Assembly: GCA_047495785.1 (NCBI GenBank)
Contig: JBLDXI010000002.1
Location: forward strand, 124,001 to 188,000
DNA: 64,000 nucleotides
Reading direction: 5' to 3'
From: Lepidodermella squamata
Taxonomy: Eukaryota > Animalia > Gastrotricha
Part shown: positions 1 through 64,000 of the stretch, one piece after another
Layout of the letters: each line of letters starts with the position of its first letter
Position numbering within the stretch: position 1 is the stretch's first letter
Notes under the pieces: generated by a model
Databases searched by the model: none
What the model was told of the DNA's origin: nothing
What the model saw: the letters and a program-made list of their open reading frames with translations, nothing else
Position numbers and translations under genes: made by a program

Positions 1-387
1 GGAAAAAGACATATAATTAGCTCCGAAAATTGGAGTCAGCAATTTGCTTGCAAAAAAATGAGCTAATTTGAGGGACATATAGGAAAAGGAGCCTTCTCAA
101 AGTCGGATTGTGCGACAGCCAGGTAAAACGTATCAAATCCCTACTGAGCTATAGCTAAATGAAGGATGGGGAGATTACGTAAGTCAGCCTTGCTCCTGTA
201 CGTAACGTATTCATCAATTATGTGATGAAGAATGCTGATGATCTGCGAAAATCTGCGCCTTGATACTACTAATTGCTAAACGTGGAGAAACAAAATGCAA
301 CAATAAAACAGTAACAGTAACTTTAAGTAATAGTAGCTTAGCCAGTGAAGATTCTCGGCCAACATCGATTAAGACTACGCCTACTTC

Positions 388-670
388 ATGAAAATTCAGG
401 CGAGAATCGTGCACGATCGATCAGAAGTACGAATTCATTCGACTTTCAAACTCACCTCGTTTCAAAAGCAATGTCTCGGCCTGCTCAAGTGAAACTGAAA
501 TCAAACGACCAACGTTTCAGCTTTGAAAGAGAAAGATCCAGGAAATAGAAGCATTGACAAAAAAGGCGAACGTTTTCGATCGGTTCGCAAAATGCGCCGA
601 ATCCCAAGCGAAAATAAGAAACCCCGAGGTTCTTGGCCAAAAATGGAAAAAGAACTCTACAATTTGATGT
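388..670 (+). mobile_element. Degenerate pogo-like (Tc1/mariner superfamily) transposase N-terminal DNA-binding region
   Basis: Manual translation RRESCTIDQKYEFIR...NVSACSSETEIKRPTFQL*KRKIQEI, then a frameshift, then RKMRRIPSENKKPRGSWPKMEKELY. This resembles the Brinker/psq-type HTH followed by the CENP-B/Tc5 HTH of pogo transposases; in-frame stop where Trp is expected. Confidence 0.5.
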
Positions 671-1771
671 TGTGTTCTCAGCGCTGATAGATATCTTCAC
701 TGCCCTGAAGAGGCTAATGGTACTTTCAAAGCAAGAAGCAACTGGCTCTACAGGTCTACTGGTCTGCAGGTCTACAGGCGATGCTGGAAGTTGTCATGCC
801 GCGTTTCAACCTCCGTCGAGCAGAGAGTACCCGAATAGGGCCGCGACCCATCGTTTGATAAACGCTGCTGAAGGAGGACTAAAAATAAAACGTATTCATT
901 TAGCCATCATTAATATTGCACCTTTTATATATTAAATTCCAAATCTTAGAATTGGCCGCATATCTGGTCTAATGTGTTTGAGGATGCCAAGGTTTGCCTG
1001 GTTGGTGCCAAATCAATATCTTGAGCTCATGGAGTTACACTTATATATATCACACGCAAGCTAACATGTGACTTCCGATAAGTAGGAAATATGAACTTGC
1101 ATGCAATAACATGATTCGCATCAGTCACGACCACGCAATCTTTTTTGAGAGAAGTTGCTAAAGTATTTATTTAAGGAGTAAGCGCGGCATTTGACTTTAA
1201 TCATTCATTCTCTTTTTCAGATTGACGTCAATATTCGTTATGTAATTAACTCATAATTCAATTAAATGAGCGTTATAACCAGAATATCGCATTGCAATTT
1301 AATAAAGGTTAGAATTCGGTAACATTATGGGTTTTACTTTGGTCAGATTTGAAGGAAAGCTTAACCCTCCAGGGCCCACGAAATCGCGATTCTATGTGCG
1401 CGTATGCGCGCAAAGGCTTTATTCGTTGATTTGCGTGTTTACACCCCGACTTGGACGCGTAAATCGACCCAAAATCGTCATAAGGCATAAGGGTCCCCCT
1501 TTGGTCCTTGACTAAGTTTACCTTACGGAACGATGGAACTGGTAGGGATGATCCCTGCCATTCCTAGCGGTACTTCGCTCTGGCTTTCACCGATATCGAT
1601 AAATGACCGTTGCTGACTAAGAGGTCAAAAATTGGATCGACTGGCTGTTTTCTTGCCATGGAACGCCCTTTTGCCAACTAAACTCGACTTTTAGATGCTT
1701 TAACAGAAAAATCCCCCGATGACTGAGATTCGTAGTTTAATTTGAGCTTACGAAAGTTGTCATTTGTTATA

Positions 1772-1969
1772 CCGTATTACCGCGCTTTGAGTGTCATGCC
1801 ACTATGAAGTGAAACATGGTTTTTTACCCCTTATCGATTACCTCGATTATAGTGGCACCTAATGTTTTGCATTGAAATTTAATCTGGCATGTCACTATAA
1901 ACGGGGCATAGTGACATGTCACTGTAAAACGAGCTCTAGTGGCATGACACTCAAAGCGCGGTAATACGG
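1772..1969. mobile_element. Non-autonomous Tc1/mariner-type MITE (~198 bp)
   Basis: 33-bp perfect TIR CCGTATTACCGCGCTTTGAGTGTCATGCCACTA with TA on both sides (1770-1771, 1970-1971). Confidence 0.85.
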
Positions 1970-2052
1970 TAACAAATAAAATTTTGCAATCATTTCAACA
2001 TATTTCATATTTCTCATTTCTTTTTGAGGAGAAACAAACGTGGCTCCAGGAT

Positions 2053-4465
2053 TCAGGAGCTTGCCCCAAGGTTGGCACGAGATACTGGACGCTCCTTATT
2101 CGGCGGTAGGAATCCAGGGTAGATCCAAAACGCTGATAAAACTGCTGAAACGATGATGATAACAAATGAAAGAGCTTCCTGCTGTTTAATCGCGTCCGAC
2201 TGTACAGTTATGGCTATCAAAATTGAGGCCGGTAGAAGAGTACCTCCGGCGATAATAGCGAGACAGCATGGTACGAATTCATGACAGCTGGCCGGTATTC
2301 CTTTTATCTGTCTCAGCCGGAATGCATATAGCGAAGCGATGGCTATCAGGACAAATTCAATAGCTGCTACAGCTCCCAGTAAAGACCATCCAATTTCAGG
2401 TTTCATCATCGCACATTGGACAAGCCAAACTTCAATCAGAGCGTCCAATTTGTCGTCGTAAGTCGGTTGAGATGCTAGCTCATAGGCGCAGATCATGCCA
2501 TTGCTTACGGACCAGCCTATTAAGATGCCTAGGTTGACGACAGTGACTGAAATCGCTCTTGCAATCGCCTGTTTATCAAACGTTTTCCAAATCTGATTAG
2601 GAAATGACAAGACCAATTTTGGATACATGGCAAGATTTGTTGAGGAACTCTTCTTATGCAATTCACCTGAGTTCTGAAAAGCACTCGAAGTTGCACCAAA
2701 AATTCCACTTTGAATCTGCAGCGAATGCTCTAGGATCGCTTTTTGGACAAAGAAGTTGATACTGATCAGCCGTGTGGCAATCAAGCTTGAGACAATAGAA
2801 ATTCCAATCCCGACCAAGAAGAAACACGCTGTTGCGAGTTGTGTGCTATCTAACGCCCGATCAATGATAAAAGCTCCAGCAGAAGTGTTCAATATCAAGC
2901 AGCCAGCAAGGCCGATAATTTTGGAAAATTTGAAGTGAACCCTTCTCGGTTTATCCAGGGCGATTGCTATTATTGAACTTGCTTGCATTATCGTTGTAAC
3001 AATAATGAGAAACCAGCATACTCCAAACGAAGTTGTCGAAACGTGTTGAACATTTTTGAGGACAAGGTGCCGATCTCGAGGAGGTGCTCCAAGTGGCCAG
3101 GTAATAGGTCGGAGAAATCGAAAATCGTAGCTATTGAGCGAAAACTCTGAAAGGTCTCTGTCCAGCTTTTGACGAATGTGAATCAAGTCTTTGATGCCAT
3201 CAGGTGTCCATTGAGCTACAACTTGTATGTCGCCCATAGGTGAGCCAGAGGAACTGTAGGCCGATGTTCCGATCCTCATTCCGATGAACTCGGATGATAG
3301 AACAGATTCATTTGCAACTTTAGCGACCAGCGAAGGGTTGGAGTGATAGTCGCGTAGAGTCAAGTTATACTCTGATTTCAGACGTACCTCAGTGTTATTG
3401 AAGGGCGAATATGGCTGTTGAAAATGAGTCGTAAACAGTGTATGCCGAGATGAGAGCCGCATCCGCAGTTGCAGGGGATGCCTTAATTTCCCTAAGTATG
3501 TAAGCTTCGTAATCAGCCGCATTGTCTCCGAACGAGGTCAATCGGCTGTAGTTATCTGGTTTACCAATGCTGCCGAAGTAATACGTTTGCCCAACTTGAG
3601 CTAACAACTCCTGTTTCGTGCAATCCTGGGCCTGAGTATTGTCGACGCTGACCGCTGTTATCATAGTGATGAAAACATAACGAGGTCCCCGCATTCCTTG
3701 TTTAGAGGCGAAGCACAGGAAGCGAATAACATGGTAACTACTAGTCACAGTCAATACGATCACCCTAGCACCTGAATCCCTGATAACATCCACGTCCTCT
3801 GCGGCTACGCTTGCAACAGTTACGTTGCCGAAAAACACCTGAAATGCCGCTATTTCGAAGCCATTTGCAACAGCCTGATCGTGGAGCAAAGTTCCAGTGA
3901 CATAATCATTTACGTTACCCATGAACGCCAATATAGCGATTTTGTTCCATTTACCGATATCACGGATAAATTTCAGTATGGTGATCGCCGTGGTTTTATA
4001 GGTGGGAACGCGCAGGTAGAGATTTTGATATAAATAGTGATCCGCGAGAAATGGGGCAGTGCATATCGGACTTATCGCGACTTGGTTGATATGGCTAATA
4101 AAGCGGCCCACAGCTCGACATCCATTGGATATAGCCGGGCCTACCATGATTGGAGATTGGTAACCATTGCGCTCTGTTCCGTCGAATTCTCGGCTGAAGA
4201 GAACAGTCTCTTTTACTGCATTCAAGCCGAGATACTCTTCACGGTGGACGAATTCGATGTGATAATCCGGCAGAATGTCGCTCCGATTGTTGGCGCGATC
4301 GATGACGAGTTGTACTGTTAGAAAAGCCGCGAGACTTCGTTTAGCCTCGATCTCTAGCACCGGAGTAACGAAAAGTATTTTCAAGCGATGAGGTTTGATT
4401 TGCGAGTTAACGACCAAAGCCATGGTAGCTATCGCAAGTACTATGAAATTATGCTTGGACCTCAT
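2053..4465 (-). pseudogene. GABA-B-like class C GPCR, array copy 1; frameshifted (pseudogene or sequence error)
   Basis: ORFs 3395-4471 and 2053-3522 together give a full paralog. Sequence agtgttATTgaaggg versus agtgttGTgaaggg in copy 2 shows one extra base at 3398/3399. ATG at 4465. Confidence 0.85.
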
Positions 4466-5653
4466 TCTCAAGGTTTTTGCATCTTGTTATGCTCAAAACT
4501 ATGGATGGTAAGGTGTGATTGATGGTGTGATATGTGTAATGTCTCTCTTAACTCATAACGGGAGTGACGCAGTCGTGAGCCTTACTACAATCTAATAAAC
4601 AGCATACATGACTTCCGTCAAGTTAGAAATTCGAATCCGGAATAACATTCGGCGTCAATAGCTTCTGCGGATACATCACGACTTATTTGAAAGGAGACAT
4701 GAAAATGTAGTGTCGAAATTTGAAACTCGGAATAGAAGTTTTTAGAATGATTTCTTAAGCGTTCAGCTAATGGATAATCTGGGCAGTTTACGTAGTAGTG
4801 TCCTCGAGCTGGGTGGTAATTTCGAACCCTCTGCGGTCTTTACAAGTTTTTATTGACTAGACCTCTAGAACTGGGGTAGAGTCCCGTATCAGGTTTTGGA
4901 AAAGTCAGAATGCGAAATCTCCCGAGATGAGCTTCTACTTATGCTATTAACGAAGGGAAAGACAACATAAAAAGTATTTTTATAAAAATAAGTCGATTCA
5001 GGCTAAAAGTAGAGAATACTTTGTTGCTGACCAAATTCTTCCAGGTCTTTTGATGGTGGAAACGAGAGTTCAGTTGTAGAAAAACTTGCTATCGGACGAA
5101 CCATCCACAAAGTAGTTTCGGCAAGCTCCTCTTCGAATTGCTTTGTCGTCATCAACAACTAGTATTTTCTATGTTTATTAGGAAATTAGAACTGAATTAA
5201 AAACAGTTAGTATTCGTTTGGATGAATGACAACAACTTCTTCATCACGAATAACTTTTGGAGTACCATTATCCATTATTTTGGGATTACCTAATTTCGGT
5301 CCCTGCTGAACATTCTTCCGTTCAGTGTTCAGTCAATCGTGCAAGATAAGGCTTCTTGATTCCTGCATTCTGAGACTTCTGCTAATTCACCTGGTAGTTC
5401 TGGCAGTTTTCCACTGGGATTAGGATTAGGATCGCGTAAGTTCAAGAAAAGGAGTTCGAAGAAAACGAAAATGTCAGACCACTTATAGCTGATTGCCTTT
5501 GTTATTCGGCAGATTTGAGGAAACTCTTAGATGTTGGGTAGTATTTGGATGGATTAGCAGGGTATTTCTCTATTTTGAGAATTTTGTAAGAAAAATTCGC
5601 AACACAATGCGTTCAAGCGGGTTTTATTTTGTAACTTATATGCACAGATTGTC

Positions 5654-8056
5654 TTACTCAAGGTTGGCCGCAGATACAGGACGCTGATTCTTCGGCGCTA
5701 GGAACCCAGGGTAGATCCAAAACGCTGATAAAATACCTGAAAAGCTGATGATAACAAACGCAAGAGCTTCCTGCTGTTTAATCGCGTCGTACTGCACTGT
5801 AATGGCGATTAAAATTGAAGCTGGCAAGAGCGTACCTCCTGCGATGACTGCGAGACAACTAGGTAGGAATTCATGGCATCTAGCCGGTATTCCTTTTACT
5901 TGTCTCAGTCGGAATGCAAATAGTGAAGCGATGGCTATCAGTAGGAATTCAATAACTGCCACAGCTCCCAGGAGAGACCATCCGAGCGCAGGTTTCATCA
6001 TCGCACATTGGACGAGCCACACTTCAATCATAGCGTCCAACTTATCATCGTACGTCGGTTGTGATGCTAGCTCATAGGCACAGATCATGCCATTGCTAAC
6101 TAACCAGGCTACCAAGATGCCCAGATTGACAAAGGCGACTGAAATCGATCCGATACTTGTCTGTTTATCAAATGTTTTCCAAATCGTTCTCGGGAAAGAC
6201 AGCACCCATTTTGAATACATTGAATAGCCTGGTGATGCACTCTTCTTGTTCGAATCCCCTGAATTCCCGAAAGGGCTTGGAGGCGCACCGAAATTCCGAC
6301 TTTGAATTTGCAACGAATGTTCTAGGATCGCATTTTGAACAAAGACGCTGATGCTGATCAACCGAATGGCTATCAAACTGAGGACAATAGAAATTCCGAT
6401 CCCGAGCAGGAAATAGCAAGCTGTTGCCAGACCTGCGCTATCCAACCCTCTATCAATGGTAAAAGCCCCTGATGATGCATTCAGTATCAGACACCCAACC
6501 AGGCCGATAATTTTGGAAATTTTAAAGTAAACCTTTCTCGGCTTATTCAGAGTGATTGCTATTATTGAACCTGCTTGAGTTAATGTGAAAGCGATGATCA
6601 GAAACCAGCAAACACCAAGAGAAGTTATCGAAACGTGTTCAACATTTCTGAGAACAAGATGCCGATCTCGAGGAGGGGCTCCAAGCGGCCACGTAATAGG
6701 TCGGAGAAATCGAAAATCGTAACTATCAAGCGAGAACTCCGAGAGGCTTCTGTTTAGCTTCTGACGGATGTGAATCAAGTCTTTGAGACCATCCGGAGTC
6801 CATTGAGTGACTGTTTGTATGTCGCCTAATGTTGACCCTGTGGAACTGAAGGCCGACCTTCCGATCCTCATGCCGATGAACTCAGATGATAGAACCGATT
6901 CATTTGCAATTCTAGCGACGAGTGAAGAGTTAGAATAGTAGTCGCGGAGGGTCAAGTTATATTCGGACTTCAGACGCAGCTCAGTGTTGTGAAGGGCGAA
7001 GAACGCAGTTAAGAACGCGTCGTAAGCGGCGTAAGATGTGATCAGAGACGAATCTGCAGTCGCAGGAGTTGCGTTTATACCCTTGATTATGTAAGCCTCG
7101 TAATCAGCCGCATTGTCCCCAAGTGAGGTCAATCGACTGTAATTGTCTGGCTTGCTAATGTAGCCGAAGTAATACGTTTGTCTAATCTGGGCTAACAACT
7201 CCTGCTGCGAGCAATCTTGGGCCATAGTGTTATCGACGCTGATCGCAGTTATCATAGCGATGAAAACAAAACGAGGTCCACGCATTCCTTGTTTGTAGGC
7301 GAAGCATAAAAATCGGACAACATGGAAGTTACCAGTTATTGTCATCACAATCACCCTGGCTCCTGAATTTGTTATAACAGCAACGTCTTCCGGAGTTACA
7401 CTCGCAACCGTCACATTACCGAAAAACACGTGAAATGCAGCTATTTCGAAGCCATTCGCAACGGCCTGGTCATGGAGCAATGTTGCAGTTCCATAGTCAT
7501 TCGCATTCCCCATGAACGCCGTGAGCGCTATTCTGTTCCATTTCCCGATATCGCGGATGAATTTCAGGATCGTTATCGCTGTTGTTTTATAGGTAGGCAA
7601 TCGCAGGTAGAGATTGGGAAATAAATAGTGATCCGCGAGGAACGGGGCAGTGCATAACGGACTTATCGCTACCTGGTTGTTGAACCCGACGATTCGACCT
7701 AGAGCGCGACATCCAGTGGACTGAGCCGGGCCTACGATTATTGGAGATTGGTAACCATTCCGCCCTGTTCCGTCGAACTCGCGGCTGAAGAGAATTGTCT
7801 CCTTTACTGCATTCAAGCCGAGATACTCTTCACGGTGGACGAATTCGATGTGATAATCCGGCAGAATGTCGCTTCGATTGTTGACGCGATCGATGGCGAG
7901 CTGAACTGTTTGAAAAGACGCAGCAACTCGCTTTGCCTCGATTTCTAGTACCGGAGCGAGGAATGGTATTTTCAAGCGATGCGGCTTCGTTAGCGAATCG
8001 GCAGCTAAAACCATTGCAGCTACCGTGAGTGAAACGAAATTCAGTCTGGTAAGCAT
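5654..8056 (-). CDS. GABA-B-like class C GPCR (Venus-flytrap/ANF-receptor domain + 7TM), copy 2, intronless
   Basis: Signal peptide from ATG 8056 (MLTRLNFVSLTVAAMVLAADS); VFT hallmarks LAIDRVNNRSDILPDY, IVGPAQS, ISPLCTAPFLAD, KWNRIA; stalk ITWPLGAPPRD like GABA-B W.G..PP.D; no cysteine-rich domain; seven hydrophobic segments ending WIYPGF. Confidence 0.88.
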   Translation of the reverse strand: MLTRLNFVSLTVAAMVLAADSLTKPHRLKIPFLAPVLEIEAKRVAASFQTVQLAIDRVNNRSDILPDYHIEFVHREEYLGLNAVKETILFSREFDGTGRNGYQSPIIVGPAQSTGCRALGRIVGFNNQVAISPLCTAPFLADHYLFPNLYLRLPTYKTTAITILKFIRDIGKWNRIALTAFMGNANDYGTATLLHDQAVANGFEIAAFHVFFGNVTVASVTPEDVAVITNSGARVIVMTITGNFHVVRFLCFAYKQGMRGPRFVFIAMITAISVDNTMAQDCSQQELLAQIRQTYYFGYISKPDNYSRLTSLGDNAADYEAYIIKGINATPATADSSLITSYAAYDAFLTAFFALHNTELRLKSEYNLTLRDYYSNSSLVARIANESVLSSEFIGMRIGRSAFSSTGSTLGDIQTVTQWTPDGLKDLIHIRQKLNRSLSEFSLDSYDFRFLRPITWPLGAPPRDRHLVLRNVEHVSITSLGVCWFLIIAFTLTQAGSIIAITLNKPRKVYFKISKIIGLVGCLILNASSGAFTIDRGLDSAGLATACYFLLGIGISIVLSLIAIRLISISVFVQNAILEHSLQIQSRNFGAPPSPFGNSGDSNKKSASPGYSMYSKWVLSFPRTIWKTFDKQTSIGSISVAFVNLGILVAWLVSNGMICAYELASQPTYDDKLDAMIEVWLVQCAMMKPALGWSLLGAVAVIEFLLIAIASLFAFRLRQVKGIPARCHEFLPSCLAVIAGGTLLPASILIAITVQYDAIKQQEALAFVIISFSGILSAFWIYPGFLAPKNQRPVSAANLE

Positions 8057-10542
8057 TCTCAGTGGTTTGTTATTGTGCTTCTCGAAAAATATAAAGATTT
8101 TGTCAAACGTGATTGCCAGACTATTAACTTGAGGGCACAGAGTCACTCAAATTTTGCAAACTTGTGAAAAAGCGGAAATATGAAGTTTTCCGGGATAGCA
8201 TCAGCCGCCGCGAAGTCGGCGTTGATCTTCGATAGAGGGCATTCCACTGTTTTGAAGAAGAAGAAATGGCGGTAATGGCGCAACTTGATACTTCCCGGGA
8301 GAATCTAGAGTGCTTTCTCTACATCTGAGCACGACTATACTGAAACTTCTATGGCTCACCATCTTCTCCCAACGGTTTTTTTTCGATTGATTTCAATGTA
8401 TAAAAGTCTGCATTTTACAGGCTCCATGGATTCTCAATCCTCTTTCCTCGAAAATTGTGTGCAATCTTGCTGGCTTTAGCCGTGTTAAGCCGTGTTTCGA
8501 ATATAAGCTATTCGACAGAAGGCATCACTTACTCGAAACGCCGTGCAGTTGAAAATGAAAAATCCTCGTTGCATACTTTGATTGATCTTCTTGCAACAAA
8601 ATGCTCCAGGGGAAACAATTCATCTTAGACGAAGGATTTTGAAGAGGGTAGTCAATAGTGAAACCAGCTGATAGACTGCTGCCGCTTCAAAGTAAAAGTT
8701 TTTGGATAGCGGTGAAATGCTAAATGAGGATGACTCTCTTCGGCGTTCGGTCGTTCTATTTCTTTCCTCGATTGCTCACAATTGACGACGTTCAACCACG
8801 TTGTACAGCTCAGCGAAGTTTTTTCCAGGTCAAACAACTTAAGACTTCAAAACGGAGCGTGTTGATATCAACAACCCCTAAACCTATTGCGCGAAGTAAA
8901 AGGGGGATAAAAGGGTATTGCACCTCCGGTTCGCTAACCCCGAAAAACCCACAGAAAGGGCCATTTGGTTATGAAATGTGGGCCCATAAATGTCCCCTAC
9001 CACCTATTCTGCACCCAGACACTACAAGTTATCTTTCTGAGGAGACAAACGATTAACGATGCCAAGATCTTGCTTGGTTGATGCCAAATTATTCTCGAGC
9101 CCATAGAGTTGTAACATTACACTTAAAGATATCACGCATATCAACATTTCCGACAGGTGGGAAATGAGAACTTAGACGCAATATAAACATTTTGCACATT
9201 ACATCGTCATAGTTGTGAATCAATGAGGCTAAGAAAAAGCCAGCAGTTCCTGCGAATTGCTCCCCTTCCTGTGATTTGTTTGCAATCTTTAACGATTTTA
9301 ACGATCGCTGAATTGCCTTCTGCCTCAGTTTTTTCTGAGTTGACTCTATCAGAATGATACGGGAAAAGCAAAGATTTTTCTGAATGAGAAAAACGATTTT
9401 CCGTCATTTTCTTGACTTCGCTTTTGGTAGGTAACATGAAAATATTCCAGAATTGGAAAACTTATGAACGTTACCTCATGATCATGGTTTCAGGTATGAA
9501 AAACTAGTTTCAGCGTAATAATACGATTAATAGGGCCGCCAACCAGATAGTGCCCAGGGGCAACCATAATGTTAATGCGGCCCTGGGTATATACTGTTAC
9601 AAAGGTCCCCTCATGAAGAATTCGGGTGTGTAAAATTAATTGCTATCCGACGTAGTGATACGGTACCAACGGGACGAGACTCCAATTTTTCTTAATGTAA
9701 TAGGCGCATGCGCAAAAAGGCTCTCGCGATTTTTGACGATCATGAATTTTTGGACGGTTTTTTGCGTCCAGAAAGATTTTAATGCACAGTATTAGTCCCG
9801 GGAGTTTATGTGCAGGTACCGATTCAGAGGTTGCTTCTGATTCCGGCCCTTCCGGCAATAATGAGTGCACATCAGCTGGTGAAGCTCTCGTTTGATGCTC
9901 TAAAAAAAGTTTTCCACGTCTAGATTTTTTACCCTTTTTTACTTTGAATTGCTATATTTGTACACATTGGTATATTTTGTTGCCTGTCTACATAAGACAG
10001 TTTCATCTCTAGTACATCGGCCTCGTGGACTTATAAACTATTAGTACAGAAAAATTCGATTCATTACAAGATCGCTTGAATCAATAATGCAAAACCATAT
10101 CTTAGGTCAAACTTTAAGGTGGAAAATGCGTGAATCGAAAAAACGATGCCAGAGGACGGTGAGCGTAATACATGAATGGAGCCGTAGATGTTCTGTCGTG
10201 TTCAGAGCTGAAGAAAGCACTCTAAAATATTCCCCTTACGTTTCGAGTTTCGACATTACCTTCTTCTTTCCCCTGTCTTTTTTTTAAGTGCATCGAATGG
10301 GTGGTGGTTATGATTGCGCTGTCTCGGTACCGACTTCTTCGACGCCGTAATGCTTTTCCGGGGTCATATTTCCCATTTGTCGGAAGTAATGTTGTTGTTG
10401 TATCTTTAACAATACTGCGCAGCGTGACTTCATGCCCTAGGTATGATATTTTGACCATCAAAACTACGCCTCTGCAGTGACAATAACAATATTCCAGCCA
10501 TTTAATTTTCGGAGAAGGCAAAGATATAAAATTCTGAGAAAT

Positions 10543-13014
10543 ATGTACTCACAGCACTTAATATTGCTTTGGTTAGTTGCCATGGCGTCACCTGTTGAGC
10601 CGCAAACCAAGCCGTATCGCTTGAGGATGCTATTAATCGCCCCGATACTAGAAATCGAGCCTAAGCGAATTGCCGCGTCTTTTTTAACCGTGCAACTCGC
10701 CATCGATCGCGTCAACAATCGGAGCGATATTCTGCCAGATTATCACATCGATTTTGTCCATCGGGAAGAATATTTCGGCCAGAATGCAGTAAAGGAGACC
10801 GTTCTCTTCAGCCGACAATTCGACGGATCGGGGAAGAATGGATATCAATCTCCAATCGTTGTTGGCCCGACTCTATCCGTTGGATGTCGAGCTGTGGGCC
10901 GCACCATTGGTTACATCGACCAAGTCGCTATAAGTCCATTATGCAGTGCTCCGTTTCTCGCAGATCATTTTTTATTCCGTAATCTCTACCTGCGCCTAGC
11001 TACCTCTAAAACCACGACGATCGCCATACTGAAATTTATCAGAGAAATCGGGAAATGGAACAGAATTGCGCTCATTACATTTATAAGAAATGTGAATGAC
11101 TTTGAAACTGCCAAGCTGCTCAACGATCAGGCCGTAACAAATGGCTTTGAAGTTGCGGTATTTCACGTGTTTTTCGGCAACGTTACCGTTGCAAGTGTAA
11201 CTTCAGAAGACGTGGCTGTCATTAGAAATTCAGGAGCCAGGGTTATTGTTATGAGCATAGGTGGTAACTATCATGCCGTCCGCTTTCTGTGCTTTGCCTA
11301 CAAACAAGGAATGCGTGGACCTCGTTATGTTTTCATCACTATGCTAAATGCCATCAGCGTCGACAATACCCTGGCTCAGAATTGCTCGCAGCAGGAGCTA
11401 TTTGCCCAGATCAAACAGACGTATTACTTCGGCAACATTGGCAGACCTGATAACCAAAGCCGAGTAACGTCACTCGGAGACAATGTGCCTGATTTTGATG
11501 CAACCATACTCAACGCAATAAATGAAACCCAAGCTGGTGCAGATTCTCCTCTTATCACATCTTACGTGGCTTATGACGCGTTCTTAACTGCGTTTTTCGC
11601 CCTTCACAATACTGAGCTGCGTCTGAAGTCCGAATATAACTTGACCCTCCGCGACTACTATTCCAACCCCTCACTAGTCGCTAGAATTGCAAATGAATCG
11701 GTTCTATCATCCGAGTTCATCGGCATGAGGATTGGGAGGTCGGCCTACAGTTCATCAGGCTTAACTATGGGCGACATACAAACAGTCACTCAATGGACCC
11801 CTGATGGAATTAAAGACTTGATTCACATCCGTCAGAAACTGGACAGAAGCCTTTCAGAATTTTCCCTTGATAGCTACGACTTTCGATTTCTTCGACCGAT
11901 AACATGGCCTCTCGGAGCTCCTCCCCGAGATCGGCAATTAGTTCTCAAACAACTTCAACACGTCTCAAAAACTTCCCTTGGCGTTAGCTGGTTTCTGATC
12001 ATCGTTACCACGATTACTCAAGCAGGTTCAATAATTGCAATAGCTCTGAATAAGCCGAGAAAGGTTTACTTCAAAACTTCGAAAATTGTTGGCCTTTTCG
12101 GCTGTTTGATTTTGAACGCTTCCGCGGGAGCTTTTACTATTGATAGAGGGATAGATAGTGCAGTTCTGGCAGCAGCTTGCTTTTTCCTTGTCGGGATCGG
12201 AATTTCTATCGTTTTCAGCTTGATAGCCATTCGGTTGATCAGTATCAACTTCTTTGTTCAAAAAGCAATACTAGATCTCTCACTGCAGATTCTAAGTGGA
12301 AATTTCGGTGCGGGTTCGAGCAATTTCGGAAATTCGGGGGAATCGCACAAGAAGACCTCATCAACAGGCTTTTCCATGTATCAAAAAATGGTCCTATCCT
12401 TTCCGAGTCAGATTTGGAAAACGTTTGACAAACAAACTAGTATTGGAGCTATTTTGGTCGCTTTTGTCAACCTGGTCATCCTAATAGGCTGGTCGGTTGG
12501 CAATGGTATGTTTTGCGCCTATGAGCTAGCATCTCAACCGACTTACGATGAAACGCTGGACGCTATGATTGAAGTGTGGCTAGTCCAATGTGAGATGATG
12601 AAACCTGTCATTGGATGGTCTTTGCTGGGAGCTGTGGCAGCTATTGAATTCTTGTTAATAGTTATCGGCTTCTTCTATGCGTTTCAGCTGCGACAGATAA
12701 AAGGAGTACCTGCTAGCTGCCACGAGTTCCTTCCATGCTGTCTGTCACTTATCGCCGGGGGTACGCTTCTGCCAGCTTCGATTTTAATAGCCATTACAGT
12801 GCAGTATGACGCGATTAAACAGCAGGAAGCTCTTGCGCTTGTTATCATCGCTGTTTCGGCAATTTTGTCCACGTTTTGGATCTACCCTGGATTTCTCGCG
12901 TCGAAAAAGCCGCGTGCCGCTACTGCAGAGTTGCCCACCGGTCGAAAAATCGATGCCCAACCCGGCCAGTCAGTAAATATCTCGAAACCCGGCCCCGCTC
13001 GGCTCGACCCATAA
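10543..13014 (+). CDS. GABA-B-like class C GPCR, copy 3 (inverted orientation), intronless
   Basis: Same motifs as copy 2; ATG 10543 begins a signal peptide (MYSQHLILLWLVAMASPVEP); head-to-head with copy 2. Confidence 0.88.
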   Translation: MYSQHLILLWLVAMASPVEPQTKPYRLRMLLIAPILEIEPKRIAASFLTVQLAIDRVNNRSDILPDYHIDFVHREEYFGQNAVKETVLFSRQFDGSGKNGYQSPIVVGPTLSVGCRAVGRTIGYIDQVAISPLCSAPFLADHFLFRNLYLRLATSKTTTIAILKFIREIGKWNRIALITFIRNVNDFETAKLLNDQAVTNGFEVAVFHVFFGNVTVASVTSEDVAVIRNSGARVIVMSIGGNYHAVRFLCFAYKQGMRGPRYVFITMLNAISVDNTLAQNCSQQELFAQIKQTYYFGNIGRPDNQSRVTSLGDNVPDFDATILNAINETQAGADSPLITSYVAYDAFLTAFFALHNTELRLKSEYNLTLRDYYSNPSLVARIANESVLSSEFIGMRIGRSAYSSSGLTMGDIQTVTQWTPDGIKDLIHIRQKLDRSLSEFSLDSYDFRFLRPITWPLGAPPRDRQLVLKQLQHVSKTSLGVSWFLIIVTTITQAGSIIAIALNKPRKVYFKTSKIVGLFGCLILNASAGAFTIDRGIDSAVLAAACFFLVGIGISIVFSLIAIRLISINFFVQKAILDLSLQILSGNFGAGSSNFGNSGESHKKTSSTGFSMYQKMVLSFPSQIWKTFDKQTSIGAILVAFVNLVILIGWSVGNGMFCAYELASQPTYDETLDAMIEVWLVQCEMMKPVIGWSLLGAVAAIEFLLIVIGFFYAFQLRQIKGVPASCHEFLPCCLSLIAGGTLLPASILIAITVQYDAIKQQEALALVIIAVSAILSTFWIYPGFLASKKPRAATAELPTGRKIDAQPGQSVNISKPGPARLDP

Positions 13015-13632
13015 AAGGAAAAACACAGCATTTGCACTCATTCTTTCACGGCAACTTTATGCTTTATAATACCTTCTTTTTTGAAAAACTAGCATTATCC
13101 AGGATCGACTTTTTCTACTGGAATAACTTGAAATCTCATCATTTTACTCGCTATTAGATTTACTGAGAAAAGTAGGGGGAAAAGCTCTGTGAATGGTTTT
13201 GAAATCCAGGTCCTTTCCCGGAGAACTCTTCGCTGCTTGAAAGAAGCCACCTTTTTCATGAAGCCACCAGTGTTCCACTATCCTAAATAACATACCTATG
13301 TTTCAATTAGGAACTGTGACACGTTATCTGGAACCTTTTGTAGTGGTTTGTATGTATGAACGGAATTGATGTCCAAAGGAGTTGAGATGCTATACGATTT
13401 TCTAAGTTACCCACGGGCCGAAAAACCCGGCCCGTCAGTAAGTATCTCGAAACCCGGCCCCGCCCGACTTGTCCCGTAACAGAAAAAACCCAATATTTTC
13501 ACACATTCTTTCACGGCAACTTTAATATTCTTTCTTTTTTGAAAAACTAGCATTTTCGAGGATGAGATCGGCTTTTTCTACTGGAATAGCTGGATATCTT
13601 TTCATTTTACTCATGATCAGATTTACTGAGAA
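12926..13632. repeat. Diverged direct repeat of ~230 bp (about 12926-13168 and 13404-13632), probably transposon-derived
   Basis: Both units contain AGTT.CCCAC.GG.CGAAAA, TCAGTAA.TATCTCGAAACCCGGCCCCGC, TTCTTTCACGGCAACTTT, GAAAAACTAGCATT and AGATTTACTGAGAA; the first begins CAGAGTTGCC, a hAT-like end. Confidence 0.75.
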
Positions 13633-14680
13633 GTGAATCGTGTAATAGATAAAAAATGTAACCAAGTTTCTAAATAAGGACTTTCTTATTTGTATTCAGA
13701 AAAAATGCGCTTCACAAAGTCATCAGTGCCACGTCTTAACTTTCGCCGACTTTCGCTCGCGTTTAGTCACATAGAGAGGTCTGCCCTGCTATCTACCCCG
13801 CTATCCGCCCAACCCCGTTAGTAGTCATTCGATTTGCGGGGATCCTGTTTAATCAATTCGTTTTTTATCCTATAAAATTAAATAATTTTTGATTAAGTGG
13901 AAAATGATTAATAAATAAATGAATAAATGTTAAAAATATGCGTTCCTGGAAACCAAGCGGAGCGTTATCGCGGTTTTGAGAAATCCGAATCCAGTTATTT
14001 CAAGTTCAGTTTAATTTTCAGCCTCACTCCCAGCCATGATGTACAGTAGAAGCTGTATAATCCGAACCCCAGCAATGCGGACAGCGGGCTAGTCCGGACA
14101 ATTTTAGTGCGACAGACAGAGTTTACGTTATAATATGCGGACATCGCGCGGACAGCCTCTTAATGCGGCCAGGGTGCGATCTTGGATTCCGGAGCTGCCA
14201 GGGATGGAAAAATGTGTATGCTGTTTCTGCAAACAAGGAATAGTCATTTCAACTTAAAGGCGAGCGAAGCGAGAACATTTAAAAGATTTCCCACTAAAAC
14301 AAGCTTCAAAACCTCTCAAAATTAACGAAGCAGTGGGATAAGTTCTCAATTTGTTATTTGTTGTCCGAGCTGGGGCCGAGCTGGGGGGATGAATCAACTG
14401 ACGCTAACGGTTGGTAAAACGCTCCGAGAGGTATAGACGCTCACTGGCTGGGTCGAAGATAACTCGAGTCAGTTCGTTCGTCATTTCGTTGGAAACAAGT
14501 AGTAATTACTAATGACTTATCGCTAGGCCCCGGGGTATATGTATTTCAAATAGGGAGGGCAGAATGTAGATTGAATTGATTTATTTGCTTTCAAGCGCAC
14601 TGTAACAAAAAACAAGTTACAAAACGTTTTATGTTGTTGCCAGAATAATTGTCTTTGGAAAAAGCATCGAAGTTCATCTT

Positions 14681-17083
14681 TCATGTGGAGAAACAGGAGC
14701 TTGCCTCAAGTATGGCACTAGATGCAGGACGCTGATGTTGTTTTTGCGCCAGGAACCCAGGGTAAATCCAAAACGCTGATAAAATTGCCGAAACGAAGAT
14801 AGTAACAAACGAAAGAGCTTCCTGTTGTATAACGGCTTTCGACTGCATTGATATGGAGATTAAAATTGAAGCCGGTAGAAAAGTCCCCACAGCTATGAGT
14901 GACAGACAGCTAGGAACGAACTCATGAAAACTAGCCCGTACTCCTTTTATCTGTCTCAGCTGAAGCGCATAGAGGAAGCCGATAGCTATCAAGACGAATT
15001 CAGTAGCTGCAACAACTCCAAGCAAAGACCACCCAGTCGCAGATTTCATCGCACATTGGACGATCCAAACTTCAATCATAGCGTCCAACGTTTCATCGTA
15101 CATCGGCTCTGATGCTAGCTTGTAAACGCAGGTCGTGCCATTGGTAACTGACCAGCCTATTAAGATGCCCAGGTTAACGGAAGCGATTGAAATCGCTCCT
15201 ATACTTGTGTGTTTATCAAACCTTTTCCAAATCTGACTCGGGAACGATATGGCTAATTTTGGCTGCAAGGATAAAACCTTCCTACGCAGGGAACCAGAGG
15301 TCTGAAAAGATCGCGTAGCCAACTTTAGGGCTTTCTTCTGTAACGCATGTACCATACGTTGAACAACGTAGTAAACACTCATCATCCGCGTAGCAATCAA
15401 GCTGAATACAATAGAAATTCCTATGCCAAGCAGGAAGAAACATGATGTTGCCAGACCTGCGCTATCCAAGCCCTTATCAATGGAAAATGCCCCAGCTGAC
15501 GTGTTAAGGATCAAGCAACCAATCAGGCCGATAATTTTGGAAAATTTGAAGTAAACCATTCTTGGCCTATTCAATGCTAATGAAATTATCGAACCTGCTT
15601 GAACGATCGTGGTGGCGATAATCAGAAACCAGCATAAACCGAAAGAAGTCGTCGAAAAGTGCTGTACATGCCTGAGAACGAGAAGTCGATCGCGAGGAGG
15701 AGCTCCAAGGGGCCATGTTACAGGCCGAAGAATTCGAAACTCGTAGCTATCGAGCGAAAACTCTGAGAGACCCCTGTCAAGCTTTTGACGAATGTGAAGC
15801 AAGTCTTTGATGCCATCAGGGGTCCATTGAGCTACAACTTGTATGTCCCCCATGGGCGAGCCAGAGGAACTGTAAGCCGATGTTCCGATTCTCATCCCGA
15901 TGAACTCGGATGATAAAACAGATTCATTCGCGATTTTACCGACTAGTGACGGGTTGGAGTGATAATCGCGTAGAGTCAGGGTATACTCAGACTTCAAACG
16001 CAGCTCAGTGTTGTGAAGCGCGAAAAAGGCTGTTAATAGCACGTCGTAAAACCCGTAAGTAGCAATGAGAATCGAATCTGCTGTTGCGCGGGTTGCGTTT
16101 ATTCCCTTGATTATGTAAGCGTCGTAATCAGCCGCGTTGTCTCCAAGTGAGGTTAATCGACTGTAGTTGTCTGGTTTACTAATGCTGCCAAAGTAATACG
16201 TTTGTCTTATTTGAGCTATCAGCTCTTGTAGCGAACAATCCTGGGCCATCGTGTTATCGACACTGATCGCAGAAATCAGAGCGATGAAAATAAAACGTGC
16301 ACCCCGCATTCCTTGTTTGTAGGCGAAGCACAAAAACCGGACAACATGGAAGTTACCAGTTATAGACAAAACGATTACCCTAGCTCCTGAATTTTTGATA
16401 ACAGCCACATCTTCCAGGGTTACACTTGCAACCGTCACATTACCGAAAAACACGTGAAATACCGCTATTTCAAAACCATTCGCAACCGCCTGGTCGTGGA
16501 GCAATGTTGCAGTTCCATAGTCATTAACGTTTCCCATGAAAGATGTAATCGCTATTTTGTTCCATTTCCCGATTTCCCTGATGAATTTCAGGATAGTGAT
16601 TGCCGTGGTTTTGTAGGTAGGCAGACGCCGGTAGAGATTGGGAAATAAATAATGATCTGCGAGGAATGGGGCAGTGCAAATTGGACTTATCGCGACTAGG
16701 TTGATATGGCTAATAAAGCGGCCCACGGCTCGACATCCAACGGATTGAGCCGGGCCGGCGATGATTGGAGATAGGTAACCATTCTGCCCCGATCCATCGA
16801 ATTCTCTACTGAAGAGAACAGCCTCCTTTGCAGCATTCATGCCGATAAGCTCTTCACGATGGACGACTTCAACGTGATAATCTGGCAGAATGTCGCTACG
16901 ATTGTTGACGCGATCGACGGCCAGTTGCACAGTTAGAAAGAATGCGGCACTTCGCCTTGCCTCAATTTCTAATACCGGAGCGAGGAAAAGGACTTTCAAG
17001 CGATGCGGCTTGGTTTGTGAATCAATTGCTAAAACCATCATAGCTGCTATCGTGAGTGAGGCGAAATTCAGTTTGATAAGCAT
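14681..17083 (-). CDS. GABA-B-like class C GPCR, copy 4, intronless
   Basis: 800-aa ORF with signal peptide, VFT, WPLGAPPRD stalk and 7TM; high identity to the other copies. Confidence 0.88.
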   Translation of the reverse strand: MLIKLNFASLTIAAMMVLAIDSQTKPHRLKVLFLAPVLEIEARRSAAFFLTVQLAVDRVNNRSDILPDYHVEVVHREELIGMNAAKEAVLFSREFDGSGQNGYLSPIIAGPAQSVGCRAVGRFISHINLVAISPICTAPFLADHYLFPNLYRRLPTYKTTAITILKFIREIGKWNKIAITSFMGNVNDYGTATLLHDQAVANGFEIAVFHVFFGNVTVASVTLEDVAVIKNSGARVIVLSITGNFHVVRFLCFAYKQGMRGARFIFIALISAISVDNTMAQDCSLQELIAQIRQTYYFGSISKPDNYSRLTSLGDNAADYDAYIIKGINATRATADSILIATYGFYDVLLTAFFALHNTELRLKSEYTLTLRDYHSNPSLVGKIANESVLSSEFIGMRIGTSAYSSSGSPMGDIQVVAQWTPDGIKDLLHIRQKLDRGLSEFSLDSYEFRILRPVTWPLGAPPRDRLLVLRHVQHFSTTSFGLCWFLIIATTIVQAGSIISLALNRPRMVYFKFSKIIGLIGCLILNTSAGAFSIDKGLDSAGLATSCFFLLGIGISIVFSLIATRMMSVYYVVQRMVHALQKKALKLATRSFQTSGSLRRKVLSLQPKLAISFPSQIWKRFDKHTSIGAISIASVNLGILIGWSVTNGTTCVYKLASEPMYDETLDAMIEVWIVQCAMKSATGWSLLGVVAATEFVLIAIGFLYALQLRQIKGVRASFHEFVPSCLSLIAVGTFLPASILISISMQSKAVIQQEALSFVTIFVSAILSAFWIYPGFLAQKQHQRPASSAILEASSCFST

Positions 17084-17186
17084 TCGCAGCGTTTCGCCTA
17101 TTTTAGCTTTTCGAACATATAGATCTGGTCAGACGTGATTTTTCGAGCGGAGTCACTAAAGGGCACGGAATCACTAAATTTTTGAA

Positions 17187-17206
17187 ACTTCCGACAAGTG
17201 GGAAAT
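17187..17206. promoter_or_regulatory. Conserved quasi-palindromic upstream element ACTTCCGACAAGTGGGAAAT (copy 4 instance)
   Basis: Related copies at 1071, 4611, 8160, 9146, 10368 (reverse), 17394, 22276 and 27673; those beside receptor starts lie ~85-155 bp upstream of the ATG. Confidence 0.65.
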
Positions 17207-17244
17207 TTGAATCTTTCCGGAAGAGCATTAGCTGCTTGGCTCCT

Positions 17245-17440
17245 TGCGAGTCAGTTGTTAACACCATCATTGTTGTTATCGTGAGTGAGACGAAATTCTT
17301 GGTAAGCATTTGCGATACTCTCAACCTCTCAACTGTGATGAACATACTGTCATCTTTAGCGCGCAGATTGATTTGAATTTCTCAGGCGTGCAAAATTGAG
17401 ACAAGTGGGAAATTTGAACTTGTATGGAATGCATCAGCAG
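17245..17440 (-). pseudogene. 5' fragment (upstream region + signal peptide) of another receptor copy
   Basis: From ATG 17309 reads MLTKNFVSLTITTMMVLTTDSQ, matching paralog N-termini (MLTRLNFVSL...MMVLAIDSQ), then breaks off; has its own ACAAGTGGGAAAT motif at 17401. Confidence 0.75.
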
Positions 17441-18371
17441 GGCGTAATCCGCATGTAATGCAATGACGGAGAATGCACTCTCGTCATCGTGGGGGCGTCT
17501 TCCGTTAGTTCAGGCATCACAAAGTAACAGCACGCTCGGTCGAAAAAATGAGGAGGATCAACATTTAATATTTAAAAAACGTTCGCCTATCGCCACCGTG
17601 TCATTTGAAAAGTTATGAATATTTGAAAAGTGCATCGAACAAAATCTAATCATACATGCGAGGAGCGATTCCGCGCAGTCGGTTCTCACACGATGCCGTG
17701 TGTGGCTGCGAGCAACGCCCTGTGCTCTACTTGTTCGATCACCATGACTAACTTCAATGCTATTACCATTGAATCACCCTTACTCAAAGTTGAAAAAGTA
17801 AAAATTTGCATTCTTATTGCTCAAATGTGAACGTCGATGCTTTAGCATTGCTCGTCAAATGAGATGCCGGGGAACCCCCGTACTGCTGCCGTTTGTGTCG
17901 TGGAAATCTATGTATGCCGCCAGTGTGCGCCCACGCCACGCACACCGTAACTTGCCAGAATGCAATCGCAATCCATGACTACCTGCCTGCATCACTCCGC
18001 AGCCAAAAAGAAGTCATTCCATCCACTAGCCTCTGGATCCTTAAATTGCCTGGTGAACCTTTGTGCACAGTAGAAGAATAGTTGCTTATTGCTTCGCGGT
18101 TTTTAGTTCACACAACGTTCACGGAGAAAAGCCCACGTGATACGAACCAAGCCAAACGCCCCAATTTCCTGCCGTTCAATGTTCAAATAGAATGCCGTTC
18201 AATGTGTGATGTCAGTTATAGCCCGTTTTTTTACTTCATTGGTAGCAAGATGGACTACGATTGATAATTGATAAAGTGAACAAATCGCTAGCAACATGCA
18301 ATCGTCACAAACAAGGACCTTCTTTTCAAATCCTGATCATTTTCAGGATTTCTTTGGGAACTGATCGCATT

Positions 18372-19337
18372 TATAGGACGCCGCAGCTTCGAAGCTCCCA
18401 TTATACCAGGGGTTCTCAAACTTTTTCGCGGCGGTGCCCCCATTTGGGGCACGCGACCAAGGCCGCGTGCCCCACTATCAAATCCATCTAAAAACGCAGA
18501 TATCTCTTTTTCCTCATTGTGGAAAAACATGTAATCGGCTTCCCACTTTGGATTGAAGTGATAGATCTTCTTCTTTGGGGCTTACTTAGATTTTTTCGTG
18601 ACAGGAGTTCCAACTTCAGACTCGGAAGCAGAATCATCGCCGTCATCTTCCGAGTCATCTTGACCAGAACCCGGTGCGACTGGTTTAAAATAGAGCGTAA
18701 TGTTGACTGAGGCGTAGCCAGGATTCAATTTTGGGGGTGATAATTTTTTTTACCTGTGGCTTCGAAATTATCCGGGTCGAAAAAACACTTATTAAGCCCA
18801 TTTGCGAGCAAAGCGAGCTTTAGCTGACGCTTTTTCGGGCATTTTTTAGCTGAAAATAGCCTCAGAATGCGTTAAAAGTTGTTAACAGTTAACAGAAAAT
18901 TTGTTACTGGAGACCACTTTCAGGATTTCTTTGGTGGGTGTTTACGAAAACTGGAAACGGACAAAAATGGGCCGGCGTGCCCCAAGTCGCACGCATTCCC
19001 CGTCGGCCCTTCAAAATGCCCCAAGTCGCACGCGTGCCCCAGTTTGAGAACCCCTGCATTATACATGACCCCGCGGCTGCCACCTACTGTGCGTAAGATT
19101 TAATTTTTAGTTCAGTAAATGGCAATAGGTATATAAAAAATGCTCAGAATTCATTTACAGCAGAAGATCGGCCAGACGTTGTGTAAAAAAATGTGTTCTC
19201 GTTGATCTTAAGCAAAAAAAGAGGCTTGAGATTATTGCAAAAAGTGTAATGAGACGATTCATTGGTCGAGTTGGACTTTGGACCTCATTAAAAATATCAC
19301 GCTTTTTCTGATTCTCAGCAAGCCGCGGCGTCCTATA
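18372..19337. mobile_element. Outer TIR element hosting a nested hAT MITE
   Basis: Inverted repeat TATAGGACGCCGCAGCTT (18372-18389) / AAGCCGCGGCGTCCTATA (19320-19337), 17/18 match. Confidence 0.55.
18407..19056. mobile_element. hAT-family MITE (650 bp)
   Basis: TIR CAGGGGTTCTCAAACT...AGTTTGAGAACCCCTG with a perfect 8-bp TSD CATTATAC (18399-18406, 19057-19064). Confidence 0.92.
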
Positions 19338-19369
19338 GTACGTCTCATGATCGCATTGCTTTCGGCATC

Positions 19370-19700
19370 ATCATCTCGTATGCGTTGTTGAGCAATTCAA
19401 GTCCTCTGTGCTCTTTTTGGTGGAGACTTTTGCTAGATTGATTTGTTCAGATCCTCAGTAGGATGCAGTAAGGTCCCCGAACTAGGGGGAGAACGGCGTT
19501 GTCAGCATACCGAACGGTGGCTCGAGAAACGATAATGCTGGGCAAGCGACAGCCCTTGGATGCCTCCCTTAGATAAGAACAGACCCTAGCAATTGTTGCG
19601 CAATCCGAGGGTAGACTTGCGGAAAATCGTTTGGAAGCTAAGGAGCCTGAACTGCCGGTGAAATATAACAACAACACGCGGATGAGCTTACTTTGAGTCA
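19370..19700 (+). mobile_element. Possible decayed non-LTR retrotransposon fragment (R1/I-like region just after the RT domain)
   Basis: Translation ALSAYRTVARETIML...PLD resembles the xAYRTxSxEA...PxD motif that follows RT in R1-type LINEs; stops present. Confidence 0.3.
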
Positions 19701-19800
19701 ACAATCGAAATGACATTATTTTACTTTCAAGCGCACTGCGAAGTAACAAACAAAAGGTGTTTTTCATAGCCAATGGTCATTGAAAAAAGCCGTTCATCTT

Positions 19801-22182
19801 TCATGTGGAGAAACAGGACATTGCCCCAAGGTTGCCCCTAGTGACAGGACGCTGCTCCTTCCGCGCTTGCAACCCAGGATAGATCCAAAATGCCGATAAA
19901 ATTGCAGAGGCGATGACGATGATGAACGCGATAGCTTCCTGCTGTTTAACCGCATTCGACTGTACAGTAATAGCGATTAAAATCGAAGCTGGTAACAGTG
20001 TAACTCCGGCAATAAGTGACAGAAAACATGGAGAAAACTCGTGACAACTATCCGTTAGTCCTTTTATCTGTCTCAGTTGAAGAGCATAAAGCAAACCGAT
20101 TGCTATCAGTAAGAATGAAAGAGCTGCCACAGCTCCCAGCAGTGACCATCCAATCGTAGGTTTCATCGCACATTGGACGAGCCAAGATTCGATCCTTGCG
20201 TCCAACTGGTCGTCGTACGTAGGCTGAGAGGCTAGCTCATAGGCGCAGATCATGCCGTTGCTAACAGCCCAGCCTATCAGGAGGGCCAAGTTGACGAAAG
20301 TGACAGAGATGGCTCCTAGGCTCGTCTGTTTATCAAATGTTTTCCAAATCTGACTCGGGAATGATAGAGATAATTTTGGATACATCGACATCTCATGCGA
20401 GAAATTAGTAGCTCTCTTCAGGGCCTTTATCTTTGAGGAATGAACCATACTTTGAACGAAGAAGTAAATATTTATCATCCGTGAAGCAATCAAGCTGAAG
20501 ACGATAGAAATTCCTATTCCGAGAAGGAAAAAGCAAGCTGTTGCTAAACCTGCGCTATCCAATGCCCTATCAATGGTAAAAGCTCCTGCCGACGTGTTCA
20601 GAATCAAACAGCCAACCAGGCCGATAATTTTGGTAATTCTTAGGTAAACCTTCCTCGGCTTATTCAGAGTGACTGAAATTATAGCACCCGATTGAATGAT
20701 CGTTGTCACGATTATCAGAAACCAGCACACACCAAACGAAATTGACGAAGCGTGTTGCAAATGTCTGAGAACGAGGAGTCGATCGCGAGGAGGAGCTCCA
20801 AGTGGCCATGCAATGGGACGGAGAATTCTGAATTCGTAGCTATTGAGGGAGAACTCTGACAGCTCCCTGTCGAGCTTCTGGCGGATGTAAATGAAGTCTT
20901 TGAGGCTATCAGGGGCCCACTGAGTGACTGTTTGTATGTCGCCCATGGGCGAGCCAGAGGAACTGAATGCCGACCTTCCAATCCTCATTCCCATGAACTC
21001 AGATGATAAAACAGATTCATTCGCAATTTTAGCGACAAGAGAAGGGTCTGATTGATAATCACGCAGGGTTAGGTTATACTCTGACTTCAGCCGCAGCTCA
21101 GTGTTGTGGAGGGCGAAGATGGCTGTCGAAAGCGCGTCGTAAACCCCGTAAGCAGCGATGAGAATCGAGTCTGCTGTTGCACGGGTTGAGTTTACTCCTT
21201 TGATTATATAAGCATCATAATCAGCCGCATTGTCTCCTAACGAGGTCACTCTACTGTAATTATCTGGCTTTCCAATGTTCCCGAAGTAATACGTCTGTCT
21301 AACTTGAGCTATTAACTCTTCTTGCGGGCAATCCTGGGCCATGGTGTTGTCGACGCTGATCGCAGTATTGAGAGCGATGAAAACGTAACGGGGTCCGCGC
21401 ATTCCTTGTTTGTAGGCAAAGCACAGAAAACGGACAACATTGAAGTTCCCAGTTATAGTCAACACTATCACTCTAGCTCCCGAATTCTTAATAACAGCCA
21501 CATCTTCTGGGGTTACGCTTCCAACAGTCACGTTACCAAAAAACACGTGAAATGTTGCAATTTCGAAGCGATTTGCAACGGCCTGGTCATGGAGCAATGT
21601 TGCAGTTCCATAGTCATTTACGTTACCCATGAACGCCAAGATTGCAATTCTGTTCCATCCCCCGATTTCCCGAATGAATTTCAGAATGGTGATCGCCGTG
21701 GTTTTGTAGGTAGGCAGGCGCCTGTAGAGATTGGGGAATGAATATTGATCCGCGAGAAACGGGGCAGTGCAAATTGGACTTATCGCGACTAGGCTGATAT
21801 GGCTAATAAAGCGGCCCACGGCTCGACATCCAACAGACTGGGCCGGGCCGACAATGATAGGCGATAAGTAACCATCCCGCCTCGATACATCGATTTCTCG
21901 GCTGAAGAGAACTGTCTCCTTAGCTGCATTCATGCCGAGAAGCTCTTCGCCATGGACGAACTCGATGTGATAATCCGGCAAAATGTCGCTCCGATTATTG
22001 ACGCGGTCGATTGCGAGTTGCACTGTTAGAAAGAACGCGGCACCTCGCCTAGCCTCGATTCCCTGTACCGGAGCGAGGAATAGCACTTTCAAGCGATGCG
22101 GCTTGGTTTGCGAATTGACTGCTGAAACAATCATGGTAGCTATCATGAGTGAGACGAAATTCAGCCTGGTAAGCATTTTCAT
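19801..22182 (-). CDS. GABA-B-like class C GPCR, copy 5, intronless
   Basis: Intact ORF; likely start ATG 22182 or 22176 (MKMLTRLNFVSL); flanks homologous to those of copy 4. Confidence 0.88.
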   Translation of the reverse strand: MKMLTRLNFVSLMIATMIVSAVNSQTKPHRLKVLFLAPVQGIEARRGAAFFLTVQLAIDRVNNRSDILPDYHIEFVHGEELLGMNAAKETVLFSREIDVSRRDGYLSPIIVGPAQSVGCRAVGRFISHISLVAISPICTAPFLADQYSFPNLYRRLPTYKTTAITILKFIREIGGWNRIAILAFMGNVNDYGTATLLHDQAVANRFEIATFHVFFGNVTVGSVTPEDVAVIKNSGARVIVLTITGNFNVVRFLCFAYKQGMRGPRYVFIALNTAISVDNTMAQDCPQEELIAQVRQTYYFGNIGKPDNYSRVTSLGDNAADYDAYIIKGVNSTRATADSILIAAYGVYDALSTAIFALHNTELRLKSEYNLTLRDYQSDPSLVAKIANESVLSSEFMGMRIGRSAFSSSGSPMGDIQTVTQWAPDSLKDFIYIRQKLDRELSEFSLNSYEFRILRPIAWPLGAPPRDRLLVLRHLQHASSISFGVCWFLIIVTTIIQSGAIISVTLNKPRKVYLRITKIIGLVGCLILNTSAGAFTIDRALDSAGLATACFFLLGIGISIVFSLIASRMINIYFFVQSMVHSSKIKALKRATNFSHEMSMYPKLSLSFPSQIWKTFDKQTSLGAISVTFVNLALLIGWAVSNGMICAYELASQPTYDDQLDARIESWLVQCAMKPTIGWSLLGAVAALSFLLIAIGLLYALQLRQIKGLTDSCHEFSPCFLSLIAGVTLLPASILIAITVQSNAVKQQEAIAFIIVIASAILSAFWIYPGLQARKEQRPVTRGNLGAMSCFST

Positions 22183-24003
22183 GTTCGTGGTTTGTTGCTT
22201 CTCAGAAAAATATGGAAATGACCTGATTGCCAAAATGTTTTTGAAAATGATGAATCCCTTGCATCTTCAAAAATATTGTTTAACAAGTGGGAAACATGAC
22301 CGTTTACGGAAAAGACGCACTTAGTGCGATGACGAGGATATCCTCGCATGTGGCGTCTTCCGTATGCGAAGACACCACAAAGCATCAGTTCGCTCGCTTA
22401 GAGAAAAATCCAAATTTGGTGACAATCAACATTGTCCCATTTTCGCCCTGCATTGCGACTTTGAGGAAGTGCATTGAGCAACGATCGTGTCCCGTGCAGT
22501 CCGCTCTGACGATGCCGCGTCAGACTGCGAGTAATGCTCAATGCACTTCTTGCTCATTTCATCGAGACTAACTTAAATGCCATCATCGCTAAACCACTTA
22601 ATTCAACGTATACTCCTTAGCAGTTGAATACGGGGCTGAATAAGACGCTGAGGCCGCCATTACGAATTGCAAAGAAAGCAACAGACTGCGATCTCGGAAA
22701 TTCTTAAAAAGTAGCAAATCATTCGGAAAAGGAGTAAAAACAAGCAGCCAACCCCACTTTTCCTGGCTATGGTATGTGATTCCTCTGTCATCTGTCATTT
22801 TAGACTTTCTTAACACTTTTCCGTGTATTTTATTTGCTTGCGTTACTTATGGGATACGCCCTAACAGTGCCGGATGACACCTGAAAAGGCCCTAATCCCT
22901 AGATTTCGTCCAAGAAGACCCTTGATGGTAAGGGCCCCTCGTGTCGATTTGTATCTGATTTGACAATTATTTCACCGGGCCCTAACCCTTACTTGTTACT
23001 AAAAGGATGATCCGGCCCTGCTTATTATATTTCAACCATAATCAGGTTGGCGAAATTTGAGCAGAAAATGTTTCGATAGATAATGAAACAAGTTTATGCG
23101 CACATGAATTACTGGAGAGTTTTACGATAGAAGTAAGACTTCCATGTAATTATGTCACTCCAGCCATCTATAGTTCGAAAAAACAGGCATGCAAATGACA
23201 GAAATAAATTAATAAATTGATGCCCGTAAGTGGTAAACTTGAGCTAATGCACGCATCGTTAGTTATATGATGAAAATGATGAATAATAAATTAATATTTT
23301 AATCATCGCATTGCCGCAAAAATGTCCGCAATGAGTGCAAAAGTGAAAATCATTGTCACGGTCGAAGCAATCTTGAAACCTGTTATAATATTCCCACAGC
23401 AACCGCCTCAATGTCACCGGAAATTAAATATTATTATACAGAAATGTCAATATTCAGTATTCACGAGTCTTTTCGAAACTTATTACTCCTTGAAAGCGAA
23501 TTTTAATTTCGAAGATCTTCCAAACCCCTCAGACAAAAACAACCTCAAGTCTCTTTTATTTATTGATAACGACTAACAGCTTTTATCCTTGCATGTCCGC
23601 AGTTCACAATACCTTCCTTCCCCTCCTCAAACATCCAAGTTGGTTGCCTTGGTGGTTGGCTGGCTGGTTGGTTTCCAGATTTAGATTTCGCATGTCAGAC
23701 CTCGGTTATCATGGTGCATCCAGCGACCCAACGAGCCGTCAGCGATATGACAAGGAACGCGCGCGGCTTCCTCTATAAGACGGCTTGACGGATTATTTAC
23801 CTTGCAGAAAACTGGACTACCTTGGAATCTCAAGTTTCTGCCGCGTTTTACCATGGAATGTGCAAGGTGTGCCGGGTAGTTGAGCCAGAGCAACAATGGC
23901 AACGACAGCCTGCAAAAATTAGTAACTCCCGTTTCCAGGCCGTTGAAAATGTACTGGTAATTAGATACTCAGATCAGAGTACGCTTTTGGGTCTCGGAGC
24001 AGC

Positions 24004-24269
24004 AAGGGATGGAAACAGGAATGTGTTGCTGTATATGCCAAAGTATGCAGTATACGACTAGTCATTTCAAATAAAAAGCGAGCGAAGCGAGAACATTTTG
24101 AAGATTCTCCAACACGCTCCGAAACCTCTCGACTGGTTTCTTTTCCGCTTTCTAAGTTCCGCTATTTCATGTCCGCCGAATTTTTTTCCGCCATGATCAT
24201 TTACCGTGTTGGTTCGCTCGATTTTTAGTTGAAATGGCAAATACATCAACAACTAATTTTCCATCCCTG
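24004..24269. mobile_element. Small TIR element (AGGGATGGAAA...TTTCCATCCCT); partial relative at ~14199-14290
   Basis: 11-bp inverted ends; internal TAGTCATTTCAA...GCGAGCGAAGCGAGAACATTT shared with 14231-14280. Confidence 0.5.
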
Positions 24270-24274
24270 ATGCT

Positions 24275-24375
24275 CTTATTTATGGCGATTGTTAACATCG
24301 AACCTGCTTGAATTATCGTGATAAAGATAATAAGAAACCAGCATACACCGAAAGAAAAGAAGTCGTCGAAATGCC
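24275..24375 (-). pseudogene. Isolated TM1 fragment of a class C GPCR copy
   Basis: Translates SFGVCWFLIIFITIIQAGSMLTIAINK, matching paralog TM1 (SFGVCWFLIIVTTIIQSGAIISVTLNK); abuts the TIR element. Confidence 0.8.
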
Positions 24376-25139
24376 AGCATACATCGAATGCCAGTATTTC
24401 ATCATAATGCAATTTTTTGACACTGTAGACACTGTAGAATTTTAGAAGGTAAATACGTGAACATCGACTGTTTGAGTTTCATCTTGCCATTCCATCATTT
24501 TTCGTCGCCTCCATGCCTGTTATTCTGAATTACAACAGCTAAAATTCAGTCTTTAAAAGTGCGGGAAAAGCGAATTACCCTCACGCTTCATAACGCTTCA
24601 TAACGCAAGTTAAACGCATTTTGAAATTGAGTTAAAATGTAGAAATGATTTTGAACGTTTGAAATTTGAATTTGGGCAGTAACGCACCATATGTCTGTCT
24701 ACACACACGCGACTAACAGATGTGACACCTGCCAATCTTATTTTATTATTTTATAAAAATTTCATAATAATTCGTCAACTGGTGAGCAACAGGCTGTAAA
24801 ATCCATATTTAATGCGCAATAATTTTTAAATGCGCAAGTGATAAATGCGCAAGTGAGGGTAACCCGGGAACAGCGGTTTGGAGTCTATCAACAAGCGGGA
24901 GTGGAGGCAGGTTATATTGATTTTACTTTCAAAGAAAACGCACAACGAAATTACGAAATTACGAAATTATAAAACGAACCCATTGAGGCCATAGTTCATA
25001 GTAATAAAAACATCCACAATTTATCGCTGATCCCGGATGTACAAATCTACAGATTCTACTCGCCTGTAATATACCGATTCATCGCGTTCACGTTCAGTTT
25101 AATTAAAAAACACACAAATTCCATTTCGCGGCGCAGCGA

Positions 25140-27580
25140 TCACGTAGGATTCGTTATTTTTGAGGAGGAACATGAGCTTGCTGCGATGTTGGCATTTGAA
25201 TCAGATGCAGCAATTGGCTTTTTCGAGGGGAGGAATCCAGGGTAGATCCAAAACGCTGACAAAATAGCTGAATCGATGACGGTAACAAACGCAATAGCTT
25301 CCTGCTGTTTAATCGCATCTGACTCTACAGTTATGGCGATCAGAATTGAAGCCGGCAAGAGCGTACCTCCGGCGATAACTGCGAGACAGCATGGTACGAA
25401 CTCATGGCAGCTGGTGGGTACTCCTTTTGTCTGTCTCAATCGGGACGCATACATGGAGGCTATTGCTATCAATAGGAATTCAATAACTGCCACAGCTCCC
25501 AGCAATGACCATCCAATCCCTGGTTTCATCGCACATCGGACGAGCCAAGCTTCAATCATAGCGTCCAAACTTTCATCGTACGTCGGTTGAGATGCTAGCT
25601 CATAGGCGCAGAACATACCATTGCTAACCGACCAGCCTATTAGGATGACCAGGTTGACAAAAGCGACCGAAATAGCTCCAATACTAGTTTGTTTGTCAAA
25701 CGTTTTCCAAATCTCACACGGGAAAGACACGGCTAATTTTGGAGAAATGGCAGCGCCTTTTGATAAAACTTTCTTAAGCAAGCCGTTCGATTTAGTAAAA
25801 GTGCTCCTAGTTGTCCCTATTTTCCTGGCTTTCCCCTGTACTTCGTGTTCCACAGTTTGAACAAAGAAGTAAATACTTATCACCCGTGTGGCAATCAAGC
25901 TAAAGACAATTGAAATTCCGATACCGAGCAAGAAGAGGCACGTTATTGCCAGACGTGCGCTGTCTAAACCCCTATCAATGGTAAAAGTCCCAGCTGCTGT
26001 ATTAAGGATTAAACAGCCAAGCAGGCCGAGTATTTTCGATAACTGGAAATGAAGTTGTCTCGGCTTATTCAGAGTGATCGCAATTGCTGAACCAGATTGA
26101 ATTAACGTCGTGATAATGATGAAAAACCAGCATACACCGAAAGAAGTTGTTGAAACGTGTTGCACATTTCTGTTAACGAGAAGACGGTCCCGAGGAGGAG
26201 CTCCAAGTGGCCATGTAATAGGCCGTAGAAATCGAAATTCGTAGCTATCGAGTGAAAACTCTGAGAGGCCTCTATCGAGCTTCTGACGAATGTAAATCAA
26301 GTCTTTGCTGCCATCAGGGGTCCATTGAGTCACAGTTTGAATGTCGCCCATGGGCGAGCCAGATGAACCAAAGGCCGACCTTCCTATCCTCATTCCTATG
26401 AAATCGGATGATAGAGCAGATTCGTTCGCGATTCTAGCGACTAGTGAGGGGTTGGAATAATAGTCGCGAAGGGTAAAGTTATACTCAGACTTGAGACGAA
26501 GCTCAGTGTTGTGGAGGGCGATGAAAGCTGTTGAAAAAGCGTCATAAAACATGTAAGATGTGATGAGAATCGAATCTGCTGTTGCTCGGGTTGCGTTTAT
26601 TCCCTTGATTATGTAAGCGTCGTAGTCAGCTGCATTGTCTCCGAGAGAGGTCAGTCGACTGTAGTTATCGGGCTTGCCAATGCTGCCAAAGTAATACGTT
26701 TGCCTAACTTGAGCAATCAGCTCTTTTTGCGAGCAATCCTGGGTCATGGTGTTGTCAACGCTGATCGCGGTAATCAGAGCAACGAAAGCGTAACGAGGTC
26801 CCCGCATTCCTTGTTTGAAGGCGAAGCACAGAAATCGGACGACGTGGTAGTTACTAGCTATAGTCATCACGATCACCCTTGCCCCTGAATTTTTGATGAT
26901 AGCTACGTCTTCCGAGGTTACGCTTGCAACAGCCACATTACCAAAAAATACGTGAAATGCCGCTATTTCAAATCCATTCGCAACGGCCTGGTCATGAAGC
27001 AATATTGCTGTTACATAGTCATTCACGTTCCCCATAAACGCTGTAATTGCTATTCTGTTCCAATTCCCGATTTCCCTGATAAACTTCAGAATAGTGATCG
27101 CCGTGGTTTTGTAGGTAGGAACACGCAGGTAGAGATTAGGGTATAAATAGTGATCGGCGAGGAATGGGGCAGTGCATGACGGACTTATCGCAATCTGGTC
27201 GATGTAACCGACGACACGACCCATGGCTCGACATCCAGCAGATTGAGCCGGGCCAACTATGATTGGAGATAGATAACCATTCCGCCCCGATCCATCGAAT
27301 TCTCGGCTGAAGAGAACAGCCTCCTTTGCAGCATTTATGCCGAGTAGGTCTTCGCGATGGACAAATTCGATGTGATAATCTGGCAGAATGTCGCTTCGAT
27401 TATTGACGCGATCAACGGCAAGTTGCACTGTTAGAAAAATCGCGGCGCTTCGCTTAGCCTCAACTTCTAGCACCGGAGTGAGGAATAAGACTTTCAAGCG
27501 ATGCGGTTTGATTTGCGAGTCAACCGCTAACACCATATAGTAGCCAACGTAAGTGCGGCTAGATGAATCCCGGGAAACAT
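25140..27580 (-). pseudogene. GABA-B-like class C GPCR, copy 6; frameshift inside the signal peptide
   Basis: ATG 27580 gives MFPGIHLAALTLAT, then two out-of-frame bases (27537-27538), then MVLAVDSQIKPH; paralogs read ...IAAMMVLAIDSQ. The remaining 798 codons are intact. Confidence 0.7.
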
Positions 27581-28750
27581 TTTCAAGGTTTTGTTTCTTG
27601 CCTTATTTCAAAATAATAGGTCTCGTAAAACTTGATCAGCGAATATTTACCTCGAAGGCATGGACAAGCTTTACTTCCGACCAGTCGGAAATATTGCCTT
27701 TTGCGGAATTAACTTTAAACACTTATGAGCGACAAGGATGTATCCCAAGGAAATTTTACTCCGCTCGCTCCTCGCGTTTCTTCCATGCAGAGCATTATTC
27801 TTATTGATTTTTGTATCATCTTCGAATTTTTTCCTTCATAAAACTTGCTCTGCATCTTTCGGCGGAACCAAATCTGATATACCTATGTCTCACCAGGGGA
27901 AAGCCCCAAGTCACAGACATTGTTCCAGATGAAGACGTGATAGCGAGGGAGATTTCGAAAAATGCTATCATTGATCTATGGCGCGAAAGCGGAAGGTGGG
28001 GAAGTGCGGGGAAAGCAGTATTAATCGGTGCAGCATTGATCATTTTCCTGCCCTGCTTGGCTGCTCACTATTCAAAAAATCTAACAGACACCAGATGCTG
28101 CGCTAAGCCGTGATCATCCTACTCTTTGCGGCGCGAAATGTGAGCAGAAAAACGAGTCGAAAAACGGAAAACAAAAACAAAAAACCGGAATCGAGACCCG
28201 CTTGATGGCTATGAGCAGCAAGCAACCGCGCAATTTCCGGCTCAATCCCAGTAATGGATGAACCACGAACAACAAAAATGTTGAAATGTATATATTCAAT
28301 CCCCTTTCAACGAATTTTGCCATGGAATACAACCAGTTGCGTAGTATACACCCGCAGCTCGAGAGGTCCAGGCTGAAAAACCCGACAAAAACATAGGTCC
28401 GATAAACTCGGAGCCTAAATATACCCAAACGTACCCCCAGCTCGTGGATCATACTAGTTCGCACACTGATCACTGACTACAACGCCAGCTGATGGAGAGT
28501 CGAAAAATCTGCGACGTCCAACCATTATCACCTGAATATTTGTCTAATCAATACATTTTGCTTGATGTTTTGATGACCCGAAAATTAAGAAAAAAGACCA
28601 GAGATGAAACCTTGATTGATGAAAATAACTATCACGCATTTCTGGTCCAATCATTTTTATTGCCACCATAGCAACGTATATTTTCCGAATGGTAACTAAG
28701 GACGCTTTTCACCAGTTCGACTTTAATGATATTTCACGCAAGAAATGCTT

Positions 28751-29951
28751 TTAATAGAAATGCTTAGAAATAGCGAGAAGGATGCAAATGAGAAGGCTGT
28801 AATTAGTGAGGACATCACCAGCGTTGTTATCCGCGTTGCTATCCTTGCGGCCTTTTTCAATGACCTTGCCAACCGACGCGCTGTAGTTATCCAGAGTACA
28901 CGCCTGGTCCATGTGGCCCTTGCAGCACGTGACTGACATGTTGAAATTATCTGAAACCAGTAGCGATTTCGAACATTGCGGTGAGCACTGCTGCGTCCGA
29001 GACAGAGGTTTGTCGTTAGGTTGGCGCATGCCGGCCCCTAGGGATTTGTACATGCGAAGGCAGACGAAGCCCTTCTGGCACGTTTGCAGGTTGGCTGATT
29101 TCCAATCTGCTGGGCAATCGTCCTGGCACGAGTAGCATTGATACGTCTCGCCTATTGTACCTGAGTCTGCGTTGTTGCTCTTGCGATTTTGAGCATTCGC
29201 ACTTTGGACTGAAATTCACAGTCACAGTGTAGAATTTGTACAGCGAAAAGTAAAAAATAAGGAACCTCAATAATTTCAAAACAATTATTTACCCCGAAGT
29301 TCGATCATTATCTAAACATTTCAACCATTATAAAAATTTAGAAAATTCGGAAAAAATTGGAAAATTGAAAATTCAAGAATGAGAAATTTTAATATTAAAA
29401 ATTGTAGGCTAGGCCGAGGCTCTTGAATTTTTTTCAATTTTTTCAGTAAATTTTCAAAAATTTTCAAAAATTATTTAAATGATTTTTGTAAATGATTTTT
29501 ATTTGAATAATTATTATGAAAGATTTTTTCTAAAAAATGTGAGGACTTTTGGAAGATATTTTCAGGAGGTTTTCGGATGTCTTGTCTTCGGTTTTTTTCA
29601 TATTTATAAATGTCTGTTTCCAGTGAAAACCTTGCTGCTTGCTCTATTACCAAATTATAACTTTCATTAAGAGAATGAAAAATGTCATTGATGACGTTCT
29701 ATTCTACGTATATCGATGAGCTCAAGTTACGTACTAAGTTAAATCAAAAATTAATTACGCTAAATGATTTCTGACTATTAGAATAGGGCAAAAATATGGA
29801 AAATTCCGGATATTTCGACATTTTTACGCAATTTCTCAATGTTCAGGTAATTTTAGGTAGTATTTTACTGTACAATTTGGAATTTCGTCGTAAACTCACC
29901 TAAACAAATAGCGACAATCGTTGAAAGACCAACTATCAGCTTGTTCTGCAT
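28751..29951 (-). CDS. Ly6/uPAR (three-finger, LU) domain protein with GPI-like C-terminus; exons 29900-29951 and 28751-29208
   Basis: Signal MQNKLIVGLSTIVAICL with donor G|GTGAGT and acceptor TTTCAG; 10-Cys pattern CYSCQDDC..W.SANLQTCQKGFVC...CSPQC...VTCC...C; hydrophobic tail YSLLICILLAIS. Confidence 0.82.
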
Positions 29952-32900
29952 CTTTTATCGTTTGATAACACTCAAATGCTGTTATTCAGGTAGCTTTACA
30001 GGAAATTTCAAGACAGCGGATAATTTTTAAAACTTGACGAGCTTTTCGCCGCCGTAATTTGATGATGAATAAGCCTGCGTGGGGGCGTTACAATTTACAA
30101 TACAGGCGTTTAACATCCCACGCGCTGTACATATATCACGTATAGTGTAATAACCAATGTGCACCTGCGTTTATTTTATACTATTATTATTTCATTGAAT
30201 TTACCAAGCTTTTTCTTATATAAATGACACATCATCTTTACGCTCGGTGTTATTGCAACAAAGCCGCGCTAGGATTTATATTACATCAGTGTCATGACAC
30301 TAACAAAATGCGCGTTATTATTATTATTATTAGAGGCGGTTTTTCATTTCTCGGCCTGACATTTTCATCAGTGCGCGTGTTTGTTTTATTGTTGATGATG
30401 GAAAACGCGCGCCACACTTGTGTATTATCATATGAGTTATCTGTTGCCCAAAGGTAATGAGTTCAAAATAAAGGATAAACAATTTTTTTAAATGATTCAC
30501 CCTAATTCTTCATAGGAGGATTCAACTACAATAATATTTAATAACTTAATATTTAATAAATCAAATAGTTTTTTAAAAAATTCATGAAATTTTTTGAATT
30601 TTTCAGAAATTATAAAAAACGTGGATTTTAATTTTAATTTTTAATATTCTGCAAGAATAAATAACGAGAAAAAATCGATGAAAAAAACCAAAAATAATCT
30701 TTGCAGATAATCAGTCTATATTTGCGCCGCATTTTTTCCACTCGGTAAATGTTGAATTATAAAATACAACATCATGGATAATATCGGAAAAAAGCCCGCC
30801 GAGTCTCACTCACTCTTTATATCGTAATATGTAAATTGTCGCCGGTCAAATCGAGGCGCGCCGTTTTTTTCTGCCGTATCAAGTGCAATATAGCATGATA
30901 ATAATAGACCCACTTTACATGATACATATTATAAAAATTGCGAAATAAACACTTGGCACTGAAGACATGGAAAAAAATAAATCGGCATGGTGTTTAACAA
31001 GCGATTTTTTCGGTACAATCGCCAGCTTAGTTTTCGGATGATAAAAAATAAATATGTCTCTTTTTCGAAGACGGCGCGTATTTATAGACGCTCAGAAGCT
31101 TATAATGGCCTCATTTTTTATATGTAAATCATGTGCCTAATAACTTATAAACGCGTGTTTTATTAATATCCGCTGTTTGTTGACTCAAAATTTAACGTTT
31201 TTTTCGAGAATGTGCACCTAACAAGGTACTTGAGCCAAAATTAAACTTGCAGACTTTCCGACATTTTTTCCGCGGCTGATCGAGATTTTCGGTATTTTTC
31301 GCATTGATAATTCCTAATTATACGCTCCCGCAATTTTGGCGCGATAATAACGCAGATTTTACAAGGATTCAACGCCTTTAGGACACAATTTTGCTATTTT
31401 CATTCTGGAAAAGCCTTGATCGCTGGATTATAGAACGCGTCTCGATATTGATGAAGGGCGAAATTATACGAATTATCCCCCTCAGCCGAGGCCACGCTTG
31501 TATTGAAAAATTGAGGGCTGATTAGGATATTACGGCTGTCTCGATTGCACGGTTGATACGTAAAAAATTCCTGAGCCGACAGTCGAGTAGAAAATCGATT
31601 CATAGAAGACACAGCAGCTTCAAATATTTCTGACTGAATATTATGAAAAAAAAATGGAAAATTTCAGCAGCATTTCCTAGAAAATTTATTTTATTTTTCA
31701 AATTGATTTCAGTATATCAAAAAAATCCGGTTTTCTATTTCAATATTAAAAGGCAATAATTACTATTTTTTCAATACTTTTTTGTTTGGGGTGCTATTAG
31801 GTGTGCAGCCTACTTTTAGAGTTTAATCCCCGGAATGTCGAGTTTCCGCCAGTCTTCCTTTAAATTCTCAATTTTTTGTTGTCCAGACGACAGATTTTTC
31901 AAGGCTTCTTTTTTGTTCTCCCGGCGCTATCGTTGCCTATTCAACATATTTAGCCGATATCGATTCGAAATTCTAAGTATCGATTTCACAAATCAGTGAT
32001 TTTTCCGATATCAGCTTTCTATTGAGCCGAAATTAGAGATTTTTCTATCAATAAGATGGTGGTACCAAGTAGCTGAAAGTTATGGCGATGAGGGTCGTCC
32101 TTATTGATAAAAGTTAGGGGCCAGAGTGCTTGAATCAAGAATTCAAACCTAATTATACCCGATTTTTCGATAAATTTATGCCGTGCGCAGAAAATTCCAA
32201 TCCCAATTTTGCAATATAATTTTTTTTTCAATAATTGCTTAAAGATGAAAAAGTCGGGATTTCATAGGCCATATTTCATCTTAAATCATCGGTAACTGAT
32301 TTTTAAGGAAATTTAAAATTGAAATTTTTATTTTTTATTTTTCAATTTTCAATTTTTATAAAATTCAGGTCTACAGTTAGGTCTTTTTCCTTAAATTCTA
32401 GATGTGGTGCTACAAAAATTCATTTGGGCCGAATTGTTACGTTAGGGCAAGGTGTCTGGAGTCAAATTAATGCACGCCCAAATGAAGGACAAATTTAGTA
32501 GTATCTGTACCTTTTTTTGCTAAATTTGAATATTAGTCCAAAGTTTGCATAAGAGGGTTGTGATCGAAAGAGTAATAAATTTGTTATAAATTTATTTTTT
32601 GCTTATAACGCTAATATAAATCGCTCGCGCTAAGTTTTATGTGCAGCAAAAAAATACTGTGATTTTTTGCTGTTGTTTGCGTTCTAATATTCTCTTACGT
32701 TATTCACGTCATTTGGGTCATTTCCTTCATTCATAAATTTTGACATTGCGCGCACAGGTGAAACACTGCCCTCGCGGTCTGCATAACCAATGGCCTCAAG
32801 ACGATGTTCCAACTCTTTTGTTGAAACTGGAAAGCTAGTTTTTACCATTTTTCTCAAGAAAATAATCGTGATACAAAAACTACCAAAAGCTAACTCAATT

Positions 32901-33670
32901 TTCAACCCGCCAATAGCCGCATTTTTCGTGCCACAAACTACCTGTATGCTGATGCCTTTCTTCTGTGATTTTTATCACAAACTAGTCTTCCCCACGTTGA
33001 AAAATTTACCGTCTCACGCCTTATTTGGCAAAATATTGAAGTGCCTCGTAAAAGCTGCCATTTCCAAAGATGCAATAGCTAGATTTCAAGTCATTTCAAG
33101 TCATCGAATGATTGCGGAATTTTCAAAGGAGAACAATATTTCTCAGGGGTTATGCCAGCTTCTTATTCTACTGAAAAATCTGTTTGATACCAGTTAAAAG
33201 GTAGCAGTAGTGCGATGAAATTGGATAATAACACGCTATCTATCATCCATCTTGAAACTCGTGATTCGATTGACCCGTTTATCGAAAACGATATGCTGAA
33301 GCTAGTGATAATGACTGTAGTAAAGGAAGCAATTGAAGCAGCAGAATAAGCAATAATATAGAACCATCAATAAAAAGTGTACGATAGATTTTTTTTCTGT
33401 GTCGCACTATAACGTCGTTATAATGTTGTTATAAATCTTATTTATGTACGATCACAGCCCTCTAAAACAACAAATTTAAATTATTTTTTATACATAAATT
33501 TGAATATTTAGATATTAACTTTATCTAAAATCTATATTAATTTTCACTTTTTGAGAAATATCTGAATGAATTTAATATTTTTCAATTTTCAAATTTAAAT
33601 TTTAACATGAAATTTAAAATAAATCCTATTCTCATTTTTTTCTCGAAATTTAGAAGAAATAGTTTGAAAA

Positions 33671-36600
33671 ATGAATAACAATTTCGACCCGATGACAAAT
33701 TACTACGACGACGATGCCGATTTGCTGGGCATAACGCGAACAATTTACGTGCCCCACTACGAAACCACCACGCCCATGGACCACTCGATGCTGGCGACAA
33801 ACAACGACAACGAAGCAATATCGTACCTAACATCAGAAGACGACAGCTACCTAGTGCAGCCGACAGTCGATACAAAAGTCGCTAGCAATTACGCTGAAAT
33901 GGCTTATGACAACATCAACAATTATAATATCAGTAATGGAGCAGTGTTAGATGCTGATAGCAACTCATCCTACGCCCTAATCGATCTCGTATCAGCCACC
34001 CTATCGACAACGCTACTCACGTCGCCTGAACCGACCTACGAGGAAGAAATGACAACACGGCCGGCTTACCTGTTCACGCGGACTAGCTACTACAAGGTGC
34101 CTAATACGTTAACAACCCAACCGGCCAGCATCCACGACCAGCTCGGCTACAACATTATGGCCGGGCAACAAGAGTTTGAATTTTCTCGCCTGCCGTTTTT
34201 TATCGTCGATAGCTTCACGACGCTGCTAGCTTTGATTAGCAATATATTGGTTGTTATTGCGATATCGCGTACCAAGCTGTCGACGCCCATGGTTGGCTAT
34301 CATCGGTTCATTTTGAGCCTTAGCGTAGGGTGCCTCATAACGACGTGCACCGTCGCGCTGTCGTTCATCCATGAAATTGCACTCATTTTCGCGCCTTATC
34401 CTAGCCTGGTCAGTTTTTATTTATCATGATTTTCGCTTTTAATTTCTTAATTTTGTCGGTCAACCCCGAGCGAGTGAAATTAGCTTCAAAGCGGTTCTTA
34501 AACAAATTTCCAATTCTTTAACTCTTCTGTAAGAATTCAAGATGGGTGAAATGCCAAGATTTTAACGCTTCAGAACTTCGAGGGCTATATTCCCCGTTAA
34601 AACAAGCCTGGAATTTCATAGGAGATGGATTTGTGTGAAATTTTTACAGAATACGCGAATTCAAGAATCACTGATTTTCTTGAAATTTTAAAAATAATTT
34701 TGAAAAATTGAAATTTCATATTTTAAATTCCGATTTTTCCATATTAATTTTCAAGTTTCAATCACCTCTCGTATGGAATGGATTAAGAGAAGACCAAAAG
34801 TAGGAATTTTGGTACGGCGACAAGACAGCAACTTCGCAGAACAGCGAACGCGACAAAACAGCAAATTTTTATTTCGCGACGAAACAGCGAAAACTTACTA
34901 TATAAAAGATGCAGTGTTTCTGCTGTTATGTCGCAGTTGAAAAATATGCTGTTTTGTCGTGTTTGCTGTTCAGGATATTTGCTATTATGAATGTCTGCCG
35001 GAACATTTGGAATCTGGATCTTTTTGTTCCACAACTCGCTACAGTTGCGGATCCAGCACTTACATATTCTGATTTGTACCATTTCGATGTTTTTTCCTAC
35101 CGTCGATAATAATGCCGCATATGTATGACCTCCATTTCATTTTATCAATCAAGTGACCTAATATTCGAAGATTTAATCTGTTTTATATTGAATTACTAAA
35201 CTGTTGTTACCGGGAAAAATCACTGATTTTTAAAATCGATCAATGAAATCGATATCGGCTATGGGCTCATGAGGCTAAAATTAAATGAAAATGGAGAAAT
35301 TGAGATAAATGATAAACAATGTTCTTACCAATGCAATTTTGCTGTGATCGATCAAAGTCTGGAGCTCTCCTCATTCGTACTTCCATTTGGTTAAAAAAGT
35401 TTTCCATCTCTTTTCTAAAAATCCGTATATTATTGTTTTTATGTATATTTCTGTTCAATTCAGACTCGAAAATGCGGCGACACGTTGATAAAAGGCCTCA
35501 TGAACGTCGGCTTTGCCGGCGCCCTGTTGTCCATCGCCGGCCTCACACTGGACAGCTTTGTCGGGCTGTTTTTCGACGCCGAGCAGTACAACGCGACGAC
35601 AAAGCGGCGAACGCGCGAAATCACCGTCGGCATTTGGTTGTTCGCGGTCGGCTTCGGACTCACTGATCTGCCCCTATCAGCCGTTCATTTCTTCTCCACC
35701 GGTGGACATAAATTTATGAAAAGTCGCGATATCGACTTTCTGGACTGGTGCAACGTCTACATTGTCAACAAATACCGCCTTGAATACGCGTTATTAGGTA
35801 CTTCAATCGAATAGAAATTCAATTTGGCTATTGAAATTGCTAAAATGTCTCAATTTTCTCAAATTTCAGAATTTCATAAAATTTTCAATTTGTTTTCAAA
35901 AATTTCAAATTTCAAAAAAATCAAATTTTAAAATTTCAGAAATGAAATTTTAAAATTTCAGAAATCAAATTTTAAAATTTCAAAAATGTCTCATCAATCA
36001 AATTTCAAAATTTCAAAATTTTCCACAAATTTCGAAAAATTTCAAAGAAATTTCAATTCAAAAAATTTCATACAATTACACAAATTTCACAAATTTCAAA
36101 AAATCGAAAAAATTGAATAAATTTCAGGAATTTGCCCGATCTCGGGAAACATCCGCAATTTTTTCATTTAAATTGTTCTTTAATATTTTTCTTTACATCC
36201 AACCTACCTATACTAATTTTTTGCCTAATTGAAATTAGGTGTTTCACTGCCGTGCTTCATCTTCGTATTCGCCACCATATCGCGCCTTGTCATCGAAGTG
36301 CGCCGATCCGATGTGTGTTGGTCGCCGAACAACCCAGACAGGCGCTGGGTATTCCGCCGTTTCGTCACGACTACATTCATGGTCATGGGCCTGTTCACAG
36401 TTTTCTGGCTGCCCCACACCATCCTAGACGTATCCGTCGTACTAATAGCTGCTATCTTGACTGGGTATTCTGTTCCGACTGATGCGTCGCTGGAATTCTT
36501 GCGGTATCTATTAAGGACGTGGCTGATGATTGGACAGCTCAGCATTCCGATAATTTACGCTATCAGATTCAGGCGAAGGGTCAGGCGACAACTGGTCGAT

Positions 36601-37275
36601 TTCTTCTCAGCTGTCTGCGGGTAATTAATTTTGAAAAATTCAGAAAAATAAAGCAAAATTGAAATTTTTGAAAAAATCAGGAAAATTGAAAAATATAATT
36701 TATTGATAATTAGAAGATTTTAAATTAAATTTTTTTTAATTAAAATTCAACATTTTGAATTCTGCATTTTACCAAATTATCTAAATTTTTGTGGGTCTTC
36801 ACAGAGTAAATTGTTTCAAAGAAAGTGGATCGGAACAAATGGTGCCCACACCAGATGAAATGCCTTCGAAATGCATCGAAGTAAAATTTGAAAAAAAATA
36901 TGTTTCAAGTGCTTGCGGACACCTTATTTTACGCAACGATCAAACTTACTTTTTCATTTGCATGCGAGCCTTCAATTTATTTTCAAGCTTTTTTAATATA
37001 CTTTTTTATTTTCTATTGGTTAAAGACCCTTAATTTTGTATTTATCGATCAATTTTTTACTAATTTAAATTGATTTTCTACAATTATTTTCTAGGGATGG
37101 CGATGTTAACATTCCAGAAATAGCCGATGACGAAGAGGCTGAAGCGCCTACAATTCGCCACTTACTCGCCTGTTCCAGCATCGTCGGCTTTTCATTCGAC
37201 GACTCGCGCGGCTCGTTCAAGGCGAAATCGACCCGTAAGCAGGCCTTACAACGCGTCAAATCGTGCCGAGTTTAA
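33671..37275 (+). CDS. Orphan rhodopsin-like (class A) GPCR with long Thr/Tyr/Asp-rich N-terminus; exons 33671-34408, 35464-35797, 36239-36620, 37095-37275
   Basis: Phase-consistent GT-AG splicing; TM1 ALISNILVV, TM2 FILSLSVG, Cys at top of TM3, DSF at the DRY position, TM4 Trp, TM6 FTVFWLP, TM7 IPIIY. Confidence 0.82.
34811..34999. mobile_element. Palindromic MITE-like repeat in GPCR intron 1
   Basis: Fold-back of ACAGCAA/TTGCTGT units; second copy at 57392-57582 with the same start GGTACGGCGACAA and core AAAACTTACTAT.TA.AAGATGCAG. Confidence 0.75.
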
Positions 37276-37474
37276 TATCATCATCATATCTATCTCTTAA
37301 TTATTGCTCATCGATCGACACTGAACCATCCCTATATAGTATAACTTTACTCGTTAATTTTTGTTTTTTATGATCAGTTAATTTTTTTTGTCTCAACGTC
37401 CCATTGTTATTATCTCAATAAAAATGACCCGTGATTAAGGTGAATTTTTTTTTTCATTTTATTTTGACAATTTT

Positions 37475-38782
37475 TCACAATAAAAATACAGCTAAGAAAA
37501 GGGCCATTTCCATCCTTGAATATTTCAAAATATTTCCTAAGGATTTTAAAGTGTTGCTTCTTGCCGGTTCATCAGTCCTAATTTCAGACGATTCGCTGAA
37601 TTTTGCAGCTGAAAAAAATGGAAAGAATTAAAGGAAAAATTTGATATATTTCAGTTTTACTTAAATTAGATTTGAACTCGAGCATTAAAATTGGAGATTC
37701 TTCGATGTGGATTTTGCATTGCGTTGAAATCATCCGGCCACGCATGACTGAGCAGCACGAGTACGTGTCATTAAAGCCGTCTTGTTGCGCGTTGACATTG
37801 ACGCAAATCGGGGCTGTCGAGGTATCTTTCTTGAAATTTAGAGTTCGTAAAAATCCCAAGCTTGAACCTTAAAAAATTCGAAATATTATTGGAAAAAAAA
37901 TAAAATGTTACAATGATGAACAATTCAACAATAAAAATCTATCAAAAAAACAAACCATCAGCTATAATTATCATGTTTCAAGTGAGAACTTTGAAATTTC
38001 TTGTTGGGAAAAGTTGAAATTGATTTTTTACCTCTTGAAATGACAGTTTTGTTGCAATAGCTCGATTGGCGGTAAGTGCTACAGCAAGACGTTGTCATGT
38101 TGATTTCTCGATTCAGAACTATCGATTTGTAGCAAACTGTTTGCACTTTGGCAAGTTCGGAAAATTCACGCATGAACTGCACCAAAGATCCTGCAAATTT
38201 CAATTTGAAATTTAGAAAATTAAAGTTTAAAGTTTAAAAACCTTTCGATGGCCTGACTTCGTCCATTCGGCAAGCCAGTTCCTTAGTTGTAGCTCGTTCG
38301 ATAACGCAACAAGTCAGGGCCATTTTCACCTGATCGCCCATTTCATGGTACTGTTTATGGCAAACATGCTGCTTTGTCGTCGAATTATTAGCGCCTGAAT
38401 TCGAACTGCCAGCCGGTAAATTCACATCTGCAAGCAAAAAAGGTTCAAATTATCCTGTTTCCAATTTCAAAAAAGACGATTCGATTATAGAATCATTTCC
38501 AACTACATAGGGATTTATCTTTTGTGGGAATTTAAGAGTATAATAGATTAAACCTTGAATATGGCCACCGATTGAGCAGTTGATGACTTGCTGATTGGGG
38601 CAGCAGCGAATATTCAGTTTCAAATGCTCGAATTTCTGCGTTGAACAATGCGACCCATCAGCTGTTGGACCTGATACTTCGCATTGACAATTAAACTTGA
38701 AAAATTAAGAAAAAATGTTACCAAATTGAGCGAATCGAACCGCGAAGAGAATAACAATCAAATATACTAGGACGTAATTCAT
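37475..38782 (-). CDS. 273-aa secreted/GPI-type protein with four tandem C-x(13-16)-CC-x(7-11)-C modules; exons 38722-38782, 38554-38670, 38242-38427, 38032-38190, 37661-37825, 37475-37608
   Basis: Signal MNYVLVYLIVILFAVRFAQFG; all five introns are phase 1 and internal exons are multiples of 3 (117, 186, 159, 165 nt); ends MEMALFLAVFLL*. Confidence 0.8.
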
Positions 38783-39238
38783 TGAATCAATTTGCACTCA
38801 GCCAAATGACCAGGTTGAGAATAGCCAACAAAGCTTTTCGACTAGGCGGAAGTTTGACGGCGATTTGATCATTTCAGGATGTAATTTAGATCTTTCGATG
38901 ATCAGCTGGTCGAAATTACACGCGCTTGCACGGGAAGTGGCTTTCACTCTAATAAATCTAAGAAGGCGATCTTTATCGTTAAATAGTTCTCAGAACGATA
39001 ATTTATGACGGCAGGCCAGGTGCTCCGCCTAGGCGCTCGGGTCACTCGGGTCTTGTGCGCCACTCCCATATGGCGTAGCTGGAAGCTGGAAAAAGATTGT
39101 ATTTGGCCTTTTCTTTCAATAAAATGCCAATTCAACTTGGTGTCATTTGGAAAATTCATAGAAAATCAGTAACAAATCATCGGCGTTCGATTCAAGTATT
39201 GAAATGGGGACGATAATGCGGGCTTCCTTGACCATTAA

Positions 39239-39721
39239 CACTTCAACTGCCAAAAATACACTGCGAGATCCGATATTTGGATCCAAAGCCTGGGTCTGTC
39301 AAAAGTCCCATTTTCGGGTCAAAGATGCGTCGTAGGTCGTAGGGCAAAATGGCCGATGGCAAAGAGTAGGCCATGACCCGGCGGTTCTTTTGACACTGAA
39401 TTTGGGGACACAAGGTCTGAGCAAGTCTTTGAAAACGACAGTGAGAAAACGTCGAAATTTTGGATTAGAGCCAAAAAGCAGACCCAAGAAAAAGCAGACT
39501 AAGATTATGGAATCGAATCGAATTTTCACTGTTTTTGCAAGTTGATTTCTGTGCATTCCTTTAATTCTTTGGTGTCAGAAAAACCGCCGGGTCATGGCCT
39601 ACACTTTGCCGACGGCCATTTTGCCCTACGACGCATCGTTGACCCGAAAATGGGACTTAGACAGACCCAGGCTTTGGATCCGAATATCGGATCTCGCAGT
39701 GTATTTTTGGCAGTTAAAGTG
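39239..39721. mobile_element. piggyBac-like MITE with ~160-bp terminal inverted repeats
   Basis: TTAA|CACTTCAACTGCCAAAAATACACTGCGAGATCCGATATT... mirrored by ...GTATTTTTGGCAGTTAAAGTG|TTGA (degenerate TTAA). Confidence 0.82.
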
Positions 39722-40267
39722 TTGAAAAAGTACTCTGGCAAAGTCAAAATTCCGAAATGGTCCTTATATCAGTGAAATTGCTAACGCGTATTGTCCTCTG
39801 CACTGACGCACACTGACACAACGATCGTCACTGCAGCAGCGTAAAAAATGAAAGAAATTATGAAGGCGAACTCAATTAAGCGCAGTCGTGAACTAATCAG
39901 CTTATTAGCAGCACTACAACAGCCGCCGGTTCAGCTCGCTTTTATTGTTGCTCACCTCACCACTGACTGCTGTTTATATGATATTTTGAAACAACTTTTT
40001 CTTGCCCGTCGCCCGTCAGCTAGGTTAAAAAATGACCACCCTGAAATGCTATGATGAGCAAGTATTTTCCAGTGATTAAGGCAGAGAATAGCGTGCGATA
40101 TAACTCTAGGCTCAACTCATCTTCGTTTACCCCCGAACTTCGGTTCGTTCTGTCAATCATGCAGAAATAAAGTTCCTTCATTCTGAACCATAGAAAATTA
40201 CCGAATTCTTTTCATGGCTTCTCTTTCTCTCTAGTTCTTTTGGTCTCCGAACAAAATATCCTATATT

Positions 40268-41132
40268 ATGGGTTTATCAACTCTATTTTTTCTCGCTGCG
40301 GCACTGTCGGCCGCCAAAGCTTGCCCGCCTTCGACTACCACTAGTACCACAACATCCTGCCCAACGACAACAACTTGCTCAACTGGTCAAAGTTGTTTGA
40401 CAACTGCCAACTACTGCGACCTGTCAACAAGCAACTGCAACCTCAAGACAGCTAATCCATGTCCATCAGGGCAGACATGCGCCGCTCCAGCCAGTTCGTC
40501 TACGGTAATGATGAAAGTGTTCATACGCACCGAATAACCTTTCAGTATTATCTAGCCAGTCTTCAATCGCTGCCAACTTACCACACAAGGCGGCAGCGGA
40601 ATTGGCGGCAAAACGATACAGTTCTGCACATCGACTGCTGTTGCTTGTAATGCAGCATTGACAACTGGAACAGCTGTAAGACCAACTCCCAATTACGCTT
40701 TTGCGGTAACGGTTCTTTTATAGGTTGGCTCGAGTACCTATTCGTCGTTTGCTGAATGCTGCGCGGCCGTTACGCCGGCTGCCGATTTGAAATACGAACC
40801 CATCCCAGGCTCGCCACCAATTCTAGCGTGCATAGGAGCCTTGAGTCCGACACCGTATAAATTAGCTGCTTCTGGCTCGTCTTTATTCTGCTTTCGTTTT
40901 CCTGAAACCGGGCCTGGCACTTTTGCGCAGGCCAGTCCGCAAGTAAGATTAAAGTATCATTTCTGAAGGCTATTCATCAAATTGCTTTTCCAAGACGTTG
41001 AAAAATGGATTTACGGCCAATTCAGCGAGAACCTTTCCAGAATGCTGTGACATATTTGGGGCGAGTCTTTCAACTTATGGTAACACGGGCAGTGCATATG
41101 GCCTCAACTCGTTTGATATATGCCAAAAGTAA
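40268..41132 (+). CDS. Secreted Cys/Thr/Ser-rich protein of unknown family; 4 exons (~40268-40504, 40556-40675, 40724-40942, 40995-41132)
   Basis: Signal MGLSTLFFLAAALSAAKA; three short phase-0 GT-AG introns give a continuous frame ending FDICQK*; motif (S/T)FxECC occurs twice. Confidence 0.75.
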
Positions 41133-41864
41133 ACAATTGTTAACATCTACTAATACGAAGTTGACATAATCTATGGAAATGACTATTACTTGTTTTCAAG
41201 TTACTGTATACGAGGTCATTTTCGTTGTTTTTATTTTCGTTGCTTGATCTGGATCTTTGGAGTATAAAATTTCGTTGTTACTCAGAAGAGCAACGAAAAT
41301 TTGCAACCATCGAAAATTACGTCGTATACTGTATCGTTTTAATGCATTTTTATTGCTCTTTATTCTTCTGATAAACTCTTCTTCTCCCTACATTTCCCTG
41401 CTGTGCTTGATTTGTCTGAATTTCGCTGTTTTTATTTACTCTAAATCATGGCGCTTTTCGCATATCATCCCCACCTTCAATAAAATAAGCGCATAAATTT
41501 CGCCTCCAATTTGGGCATAGGATTTGGAATTCGACGCTGTTATGAACCATGAGTCCGAAAGCGAACAAGACATGGTTTCGTCGGCCAGACCCCTCGATTC
41601 GTTTGGCTCGCCAAACTCGCTCGGCCAGAAAGAAATTATTAGTACTAAACAAGTGGAGACTTTCAGCCACGTAAATAAATTGAGATCATTTCAAAACAGT
41701 CAGATTTTATATGCACCACTTCTTGGTAAATTTATATACAAATTAGCCATTTCAATAAATGTGACGCTATTAACGCGCATTGGCCACTTTGGCATTGCAT
41801 CAGTACAACACATAACATCTGCACTGCAGTAGAGTACAAAATTTGACCTTCTTTCTCACGGCAA

Positions 41865-42100
41865 ACTCAATTAGGCGCAGTCATGAACTATTCAGCTCAT
41901 TGGCAGCGTGACAACAGCCCCCGGTTCAACTCGCCTTTTGTTGATGCTCATTTTGCTGGCTGCCTTATATGAAATGTTAAAAAGCCTTTTTTCTTGCCCT
42001 TCTGCTAGGTTAAAAAAATGATCCAGCTGAAATTTTGTGATGAGTACGTTATTCACAGTTTTAAATTTACAACGTGTTCGCGCAGTAATACTCCAGCTAA
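41865..42100. repeat. Diverged duplicate of 39869-40100 (upstream region of the gene at 40268)
   Basis: AACTCAATTA.GCGCAGTC.TGAACTA.TCAGCT...CCGGTTCA.CTCGC...GCTAGGTTAAAAAA shared by both. Confidence 0.75.
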
Positions 42101-42218
42101 ATTTAGATGAGATCGAAGTCCCAGCTATTTTCACTCGCAGTAATGATTCGGCGTGGTCATTTTTTTTAATCTTAATCTGGTCAACAGATTTCGTCATTCA
42201 GTACATTTTAAGATTAAG

Positions 42219-42823
42219 ATGCCTCGATACCAACAATATACTGCTGTGCGAATGATAGTAATACTCACGGAGTCGAGCGAATTTCAAAGGAAATATCCAA
42301 ATTCCACCCTCACCTACCACATCGTTCTCTACCAAGTGAAAAAACTGCGGAAATCCGGGGATTTAGAACATCATAAACAGCCAGGTCGTTCTCCAAGTGT
42401 TGCCACCGCTGACAATGAAAACTAAGTCTTTGAATTCATTGAATATAACTCGACGGCCCCGCTGACTGAAATATCGCGAATTTTGATTATCGGGAGAACA
42501 TCGATTCATAAAGTTTTATCCCTAAGCAATTTCCACTCTTACAAAATGGTGTTCACCCAGGCTCTGATTACCAGAAGATTAGCAGAAGCGGGTACATTTC
42601 CGCAACTCGCTTGTCGAAAAAGAGGCGGATGAGCTTGAACATTTTTGACAACAAATTCTTGTCGGCGATAAGGCGCTGATCCGCGTGAATGGCTACGTCA
42701 TAATAAGCAAAATGTTCGGTACTGGTCAAAGGCGGGCCCAAATCCTCGTGCGGTAATCGAGATGCAAATGATCAGAGCGCTGAGAGAGTAACGGTTTAGT
42801 GTGGCATATTGGGGGAAAGCGTG
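42219..42823 (+). mobile_element. Decayed Tc1/mariner-superfamily transposase
   Basis: KKLRKSGDLEHHKQPGRSPSV; HSYKMVFTQAL; ILVGDKA...VNGYV/NKQNVRYWS; RVTV*CGI. These are typical Tc1/mariner HTH and first-catalytic-Asp region motifs, with several stops and frameshifts. Confidence 0.8.
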
Positions 42824-42837
42824 TTCTGTTCAGGTTC

Positions 42838-43464
42838 AGTTCAGAAAATTCACGCATGAACTGCACCAAAGATCCTGCACATTTTATAATTTCAATTTTA
42901 AAATGTGAAGTTTTTTCTAATATTTTTCCGAATGACCTTTTAATGGTCTGACTTCGTCAATCCGGCAGGCCAATTCCTTAGTTGTAGCTCGTTCGATAAC
43001 GCAACAAGTCAGGGCCATTTTCACCTGATCGCCCATTTATGGTACTGTTTATGGCAAAAATGCTGCTTTGTCGTCAAATTATTCGAAATGCTAACTGGTA
43101 AGTTCACACCTGCAAGCAAAACCGGTTCAAATTATCCTGTATCGTATTTCACAAAATATGACGATTCGATTTCAGGATTGATTTTAATCATCTTTTTGGG
43201 GAATTTCAAAGCATATTAGAATTAAACCTTGGATATGGCCTCCGATTGAGCAGTTGATGACTTGCTCATTGGGGCAGCAGCGAATATTCAATTTCAAATG
43301 TTCGAATTTCTGCGTAGAACAATGCGACCCATGAGCAGTTGGACCTGATACTTTGCATAGACAATGAAAAATCCGGAAAATTAAACTATGTGGAAAATAT
43401 TACCAAACTGAGCGAATCTAACCGCGAAAAGAATGAGAATCAAATATACTAGGAGATAAATCAT
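42838..43464 (-). pseudogene. Truncated paralog of the four-module gene at 37475-38782
   Basis: Exons 1-3 and the start of exon 4 are conserved; 1-nt deletion in exon 3 (gcccatttatgg versus gcccatttcatgg); ends at the transposase remnant. Confidence 0.8.
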
Positions 43465-43919
43465 TGAATTTATTTGCACTTGGCAAGTGACCAGGTAGAG
43501 AATAGCCAACAGAGCGATAGCTTTTCAGCCGGTACTTTTCGACTAGACGGAAGTGTGACGGCGATTTGATCATTTCAGGATGTAATTTAGATCTCTCGAT
43601 AAACCGCAGGTCGACATTTCACGCGCTCGCACTGTAAGTGGCTATTACGGTAATAAATTGAAGGCGGCGAATTTCAAAGTAAAAAAAGATGAAAAGAAAT
43701 TATTCACCCTAATGCTTAACGCATGAATAATTGTACCGAAAAATATCTTAAATTTCGACTTTGAAAGTCTACAAAAATTTCAAAATTGAAAATTTCGATG
43801 ACTAATTAGAGGAATTCATTAAGAACTCCGATTGTTTTATCGCATTGGCTATTATCATTTTTATTCAATGCAGGACGATCGATATCTTTGTTGGAATTAT
43901 TGTCAACTTTGTCATTAAA

Positions 43920-44630
43920 TCATCTTTCATCTAGCAAGAATCGCCCTCTCCTTTTAACATTTTCATCCCAAACAACGTAATCGCCGTCATTAAAGTGCCG
44001 TAATTTCGAAAACACGTCTCGCATCGCAGACTTTTCATCCGGAGTTGGCAGCCAGACAAAGAGAGGCAGCGATTCCGCGAATTCCATTTGCTCCTGTTCG
44101 CTTGCGCCCAGCATTTCGGCAAGTTGCCGACCGAGTAAAGCATTCGACTGGCTTGACGACCGGCCTTCGGCGCCAGATCGTTTACCCGTAATTGCCTCGA
44201 GCCTAACGGCTGAATCTGATCCTTGCAACAGCGAATTTCGTTGCTTCTTCACCTCCGGGTTAAAGAATTCGTAAACGTCAACGGCTATCTTCCATACTCC
44301 ATAAGCAACCGCCCCGTAAATTAGCGTGAGCACTATACCGATGAAGATCTCAGATGGGCCTGAATGTTTGATGAAACTCTTCAGTTCAGCTTTTTTCAGA
44401 CTGAAAACGCCCGGCTTTGGGGGCTTGGCTACAGGGTTAACCAGCTGAATCTGGGAACCTTTTGCCGTATTTCTCAAAGTTGCCGCATCGAATCTGGCTT
44501 GCCGGCGTTGCAGCTTGCGCGATAGCAGTGGCAAAGATATTCGGGCTTCATACAATGGCAGAAGTACGTTCTGGCACAGAAGGGCGATGGAAATCGTAGA
44601 TGCGGCTGCTGTCATCCGACCGTTAGCCAT
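43920..44630 (-). CDS. Intronless prepro-like protein with one internal hydrophobic helix, unknown family (paralog A)
   Basis: 236-aa ORF; hydrophobic leader, RKLQRR/Q basic site, hydrophobic segment IFIGIVLTLIYGAVAYGVW; C-terminal domain clearly shared with 45151-45843. Confidence 0.75.
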   Translation of the reverse strand: MANGRMTAAASTISIALLCQNVLLPLYEARISLPLLSRKLQRRQARFDAATLRNTAKGSQIQLVNPVAKPPKPGVFSLKKAELKSFIKHSGPSEIFIGIVLTLIYGAVAYGVWKIAVDVYEFFNPEVKKQRNSLLQGSDSAVRLEAITGKRSGAEGRSSSQSNALLGRQLAEMLGASEQEQMEFAESLPLFVWLPTPDEKSAMRDVFSKLRHFNDGDYVVWDENVKRRGRFLLDER

Positions 44631-44820
44631 TCCCTTGAAGCTTCGCAGGAAATTCGCTATGAACCTTAGTTTGGAAATAAGTTAAGCTGGATTTTTCAAA
44701 GTTTTTATTGCCAATAAAAAGCTTGACAGAATGTCGAAAATTGAATTAATGATGAAACCATTCACGATTGAAGCCAAAGCTAAAGGGATCTAACCAGCAT
44801 TTCACTCTAGTTTTGTTGCC

Positions 44821-45009
44821 TCACTTGATAAGATATTCAACAGCCATATCTTTGTAAAACAAGAATTTGTCAATGCCAGCGGCTACTGAATCCGGAGAAG
44901 GGAGCTGCACAAAGCTAGGCTGAGATTCATCATAACGCCTTGCTTCTTCTTCCGAGATTCCGAGAGCTTTGTTGAGTTGACGACCGAGAACTTCAACCGA
45001 GAACTTCAA
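44821..45009 (-). pseudogene. 3' fragment of a third member of the 43920/45151 family
   Basis: EVLGRQLNKALGISEEEARRYDESQPSFVQLPSPD matches EVLGRQLNEAMGISEEDARSYAESRPIFVPIPTPD; no 5' part seen. Confidence 0.7.
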
Positions 45010-45150
45010 GTTTCAGTTTCAGCTTCAAATATTCTTCGATGCTTGGGAAGCCCTTATAGGTTTGGTTTAAACAGAAGAAATCATAAATCATCCAATTTAT
45101 TACAAAATTTGGAATCTATTTGTTTTATTAGTTCACATTGATTATTGATT

Positions 45151-45843
45151 TTATTCATTTTCCTCAATAAGCAGACGCCCAGTCAATTGAACGTTATCAT
45201 CCGTGATAGCATAATCTTTCGACACATCTTTAACCTTCAAAAATGTGTCATTCTTTGCAGATTCTTTATCCGGCGTTGGTATTGGGACGAAGATAGGCCG
45301 AGATTCTGCGTAACTCCTAGCGTCTTCCTCACTAATCCCCATCGCTTCGTTGAGTTGGCGTCCGAGCACTTCGTCTGAGTCCATACTAGATCGCCCTTCA
45401 ACATTCGACTGCGAACCTGCAAGAGCGCCCAAACGTGCCGCACGATCATGTGCTTCGCTCTTGGCTTTATTTTCCCCCAGATTCGAGATGACTTGGTAGC
45501 CTTTGATCGCAATGTACGAGACTGCCACTACAAAAAGGGCTTCCATTATGAGGCCGAGGCCATATTTTTTCCATCCGCCGTGAGCCTTCGCCGCAGCATT
45601 CATGGTCTTGATACTCCCTTGGACAGCTGAGTTATCATAGAAATGACTTTTGGCCATCTTTGCTCCTGTGGAGAAGAATGTCTTTGTCTTTGTAAGACTT
45701 TTCTTGAAAAAGCCCATATCAGCCTGCCGTTTCTCGAGACGTTTTCTGGTAGGTAATTGATTAAGCCGGTAGGCTTCATGGATTGGCACTAAGATCAGCT
45801 GGCTGATGAGTGCCAGCGAAAAGATACTGGCAAAACGCTTCAT
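45151..45843 (-). CDS. Intronless prepro-like protein with one internal hydrophobic helix, unknown family (paralog B)
   Basis: 230-aa ORF; leader MKRFASIFSLALISQLILVPIHEA, RKRLEKR/Q site, hydrophobic segment, conserved EGRSS...LGRQL...PTPD...GR.L tail. Confidence 0.78.
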   Translation of the reverse strand: MKRFASIFSLALISQLILVPIHEAYRLNQLPTRKRLEKRQADMGFFKKSLTKTKTFFSTGAKMAKSHFYDNSAVQGSIKTMNAAAKAHGGWKKYGLGLIMEALFVVAVSYIAIKGYQVISNLGENKAKSEAHDRAARLGALAGSQSNVEGRSSMDSDEVLGRQLNEAMGISEEDARSYAESRPIFVPIPTPDKESAKNDTFLKVKDVSKDYAITDDNVQLTGRLLIEENE

Positions 45844-46119
45844 TCCACTGTCTTAAGGATTTATGAAGCAAAAGTCTTATGATCGCAATTTAAAAGATTA
45901 AGTTGGGTCTTTTAAGTTTCCAGCATAACACCTTTTATAAATTTTTTTTGCTTAATGTTTTCTCAATTTCCCATTAGTTTATACTAACAATCGGGCAATA
46001 CTAAGAGTAAGCTTTTATTTATGCCCGATTCTCATTATTCAATCCTTCGTGTTAGTTTTCATTCGCGATTGTGGTTTCTTCTAGGTACGGCTCCACAGTA
46101 TAGTAATCCATCGATAGAT

Positions 46120-46963
46120 CTAAAAGACAATAGAAAGATAATGTAATGAAAACAATATATTGAAAATTTGAAAATGAATGTGATATTGTCCTACTTCCCC
46201 CCTCAATCTCTCCGCGGATAAATTGGTGTCCTTAAATCTAAATGTTGACCTACAATTCGTGGCTAATTCAACAAAATACACCATAAAAATGACTATTCTT
46301 AGTTACACTAAATATACTTTCGAGTTTTAGGAAGGAAAGGATACTGAATGCTGACTGCTGATTTTCACAAAGGGATTTCAGTTGTAGTTACCTGCTGTAG
46401 TGGTATTCAACGGTGCAGAAATAGCTGCAAAGCCTTTAGATTTTCTCGTTTCAAGAGAAGTTTTAACAGTACTCTCATTTATAGTAGCAGTAGTAGTCGA
46501 TGTCTCTCGAGTCGTTGACCGAGGTCGGTTGGTGATAACAGGCCTAACAACCGGCGCTTTGTACCGCTCAATGTCGCACTTCTGATCTTGGTAATTCGCA
46601 CAGCATGACACTGACATAACCATCATGCCGGTATCCAGGTAGATTTTCGAGCAATCATCCGTGCACGACTGCAACCTGGTCACACTTGGCTCCGTTGAAC
46701 TAGGCGATTGCATGGTTTGAATCATTCGAACGCAGATTTGGTTCTCAGGGCATTTTTGAAGTTCGGGCGAAGTCCAATTTTCGCTACAAGAAACTTTTTC
46801 ACTGCAAATGTAGCATTCAGCTGGGCTAGTCTGACTGCTGTTGCCTTGACAGAACCCCTCTATCACAATCGCTATTGGGAAGGATATTAAAAAAAATCTA
46901 ACAAGAAAAATCCGACTTATTACCAAGAAGAAGAACTATGTCGTAAAATGTGATTAGTGCCAT
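46120..46963 (-). CDS. Ly6/uPAR (LU) domain protein with Thr-rich stalk; exons 46924-46963 and 46392-46871, 3' exons uncertain
   Basis: Signal MALITFYDIVLLL|AIVIEG across a phase-1 intron; CYICSEKVSCSENWTSPELQKCPENQIC...CTDDC...VSCC...C. The end coordinate depends on a tentative two-exon 3' model. Confidence 0.72.
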
Positions 46964-47464
46964 GTTACTCAAACCTCGTTTCTGCCGTTGATCGGCTAAA
47001 ATGTATTTATTCTAAGCTATAGCGAGGCGTATAAGCACGATGCTACACGATGCTACGTGTGGCGTTGAAATGTTGTCGTGCTAAAAAAAACAATGAAGGA
47101 GGATCGTTGCAGCTCTTTTGAAATTTTCAGTTGAATTTCTGTGCCAGCAACTTCACGAAGGCCACTTATCCACCCCTTATCAACGTTTCAAATTTAAGGT
47201 TTCCATTGGCATCTTAATGGCTTTCCATTGGTTTTCCATTATAACTTCCATTCACAGTGGGGGTTTCTATTGTGCCCACGCGCTTGATTGTAATGTGTGA
47301 AAAAAACAAGTTCCTGCGGTTTTATTATAACAATAAGCGCTAAAACCGCCTGGGGACACAACATGGTATCGATCGCTCGAAAACACGAATAATCATAGCC
47401 GCTGTAAACAAAGAGACAATAGGCGCAATAAAGTAGTTCTAACTAAGTTTGTACCCCCTCAAAC

Positions 47465-48601
47465 ATGGATGGATGCTTCCGACTCATTGAACCAGAATCT
47501 GCCATTAACCAATCTTGGCATTGTTCAGCTGAATTAGAGCCCAAGGAAAGCAAATGCGGTTATTCCTTCATTCACCAGCTAAATCGAACAAGCCCTGGCT
47601 GTGGTGTCTTGGAATTGTTTGTCGGCGTTTTCATAGCTTTAATGAGCTTTCCAGCGAATTATATCACTTGGAGAAATTTCAAAGCCGTCAACTTGCCCAT
47701 AGATCTCATGCTGCTGATCGGCTGCTTCGTTGGCTGCAACATTTTCTACACTACATTTGGTGTACTTTTCAGCTTGCAAAGGTATAAGAAGCTGTAAATT
47801 CCATAGGTATTTCTTAAAATCTGAATTTAGGACTCGAGCTTTCTCGGCTTCAAATTTCTTCATTTGCAAATTTTCGTCCGTGATTTTAAACTCGATTCTT
47901 GCGATAAATCTCCACGTTCAGGCATTCGTCGCTTTCCAGAGAAACGCATCGCTTTTAACGTTATTGAATCGAGAATCAAACCAGATTACTGACAGGCGTA
48001 GATTTTTGGGGTTCCTATGCTCTATGGTTGCAGTTTCTTTGTTAATCGCCGCAATTTATTCGATCGACTACTTCAGGAATGATTCGATACTGCTAACGCC
48101 TGATGTTTGTATGTACATACCAAGAACCGATAGCAGTATTGGCGGGTTTTTCTCAAAGTCAACAATCGCTTTACCTCTTCTCGTAATTGTCTCCAGTTAC
48201 GTGTAGGTTGAGTCTTGAAATGTCTCGATAAATCCTGATTAATCATGTTTTCCAGGTACCTTAGCTGCAGTATGCAGAGCTTCGACCTCAAAAGTTCTGC
48301 CTCATCTTGGTTTCTACCAGTTTCAAGCCGTCGTAGTCGGAAGCACGAGACATTTCTCACCCTGCTTATGGTCTTAACAGCTCTCGAATTAATCGTATCC
48401 CTCATCCCAATGACTTTCGTGAATTATCTGGTTCAAATGATGGCTGCGAAGAAGGATTGCCGTCTGCAATCGAACGCATTTTACTACGCTCATTTGCTTC
48501 AGATGCTTGATCGAACTGTTAATCCGTTATGGGCCAGTTTTGCTATGAAATGGTTCGTCGAAGGAGGACCAAGTTGCAAAAACTGCGTAACCAAACTGTG
48601 A
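47465..48601 (+). CDS. Divergent class A-like 7TM receptor, paralog 1; exons 47465-47781, 47831-48202, 48256-48601
   Basis: Seven hydrophobic segments, TM1 Asn (PAN), QRN at the DRY position, NPLW at the NPxxY position; intron positions shared with two paralogs. Confidence 0.78.
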
Positions 48602-48866
48602 TTCTACGCAATAAAAATGAATTTTCTTAGAAAAAACTCCCAAATATCAGAGATGTGTTAGACCTCAAGTAACATTGAAGAGTGAACTTTTGGTGAGTTT
48701 AAGTAATTTATCCAGCGAAATAAAGCTCGATTTACGGCTATATTTTTAGGGTCAACAAATCGGGAAAAATGATTTTATTGTCCCGTGTGTTAAAGAGGAT
48801 TTCCGGGACAATATTCCGAAAAGTATTTCAATGTTGAGAAAAGGTATGACTAATTGGGGATAGTTT

Positions 48867-49224
48867 TCAGTCGTCAATGTGCATTAGAGCTATGCGGCCG
48901 TTGCCCTTCCTGCCGTGCGACTTCCCAAGAACGATTTGCTCACACATGGCTTTCGATCTATGCATCTGAATGCAATCGTCAAGGCGCTGCCGTGATTGCC
49001 GCTCGTCTATTGATTTCACCAAACTTGACAAGGTGCCATGATTTCCACTAGACAGCTTCTGCATCAATGTATTTCCTACAGAAATAAGAAATTATCACAG
49101 AACCTGAGGGGAAAACAATGAGTTTACGTAATTCTGCCCTATCCTGTTCGGTTGTTGCCAAACAGTTAACGGCAACTAAGACGGCAATCGAGGCTATTGT
49201 TATGGCTTTTTGCAATGTAAGCAT
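48867..49224 (-). CDS. Small secreted protein / candidate peptide precursor; exons 49128-49224 and 48867-49075
   Basis: Signal MLTLQKAITIASIAVLVAVNCLA; a 52-nt phase-1 intron joins to ...RQSRQRLDDCIQMHRSKAMCEQIVLGKSHGRKGNGR... Confidence 0.65.
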
Positions 49225-50135
49225 TGTCCGGGACTTGTGATTTAAAGACAACTAGGGTGATTTTTATACTAAACCAGACGGCAAATGCCATCCGCCCACG
49301 AAAATATACCATTTATTCCCCGTGCGATTCCTGTCAAATATTGGCGTTCATTCATGCATCCTGTTTTGTTATTCATAAATTACGACCCCATTACCATACA
49401 GATTTGGTGATCGATTCTGTCATTGGATGAACACGCCAAAATTACGAATATTAATAATGGGTTTTAATCCAGGATAAAATCAAAGGAAAATGCGTAAAAG
49501 CAATCCAGACTACGCCTACTCACGAAGATTTTGGTACAAATCATTTAATGCTCCAACTCCTTTCCCAATCCTCAAGGGCTGAAGAATTTCTGGTACAGGA
49601 CTCAGCTTTGAAGAAGTTGCGTTGAATTCGGAATTTACTGCTTATTAACTTCGTTTCGAAATCACAATTCGATGTATTAGGAGTCCACGGTGATTCCGAA
49701 CTGAATCCTGGATACTTATTCCAATTTTAAAATTTTCATAGTCCATTATCAGTAGAAAATACCATTATAACCTACTTTTCACTATTTGTCACATCTCGAG
49801 GCAATATGGCATTATTTTACACGCAGGAGAAAATTATATGATGTTAAATTTAGTTTCACATCACCGGAGGCCATCTGTCATGCAATAAAGCCAACAACTA
49901 TCAGCCGCCTTATCAAATTTTCACATACGCTCGATGCCACATGAGCTAAATCCCTAATGGAATGGCGCATGGCGACTGCGATCGATAAATTAAGCGGAAA
50001 AATCTAAAATAGCACATACTAACAGGCTGCAAAACGCATTATTTAATAAAGAATGATGCTTTTACCACACCCCCAATCAATCTGATTAGTTACGCGAAGT
50101 TTTTTTCATAAAAAAGCTCAAGAAAAATTCAACAC

Positions 50136-51590
50136 ATGGAAACATGCTTCTCGCTTTTCGCCGAGAAATCAGCGGTTAACCAGTCTTGGTTTTGCTCGCC
50201 AGAGCTCAACGATACCAAGTTCAAATGCGTTTTCTCCTACGTGAATCAGCTTGAAAGATCAGACCAGTTATGCGGTTGCCTCGAGGCAACAATCGGCGTT
50301 GGCTTGGGCCTGATGAGCTACCCGTTGAACATCATGGCTGTTCAAAACTTCAAGGATAGGAAGGTCAGTTCTGATTTCCTGCTGCTGGCAACTAGCTTGG
50401 CTATCTGCAATGTGATTTACTGCACACTTGGCTCACTTCTAAGCTTACAAAGGTAATTCCTGAGTAAGGAAAGGTTTTAAGATTGAGGTTCCTAATACTT
50501 TCTAGAATCGAGAGTTTGATGGTTGTAAGTTCGTTCCTATGCCAACTTGGCGCTGTTGGAATTAATGGAACGCTGACGGTTTCAATTTACATTTTCGCTC
50601 TAATCAGCATTCAGCGGAACGTTTACCTGCAATCGCTCAGTACAGCGAATATGAAGGAAGCGATCAAGTTTCGAACGCACGTTTTCCGAGCCGCTGTCCT
50701 GGTTATTCCAGTTGTCATACTGTCAATATACGTCCTGCAGCATATGGTCGCTGGGACGATTCGAGCCGTTTCGCATGGAGATACAAGTGTTTGCGTGACA
50801 ATCTCCAACAGGCAGATTTTTCTCGGAATTCCGTTCAGCATTGTCTTCGCTGCTGTAATTATGGGGTTTCCGCTTATTACAATCACTTTTAACTATTGGT
50901 AAGTTACACTGGTTACGTTCAAAATTCAATTTCCTGAATGCGTATATTTTTGCTTTGCAAACAAATTGAAAAATCGTCGAAAAAATTCGAAAAATTGGGC
51001 GACTATGGGGAAGGTATGGGGAACTATGGGGAAGGTATGGGGAACCATGAGTAACTATGGGTAACTATGGGGAACTATGGGGAACTATGGGGAACTATGG
51101 GGAACTATGGGGATGCCATTTTTGAGGAATGGGGAAATTTGTGTGAATTGTTTTAATTTTTTTGTTTTCATCCAGTTGTATGTGGGCTTTCATCCACCGA
51201 AACGGTAAAGCTTTTCTAGCGGGCGATGCTATCACATCGAGAAGAATCAGACGTCGCGAAAAGTTCCTTGCTTTCCTAATGACGATATCCGTGATTGAGT
51301 TCACCATCCTACTGCTGCCCCTGGTCACGTCCTTCCTGCTGATCTATCACTACAGTGAGACAGAAGACTGGCGCATGCAGTCGACCGTGACTGTCTACGG
51401 CCATTTTCTTCAAATGTTCGACAGTGCGATCAACCCGTATTGGACGAGTGTCATTATGACGCGGCACGTCCACAGCCGGCCGAGTTTACGCAGCCTGTTG
51501 CCGAAAAATTCGACGAGAAGCAACTCAGAGGCAGATGTGGCGCAGGGCCTCAAGAAGACTGAGTCATTTTTAATGGCGGAAAATCAGTAG
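50136..51590 (+). CDS. Divergent class A-like 7TM receptor, paralog 2; exons 50136-50452, 50506-50898, 51176-51590
   Basis: Same exon phases as paralog 1; NQSWFC, PLN, ISIQRN, RREKFL, INPYW motifs. Confidence 0.8.
51001..51113. repeat. G-rich 10-11 bp minisatellite (GGAACTATGG)n in an intron
   Basis: About 11 imperfect tandem units visible directly. Confidence 0.9.
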
Positions 51591-51624
51591 AAATAAATCA
51601 CGTCACTGTGACATAAGGTTTTTG

Positions 51625-52122
51625 TTATTCAAACCAATCTTCGTAAATTGGCTCATCATTTGTGTTTTGAGTAGTTGTTGGGACCTTTGAGGTCGAAGTT
51701 GCGATAGGGTGGCTCGTAATCTCGCAATTGTTGTCCTTGTAATCCACACAGCACGTGACCGTGGAGTTAAGGAACTGCGATACCAGCTTCGATTTCGTGC
51801 ATTGGGGTGAGCAGGAACTTGAGTATTCAACTGGTTTGCCGTTGAAACGCCACTCGGGCGACACTGAGCGATACTCGCGCTTGCAGACGTGATCTGGCGG
51901 GCAACTTTCAAGCTGCGGCGAGGTCCAATCTTCTAAGCAGCTTCCGTTGCATTTGTAGCACTGAATAGAACGAGTTTGTCCAACTTTTCCTGTGGGTGCC
52001 GTTAACGACCATCCTGATAACACGAAAACATAATTCGAAATTCAGTGTAATTAAAGGGAATCAAACAAACCAAAGAGGAATACTGATCCAAACAGTAGGA
52101 TCGAAAGCCTAAGCGAAACCAT
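51625..52122 (-). CDS. Secreted Ly6/uPAR (LU) domain protein with no obvious GPI tail; 2 exons
   Basis: Signal MVSLRLSILLFGSVFLFG|GWS across a phase-1 intron; CYKCNGSCLEDWTSPQLESCPPDHVC...CSPQC...VTCC...C; polar end PIYEDWFE*. Confidence 0.8.
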
Positions 52123-52808
52123 TTTCCAAGATTTTGAACAGACTGGCAAATGGTGGGATTAAGTAGAATGGGCATTGTGATGGAGGTTGATCCTTCTTGC
52201 TTTTAATCAGGGTTTAAACGCCTCGGCGGTCTAAGACGCTCATTACCTATGAGTGATGTCATAATCTTAGCAATTTACTGCTTTTCATTATTATTTGGCT
52301 TTAAAGCTGCCTGCCTATTGCGCACGTTTGGCAAAAAAATATGTAATTGCATCAGTAAAGGCCATAAAAAGTTCGTTAGGTCTCCATTATGAGTTCTGAG
52401 ATCTGAGGTCTGAGATGCCCTTGAACCAGAGAAATTGCCAATCGAAAGATGATTCTACAGGATTCTCCTGGGTAGCTTGGAAATTTCGGAAAACACATAT
52501 TTTTCTACAACGATCGAATATGATAAAAATCATGAGAATTCGAAACACAATCAGAAAATTGAGATGAGGATGCGAAATATAATTAATTCTTCGTTCTTCT
52601 CACAATGCACCTCTAAAAATGCTGATCCTAAATGAGAAAATAATTCACATCGGGTACAATCTAATCTGTGACAGGAGTATCAAACTGAAGCATGTGTCTG
52701 GAAAAGTAAAGCCTCATGAAACGTGACCAGAATTGATTCGAAAAATCATTAAATAATTTTAGAAATGTGCACTTCTCGCATTTGGAATGTTTTAAGCACC
52801 ATTGAAAC

Positions 52809-53392
52809 ATGAAAGCTGTTTACCTTCTTTTCGGCTGTCTATGCCTCCTTGCGATAACTCGGGTTGTTCATTCTGAAGACGAAGAAGCCGAGGAAAAGGG
52901 GGAAGACAAAATCGCTGAAGTTAAACAAGGTAATATTATCACTTCACTATCCTGTAAGGCCCCCATAACTCTCTGATTTCAGACGCCGAAGTCGGCGAGG
53001 TTGCGGAGAAACCCGCTGAAACTGCGGCTGAAACAACGGATGGGCAAGCTACGGATAAACCTGCCGATGCGGAAGAGACTCCAGCTACTGAGAAGCCGGC
53101 AGAAGAAGGAGAAGTGCCATCGACTGAAGCTCCTGTAACGGTGAAGACCACCCCGAAACAAGGCAAAGGGCCGCGGAAGAAGAAAACTGGCGGCAAAAGC
53201 AAGACGACTAAGAAACCCGGTAAAAAGGGTCGGAGTGCCGTAGCGACGAAGAAGCCTTCTGGAAAGCATGTTAAGAAGCCAACGACGAAAAAACTAGGCC
53301 GTTCGGCAGCGAAATCAAAGGGAGGAAAGGGCAAAACTACGCCGAACAAATCGAAAGGCGGAGCTTCGACTAAGCCTAACAAGAAGCCCTAA
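52809..53392 (+). CDS. Secreted low-complexity protein: acidic Glu/Ala/Thr block then Lys/Gly/Thr/Pro block; exons 52809-52929 and 52983-53392
   Basis: Signal MKAVYLLFGCLCLLAITRVVHS; 53-nt phase-1 intron; AATAAA shortly after the stop. Confidence 0.8.
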
Positions 53393-54031
53393 TTTCGACT
53401 CATCAATAAAATATTAATTCAAGTTGACTGGTGATTTATTTTAATCACAAGAAGAATTGTGGGTCGATGAAAATGAAACTAGAGAACGTGCCAAGATCTG
53501 TTTTTTCTCTTCCTAGAGAACGTGATAAGTTCCGTTTCTTTCTCCTCTCTGCCTCCAGCGCTAGAATCGATTAGCACTAGGCTGTGCATTATCTCCGGCT
53601 TATACAACTGCGAAATGCAACTGCGCATTATCATTTCTGAATCGATCCACTCATCGCCATAAAAAAAACTTGAAAGAAGCTTGTTGAGGCGAATCGAGAA
53701 TAGCCTCAGTTAATAATAATTTGTTTGGTTAATTTATATGCTGCCAATCCTATCACGAATTTATAACAAAAAATGAATGCCCTGATTTTTCGATTTTTCC
53801 TGTCCATCTTTTCTCGAAAAATTAACGCGACGCACTGCGCAAATATTGGGCCTCACCTATTCAATATTTCTCCTTTGTTTAAACATCGCGTACAATGAGC
53901 CAAAAATCGATCCAACCCCGCATTTCTCAATGGCGCATCATTATTCGCATGAATACCTATTCAAATTAACTGTAGATACGTGTATATGAAGCAGCTTGGC
54001 TTCTTGTCTAATCATCTGGGCAAAATTTCAC

Positions 54032-55320
54032 ATGGAGCAGTGTTTCGCGGTTTACACGGCCAAATCCGCTCTAAATCAGTCCTGGTTCTGCCCGGCTGGG
54101 CTGGTCAACGAAACTGGCCTGCGATGCGTCTTTGCCCATCTTCATCAGCTGAACAGAAGTAGCCCGTTTTGCGGGTATTTCGAGGCTTTTGTAGTCCTTT
54201 TCCTCGGTGCTTTGAGCTATCCATGCAATATCCTGGCGATACAAAACTTCAGGCAGCGAAAAGTCTGCCCTGATTTCCAACTGCTGTCGACAAGTCTCTC
54301 CATATGCAATATTATCTACTGCACTACGGCAATGATCCTTGGATTACAAAGGTAAAGCTCAAAATTAAATTCAAGTTCTAAAAATAAAAGTTTAATTTAA
54401 TTAAAATTCATTTACGATTTTGAATTTGTAATTTTTTAAATTTTTATCTAGGATTGAAGGGCTAAGACTGGCCAATTTTTTTACCTGTCAGCTGGGTGTT
54501 ACGATCATCAATTCATCCCTCACAGTTACAATATTCATGTTCGCTCTAATAAGCCTACAACGCAACTTGTACCTCCGCTCCGTGGATTCGTCCAACTTTA
54601 ACAAATCAGAGAAATGCCGATATTATGGCTTCATGACAGCAGTCATAGGGATTTCGATTGCAATTACAACAATTTTCGCATTGCAATACATTGGCGCTGG
54701 GGCGATTCGAGCTGCTGAGGGCGTTTGCCTCACCATACCGATCAGGCAATACTTTATGGGAGCTCCGTTCAGCGGAGTTTTTTCAGTTCTGATTCTCGGC
54801 ATTCCCCTTACGGCAATAATCATTAATTACAGGTAAAAATAATAATTTTCTTAAATTTTGAATTGATTTAAAAAAAATTGCGAAAAAATTTAACTTGAAT
54901 CCAATTTTGCCTATAAATTCTCCCTTTAAATCTGATTTTTCTTTCAGTTGTGTTTGGTACTTCCTGAGAAGGAGCCGATCTCTAATTGTTCATGACGATA
55001 TGATGGGTCGCATAAGCCGCCGGGAGAAATTCCTCGCCGTCCTAATGACAGTATCAGTGATAGAATTCATCATCTCAATCCTCCCCCTCGTCATTTCGCT
55101 GTTGCTTATGCAGCAGGCTAGCGAATCCGGCGACTGGCGACTGCTTTCGACCTCTGTTGTCTACGCGCATTTCATTCAAATGTTCGAGAGCTGCATCAAC
55201 CCGTACTGGGCAAGCGTCATACTAAAGCATAGGCGAACTCCGGTGAAACGAAATCTCGGCCCGCGGTTGTCAAATCTCTCGCATCAATTGCTCCTTAAAG
55301 AGCAAGAAGCGATTTTGTAA
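54032..55320 (+). CDS. Divergent class A-like 7TM receptor, paralog 3; exons 54032-54351, 54452-54832, 54948-55320
   Basis: Same structure and motifs as paralogs 1 and 2 (NQSWFC, PCN, ISLQRN, RREKFL, INPYW). Confidence 0.8.
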
Positions 55321-55554
55321 ATAAAATAATGTACGCAGAGGCTAACATAATATATCGAGGGCTTTTCAATTTACTGTAGGATGAATGCTGAATGATGAGT
55401 TTTTGTTAAACACTCATTGTTTGACTTCATAATTGTACTTTTCCCTTTGTTACACGTGGCATTCGCCGGTATTAAAAAACAGCTTGCTTGTAACAAGGTG
55501 CCTACGTAGTGTCTCTTTTGAGTAATCAACGTAAACATCATAGTTGTTATAACC

Positions 55555-57147
55555 ATGGCCTCATGTGACTTATTTCTCCTAATTTTCTTATCAATCACAG
55601 CAAATTATGCCGTTGCTAGCGATCCGACGTTCGAAGAGGCTAAAGCGTTGATAAAAAATGAGGAATATCAACAGGCCTACGAAAAATTGGAAGAATTACT
55701 CGAGAGGCAAAGCATGAATGAAGAACTGGGCTTCGCTACGACGGTTCCAATCATTTCCATCATCGGTAAACTTCAAACCGTCACGGCGAAGCTGGGCAAA
55801 TTCAAGGAATCGCAGCGGTACATCGACCGGGCTTACAAACTAGCGAAGAAGAAAGCGGATGTTACAAAACTCCAGACGAAACAGTTGGAACTCAACAAGC
55901 TGATGGTCGAAAGCGCGAAAAGTCATGACGTTCCGAAATTCGGCGACGATCTGCGGCTTTTCACGGAGGGACAAGCGTTGGTTGATGCCCAAAAATTTCA
56001 AGAAGGCTACGACATTCTCAAAAAGGCGTGGGCTGTTTACAACAAATCTGTCGAACGGAAAACTGCGACTCAAGTCGAGGAAGCAGCTATTGTCATGTTT
56101 CTCATGCATGCCGCTTCGAAAATCGGCAAGCCTGAAGAAGCGCTTTGGATGGCTCGTGTTAGTGCTGAGCGCCCCGATTTCGCTCACAGAAGAGAATATT
56201 TCTTGACCGAGGTGAGAGGCTTTAAAAAAGAAGTTAGTATGGCTCATATCAAGGAAGACCTTAACAAGTTCAATGGTTTCAACAAATCTGAAAGGATAGA
56301 ACTCACTCGAAAATTAGCCAACACGTCTCATTACGACTTGTGCCGTGAGGAGAACGCACAGGAAATAAGGAATAGGCTGGCGAAAAATCCGAAACTATTC
56401 TGCAGAATCGACAATCGAAACAACCACCCTTTTCTGATTTACGCGCCTTTGAAAGAAGAGATCCTGAATTTGGACCCATACGTTTTCCTAATCCACGACA
56501 TCATTCGGCAGAAGGATATTGATAAGTTGATTGAAATGGGCAAGCCCAAGCTTACGACAGCTGGGGTGACTAAAAATTCAGGCGGGACTGATTACAATTT
56601 CCTAGTTAGAAGATCGCAGCATGGCTGGGTTACCGCATCAAAAATGCCTCGTCTAACGCAGCGTATTGAGGCGATAACTGGTTTGAATTCTTATAGAGAT
56701 GGGTCGGAGATGTACCAAGTTGGTCGGTATGAAATTGGAGGCCACTACTCGGAACATACGGATCACTTCGTAGAACCACCTGCGATTGAGGGTAACAGAA
56801 TCGCGACCCTTCTGATGTATTTCAACGATGTCGAGGAGGGTGGTGAGACGATTTTCACGGAATTACAACTGCAATCTAGGCCTGTTAAAGGCGGTGGGCT
56901 GTTTTGGTTCAATCTTATGAGGAATGAAACGGCCGATGAGCGGACGAAGCATGCTGGCTGCCCGGTGATTCGAGGCGAGAAATGGGTTGCTAATCTGTGG
57001 TTCCGCTTCCGTGGCCAGTTTCAGCATCAGCCTTGCGGCAAAAGTATTGAAGAGCCGTATCATTTGGATAGCCTCAACATACCGGAATGGATGAAGTGGA
57101 AATCATTTAAATATCGCAATGAAGGAAAACAAACGCTTAAAGACTAA
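55555..57147 (+). CDS. P4HA: Prolyl 4-hydroxylase alpha subunit-like protein, intronless
   Basis: Signal peptide; APLKEEILNLDP; GGHYSEHTDHF (HxD); GNRIATLLMYFNDVEEGGETIF; HAGCPVIRGEKWVANLW (distal His and 2-oxoglutarate-binding Lys). Confidence 0.92.
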   Translation: MASCDLFLLIFLSITANYAVASDPTFEEAKALIKNEEYQQAYEKLEELLERQSMNEELGFATTVPIISIIGKLQTVTAKLGKFKESQRYIDRAYKLAKKKADVTKLQTKQLELNKLMVESAKSHDVPKFGDDLRLFTEGQALVDAQKFQEGYDILKKAWAVYNKSVERKTATQVEEAAIVMFLMHAASKIGKPEEALWMARVSAERPDFAHRREYFLTEVRGFKKEVSMAHIKEDLNKFNGFNKSERIELTRKLANTSHYDLCREENAQEIRNRLAKNPKLFCRIDNRNNHPFLIYAPLKEEILNLDPYVFLIHDIIRQKDIDKLIEMGKPKLTTAGVTKNSGGTDYNFLVRRSQHGWVTASKMPRLTQRIEAITGLNSYRDGSEMYQVGRYEIGGHYSEHTDHFVEPPAIEGNRIATLLMYFNDVEEGGETIFTELQLQSRPVKGGGLFWFNLMRNETADERTKHAGCPVIRGEKWVANLWFRFRGQFQHQPCGKSIEEPYHLDSLNIPEWMKWKSFKYRNEGKQTLKD

Positions 57148-57391
57148 ATATAGCAGGCTGTTTCGTTCGAATAAAACATAACGTATTCGTATCATTTGAA
57201 TAACTTCAAGTTAATATGGTATTTTGATAAAGAATGCATTTTTCTGGAATGCAATCGCAATTAAAGACGTAGCCTAGTTTCCCTGAAATTCCGAAGAATG
57301 TATAGCTTGGATTTCTTATGTTAGGGAGAATGGGTTGGTTTGGGGAGTAAGACGAAATGCTTTGAAAGTTCCATCTAAACGCTTTGTAAGT

Positions 57392-57582
57392 GGTACGGCG
57401 ACAAAACAACAACTTGTCAGAACAGCAAATGCGACATAACAGCAAATTGTTTATTTTAAACAGCTAAAACTTACTATGTAGAAGATGCAGCGAGTTGTTT
57501 CCGTTATGTCGCACGTGTTAGCAAAACCTTGCTGTTTTGTTGCGTTTGCTGTTTTTGCCACTTGCTGTTATGACGGCCTGCC
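57392..57582. mobile_element. Second copy of the palindromic MITE-like repeat
   Basis: Homologous to 34811-34999. Confidence 0.75.
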
Positions 57583-57787
57583 TAAACCTAAAGAGTAGAA
57601 CGTCAACTGATTTCACTATCTTGACCATTTATTTTCAGATTTCGAAAAGCGTCTAAGAGCATAACGTTCACTCAGTTTCCGGCCTTCGCATTTGCTGTAG
57701 CCGCCTTTCGTTTCGCCGCTGGATTAGACTTTGCTAGAGGAAAAAAAACGAATATTCACTAACAACTAATACGAATTCAACGCAGGA

Positions 57788-58419
57788 CTAACGGGATACT
57801 TTTTTGTTCTTTCCCCGTTTCTCAAACTTCATGCGCCTGTAGAATCTATCATCCGTGTATTCGCCCGAATCTTCGCTATAACGATCGTCTCTCTCGTAAG
57901 ATTCCCTAGGCTTCCGTTTACGAGTCGGCTTTCTCGGCTTTTCCAAAGAATCTTCATAACTTCTCTCCCGAGATCGATCTTCATTCGACTCATCCTCGAC
58001 CTCCGAAGCTTGTTCAGAGTCGTCAGCTGGTTCTTCCGTCGTAGTTGTCGTGGTCACCTTCCTCTTCTTCTTTTTGGTCGTCTTGACCACTGGCTTCTTT
58101 TTCGTTGTAGTTCGGCCATTTTTCCTTCTTGTCGTAGCTTTTGTCACCTTTTTACCTGGCTTCTTCGTAGTTTTCCGTTTGGCGGCTTTCACTGTTGTAA
58201 CTCGCTTTCCTCTTTTTGGGGTTGTCTTTCTCTTCCCAACTCGGAGGGCTGAACCAGAATCTTCTCCTTTTTCGGCTTGAAATGTGAAAATAGGAAACAG
58301 TTTTTACATTAGTTAAATAAAATACCTGCTGCATCTTGTTCATCTTCACAGGAAACTGATTCGAGGATTGCTAAGACGAATAAGCAGCCTACTATTGTTA
58401 CAACAAGCCATTTTCTCAT
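57788..58419 (-). CDS. Secreted low-complexity Lys/Arg/Thr-rich protein with an acidic block; probable paralog of 52809-53392; 2 exons
   Basis: Signal MRKWLVVTIVGCLFVLAILESVSC; phase-1 intron ~58277-58325; shares GCL..LAI, EDE..A.EKGED and KTTKKPGKK with the 52809 gene. Confidence 0.78.
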
Positions 58420-58778
58420 GATTTTCGCTGCTGAAATGAGCTTGAATTCATTATCGAAGAGAGAGCACAGTAGACATAATCGTATTCCCCTCTCGTATTT
58501 CGGATTCAAAACCCAGACGCATCGCGTTGAACAATTCTCATCGTTTATTGAAAAAATTCCGTCTCATTTTTGATTATACAATACATTTTTACAAAAAGAA
58601 TCTTTACTTGGTGAGCAAATTTTTTTGTTGAGTTTTTCAGATCAGCACAAGTTGTTGTTTTTTTGGCAATTATTTACAAATTTTAAATAAAATTGGGACA
58701 AGCTAGGTCGGGGCGTTCACCTGTTGAGGATGGGATTTTGATTAAATTTGTGTATATTTTTCAATATATATAATAGTG

Positions 58779-61700
58779 CTATTTATAGTCTTGACTCTGT
58801 TTGAAGCATAATACGTGCCCGCTTTCCAGTCCTACGAGTGCTGTTGCGGTGAAGTTTCGATTTACAGAAACAGCGATTCTTTGCACTTCAGATCTTAGTT
58901 TATCTGTAGCCCAAACTGCCCGGAGGGATGTCCCGTCTAACAAATCGGCTGCCGCGAAAATCTAAAATCAAACATAGGAATTAGGAAAATGAAGATTAAA
59001 TTGACATTTTGACAAACCTGTAACCTTCTGTTGAGGTAATCTGCCACAAAAAGATTTCCCAAGTGATCGAATTGAATATCAGCCGGGTAGAAAACCGCCC
59101 CTAACCGCCCGGGGTTAGTCTTATCCTCCTCAGCAATCGTCGCCACGAAATGAGTCGTCAAACTATCCCTACCATGCGGCAGCCGTGTGAATAAATGTAT
59201 CCGATGCGTGTAGTCAGAAACAGCGAGTAACCTAGGCCCACTGTCGGTATTCGCTACAGGAGGCGACGGCCGGGACAATGCGCTGAAAAGCGGCTCGAAT
59301 TTATCCAGACTCGAAGGAACAGTCAGAGTGCTTTGGTTCATCAACCGACCATCGGCTAGAGAATACGCTGCCACGTTATGGTTAACCCAAGGATCACTCG
59401 CCAAAATCGTCTCGCGTTCAGCGTCGACGAAGACTCCTAAAAATTGGGTGTCCATAGTCGTGTTGGCGATGAGTTGTTCTAAGACGACGTCATTCGTCTG
59501 CGCTGTCAATTTCGCCAGAGTTGTGTAGAAGATGCCAGCTTCTCGCATCGGGTGGTGGAACGTGAAGTAGATGTGCTTTGTGATTGAATCCAGCGATGCG
59601 TGGTAAATGCCTTGAAATTCCTCTGAGAACTGCTTCGGCGGGAAAACCTTACTGCTCCACAACACTTCGTCACATTCTGAACTAATTCCCTGTGAAAAAT
59701 CAGCATTCAGCTTAGAGCAAAAAAATGTCATTAGATCAGCGACTTACCATGACATGCCCATCGTAGCAAACTACAACAGCTTGGCGACCAGATGGAAGGG
59801 GGAGGATAGCTCGGATGTTGGGTTTAACGGTTAGAGATCTGTAGGGTTGCCGGCTCCAAGATCGGAAATACTCGAACACTTCAACCTGAATTAATAAACC
59901 GCAAAGTTAAGAACCCTGACTTTCATCTCATAGATAGAAAAGTATATGAATGGAGAATACGAGCCAAGATTAGTTCTGACTCTTGAAAACTTTGGATCTC
60001 ATGAGAATCCCAATTTCGATTTTCGGATACTATTCTAAAAAAATTACCATGCGCATATAGAGATCGATCTGGTGGTACTTCTCCGCCAAGAAACTTGTAG
60101 TTTTGCCTCGCTTTGTCGAAATTCGGAGAAGGAAATTCACAGCCGAGCTGCGTTCAAACTCATGAATGACATGGTAAACCAGAGAATCGAGCGTATCCGC
60201 ATTGCCACAACGACTAGCCGCAATGTGAAGCGCCAAGTACCCAGAATCGCCGTCATTGATTTCAAGCCCAGCCGGGATACTCACATCAGCGCTGTAGTCC
60301 AAAATCAGCTCAACAAAATCGACGGCATCTCGACCTCCAGCCAGCGTACTCAAATGCAGAGGAGTTAAGCCGTCCTTATTCTTAGCATTGGTATCAACGT
60401 TAATGCGACCATTCGCTACAACCTCGTGGCCCATTTCCACATCAGCCAAAGCGGCTAGGTAGTGAAGAGGGGTGTTGCCATTATCTTCGTCAACCCAATT
60501 AAAGCTGATTAAGCCGTCTTTTCTTATCATAAATCTGACCAATTCCCGGCGGTTGATCGCGAACTTTTTGAGGGAATAATCAACAGCGATGCAGGCCTTA
60601 GTGTCGTCCATCAATGTTCTGGTTAGATTCGCGACGAATTCGACCACTTCCTCAGCTTTCTCGCCGAAAAGGGCTAGGTTAATCGCTGATCTTCCCTTAC
60701 CGGTCCGCTTTGCAACTCGAGCTCCGTTTTCCAAGCACCATTTCACGCTTTCGAGATTTCCGGAGATTAGAGCTGTATGGAAAACTGAATAGCCATCAGC
60801 ATTAAGGACGTTGATCGCCGTTTCCTTCGCCCCACAAGCTCCTTCACCCATAGTGCCTAAAAGGTCTTCAGCGTACTTCAGCGAGTTCATTTTCAGAGCA
60901 ATTTGAATTTTTCGAGCCAATTTCTGGCACGAAGCAGTTTTCGCCATCAGTGTCTCTTCGATGAAGCTAGGAGCTAGTTTCAGCAGCAAATCGCTTTCTA
61001 GGATGGACCGACCCGCTGAATCAACCGCAACTAATGGGTCACAATTTTTCGACTTGATCAACCGTTTCGTAACCTCGTTGTAGCCGTTGAGAACTGATAG
61101 ATGCAGTGGGGTAAGGCCGTTGTTGTTTTTAACGAAGCAGGACGCGCCCTTGCCGAGTAGGGTGTCTACAAGATGGCGAAGGTCTAGGTCAACAGCTCGA
61201 TGCATAGCCGTCTCTCCATTGGTTTCATCCACCAGATCTAGGGCAGATTCGTTGAAGGCAGCTTGGACTAGGAATTCGAACATTTCCAAGCCTTGGTCGT
61301 TAGCCGATTTCTGAACAGCGTACCGGAGAGCTGTACGGCCAAATGCGTCCCGAGATGCAACTTTCGCTCCATTTTCCAGGAGAATCCTGACGACCTCTTG
61401 ATTTTGACTTGAAATTGCGTGGTGTAACGCGGTAAGGCCTTCGTTGTTCAAAAACGACGCAGCTTCATTTGAATTTGATAAGATAGCTTTAATCGCAGCG
61501 AAATTCTTCAAATTAACCGCTACATGAAGTGCTGTTAGTCCATTCGCGTCTTTCATCGCAAGAATTTTCGGTGAGGTAAGCGATTTCGCCATAACTTCAA
61601 TCGCCTCGGAATTATCACGTTTTACAGCTATATGGAACGCTGTCTCGCCAAAATCATTCGTAGCCGCTACATCAGCTCCATTTCCGAGTAGAAATTTGAT

Positions 61701-63809
61701 AAAATTCGGCCGTTTATTGTCGATAATCGCGACGTGAAGTGGCGTTAAGCTACCGTTACTACGGCAATTCTCGTTCAAATCTTTAAAGCACTTGTTCGAT
61801 GGCGAATTCAAATCATGCTTAATCGCATTGATGACCCGAAGTTGCAGTAAATAATTAACCATTTCGCCGTTTTGAGCCAAATGGAAGGCATTAAAGCCGC
61901 TGTAGTCGACAGCAGAAGCATTTGCGCCGTGCTCTTGAAGGAAAACTGCGTAGCTAAGAGCCGAAATTTCAACAGCTGTCAAAAACGGAGTTCGGCCATA
62001 TAGATCTTTCGCCTCAATCATAGCCTCCCTTTTCAGTAATTTTGCCGCAATTTCGGTGTTATTCTCCCGGAAAGCTGCGACATGGAGTAGAGACCGTCCG
62101 GCTGTGTCGGCGCTTAGCAGAAGGGTTTCACCGCCGAATTCAACCAAAAACTCGACAAATTTCCACTGGTTCGAAATTACAGCAATGTGAACCGGCTTTC
62201 CAGTATCCTTTTCGCTGTACTTCACCGGGTAGAAGCACGGCTGGTCAATCTCCTCGATTTGGCCATCCTTACCAGACGCTTGGAACAAAGCTCGAGCGAA
62301 ATTGACAGAGCCGAAATTCGCCGCGACACAAATTGGCGCATTGTTGTAGTTATCGACGTAGGTTTCGTTGGTCATTAGCTGCGACAAAGGTCCCTCGAAA
62401 ACATCCGCCTTATCCATCTCCGCCGCGATATGCAACGCAGTTTTGCCATGAGGTTCGCAGCACTTTGCCGTAAGCTTCGCGCCGTGTCTGATCAGGAACT
62501 CTGCGAAATCTCGTTGGTTATGAGCGACAGCTTCATGAATCGGCTGCATGCCGTTTTTGTCGACGTGGTTGATATCGGCAAGGTGTTCAAGCAACTTATC
62601 AGCCGCGGCGAACTTGTGCCAACGTGGCGTGTCGACCAAAGGCTCAGGTTGTCGTCGCGAGGCGTAGAAAATCGGCGTTTGGCCTTCGTCCTGCTCAGCC
62701 TCTACCATCTCAACATCACCTTTCCCACTTAAATCAAGATGCCGTAGTAGGAAATCGAGAAACTGGAAGCTGTTCCCCCAAAGCGCCATATGAATCGGCA
62801 GTTCGCCCTTATCATTCGCCATGGTAAGATTAGCCCCGTGTTCGATTAGGAACTGGCCAACTTGGGCGGAATCGTATAACGCTGCGACGTGAAGCGGGGT
62901 CCAGCCACTTGAATTCTGAACATCAGCCAAGTCGTGAAAGTGGTCCGTTAACATTTCCCGGAACCTTGACAGCTCGTCCTTAGCCGCAAGTTCGAATAAC
63001 TGCTCTAAATACGTTGCCGTAGACTCTTCCTCGCCTTCCAACACCATTTTAAACGCGTGGTAGTTCCTCCGCATCACAGCCTCGTGTAACGGAGATTTCG
63101 AACCAGGTTGTAAGGCTTCGACTATAGCTTCGATAGGTTCAGTATCGTTGTGGCCGAGAGATATGGCGCTTAGGAGTTTCCGTGTCATCTCGAGACTTCC
63201 GACTTCAACAGCCATTTGAAGCGGCTTTTTGCCATGCTTATCCGCGGTGATCAGGACTTCTAACGCATTTGGTTTCTCGAGGAACAGCCCCAACACCTCG
63301 GAGTTATTCGCCTTTACGACTAAATGAATCGCCGAGTCGCCGACGTCGTTAACAGGCTCGATTTTCGCGTTGTGTTGAAGTAGGAATTTAACGAATTCCG
63401 TGCTCTTATTGTTCAAAATTGCGACCTGAAGCGGGGTCATACTTCCAGGGTTAATACAGCCTGGGCATGGCGTTGATTTCGAGTTGATGCTGTGCTTCAT
63501 CCGTTTCAGCGTGTCCAGCTCCGTGAGATAGGCCAGCATTTTGCTGTCCGCAGCGATGTGGAACGCGTTGAAGCCGGTTGAATCTTCAGCTGATATATTG
63601 GCACCGCGATATTGGAGGAATTTAGCGTAGAGAACTGCGCCAGCCCCAACTGCGGCTAGGAATGGAGTTCGGCCATCTCGGTCTCGACCTTCGATTTCGG
63701 CGCCGTTGTCGAGGAGGGTTGAGCCAACCGTATCGCCTGGTGCTGCGTCATTCATTGCGCCCATAAATAGGGAAACCACTTGGCCTTCGACAAGTTCAGG
63801 AATAGCAGG
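58779..63809 (-). CDS. Large ankyrin-repeat protein with C-terminal NHL-like beta-propeller, 5' end not located (probably beyond the window); exons 60048-63809, 59748-59885, 59018-59689, 58779-58961
   Basis: More than 20 GxTPLH/TALH-type ankyrin repeats; three phase-0 introns link in frame to a region with the NHL-like motif FYPADIQFDHLGNLFVADYLNRRLQIF. Confidence 0.8.
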
Positions 63810-64000
63810 CTATAAAAATCGAAAAAAGATTGAAATTATGTCATTTTTAAGGCAGAAATGAACTAATGTCCAAAATGAGGGCAATTCATGAAAAATTCAA
63901 AATTCGAAAAATTCCCATGCATTATTAAGTTTTGGGATAAATTTATATTTGAAAATTTTGAAAATTCCCAGGTACAACATTATCCTCGTATATTAAGCTA

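Follow-up and report, generated by a model that had tools for sequence, protein, structure and literature searches.

Can part of the LU (three-finger) domain, which is usually seen as indivisible, stand alone as a protein module and be multiplied as an exon? The question is raised by a locus on the minus strand (38782-37475) of the window, that is, of the whole 64-kb stretch of DNA analysed, which is animal DNA with short spliceosomal introns. The earlier note on this stretch had read the locus as a gene for a surface protein with four four-cysteine modules, each on its own exon, and had proposed that the C-terminal part of the LU fold became an autonomous module that was multiplied by exon duplication. 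The LU domain is a three-finger fold of 60-90 residues with 8-10 cysteines (10 plesiotypically) and the bonds 1-5, 2-3, 4-6, 7-8 and 9-10, the last two of which are local; its final cysteine, C10, is immediately followed by an Asn that carries no glycan (PMC6600238). Single LU proteins are less stable once the 7-8 disulfide is lost, the canonical domain is encoded by an exon pair, and LU exon sets are flanked by phase-1 introns (PMC6600238).

The gene model was built by hand from six minus-strand exons, which join into a single frame of 287 codons, and was verified by exon-wise translation and a script check. Exon 1 (38722..38782) supplies the start codon and a signal peptide in 20 codons plus one base and ends at a phase-1 donor (GTAACA); the hydrophobic core of the signal peptide is VLVYLIVILFAV, and residues 4-15 have a mean Kyte-Doolittle score of 3.4. 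The next four exons span 39-69 codons, are all phase 1-1 and contain exactly four cysteines each. Exon 2 (38554..38670; 117 nt) encodes module 1 (C-x13-CC-x7-C) with one N-glycosylation sequon, exon 3 (38242..38427; 186 nt) a Ser/Asn-rich linker followed by module 2 (C-x16-CC-x11-C), exon 4 (38032..38190; 159 nt) module 3 (C-x15-CC-x8-CN), the most Ly6-like of the four, and exon 5 (37661..37867; 207 nt) module 4 (C-x15-CC-x11-C), flanked by about 20 and 18 residues. Exon 6 (37475..37608) encodes a polar spacer, a candidate omega site (S-L-G) and a hydrophobic end of 10-12 residues (...MEMALFLAVFLL, then stop), the final 10 residues having a mean Kyte-Doolittle score of 3.05. An AATAAA polyadenylation signal is located 12 nt past the stop codon (37458..37463, minus strand), and the introns (51, 126, 51, 164 and 52 nt) have GT..AG borders in all five cases. 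The cysteine spacings, the placement of each module on its own symmetric phase 1-1 exon, and the flanking of these exons by a hydrophobic signal exon and a tail exon with a hydrophobic end were thus found as the earlier note had described them. The protein contains six N-glycosylation sequons in total, and we somewhat favour a lineage-specific gene of about 287 codons, the product of which is probably secreted, N-glycosylated and located at the surface. GPI anchoring appears fairly probable on a heuristic reading of the exon 6 tail, the hydrophobic end of which is only 10-12 residues long.

A loose regular expression for the cysteine motif produced 14 matches in all six frames of the window, eight of which corresponded to the four modules, the copy of module 1 in a duplicate of the gene (see below) and three neighbouring Ly6-like genes, while about six were background. 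Since four matches fall in consecutive, phase-compatible exons of one frame and background matches are few, the arrangement is not due to chance. The duplicate (42838..43464, minus strand) is located 4.7 kb upstream of the four-module gene and is truncated, retaining exons 1-3 and the start of exon 4: E1' (43464-43404), E2' (43344-43228), E3' (43109-42937), with a 12-nt deletion and a frameshifting 1-nt deletion, and E4' (42874 to about 42838), consisting of the first ~37 nt of exon 4, after which similarity stops abruptly. All splice sites in the retained part are intact. Identity between gene and duplicate was 91% in exons (320/351; 87-93% exon by exon) and 79% in introns (170/216; Fisher p 4e-5). 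In the predicted frame, dS was 0.30 and dN 0.048 (dN/dS 0.16; Fisher p 6e-7), with six synonymous and two non-synonymous changes in exon 2. Because dN/dS is 0.16 in the predicted frame, that frame is, as judged from the pairwise sequence comparison, under purifying selection, and the same value suggests that the duplicate remained constrained over much of its history. The four-module locus is very probably a real gene.

Three Ly6-like genes with 10 cysteines are found on the same strand in the window. LUa (28754..29215) has a single-exon Ly6-like domain and a GPI-like tail that is similarly short, LUb (46381..46935) is a Ly6-like exon, and LUc (51628..52122) consists of a signal exon with a phase-1 donor, an intron of ~57 nt and a single 10-cysteine exon; it has no hydrophobic tail and is on that ground probably secreted. 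Translation confirmed that all three end in C-x15-CC-x7-C, as had been claimed, and the Asn after the last cysteine is absent from all three. The whole LU domain lies on one exon in these neighbours, unlike the canonical two-exon layout. All three matched the Pfam family Toxin_TOLIP below the family threshold (E 0.012, 0.041 and 0.017 for LUa, LUb and LUc, respectively), in each case over the entire profile, the LUa match spanning profile positions 2-68 of 72, and a search of PDB sequences with a profile of the neighbours returned chance matches only. According to a search of the 121-Mb genome, LUa, LUb and LUc are the sole members of their subfamily. The four-module gene and its truncated copy sit between LUa and LUb, all on the same strand, and the four-module gene shares with LUc a signal exon that ends ...F|G in phase 1 and a first intron of ~50 nt.

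Module 3 was compared with the neighbours by Smith-Waterman alignment, and 5/1000 and 2/1000 cysteine-fixed shuffles scored as high as the observed alignments to LUa and LUc, respectively (p 0.005 and 0.002). The alignment to the neighbours spans C7 to C8C9, and residues other than cysteines are held in common, namely K-S after C7 and N-M-S/T before the CC doublet. In the comparison with LUc, similarity continues upstream across the position of C6, where module 3 has an Ala. The module unit therefore looks, on these alignments, less like the third finger alone than like an LU C-terminal half from which C6 has been lost. For a comparison of profiles, the four module exons were aligned by MAFFT with the LU sequences left out (profile A2) and compared by hhalign with a profile of the LU sequences (A1; 83 columns). 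The match (probability 75.5%, score 29.7, E 2.4e-5) covers LU columns 51-82 of 83, corresponding to C7-C10. Controls in which columns or rows were shuffled with the cysteines fixed scored 10.2 +/- 2.2 and 11.3 +/- 2.6 (maximum 21), placing the observed score at a z of ~7-9. When module 3 was removed, a score of 24.1 was retained over columns 52-77 (controls 11.6 +/- 2.7, maximum 20.5). Taken singly, module 3 has a strong LU signal, modules 2 and 4 a marginal one and module 1 none, and none of the values for modules 1, 2 and 4 reaches significance. A search of all 1590 six-frame fragments of the window with an HMM of the LU neighbours placed the exon 4 fragment top after the neighbours themselves (E 0.009-0.02; HMM positions 48-78 of 81), with the fragments of exon 3, E3' and exon 5 among the top ten.

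The modules resemble one another weakly, with pairwise identities of 12-27% and p about 0.04-0.05 for the best pairs, so that the case for exon duplication draws on the shared cysteine frame, the exon phase and the predicted fold. Introns 2 and 4 were examined for relics of LU fingers 1-2, and their read-through frames lack cysteines. Searches of each exon against Pfam gave no LU family (UPAR_LY6, Toxin_TOLIP, QVR and similar) at E values up to 10. Exon 4 gave a sub-threshold Pfam match to Ins_beta (nematode insulin; 17.6 bits, cut-off 21), and among PDB sequences module 3 gave only a chance match to an insulin A-chain-like CCSxYxxxxYCN (E 1.2). An insulin-like reading of module 3 was rejected, since six cysteines would be needed and module 3 has four and sits in a multi-module chain. 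Whether queried with module 3 or with the module profile, the PDB sequences returned chance matches only, including one to viscotoxin (E 0.6).

Structures of modules 3 and 4 (exons 4 and 5 only) were predicted singly by AlphaFold. With the four-row alignment as input, module 3 (mean pLDDT 73) was given one helix (residues 2-12) and three strands (17-25, 29-38 and 42-51); module 4 was modelled with a core at 20-53 (pLDDT about 75), strands at 20-28, 31-42 and 45-53, and disordered flanks. The two were thus predicted, with moderate confidence, as the same three-stranded meander. Strand 1 begins with the first cysteine in either model, strand 2 terminates in the CC doublet, and strand 3 contains the last cysteine. 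This placement fits a disulfide-closed hairpin with a C-terminal loop in the models. The three-finger fold has six strands (A-F), and the module models show three only. Foldseek and VIA-align searches with these moderate-confidence models gave no match to a three-finger or any other known domain, so that the structural comparison with LU domains yielded a meander common to modules 3 and 4 and no three-finger match. The proposal that the C-terminal LU part became an autonomous, exon-duplicated module accordingly held in one respect, the alignment of the module profile to the C7-C10 columns above controls, and fell short in another, as a clear signal was obtained in module 3 alone and a Pfam, PDB-sequence or fold match for none. 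A match of the modules to a different known domain, which the earlier note had named as overturning its reading, was likewise not obtained in Pfam, PDB sequences or the fold searches.

The design of the gene is in several respects that of LU proteins such as uPAR, C4.4A and CD177 (PMC6600238), with a signal peptide on a phase-1 signal exon, symmetric phase-1 exons and a putative GPI-type tail, and it shares with LU proteins the C7-x15-C8C9-x7/8-C10(N) frame, the setting in a tandem LU gene cluster and the repetition of units in one chain. Unlike LU domains, the modules have four cysteines and lack fingers 1-2 together with the 1-5, 2-3 and 4-6 disulfides, and their 9-10 spacing is longer (7-11 residues). 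Of the four modules, only module 3 has the LU-type Asn following its last cysteine, and there the Asn belongs to an N-K-T sequon; the corresponding residue is S in module 1, R in module 2 and K in module 4. Multi-LU proteins repeat whole domains on exon pairs, whereas here each unit is one exon. Among the hallmarks of LU membership, exon phase, signal exon and paralogue cluster were found, while the cysteine count, the Asn, a match to a curated profile and the fold were not. As the modules differ from LU domains in cysteines, profile and fold, they are not LU domains, and would be at most derivatives of the C-terminal half of one.

A precedent for tandem domains with a reduced number of fingers is provided by the Argos/2FTX proteins of protostomes, which are secreted and consist of two or three tandem three-finger-toxin-like domains with one finger missing (bioRxiv 10.1101/2025.07.03.662903; Klein et al. 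2008 as cited there). The 2FTX domains are four-stranded and keep fingers I-II with ~3 disulfides each (Tx33.1 has 12 cysteines over two domains), and their intron phases are 0, 2, 0 or 0, 1, 0 (bioRxiv 10.1101/2025.07.03.662903). In contrast, the four-module gene keeps the counterpart of finger III, with two putative disulfides per module, and its introns are phase 1. No sequence match to Argos was obtained in the PDB sequence searches with module 3 and the module profile, and Argos was not among the top 50 VIA-align matches for either of the moderate-confidence module models.

Relatives of the protein were sought more widely, with single exons or the module profile as queries. Six-frame searches of the animal's own genome with the four module exons and the module profile returned the gene itself and the truncated copy only; one further weak match was rejected as the antisense strand of an ankyrin gene. 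A full HMMER search with exon 5 against 1.84 billion representatives yielded two matches, both spurious (one to a bacterial adhesin with repeats, the other to the translation of a junk repeat), a metagenome scan with exon 4 gave no relative, and the ESM Atlas gave no usable match for exon 4. Word searches with exons 4 and 5 gave no match, not even to the protein itself, and the same was true of a word search with the neighbour LUa. As the collections also lack LUa, the missing self-match of the four-module protein says nothing about expression. The earlier note had not recognised the architecture among described families, and no relative was obtained from Pfam (all exons), PDB sequences (exon 4 and the module profile) or the 1.84 billion representatives (exon 5).

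The absence of any identical or related protein from the collections searched, and the fact that the sister copy is a frameshifted, truncated pseudogene, could be taken to mean that the locus is a decaying or non-expressed relic, or that the exon model is wrong. We consider this improbable, as the frame of 287 codons runs unbroken through five canonical introns, the low dN/dS is seen in exactly the predicted frame, exons are more conserved than introns, a signal peptide, a tail and a poly(A) signal are all present, and LUa is missing from the same collections. The four exons could also be read as two LU domains in degenerate form, with eight cysteines apiece and each distributed over an exon pair; the count of eight cysteines in each pair would agree with this, as would the canonical LU layout of an exon pair flanked by phase-1 introns (PMC6600238). 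This arrangement is nevertheless very unlikely. A CC doublet is found in every exon, compared to one per LU domain, no exon has an N-terminal C-x2-C or C1-C5 pattern, and the most finger-3-like exon (exon 4, with its CN) would come first in its pair. Moreover, exons 4 and 5, folded singly by AlphaFold, each form a self-contained meander, and the module profile aligns to LU columns 51-82 only.

A more serious competitor, though still a doubtful one in our view, is that a genuine gene carries a four-cysteine module, a small lineage-specific disulfide bead, which arose independently of LU domains; the C-x15-CC-x8-C frame, the finger-3 likeness and the place in the cluster would then be convergence and coincidence. 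Such an origin would agree with the lack of a family, PDB-sequence or fold match to LU and with the restriction of clear similarity to module 3. It agrees less well with a profile similarity that is position-specific to the third-finger columns and persists without module 3, with the top rank of the module 3 fragment window-wide after the LU neighbours themselves, with the inclusion of the K-S and N-M-S/T residues in the similarity, and with a strand, a cluster and a signal-exon design common to the four-module gene and the LU genes. The findings against an origin from an LU half also include the following: the domain of the LU neighbours lies on one exon, with no intron that could yield a half-domain exon; the neighbours are themselves only sub-threshold Pfam matches with no PDB sequence match; and no orthologue was found. 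On the whole we lean towards a secreted, N-glycosylated and probably GPI-anchored protein, the modules of which most likely derive from the C-terminal half of the local LU domain, and the LU-half origin, taken on its own, seems to us reasonably probable. The fuller proposal is more tentative, namely that this half became a self-folding two-disulfide mini-domain, which spread as a phase-1 exon and gave rise to a GPI-anchored 'one-finger' repeat protein.

In a working model of the LU-half origin, in which we infer that all four modules are homologous, how their disulfides pair, that the protein is GPI-anchored and what it does, the ancestral piece would have comprised the surroundings of the lost C6, finger 3 with its closing 7-8 disulfide, and the 9-10 loop. 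Because the four cysteines of the C-terminal LU half pair among themselves, such a piece could survive without fingers 1 and 2, and, being bounded by phase-1 introns on both sides, it could multiply in frame. Each module would then fold as a disulfide-stapled hairpin or a three-strand meander, and the four together might build a short glycosylated stalk or binding surface at the cell membrane. By analogy with Ly6 proteins, the role is most likely that of a glycosylated surface stalk or recognition protein, which would act in surface recognition or receptor modulation. If the LU-half origin is true, the locus would document how part of the three-finger fold gave rise to a protein module of its own, a complement to the two-finger Argos/2FTX domains, and would offer a concrete case of a new exon-shuffling module arising from a piece of an older domain. 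A constrained repeat with only the 7-8 and 9-10 bonds would show that a sub-structure of the LU domain can stand alone, in an animal with an unusually broad diversification of its Ly6 family. Until expression, fold and function have been demonstrated, the practical value stays modest.

Several other open reading frames were noted in and around the cluster. Two single-exon ORFs on the minus strand (43920-44630 and 45151-45843; 236 and 230 aa, respectively) are clearly paralogous by eye, each starting with a signal-like segment and containing a single hydrophobic segment further in, and gave no Pfam match. A small plus-strand ORF (40268-40537), also with no Pfam match, opens with a signal-like segment and continues into a mucin-like stretch rich in Thr, Ser and Cys. 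The Ly6-like cluster is flanked by an ORF of 798 aa with multiple hydrophobic segments (25140-27536, minus strand) and by several plus-strand ORFs (33671-36624) that resemble exons of seven-transmembrane receptors.
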